A DNA stretch of 12,402 nucleotides. It comes from Promethearchaeota archaeon (GTDB taxonomy: Archaea; Asgardarchaeota; Thorarchaeia; Thorarchaeales; Thorarchaeaceae). Each line of letters begins with the position of its first letter. Within the stretch, counting starts at the first letter, position 1. The stretch covers positions 15,854 through 28,255 of the forward strand of contig JALVPN010000174.1 of the NCBI GenBank assembly GCA_027031765.1. The letters are read 5' to 3'. Of this stretch, positions 1 to 12,402 are shown one piece after another. The notes under the pieces were generated by a model. It did not search any database, was not told where the DNA came from, and saw nothing but the letters and a program-made list of their open reading frames with translations. The position numbers and the translations under genes are program-made.

Positions 1-143
1 ACGAGCACCAGTGCCACCGACTTGAGCGAGACCTCTCTCTCCAACAGCGTACCCGGCACGAAGATGCCAATGCCGTCGTATTCCTTCATCTCTTCAAGGT
101 CCGGGTCGTCTAGCACCGCAATCTCCTCGCGCCCTGCCGTCAC
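1..143 (-). CDS. N-terminal fragment of a hypothetical protein running off the left edge (MTAGREEIAVLDDPDLEEMKEYDGIGIFVPGTLLEREVSLKSVALVL...)
   Basis: Hand translation: open frame from GTG at 143 (first start after in-frame TAA at 150-152) to the window edge. Acidic, protein-like composition and codon usage like neighbouring genes. Alternative start GTG at 116. Not in the ORF track because it is truncated. Confidence 0.6.
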   Translation of the reverse strand, partial: MTAGREEIAVLDDPDLEEMKEYDGIGIFVPGTLLEREVSLKSVALVL

Positions 144-546
144 AAGCGATTATATGGCTTGTGGGTGTGGTGTGGCGCAGTGGGTCGCAGCTGGGTGCGG
201 TGGAGTGCTGTCCAGTGCGTCCGGGTCGCGTGCGCTGTGTCCTTGCGCCGCCCGGTCTTGCCGGGTGCACAGTGCCACTCGACACTGCAGGCCGCTTGCG
301 TGGTCGGAACAGCCTTTATGGACTGGGTGCACCTATCATTCTGATAGTGGGCGCTGTACTGGTCGTCGCGGCTGACCACCCGGGCCGTCCTCCCTGTGAC
401 AACCCACCATGTCCCCAGGCCGGTCACTCCATGCCAGGGGTGCGCCGTCCCATGCCGCTGGTCGCGCCCCCGGGAACAGTGGCCCAAGTCCGTGCCACGC
501 GTACGTGCCCTGCAGCTGCCCTGCTACCTGCACACTGGTGATACCC

Positions 547-2547
547 ATGGTCAACGACACTGACGGCTACCGGCCACCTAGGAGGGGCACGGCAGTCCTG
601 TTGATGACTATGGTGCTCCTCGCATCCTACGGCGTCATTATAGTATGGCCGCGTCCCCCAGACCCCATGTCCCTGTCGGCGCGGGTTGCGATAGTGGACT
701 CGGGGATAACTCCTGACGCTTCACTTGCCCCACGCATAGTCGTCGCGCGGAGCTTCATCAACCGTCAGTTCGGATATCCATTTGATGACAACTCGACCAC
801 AGACAGCGAGCCCAAGGGGTCGCCACACGGCACATACGTCGCCCGGCTGGTGGCCACCCAGTTCTCTGAGGTGGCCCTCGTCAATGCCAAGGTGGTGTCA
901 TCAGACAATATCGCCTCCGTCACTGCCATTGCAGAGGCCATCTACTGGGCCGTGCGTGAGGCTGGCTGTACGGTCATCAACCTGAGCATTGGCGGCAGCC
1001 CGACGAATGGTTCCATCTTGGAAGACGCTGTGCGCTGGGCCTTCAGACAGGGCGTGTGTGTCGTCGCAGCAGCGGGCAATACGGGACAGACCGGGGTGGC
1101 CGGCACATCTGTCGAGTCGCCAGCACTGTGTCAGGAGGCAATTGCCGTGGCAGCTGTTGACAGTGCCGGGAACCCGTTCTCCTTTTCTGCCCGCGGGCCG
1201 CTGAGAGGACGTATAGCGAAGCCCGATATCTCGGCACTGGGCTCCTACTCTGAAGGCGGGGGCGCAACGCTCCTCGGTACGAGCTTTGCCGCACCACGGG
1301 TGAGCGCCGTAGCAGCGGCAATAATCGCACGGTGTGCAGAACGTGGCTGGCGGTGGACGCCCGGCATGGTCAAGGCACTCCTCCTTGCCAGTGCAAGACA
1401 CCTCGAAGGAGAGGACTGGGAGGTGGGCGCTGGCCTGGTCGACCCTGACGCCGCACTGGAGTACCTTGAGCACGTGCCACGCAGGGACCGGCTCCCACTG
1501 GTCGTCGCAGCCCTGCCAACACGTGGCCCCTATGAGTTCGAACGCTGGTTCGTGAACTCCACGTACACCATCCCAATATCCGTCTTCGCTTCCTCCAACG
1601 TCACGTTCGACGTCTTCTACACGGGCTCGGCTGCACCGTGGATTCACGGCCCACCAGTCCTCTCGGTCAACCAGACCGGGCTCCTGATAGTGCAGCTGAA
1701 TGTGGTCTCGGATGTGGCCATGACAGACCTGCGCTCTCTTGTGACCCTCGTTGCTGACGAGTACCTGACTGTGCGTGCCCAGTTCTCCTTCGACCTTGAC
1801 ATCCCCCGTGCCCGGGTCCTTTTTGATGTCAGTCACTCCCTCTGGTGGCTCGACTCTGTGTATGGCCAGTTCCGCTACCTGTACTGCTCGCTCACCCGAC
1901 TGGGGATTGCTGTTGAGGAGATCGATACGCCGGGCGAGCTCAGCGCCGAACGACTGGCACGCCATGATGCCGTACTGATACTTGACCCGTGCACCCGTGT
2001 CCACGATGCATACGGCAGGGAACGTCTGCCCCCCATGCAGTACACTGCTGAGGAAATCCAGCTCTACCACTCCTACTTTGCAGATGGCGGGTCGCTCCTC
2101 GTAGCAGCACTTGACAACAACAGTCTGAATGTGCCCGCAGTCAACCGGCTCCTCCTCGGCTTCAACGTATCACTGGACTACGGACGTGTCCCTGAGGTCA
2201 CCTTCGTCGTTGGTGGGATTGCGTCCACGGCCCTCGTGTCCGACCTGTCCGACCACCCCGTGACCCGCGGGGTGTCCTCCTTTGACCACAACGGCTGCAC
2301 GCTCAACCACTCCCTGCCATGCTACAGCATTGCCCGTGTCCAAATCCGAGTGAGTGACCGCGATGGCAATGAGCACCTGGTGAAGAGGAGTGTGGTCGTG
2401 GGCAGGGAGTCTGAGAGCGGCTCTCGGCTGATTGTCTCTGGCAGCAACTTCTTCCTTGACAACTGGGCCTTCAGTGGCCTGTACCAGTCGGACGACAATG
2501 AGCGTTTTGCAGTCCAGTGCGTCCTCTGGCTGGTCGGACTGTTGTGA
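547..2547 (+). CDS. Membrane-anchored S8 (subtilisin-like) serine protease with C-terminal DUF4350/class-I-GATase-like domain; site-1-protease-like architecture
   Basis: Catalytic motifs VAIVDSG (Asp, 697), HGTYVA (His, 826), AAAGN (oxyanion Asn, 1078), GTSFAAP (Ser, 1282). N-terminal hydrophobic stretch AVLLMTMVLLASYGVIIVW. C-terminal domain from about 1807 (RVLFDVSH...GGSLLV...HPVTRGV...RLIVSGS). Start moved from 409 to ATG 547 because the upstream in-frame part is low-complexity and Pro/Ser/Ala-rich. Confidence 0.92.
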   Translation: MVNDTDGYRPPRRGTAVLLMTMVLLASYGVIIVWPRPPDPMSLSARVAIVDSGITPDASLAPRIVVARSFINRQFGYPFDDNSTTDSEPKGSPHGTYVARLVATQFSEVALVNAKVVSSDNIASVTAIAEAIYWAVREAGCTVINLSIGGSPTNGSILEDAVRWAFRQGVCVVAAAGNTGQTGVAGTSVESPALCQEAIAVAAVDSAGNPFSFSARGPLRGRIAKPDISALGSYSEGGGATLLGTSFAAPRVSAVAAAIIARCAERGWRWTPGMVKALLLASARHLEGEDWEVGAGLVDPDAALEYLEHVPRRDRLPLVVAALPTRGPYEFERWFVNSTYTIPISVFASSNVTFDVFYTGSAAPWIHGPPVLSVNQTGLLIVQLNVVSDVAMTDLRSLVTLVADEYLTVRAQFSFDLDIPRARVLFDVSHSLWWLDSVYGQFRYLYCSLTRLGIAVEEIDTPGELSAERLARHDAVLILDPCTRVHDAYGRERLPPMQYTAEEIQLYHSYFADGGSLLVAALDNNSLNVPAVNRLLLGFNVSLDYGRVPEVTFVVGGIASTALVSDLSDHPVTRGVSSFDHNGCTLNHSLPCYSIARVQIRVSDRDGNEHLVKRSVVVGRESESGSRLIVSGSNFFLDNWAFSGLYQSDDNERFAVQCVLWLVGLL

Positions 2548-2607
2548 AATGACTGCTATGAAATGAATGGATGACCTGTGGCTACTTACTTGGGGACAGA
2601 CGGTGTC

Positions 2608-2991
2608 CTACAGCACTGTTGCAATCTGTTCGGTCGCGTTCTTGGCAGCAAGCACCAGCATACCGGGCTTGACCTTCCGCGTGGCAGCAAACATCAGGAT
2701 TGCCTTCTCACCGGCGCTCTTCATGAGTATCAGGCCCTTCTCGTTCGTGAGGAGGACCTGCTCCTGCTCGCCCTGTTCCATCTTCTCGGCCGCCAGGTCC
2801 GCAACGTTGAGGATGGATGCCGCTATCGCTGCAATCTCAGCCTCCTCATACCCCTCTCCCATGGCTGACACGATGGGCAGTCCTTCCTTTGACAGGAGAA
2901 TCCAGGCCTTGATACCGGCGACTATGTCGGTCGCGTCCTCGACTATCCTCCGGACTTGTTCTTGGACTTCTTTCAGGTCTTCACCGATCAA
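2608..2991 (-). CDS. Roadblock/LC7 (MglB-like) domain protein
   Basis: 127 aa with the Roadblock pattern: N-terminal helix, GIKAWILLSKEGLPIVS, IAAIAASIL helix, EQVLLTNEKGLILM strands, C-terminal helix. TATA-like box upstream. Confidence 0.9.
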   Translation of the reverse strand: MIGEDLKEVQEQVRRIVEDATDIVAGIKAWILLSKEGLPIVSAMGEGYEEAEIAAIAASILNVADLAAEKMEQGEQEQVLLTNEKGLILMKSAGEKAILMFAATRKVKPGMLVLAAKNATEQIATVL

Positions 2992-3043
2992 TGTCCTGCA
3001 CCACGGTAGGAACTGCCTCGCAGTGAGCGTCTGGTAATGCGCG

Positions 3044-3050
3044 TTAATAA
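3044..3050 (-). promoter_or_regulatory. Putative archaeal TATA box (TTATTAA, preceded by AAACC) for the Roadblock gene
   Basis: Isolated AT-rich island in GC-rich DNA about 53 nt upstream of the TTG start at 2991. Confidence 0.5.
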
Positions 3051-3188
3051 GGTTTGATGTGCCGAAATACGGCCGCCCACTGACCTCTGGACAGGACAGT
3101 GCCGTGGTGGGCTCGCCGCCGGTTGGCGCGACTGCCCGCCGCTCCTAGTATACCCCTTGGTCGGACCCGGAGTCCACCGGCCTGCCCC

Positions 3189-3830
3189 TCAGTCAGGGCG
3201 CCGCGTACAATCACCGTCCATGCTGTGTCCTGCAAGGGTCCTGCAGAGCTCTGCGGCGATGTCTGCGGAGATATCATAGGCCCACTGGTGCCTGGCCGCG
3301 CTGTTGACAAACCCGCGGAGGCACTCCTCTGCAACACCGGACCTGCGTAGTGCCACCAACCGTGCCAGCATGTCTATCACGTCCGCGTCCCTGACAATCT
3401 TGGCCTCCGCAGACTCGCCCACGCTCAGGTCTTCCCACAGTCGCCTGACCCACTCACCAGTGGCACCAAGACCGCTGACAAGGTGCTCAAGGACTGCACC
3501 CTCACATGCCGCCTTCGTGTCGTGTACCGCACGGTCGACCCCTTCAATCCCGGTCCTGGGGATATCTGAGAGCAGAGACTCCGGTAGGTCGTGGACCGTG
3601 CACATTGCTAGGGCCCTAGCCAGGTCGACATCCACACCGGTCGACTCTAGGTGACGTCCAATGATCAGTGCCACGAGGGTGGTGCCCCAGATGTGCGCCG
3701 CCACACCCTCCGGCCGCTGGCCTGCGCACGTGCCAGATGTGACCCACCCACTACGGGGGAGGTCTTTCAGACAGCCTGCTTGGAGGATGAGCCGCACAGC
3801 GTCCTGCACATCCAACTCTGATGCCACCAT
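3189..3830 (-). CDS. HD-domain phosphohydrolase, YfbR/HDDC2-like 5'-deoxynucleotidase family
   Basis: Motifs LKDLPRSGW, EGVAAH, TVHDLPE, DADVIDM match the HD_3/HDDC2 pattern. Likely start is ATG 3830 (MVASELD); the track start at 3863 adds 11 aa. Confidence 0.88.
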   Translation of the reverse strand: MVASELDVQDAVRLILQAGCLKDLPRSGWVTSGTCAGQRPEGVAAHIWGTTLVALIIGRHLESTGVDVDLARALAMCTVHDLPESLLSDIPRTGIEGVDRAVHDTKAACEGAVLEHLVSGLGATGEWVRRLWEDLSVGESAEAKIVRDADVIDMLARLVALRRSGVAEECLRGFVNSAARHQWAYDISADIAAELCRTLAGHSMDGDCTRRPD

Positions 3831-3946
3831 TGGGACAGTACCGTGTCGGTGGGGGTGGGCCATGTGGGGGTCATGGTCTTGGGGCCATGAGTCAGTGGCC
3901 GGGCCGGTCAGGGCAGACCTCCGCCTTGGGCCCCCGCACCTCTGTC

Positions 3947-5101
3947 TCAGCCACTGTAGTGGTCGACCGAGATGGTACCGTTGAGTATCATCTCCCTGAC
4001 CCCTCGCAGGAGCGGCATGTACGTCTCGCTGGCCTTCTTGATGTATGTCGAGCTGAACTCGAAGCTGGTGAGGTTGACGCCACCGTTCGCGAGGTTGTAC
4101 TCCAGTATCTCTGTCCCGTTGAACTGTCCCCAGAGGGTCTCGTTGAGCATGTCGTATACCGCCATGTCGGCCCTGAAGACGACGCTGGTCGTGATCCAGC
4201 TCGGGCCAGACAGGATGTCCGGGTCTGGGTTGCCGTAGTAGTCGAGGTTGCCCTCCGCCGCAATTGCGAGCGGCATCCTCGTCTTATTGAGCGGCATTAT
4301 GTTCGGGTCGCCCAAGGTCTTGTTCGCTGCAAGCATGGCCTGTCGGAGGCCCACAATGCTGCCCCTGATGGGTGCGAAGATGAGCGATACCTCCTCGTCC
4401 ATGTACAGATGGTATGCTGTCTCGTTCGCCAGCTCTATGTTCTCGTAGCTCTCAAGGTACACTATCGGCTGTACGAGGGTGACCCGGCCTCTGAGGTAGT
4501 CCGAACTGTTCACGAGCTGCAGCCCCTGAAGGAACCCGTAGACAAGGCTGCCCACTGTCGGGTCTTCCTCATAGGAGGCCATTATCGCGACCCGTCCCGT
4601 GTTGTTCAGTTGCGGACTGAACGCAATGAGCCCACCAATGAAGCCTGCAAGGAATGCCGCCTCTTCTGGGATGAAGGATGTAGACGCCACGTTCTTGAGC
4701 GACGAAATCCCCCCGATTATGCCAAAGTTCTGGTTCGGGAACTCCTGTGCAACGGTCTCTACAGCTGGCACCAGCTCTTTGCCGACTGCAATGATGATGA
4801 GGTAGCGTCCTGTCTGCGCGAACGCGCGTATGTCCTCCTCTGCCTCCGCTGCCGTGGTCGGGAACGCCCCGTCCCTCAAGACCCTCGGGTCATCAAAAGC
4901 GACAACGATGTCGCCTGCCAAGTTGTTCATTCCGACCTTCGTCTGGGCACCAAGGCCCATGTCTTCGAAGCCCGGGTTCATTACCACAATTGCCACCCGT
5001 GGGGGTTCGTATTGCTCAGTTAGGAACAGCACACCGCCAACTGCTCCAAAGACAATGACAATTATCACCAGCGATGCCAGGATATTCGACCTTGAGCTCA
5101 C
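3947..5101 (-). CDS. BMP-family (PnrA-like) substrate-binding protein with N-terminal transmembrane anchor
   Basis: N-terminal TM helix ILASLVIIVIVFGAVGGVLFL. BMP-like segments IIIAVG, SFIPEEAAFLAGFIGGL, ITTSVVFRADMAVYDML, YNLANGGVNL. GGAGG ribosome-binding site at 5109-5113 before the GTG start. Confidence 0.85.
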   Translation of the reverse strand: MSSRSNILASLVIIVIVFGAVGGVLFLTEQYEPPRVAIVVMNPGFEDMGLGAQTKVGMNNLAGDIVVAFDDPRVLRDGAFPTTAAEAEEDIRAFAQTGRYLIIIAVGKELVPAVETVAQEFPNQNFGIIGGISSLKNVASTSFIPEEAAFLAGFIGGLIAFSPQLNNTGRVAIMASYEEDPTVGSLVYGFLQGLQLVNSSDYLRGRVTLVQPIVYLESYENIELANETAYHLYMDEEVSLIFAPIRGSIVGLRQAMLAANKTLGDPNIMPLNKTRMPLAIAAEGNLDYYGNPDPDILSGPSWITTSVVFRADMAVYDMLNETLWGQFNGTEILEYNLANGGVNLTSFEFSSTYIKKASETYMPLLRGVREMILNGTISVDHYSG

Positions 5102-5146
5102 TGTGCTTCCTCCAAGGGGACTGACAACGGGTGCCGTTTGACGTTG

Positions 5147-5153
5147 ATTTAAA
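5147..5153 (-). promoter_or_regulatory. Putative TATA box (TTTAAAT) for the BMP gene
   Basis: AT-rich island about 46 nt upstream of the GTG start at 5101. Confidence 0.5.
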
Positions 5154-5500
5154 CCTATTGCTCAATGTGGTACTGGCCCGTGCTGTCCCCGATCACTGCC
5201 ACGTCGACAACGTGCAGGTGGGACCTCCACCACATCTACGTCCGACGCACGGCCCCACAGCGCCCGGCCACCACCATCCCCCAATACCACCAGACCCACC
5301 TATAACGTGCGTGCCTGCCTGATGACACTTCTGGACGGGCCGTGTCCAGCGCGCACTCCCGCAGGCCACCGTGACCGCACCTGCGTCCCGGGACCGGGGG
5401 CCCGGAGCCACCCCTGTCGTTCGGTGTTGGGACGAGACCGCAGGGCGACCGCCCGGACCGCACAGGCAGACTTAATACTGCATTCACGATAGTTAAGGAC

Positions 5501-5507
5501 GAGGTGA
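5501..5507 (+). promoter_or_regulatory. Shine-Dalgarno site GAGGTGA
   Basis: Strong anti-16S match 4 nt before the TTG start at 5512. Confidence 0.7.
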
Positions 5508-5511
5508 GACC

Positions 5512-7608
5512 TTGCCTGTCAGGACCCCTAACAGACTTGCCGGTGAGAAGAGTCCGTACCTGCTGCAACATGCCTACAACCCTGTAGACTGGTATCCGTG
5601 GTGTGATGAGGCCTTCGAACGGGCCCGCCGGGAGGACAGACCGGTCTTCCTCTCGATTGGCTACAGCACGTGCCACTGGTGTCACGTGATGGAACGGGAG
5701 AGCTTCGAGGACGGGGAGGTCGCGGAGCTGCTGAACAGGTGGTTTGTGTGTATCAAGGTCGACCGGGAGGAGCGGCCCGACATTGACAGTGTCTACATGC
5801 GTGCTGCGGTGCTCATCAACGGCACGGGTGGGTGGCCGCTCACAGTGTTCATGACCCCTGACAGGGAGCCCTTCCTCGTTGCGACCTACATCCCGAAGAC
5901 CAGCTCTCCAGGCCGGGTGGGGTTATTGGAGCTGTTGCCCGCGGTTGCGAGGGCGTGGGCCGATGACAGGCAACGGGTCCAGCGTGTGGCCAGGGAGGTG
6001 GTGTCAGCCCTTGGACGGAGGCGTACTGGTGGTGGGCCGGCGCTTGGGCCTGGAGTGTTGGACAAGGCCTTTGCGGACCTCTCTGATAGGTACGACGAGC
6101 ACAACGGCGGGTTTGGTACCGCGCCGAAGTTTCCCAGCCCACACCAGCTCGTCTTCTTGCTGCACTACTGGGCGAGGACAGGTGAGGGACGTGCACTGGA
6201 AATGGTGCGGACGACCCTGACGGCCATGCGGCGCGGGGGTCTGTTCGACCACCTCGGATATGGTTTCCACAGGTATTGTACTGATGCGGAATGGCGAGTG
6301 CCACACTTTGAGAAGATGCTCTACGACCAGGCACTGTTAGTGCTCGCGTACTCTGAGGCGTACAGTGCGTGTGGGGACGCGTACTTTGCCGGTGTGGTGC
6401 GCGAGACTGCTGACTACGTCTTGGGGATACTGCTGGACGATGGCGGCGGGTTCTGCTCGGCCGAGGACGCGGACAGCGAGGGTGAGGAGGGCAGGTTCTA
6501 CCTGTGGACGGCTGAGGAGATCCGCAGAGCCCTTGACAACAGGGATGACTACCGGGTGTTCGCGCACCACTTCCAGGTGCGGGAGGAGGGCAACTTCGTC
6601 CGGGAGGCGACCGGCAGTCTGACGGGGCAGAACATCCTGTACGCACCACGCACGGTGGAGAGCACAGCAAGAGACCTGGGCCTCAGCACTGATGAGGTGC
6701 AGGCAGCCCTTGAGAGGGCGCGGGGACGCCTGCTGGAGATTAGGGGGCACAGGGTAAGGCCACACCTTGATGACAAGGTGCTGACCGACTGGAACGGCCT
6801 CATGATTGCCGCACTTGCTAGGGCCTACCGTGCAGTGGGCGACAGTAGACTGCTGGTGGCAGCACGGGGGGCCGCCGACTTCATACTGCGTACGATGATT
6901 GCTGGGGACGGCCGTCTCTACCACCGCTACCGTGATGGTGAGGTGGCAGTCCCTGGTCTCTTGGACGACTATGCCTTTCTCATCTGGGGCCTCCTTGAGC
7001 TCTACCAGTCCACGTTCGAAGAGCAGTACCTTGAACAGGCACACCAGCTGTCCGGGGAGATGCTCACCCTGTTCCGTGACCCGGACGGTGGGGGCCTGCT
7101 CCTTACTGGGAGGGACGCGGAACCCCTGATTGCCGCTACGAAGCACGCCTACGACGGGGCCACGCCCTCTGGGAACTCCATTGCAGCCCTCGACCTTGCC
7201 ATGCTTGACCTGCTGCTCGCTGACCCCACCCTGCGGGGTGCCGCCATAGAAACAGTGCGCGCATTCGCGGGGGACATCCTGCGCTCGCCGTCGGCGTTCA
7301 CAATGATGCTCGTGGCACATGGGTTCATCATCGGGCCGACTGCCCTCGTGGTGGTGGAGGGCCGCCCGGAGTGGCCCGGCACACGGTCGATGGTGAGTGC
7401 TGTGCGGGAGGACTACCGGCCGGGTGTCCTGGTCCAGGTGGTACCGCCCCACGGTCAGTCCACACCCGGTCTCCAGTCGGGCGCGGCCCCAAGGTCCTGG
7501 CAGACAGGATTGCTACCGCGGGCGCATGTCTGTCGTGGGGGGATGTGTTCCGCACCGACCTCCTCCGTATCACGGCTCTTGGAGCTCCTGGACTCGTCAG
7601 TACCCTGA
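5512..7608 (+). CDS. yyaL: Thioredoxin-domain-containing protein, YyaL/DUF255/SPATA20 family (thioredoxin-like plus alpha/alpha-barrel)
   Basis: Family hallmarks [93 protein letters not shown]. Confidence 0.96.
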
Positions 7609-7654
7609 CAGGGCGACTGCACACATCCCAGCGACGCCGTGTGACCCGCGAACC

Positions 7655-7662
7655 TATAAATA
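7655..7662 (+). promoter_or_regulatory. Putative TATA box (TATAAATA, preceded by GAACC)
   Basis: Best TATA-like sequence in the window, about 180 nt upstream of the tandem-Roadblock ATG. Confidence 0.6.
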
Positions 7663-7841
7663 ACTCCGTGCGTGGTACATTCTACCGCAAGACGGCACCG
7701 GCACCTGTGTACCGGGTGTTGTGGTGGCGGCCGGCAATGCGGATGACCGCACCCGGTTGCGTACCAGGGTGGGCCGGTACCTGGGGCGGAAGCCGTCATC
7801 ACAATGTCCCAAAGAACCACAACCCCTGGCCGGTCATTGAA

Positions 7842-8561
7842 ATGTCCGAACACATCCTTGGTGAGGTGGCCCGACTCCTTGAGTCGACGATTTCGATGGA
7901 CGACTGTATACGTGCCGTGGTGCTGAGCACACGTGAGGGCGTCGTTGTTGCGTCAGTGTCACGCGACGACTCAGTAATCCCCGACGTCACGGCAACGGTC
8001 TCTGCTGCCCTTGTGTGGGCCGGCGATGCTGCGATGGACAAGGTGACCGGCGGCACACCCGACTGTCTTGTACACACCACGGAGACCGAGACCGTACTCA
8101 TTGTTGTCGGGCGTGACTTCCACATCGTAGTGGTGCTGCGCCGTAACTGCACCTCTCGACTGGACATCGAGCGGCTCATCCCGGTAGCGCGGTCAGCCGT
8201 ATCGCGGGCCGAGATGCTGATGGGCTCTGCCGAGGAGTTTGCACGGGAAGACCTCCTCAGTATGCTGATGGCATCGTTCCCGGAGGTCGAACGCGCGATG
8301 CTCGTGACGCTTGACGGGCTGCCTGTGATGGCTGCAGGTCTCGCCGACAGCGTTGAGGTGGCAGGTCTTGCTGCCTCGATTTTTGCGAACGGGCTGACGT
8401 ATTCAATTGCGACCCGGTGGGTGGTGGTGCGTGCCGGGGCCTACAGCCTACTCGTCATCCGCGTGGACGAACAGCGGCTGCTGGTCGCTGGGACCCATGC
8501 CAACAGGCCTGAAGAACTGTGCCAGAGGATTGTTGACCTCCTCCAGTCCGGCCTCTTCTAG
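7842..8561 (+). CDS. Tandem (two-domain) Roadblock/LC7 protein, 239 aa
   Basis: Two Roadblock-like repeats: CIRAVVLSTREGVVVAS...TATVSAAL and EVERAMLVTLDGLPVMA...VAGLAASIF. True start is ATG 7842 (MSEHILGE); the track ORF from 7371 overlaps yyaL and its extension looks non-coding. Confidence 0.8.
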   Translation: MSEHILGEVARLLESTISMDDCIRAVVLSTREGVVVASVSRDDSVIPDVTATVSAALVWAGDAAMDKVTGGTPDCLVHTTETETVLIVVGRDFHIVVVLRRNCTSRLDIERLIPVARSAVSRAEMLMGSAEEFAREDLLSMLMASFPEVERAMLVTLDGLPVMAAGLADSVEVAGLAASIFANGLTYSIATRWVVVRAGAYSLLVIRVDEQRLLVAGTHANRPEELCQRIVDLLQSGLF

Positions 8562-8567
8562 TCCTGA

Positions 8568-9275
8568 CTAGGTGCCCTCTGCGCCGACCTGGGGCTGCGC
8601 GGGGGCCATGTCGGAAGTCTCAATGCCCCCGTCATCGAGTTGCCACTCCTGGAGCCTGATTGTGATGAAACAGTCCTTGCCGCGCTGTGGACAGTCTATC
8701 CTTATTGTGATTTGGTCGACGCTCCGTTCGACAATCTCCGGGTTCAGACATCCCTCCTCAAGCTTCTCCATGAGGAACATGACGTAGGCCTCGGAGATGA
8801 CGTTCAGGCTGCCCTCAATCAGCGCCTCGCCGAGTTCAGCAAGGAAGTGCCGTTTCTTTCTCCCCTCTCGTTCGACCCTGATGAGCCCCACCTCCTGCAT
8901 ACGCGAGACGTGCCACCTGATAGTGTCATGGTGCACCCCCAGGGACTCTGCCATCATCTCCTGGTAGCAGCCGGGGTTGTTCACGATGTACGAGAAGATC
9001 TTCTGGGCGGTCTTGCTGCGGAGCGTGAGGTAGGCCATTTCCGCCTGCTTGGACCTGAGCATACGCGGGTAGTATATCCTCTTCCCGGCAAACTTGATGC
9101 TCTTGACAAGGCCCTCTCTCTCCAAAATCCTCAGGTGCCAGGTGAGGGTGCCAAGTGGTGACTCCAGTATGTCGACAAGTTCAAGGAGGTAGGTGCCAGG
9201 GTTCTCGCACAACACCCTGTACAGGTCCCGCCGGAAGGGGTGCAGTAGAAGTGCCTGTCGTTTCTGTCTGCCCAT
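8568..9275 (-). CDS. Tandem winged helix-turn-helix transcriptional regulator (ArsR-like, archaeal COG3398-type) with an extra C-terminal domain
   Basis: Two repeats: RRDLYRVLCENPG...GTLTWHLRILEREGLV and AQKIFSYIVNNPG...DTIRWHVSRMQEVGLI, followed by about 85 aa of unrecognised C-terminus. Confidence 0.88.
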   Translation of the reverse strand: MGRQKRQALLLHPFRRDLYRVLCENPGTYLLELVDILESPLGTLTWHLRILEREGLVKSIKFAGKRIYYPRMLRSKQAEMAYLTLRSKTAQKIFSYIVNNPGCYQEMMAESLGVHHDTIRWHVSRMQEVGLIRVEREGRKKRHFLAELGEALIEGSLNVISEAYVMFLMEKLEEGCLNPEIVERSVDQITIRIDCPQRGKDCFITIRLQEWQLDDGGIETSDMAPAQPQVGAEGT

Positions 9276-9332
9276 TTGACCATCCTCGCACGCCGGGGTG
9301 TTGTGAAACAGTCAACTGCTCCGTAAACGGTG

Positions 9333-9338
9333 ATAAAA
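9333..9338 (-). promoter_or_regulatory. Putative TATA box (TTTTAT, preceded by purine-rich GAGAAGAG) for the wHTH gene
   Basis: AT island about 58 nt upstream of ATG 9275 with a BRE-like purine run. Confidence 0.45.
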
Positions 9339-9670
9339 GCTCTTCTCCCGGTCGGCATCCGTACAGTGCAGCCGTTGGCTGTCAGGTGGCCGAGAGGGCA
9401 TGTCCTCCGGTGCTCCGGGAGGTCCGGTCGCCCGCGTCACCTGCGGGTGGTCACGGTCGTGCACACACCACCGCCCAGACTACAGTCCCGGCAGATCCCT
9501 GTGGGCGCTGACAGTGGCGTCACTGGTATGTCGGTGTGACCCGGTGGCGGTCCGCCCGTCGTGGGGCGATGGACACACATGGGACCTGGCACCTGCGCCA
9601 GTTCCGAATCGTTTATCTTTCCTCCGGCCGACAGCTGAGACGTAGGGTGCACCATTAGGAGGAGTCTACA

Positions 9671-11503
9671 GTGTGCGGTATCACAGGCATTGTCACCCAG
9701 GACCGGAACGACATTGGTCGGCTGCTCGTGATGTGCAGTCGGAAACTGACCTATCGGGGATACGACTCTGTGGGTGTTGCTGCCGTGCACAGGGGCAAGG
9801 TCTACCTCAAGAAGGATGTCGGCACGATTGACGAGGTGGATGCCCGGCTCGGCCTGTCAAAGATGCCTGGTGACAGGGGGATTGCACAGCTCCGCTGGGC
9901 CACCTATGGTGCCCCGACGCAGGTGAACGCACAGCCACACTATGGTTGTACTGAGGAGTTCTACGGCGCCCACAATGGTAACCTGCACAACTACTATGAG
10001 TACCGACAGGAACTGATAGAGACCGGCCACACAGTACGTTCGTGGAACGACGGTGAGCTCTGCGTCCACGCTGTCGACAAGTACTACGAACAGACCGGCG
10101 ACATGTTCGAGGCGGTGCGTCTCTCCACCCGTGACCTCAAGGGCGCCTTCGCATATGCTGTGGGACGGGCAGACACGCAGGAGATCTACGCTGTCAAGAT
10201 GGGCTCTTCCCTTGTGGCCGGGGTCGCACCCACTGAGACCATAGTGTCCAGTGACCTGCCCTCGATCCTCCCGCTCACGAACCGCGTGGTCTACCTTGAT
10301 GATGGGGAGATGGTCGTCCTCCGTCCCGACAGTGTCAAGGTGTACCGTGTCGAGGACGGGAAGGAGCTGAACCGTCCAGTACAGGTCTCCAACGTGGACC
10401 CCCACGCTGCAGAGAAGGGGGGCTTCCCCCACTTCATGCTCAAGGAGATAAACGAGCAGCCGCAGGTCGCACGCGACGTCATGGGCCTCCTGCACAGCAA
10501 CGAGAGCGAGGAGTGGCTGCGCTTGATAGAGGATGCCTCGCACATCTACCTTGTCGCATGCGGCTCGTCATACAATGCTGGCATCGTCGGCACCTACTAC
10601 TTCAACCGGCTGGCGGGCATCCCGGTCACCCCTGCCATCGGCGGCCAGTTCATCCCCATGTACGCCCGCACCCTCACAGAGGACAGCCTGTGCATCCTCG
10701 TCTCACAGAGCGGAGAGACGAAGGACATCCTGAACGTGTTGAAGCTCGTGAAGCGCGAGGGCCTTGGCAAGACACTTGGTGTCCTGAACGTCATTGGCAG
10801 CTCCCTCATGTTCGGTGCCGACGCATACATCCCCATGGGCTGTGGCTACGAGGTCAGTGTCCCGGCCACCAAGACCTACTTCTCACAGACGGTCATCTTT
10901 GCAGACCTCGCCGCCCGTCTTGGTGCCCGCAACGGCATGCTCGACCAGTCCGAGGCAGACCGCTTCGTCAGTGCCCTCCGTGACGACCTCCCGCGTCTGA
11001 CACAGGAGACCATTGACAGGACGGGCATCCTCGCAAAGAACCTCGCCCCCACCCTCATGGGCGAACACGACCTGTACTGTCTGGGCTACGGCCTCACCGA
11101 TGGCGTCGCACGTGAGGGGGCCCTCAAGATAAAGGAGATATGCTACAACCACTGCGAGGGCATGTACAGCTCCGAGTTCAAGCACGGGCCGCTCAGCATC
11201 GTCACCGACAACTACCCGGTTATCTTCGTCACCACCACCGAGGACAGCTGGATGGTCATCAACCACATCAATGAGGTGGCATGCAGGGGCGGCAGGGCAA
11301 TCATAGTGGGTGAGCATGAGGACTCGCTGACACCCTACGTGAAGAGCAAGACCGACTACCTGGTCGTCCCCAAGTCGGAGGTGCTCATCAACCCGATCCT
11401 CGACGTCATACCCCTCCAGCTGCTCAGCTACTTCCTGTCGGTCGACCTTGGCATCAACCCGGACCTCCCGCGCAACCTCTCCAAGACCCTCACTGTTGAC
11501 TAG
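9671..11503 (+). CDS. glmS: Glutamine--fructose-6-phosphate transaminase (isomerizing)
   Basis: N-terminal CGI (Cys1), YRGYDS, RWAT, HNG, HFMLKEINEQP, SQSGET, EGALKIKEI, EFKHGP, C-terminal PRNLSKTLTVD. AGGAGG ribosome-binding site at 9657-9662. Confidence 0.96.
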   Translation: MCGITGIVTQDRNDIGRLLVMCSRKLTYRGYDSVGVAAVHRGKVYLKKDVGTIDEVDARLGLSKMPGDRGIAQLRWATYGAPTQVNAQPHYGCTEEFYGAHNGNLHNYYEYRQELIETGHTVRSWNDGELCVHAVDKYYEQTGDMFEAVRLSTRDLKGAFAYAVGRADTQEIYAVKMGSSLVAGVAPTETIVSSDLPSILPLTNRVVYLDDGEMVVLRPDSVKVYRVEDGKELNRPVQVSNVDPHAAEKGGFPHFMLKEINEQPQVARDVMGLLHSNESEEWLRLIEDASHIYLVACGSSYNAGIVGTYYFNRLAGIPVTPAIGGQFIPMYARTLTEDSLCILVSQSGETKDILNVLKLVKREGLGKTLGVLNVIGSSLMFGADAYIPMGCGYEVSVPATKTYFSQTVIFADLAARLGARNGMLDQSEADRFVSALRDDLPRLTQETIDRTGILAKNLAPTLMGEHDLYCLGYGLTDGVAREGALKIKEICYNHCEGMYSSEFKHGPLSIVTDNYPVIFVTTTEDSWMVINHINEVACRGGRAIIVGEHEDSLTPYVKSKTDYLVVPKSEVLINPILDVIPLQLLSYFLSVDLGINPDLPRNLSKTLTVD

Positions 11504-11532
11504 ACCCGGCATGTGGGGCCCCGGTCAGGCGA

Positions 11533-11919
11533 CTAGTCACGGTCGCCCGTCTCGCCAATCCGGATTGCGCGCATCGCCGAGGACGCCACGTTGCCGGCAT
11601 CGAACCCGTCCTTTATGTGAACGACCTCGTCCCCCTCGACCTCCAGCACATTGATGAGCTCTGTCCTGTCGCCCAGGGCCCACTGTCCGAAGACCGTCTT
11701 GCCACCGTCCAGCTCGCACTCCAGCAGGCCAAGGTTGCCAGCACCAGACCACCAGTGGGTGCACCGGGCCACGGCCCCGAACTCACCGACCATCTGCTCG
11801 AACAGTCTGACGAGCCTCGTCGGGCCGTGCTCGTTCCTGAACGTTATCAGCACGTTGTTGGCACCGCCCCCCATCACCTGTCGTATCCGTTCCATCTCGT
11901 CGTCGCTGAACAGTGTCAT
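11533..11919 (-). CDS. Hypothetical protein, 128 aa, possibly NTF2/SnoaL-like fold
   Basis: Genome-typical codon usage, ATG start, TATA-like box 31 nt upstream, no overlap with neighbours. The fold guess rests only on the C-terminal INVLEVEGDEVVHIKDGFD pattern. Confidence 0.75.
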   Translation of the reverse strand: MTLFSDDEMERIRQVMGGGANNVLITFRNEHGPTRLVRLFEQMVGEFGAVARCTHWWSGAGNLGLLECELDGGKTVFGQWALGDRTELINVLEVEGDEVVHIKDGFDAGNVASSAMRAIRIGETGDRD

Positions 11920-11949
11920 GTGTGTTCACCGGGCCTGTGGTGTGAGGTG

Positions 11950-11955
11950 TTAAAA
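11950..11955. promoter_or_regulatory. Putative TATA box (TTAAAA / TTTTAA) in the divergent spacer
   Basis: Only AT island in the 81-nt spacer between the 128-aa gene (-) and the RimK-like gene (+). Confidence 0.5.
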
Positions 11956-12000
11956 GGGACTCGTTGTGTCCGTATCACACTGCTGCGTGCGGTGTTCCCA

Positions 12001-12402
12001 GTGGTGTCACGAGTCGGCATCCTCAGTTCGCACCCCCGTTCAAGACGTGCTGCAGCCATCGGTGCTGCCTTCCAGCAACACGGCGTGGAGACCACCCACA
12101 TACTCCCCTGGCTCATAGCCGAGGACATCGGCCCCTCCGGCCACGCAGTCACAGCTCAGGGTGCTGACCTCCGGTCTCTTGACATGCTCCTCGTCCTCGA
12201 CCTCGGTGCCGCCGACCCCGCCACCTACGTCCACCGTCTGGCCCTGCTCCGTGACCTTGGCGACCTCGGTGTGCGTGTTGTGAACCCCCCAGCAGCCCTC
12301 GCGACTATGCGTGACAAGGCCTCCACGCTGAGGGCCCTCTCCCGTGCCGGCCTGCCAGTACCACGCACACTGGTCACCGAGTCAATGGACATCGCATCCC
12401 GC
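12001..12402 (+). CDS. RimK/LysX-family ATP-grasp ligase, N-terminal part (truncated by window end)
   Basis: Hand translation MVSRVGILSSHP...LDMLLVLDLG...GVRVVNPPAALATMRDKASTLRALSRAGLPVPRTLVTESMDIASR contains the RimK-type VVN...DK...L...GLPVPRT signature. Start could be GTG 12001, 12004 or 11992. Confidence 0.88.
   Translation, partial: MVSRVGILSSHPRSRRAAAIGAAFQQHGVETTHILPWLIAEDIGPSGHAVTAQGADLRSLDMLLVLDLGAADPATYVHRLALLRDLGDLGVRVVNPPAALATMRDKASTLRALSRAGLPVPRTLVTESMDIASR

Follow-up and report, generated by a model that had tools for sequence, protein, structure and literature searches.

A protease gene in a 12,402-nt stretch of a thorarchaeal contig (hereafter, the window) raises the question of whether the architecture of the eukaryotic site-1 protease (S1P, also known as SKI-1 or MBTPS1) has archaeal roots and whether the archaeal protein operates in a comparable pathway. 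S1P (MEROPS S08.063) gates the SREBP, ATF6 and CREB3-family pathways as well as the maturation of arenavirus glycoproteins. Its unusual GIFT-bearing build has been regarded as unique among proprotein convertases (PMC11231238), and the enzyme has been termed 'pyrolysin-like' from its catalytic domain (PMC8551645). A sequence-only reading of the window had proposed that the gene encodes an archaeal sister or precursor of S1P, hinting at a system of regulated proteolysis that predates eukaryotes. As that reading had advised, we searched the literature for Asgard homologues of S1P and found none described: no paper in the library searched joined Asgard archaea with either site-1 protease or the GIFT domain, the papers retrieved with MBTPS1, archaea and homolog were unrelated as far as their titles and abstracts go, and those pairing GIFT with subtilisin were confined to reports on S1P structure and one paper on IFT.

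Domain architecture and comparison with S1P

The gene occupies an uninterrupted open reading frame at positions 547..2547 of the forward strand, closing with a stop codon at 2545-2547, and the ORF list and translation give a product, P0002, of 666 aa. Translated from the methionine start at 547, P0002 aligns from its residue 1-3 with 192 full-length orthologues (~657-705 aa) from Thorarchaeota/Promethearchaeota metagenomes; an alternative longer frame starts at position 409. The AlphaFold2 model (pLDDT 88.4, pTM 0.84) consists of a transmembrane helix (residues 13-33), an S8 domain extending to ~310, an all-beta region (320-418) and an alpha/beta domain (422-666). The S8A subtilase catalytic domain (residues 42-310; 670..1476, forward strand) matches Pfam Peptidase_S8 (PF00082) over residues 47-296 (E 2.4e-36) and superposes on subtilisin BPN' (Z 34, rmsd 1.8 Å, 235 residues). 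It is followed by a beta-sandwich (residues 311-419; 1477..1803, forward strand), recognized from the modelled strands and located where S1P has its 'P-like' subdomain, and by a GIFT (GATase1-like) domain (residues 420-666; 1804..2544, forward strand), assigned from a separate domain model and a family C-terminal profile. The proposed S1P-type succession of S8, beta-rich and GATase-like domains is borne out by Pfam, AlphaFold2 and VIA-align, and P0002 and S1P (PDB 8UW8, 8UWC, 9CSD) share not only the order of these domains but also their spatial arrangement.

In both the PDB and the ESM Atlas, the structure that matches the whole chain of P0002 best is human S1P. Foldseek ranked two S1P structures on top, 9csd_A (E 4e-35) and 8uw8_A (E 3e-33), both at TMq 0.68-0.69, and Vpr next (E 1e-20). 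In the ESM Atlas, a eukaryotic MBTPS1 cluster is both the best shape match (TM 0.75, 562 residues) and the top language-model match (0.93). VIA-align superposed model residues 42-666 on residues 206-874 of S1P (8uw8_A; Z 40.6, rmsd 3.4 Å, 557 residues), an alignment longer than the S8 and GIFT domains can supply, so that the beta-sandwich is matched as well. At the sequence level, the family profile A5 aligned with S1P 183-852 in one collinear stretch spanning all three domains (281.8 bits, E 1e-82), compared to about 260 bits for catalytic-only subtilisins. Resemblance to human S1P along the entire ectodomain, as claimed from the sequence, is therefore upheld, and every pair of motifs listed for it was reproduced in the HMMER alignment, except that the motif given as RILWDQYH actually reads RVLWDQYH. 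The motifs of the S1P chain 8uw8_A, namely, GHGTFVAG, DVLNLSIGG, NPASMKQALIASARRL, RVLWDQYHN, NFRDMYQHLRSMGYFVEV, YFPEEIAKL, NIPALNELL and GGRIVLYGDSNCLDD, occupy A5 columns of which the consensus, taken as the first row of the A5 alignment, resembles the motifs quoted from P0002; shared blocks include NLSIGG and several stretches of the GIFT domain. The ectodomain of P0002 is homologous to that of S1P domain by domain.

Taken individually, the catalytic and GIFT domains score as well with other proteins as with S1P, or better. By sequence score, the nearest catalytic domains of solved structure are those of Tk-SP from Thermococcus kodakarensis (PDB 3AFG, 9UES) and subtilisin BPN' (1SBT and many others), with 31-37% identity and rmsd of 1.6-2.1 Å. 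Both score higher than S1P, although this proxy has to be read against the long, divergent branch that S1P represents. In Tk-SP, as in P0002, the catalytic domain is followed by a beta domain; unlike P0002, Tk-SP and subtilisin BPN' lack a GIFT domain and a membrane anchor and are made with pro-peptides. The beta-sandwich columns of the family profile align, in addition, with the domain that follows the catalytic domain in Vpr. Modelled alone (pLDDT 95), the C-terminal domain finds its best fold matches in the GIFT domains of IFT52, OST48 and Wbp1 (PDB 5FMS, 5FMR, 8BD7; 6S7O, 6C26), with Z 23.3 for IFT52, 20.0 for OST48 and 19.5 for S1P (619-874), compared to 17 or below for ordinary GATase1 folds. 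In searches of the PDB, the broader family profile of the C-terminal part retrieved IFT52 (E 1.8e-13) ahead of the S1P GIFT domain (E 1.7e-7); neither the single sequence nor a Thorarchaeota-only profile of this part found S1P at E up to 10. This fold and family-profile match place the domain among GIFT domains. The GATase-like assignment made from the sequence holds. For the P0002 sequence by itself, Pfam returns DUF4350 alone, as a weak match below the cut-off (E 0.006-0.075; 13.7 bits at 0.075, with a cut-off of 30.4). The expectation that the C-terminal domain would match S1P preferentially fails, given the higher profile and fold scores of IFT52. Pfam MBTPS1_3rd (PF23094) and MBTPS1_4th (PF23090) did not match P0002 at E up to 1 or its C-terminal part at E up to 10, nor did a six-frame search of the genome with the two models place either on the P0002 gene; PF23094 was found in 0 of 400 Asgard genomes, a search that had no positive control.

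These affinities bear on whether the fused protein itself was inherited in common. Pyrolysin-type subtilases with a C-terminal beta-sandwich could have gained a GIFT domain twice, once in archaea and once on the eukaryotic stem, drawing on a large pool of GIFT proteins. The stand-alone GIFT domain indeed matches IFT52 and OST48, which have no attached protease, at least as well as S1P; Pfam IFT52_GIFT matches 13 of 50 family members compared to 2 of 50 for MBTPS1_4th; the source genome encodes at least seven GIFT proteins without a protease domain; S8 followed by a beta-sandwich is found also in Vpr and Tk-SP; and S1P is not preferred in the scores of the catalytic domain. However, the three domains superpose on S1P as one rigid body, an outcome that separate fusions should hardly reproduce, and the profile alignment remains collinear across both linkers. 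Furthermore, among GIFT structures, sequence identity of the P0002 domain is highest with S1P (21%), and five of the six best MBTPS1_4th matches examined in other Asgard genomes fall in S8-GIFT proteases. We therefore regard separate fusion as unlikely and infer a common origin of the fused architecture. Because the S8 domain is nearer in score to subtilisin BPN' and Tk-SP and the GIFT domain is as near or nearer to IFT52 and OST48, descent of the fused protein is argued from architecture, geometry and collinearity.

Active site, substrate pocket and membrane topology

The catalytic Asp51 (697..699), His94 within HGTYVA (826..828) and Ser246 within GTSFAAP (1282..1284), together with the oxyanion-hole Asn178 within AAGN (1078..1080), all on the forward strand, are invariant in 78 of 78 relatives (38 thorarchaeal orthologues and 40 long forms, see below); His94, Asn178 and Ser246 align with H249, N338 and S414 of S1P, in which the triad and the oxyanion Asn are likewise intact. 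With the ordered Asp-His-Ser triad, the oxyanion Asn and the subtilisin fold, P0002 belongs to subfamily S8A and, judging from these residues, is catalytically competent. Such invariance is hard to reconcile with a non-catalytic role as a surface scaffold or transporter accessory, a notion that derives some appeal from the GIFT domains known in ABC-transporter auxiliary proteins and from the weak Pfam ABC_transp_aux matches of some family members. Moreover, no ABC-transporter operon surrounds the P0002 gene, the upstream ABC-2 permease lying beyond a divergent Rce1-like gene, and we consider such a role barely credible.

The substrate pocket differs from that of S1P, in which an acidic S4 pocket (D312 and D315, with T286 and N348) and D339 in S1 underlie the R-x-(L/I/V)-x specificity (PMC12067269). 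The S4 and S1 acidic determinants are not present in P0002: with NLSIGG, AAGN and an invariant Pro as anchors for reading the equivalences, D312, D315 and D339 correspond to P152, S156 and T179, N348 corresponds to S191 and T286 to T126, and residues 150-158 include no acidic residue. The S2 gate residue I308 is identical (I148). Across the family, the D315-equivalent position is occupied by Asp in 32 of 38 short forms, the group to which P0002 belongs, and in 28 of 40 long forms, and the D339 equivalent is Glu in 21 of the 40 long forms.

P0002 is likely to be held in the membrane by its N-terminus. The signal-anchor helix (residues 13-33; 583..645, forward strand), preceded by an RR motif, was recognized in the AlphaFold2 model and by Kyte-Doolittle hydrophobicity, which delineates a single segment (15-33) and none elsewhere; R13, G14 and L18 are invariant in the 38 orthologues. 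The C-terminal end of P0002 is the last GIFT helix (651-663), and neither Kyte-Doolittle nor AlphaFold2 revealed a C-terminal membrane helix, so that the type I topology of S1P, with its short cytoplasmic tail, is lacking. Instead, the sequence and the model point to an N-terminal signal anchor with type II topology. Export through the Tat pathway, which the invariant RR could imply, was discarded in favour of a Sec-type signal anchor because TatC was not found in the 95%-complete source genome. P0002 contains nine sequons compared to 3.2 expected (p about 0.0015), and seven of the nine are each conserved in 30 or more of the 38 orthologues. The single N-terminal helix with its preceding RR and the sequon excess suggest that the ectodomain faces outward and is probably N-glycosylated. 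Overall, P0002 appears to be an active membrane-anchored S8-beta-sandwich-GIFT protease that, like S1P, is membrane-bound with the enzyme presumably on the non-cytoplasmic side.

Subtilases usually require a pro-domain for folding. In P0002, only 41 residues precede the catalytic domain, 21 of which form the membrane helix, and the same holds for the 38 orthologues. Because the S8 domain begins ~8 residues past the helix, there is no room for a pro-domain, and S1P-type inhibitory pro-domains (A and B) are absent from P0002 and all 38 orthologues. By contrast, S1P possesses a signal peptide, two autocleaved pro-domains and a C-terminal membrane helix with a tail, and its GIFT domain is ~130 residues longer than that of P0002 (PMC11231238, PMC12067269).

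A short form within a family of Asgard proteases

The S8-GIFT proteases make up a wider family found mostly in Asgard archaea, of which P0002 represents a short form centred on Thorarchaeota. Of 85 genomes in its own taxonomic family, 75 encode the short form, mostly as two copies, and other Asgard families carry weaker or longer S8-GIFT forms. In a representative search with P0002, the top 150 matches were all prokaryotic or metagenomic. The long forms, including L008 from the same genome (901 aa), L031 and L034 from other Asgard archaea and P0144 from Njordarchaeia, share the S8, beta-sandwich and GIFT core, align in one stretch over P0002 residues 40-660 and are co-orthologous with P0002 in the catalytic-domain tree. 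They carry 100-230 residues before the catalytic domain, in one case with a match to the Tk-SP N-propeptide, and 200-600 residues beyond the GIFT domain, some with a terminal zinc ribbon. Long forms and S1P possess an N-terminal pro-region and a C-terminal stalk or anchor, neither of which is present in P0002. With their pro-region, C-terminal tail and weak MBTPS1_4th matches, several of which reach the Pfam cut-off, the long forms look more like S1P.

In the catalytic-domain tree, nine of ten short-form sequences, drawn from both thorarchaeal groups of paralogues, fall into a single clade (SH-aLRT 89). The remaining one, P0124, joins this clade in unresolved order within a cluster supported at 93 that also holds Zixibacteria and P0138 proteins. 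This cluster, with the short forms, sits among long forms. Thus, the short form appears to be nested inside the long S8-GIFT proteases, with support that is moderate because the tree search was quick and the outgroup was not monophyletic. The proposal that P0002 is a sister or precursor of S1P loses ground on this account, the protein being a trimmed form that is nested, at that level of support, among more S1P-like relatives. Whether eukaryotic S1P descends directly from the Asgard S8-beta-sandwich-GIFT proteases as a whole is a different matter, and we put this forward as a tentative possibility.

Gene neighbourhood and implications

The P0002 gene is flanked upstream by a divergent gene for an Rce1-like (CPBP) intramembrane protease (PF02517, E 1.5e-18), the 5' end of which lies at 1..143 on the reverse strand; its full span (L015:4247-5143, reverse strand) corresponds to window positions -753..143, the remainder being upstream of the window. 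The same neighbour is present in four orthologous thorarchaeal loci (L013, L014, L019 and the P0045 locus) and is absent at the P0124 locus (L017) and at the paralogue locus. Downstream, a convergent Roadblock/LC7 gene (2608..2991, reverse strand; PF03259, E 1.4e-11) ends 60 nt past the protease stop codon. The convergent pair recurs in five related loci, one of them the divergent P0124 locus with its otherwise different neighbours, and the Roadblock/LC7 gene is a conserved neighbour that we do not propose for the mechanism of the protease. An ORF just downstream (2567-3037, forward strand), considered as an operon partner, was rejected as a gene because it has no family match and overlaps the true Roadblock gene on the opposite strand.

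Could P0002 act as a true archaeal counterpart of S1P, clipping a membrane-tethered regulator that an M50/S2P or Rce1-like CPBP enzyme would then release? Besides the S1P body plan, this scenario could draw on the Rce1-like neighbour, on the S2 gate residue and the Asp at the D315 position in most orthologues, and on the three M50 genes that the suggested search for S2P revealed elsewhere in the genome. However, M50 proteases occur in 14 of 14 control genomes, so that their presence is uninformative as to a pathway partner. The adjacency of the Rce1-like gene is embedded in a 12-kb region that is syntenic among thorarchaeal genomes, unrelated genes included, and it does not extend to the loci of the distant homologue and the paralogue, for which reasons a functional link was rejected as unsupported. 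In addition, the S4/S1 determinants defined in S1P (PMC12067269) are replaced in P0002, the membrane topology is opposite, and, in agreement with the sequence-only reading, the window encodes no membrane-tethered regulator, its sole helix-turn-helix gene lacking a membrane segment. We know of no SPRING, SREBP/ATF6-type substrate or pathway link for P0002. The S1P-counterpart scenario is thus very unlikely, there is no indication that P0002 is the 'site-1' enzyme of a two-step pathway, and the universality of M50 together with the missing specificity residues deprives the suggested pre-eukaryotic regulated proteolysis of support.

Rather, P0002 is probably a competent anchored S8A subtilase with an outward-facing ectodomain of the S1P plan, the thorarchaeal short form of an Asgard family, engaged in proteolysis at the cell surface. 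Under this reading, one N-terminal signal-anchor helix would hold the protein in the membrane, with the S8, beta-sandwich and GIFT domains all outside the cell, and the GIFT domain would, by analogy with S1P, lie packed against the S8 domain, giving the substrate groove its shape. The protein would most likely process or shed envelope proteins, or degrade protein outside the cell.

The finding is confined to protein architecture and has no bearing as yet on regulated proteolysis in archaea. That the three-domain ectodomain of S1P recurs in a conserved archaeal protein implies that eukaryotes did not invent this build, suggesting that it is older than they are. As a small, pro-domain-free form, P0002 could be useful for studying the influence of GIFT on a subtilase active site. 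The GIFT repertoire of the source genome comprises forms that are protease-borne, IFT52-like or OST48-like; in eukaryotes, IFT52 resides in the cytoplasm and OST48 forms part of the oligosaccharyltransferase. If the ancestry considered above is correct, S1P would rank as a 'eukaryotic signature' protein of Asgard derivation, the large Asgard GIFT repertoire would be the source pool of all three eukaryotic GIFT proteins, and the thorarchaeal short form would be a side branch, demonstrating that the ectodomain core is workable without a pro-domain. Should a later tree recover S1P within the Asgard family, the list of eukaryotic secretory-pathway components derived from the archaeal host would grow by one.

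Domain organization and structural likeness to S1P

The protease under study, P0002, is encoded by an open frame of 666 codons at window positions 547-2547 (+). An alternative longer frame begins at 409, but the M547 start is favoured because 192 full-length relatives align from its first residues. The 120 relatives listed are 638-705 aa long and 43-55% identical to P0002, and the named ones among the full-length relatives are all labelled Thorarchaeota or Promethearchaeota.

Pfam assigns residues 47-296 to Peptidase_S8 (E 2.4e-36), the sole further domain match being a sub-threshold DUF4350 at 497-658. The AlphaFold2 model, built with 38 orthologues as input (pLDDT 88.4, pTM 0.84), contains a membrane helix (13-33), a subtilisin fold extending to ~310, an all-beta domain (320-418) and an alpha/beta domain (422-666). 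Residues D51, H94, N178 and S246 are invariant among the 38 orthologues and 40 longer relatives and, given this conservation, P0002 is predicted to be, and should be, an active enzyme. The only hydrophobic segment (15-33) overlaps the helix, with a conserved Arg-Arg just ahead of it. Because no TatC was found in the source genome (2.95 Mb, 95% complete; window on contig C174), we read the helix as a Sec-type signal anchor, which would make the enzyme extracellular. Shuffling predicts 3.2 N-x-S/T sequons for the ectodomain, which contains nine (p about 0.0015); seven of the nine are retained in at least 30 of the 38 orthologues. This excess and conservation are compatible with export and glycosylation of the protein. 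With a spacer of only about eight residues between the helix and the first catalytic strand, P0002 lacks a pro-domain.

According to cryo-EM, the mature human site-1 protease (S1P; SKI-1/MBTPS1) comprises three subdomains, namely Peptidase S8, a 'P-like' beta-sandwich (479-616) and GIFT (617-998), with two pro-domains ahead of them and a membrane helix after (PMC11231238, PMC12067269). In Foldseek searches against the PDB, S1P ranked first for the whole P0002 model (9csd_A, E 4.4e-35; 8uw8_A, 3.3e-33; TMq 0.68-0.69), followed by Vpr (1e-20) and subtilisins (1e-18, TMq 0.33). VIA-align superposed residues 42-666 of the model on S1P 206-874 (8uw8_A; Z 40.6, rmsd 3.4 A, 557 residues, 22% identity), and subtilisins reached Z 34 over 235 residues. 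Given that the S8 and GIFT domains account for only about 235-265 and about 200 aligned residues, respectively, the beta-sandwich must be aligned too, and the three modelled domains superpose on S1P as one body. The same eukaryotic MBTPS1 cluster was the top match of P0002 in the ESM Atlas both by shape (TM 0.75, 562 residues) and by language model (0.93). The S1P-like order of S8 domain, beta-rich linker and GATase-like domain proposed in the sequence-only reading is thus supported by the superposition and by the collinear match of A5, the family profile including the longer relatives, to S1P 183-852; all eight S1P motif pairs listed there were recovered in the A5-S1P alignment. The topology, however, is reversed, the anchor being C-terminal in S1P and N-terminal in P0002.

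Sequence profiles and substrate pocket

The A5 profile covers human S1P 183-852 in one collinear stretch with 281.8 bits (E 1e-82), compared with about 260 bits for catalytic-only subtilisins and 336 for Tk-SP. The Thor-only profile (A1) aligns with the S1P catalytic domain alone (89 bits versus 125 for subtilisin BPN'), and S1P was not found by the Thor-only C-terminal profile. For the catalytic domain, Tk-SP or subtilisin outscored S1P in the single-sequence searches with P0002 and two longer relatives and in both profile searches; S1P itself is known as 'pyrolysin-like' by its catalytic domain (PMC8551645). A preferential match of the C-terminal domain to S1P, which the kinship initially proposed would entail, was not borne out. 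The family post-catalytic profile alone (A4) detects the S1P GIFT domain with E 1.7e-7 and IFT52 with a better E of 1.8e-13. P0002 is matched by neither of the S1P-specific Pfam models, MBTPS1_3rd and MBTPS1_4th. When modelled alone (pLDDT 95), the GIFT domain yields Z 23.3 with IFT52, 20.0 with OST48 and 19.5 with S1P, although its identity is highest with S1P (21%). Across 400 Asgard genomes, MBTPS1_3rd gave no matches in a search run without a positive control.

The substrate-defining residues of S1P correspond to T126 (T286), P152 (D312), S156 (D315), S191 (N348), T179 (D339) and I148 (I308) of P0002. There is no acidic residue within P0002 150-158 and, therefore, Arg-at-P4 specificity is not inferable for this protein. 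The D315 position is occupied by Asp in 32/38 short forms and 28/40 long forms, and the D339 position by Glu in 21/40 long forms.

Long relatives and the GIFT repertoire

An exhaustive profile search identified, as the nearest relatives of P0002 beyond its Thor orthologues, proteins of 800-1400 aa whose single continuous match spans residues 40-660 (the long forms). The named sources are Njordarchaeia, Odinarchaeota and Thorarchaeota, with one cluster labelled both Thorarchaeota and Korarchaeota. A 735-aa Zixibacteria protein, P0132, is also among the nearest relatives. The Thor C-terminal profile matches 120 of the 400 Asgard genomes at E 1e-20 or better, including 75/85 genomes of the window's own family, mostly in two copies; a few other families yield weaker matches, including frames of 1084-1395 aa, and the largest sampled family none (0/135). 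The source genome itself encodes a second short paralogue (L005, contig C80) and a 901-aa long form (L008, contig C198).

A quick IQ-TREE phylogeny (60 catalytic-domain rows, SH-aLRT) was rooted on GIFT-less subtilases, which did not form a monophyletic outgroup. In this tree, nine of the ten short-form rows, covering both Thor paralogue groups, form one clade (support 89). The clade is joined, without internal resolution, by the divergent short-form homologue P0124, by P0138 and by the Zixibacteria protein, and the whole cluster (support 93) lies among the long forms, a nesting with moderate support. The Zixibacteria protein may owe its position to inter-domain transfer or to misbinning. MBTPS1_4th reaches the Pfam cut-off in 13 of the 400 Asgard genomes; of the six best matches inspected, five fall in long S8-GIFT proteases, some of which carry a zinc ribbon at the C-terminus. 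The long forms thus resemble S1P more closely, and the Thor short form appears to be derived. In two long forms, L031:1777-5700 (+) and L034:3288-7058 (-), the terminal zinc ribbon points to a cytoplasmic tail following a transmembrane segment; with a pro-region, S8, GIFT and a tail, these two are laid out more like S1P than P0002 is.

The source genome encodes at least seven GIFT proteins that lack a protease domain. Its large GIFT repertoire beyond the three proteases takes in L006, L007, L009, L010, L011, C151:21437-22096 and C67:32713-33801. L009 (505 aa) combines a strong IFT52_GIFT match (E 1.5e-19) with a following coiled-coil-like region, and contig C67 holds a 1357-aa frame. The 872-aa GIFT/DUF4350 frame of L006 (C106) is split by a single in-frame TGA into frames 667-1800 and 1804-3282 (+); sequencing error, pseudogenization and codon recoding are all possible causes. 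A 1123-aa protein from another genome of the phylum (L033:1786-5154 (-), genome G001) is, by its domain matches, an OST48-like multi-GIFT surface protein (IFT52_GIFT E 7.5e-29 in three stretches, OST48_N E 1.4e-18, C-terminal CARDB/NPCBM-associated domains).

Genomic neighbourhood and a possible two-step pathway

A divergent gene for an Rce1-like CPBP intramembrane protease (window 1-143 (-); L015:4247-5143 (-)) lies ~400 nt upstream of P0002; it is kept in close Thor relatives and absent at the P0124 and paralogue loci. Downstream, a convergent Roadblock/LC7 gene (2608-2991 (-)) ends 60 nt from the P0002 stop, the spacing in other loci (L013, L014, L017, L019) ranging from overlap to 8 nt; of the neighbours seen around P0002, it alone survives at the divergent P0124 locus. 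Beyond it follow an HD hydrolase, a Bmp/PnrA-like binding protein (3947-5101 (-); PF02608, E 2e-20), a DUF255 thioredoxin-domain protein, a second Roadblock-like protein, a helix-turn-helix protein and glmS. The protease-Roadblock-HD hydrolase-Bmp order is shared by four orthologous Thor loci, three of which also have the helix-turn-helix gene and two of which have glmS; such conservation mostly reflects kinship. The paralogue locus instead carries a P-type ATPase and an MFS transporter.

In related Thor loci, an Endo_dU gene (PF01949, about 205 aa) separates the Roadblock and HD genes; the gap here is only 197 nt (2992-3188), so this gene is missing. The plus-strand ORFs 2567-3037 and 3821-5023, which match no family, are probably shadows of the Roadblock and Bmp/PnrA-like genes. 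The 396-aa frame at 7371-8561 (+) matches Roadblock/LC7 only at residues 295-340, and its first 240 nt or so coincide with the end of the DUF255 gene (5512-7608). The proteins called at syntenic loci have 240-330 aa, so its true start is probably further downstream. In the source genome and another Thor genome, a 651-aa protein (L016:10047-11999 (+), L018:1-798 (-)) with a weak E3_UFM1_ligase match (PF09743) adjoins the P-type ATPase of the paralogue locus; it may be a UFM1-system-like eukaryotic signature protein.

The sequence-only reading had also hinted at a pre-eukaryotic regulated-proteolysis system. The source genome does carry three M50 (S2P) genes, all outside the window, but M50 is present in all 14 control genomes too; nothing, then, ties P0002 to a two-step pathway. 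Among the papers searched, none combined Asgard with site-1 protease or the GIFT domain, and no title or abstract suggested a prokaryotic full-length S1P homologue. The original observation is confirmed, the S1P-like architecture of P0002 being supported; the putative S1P-type ancestry and signalling role are less likely for the Thor short form than for its long relatives.
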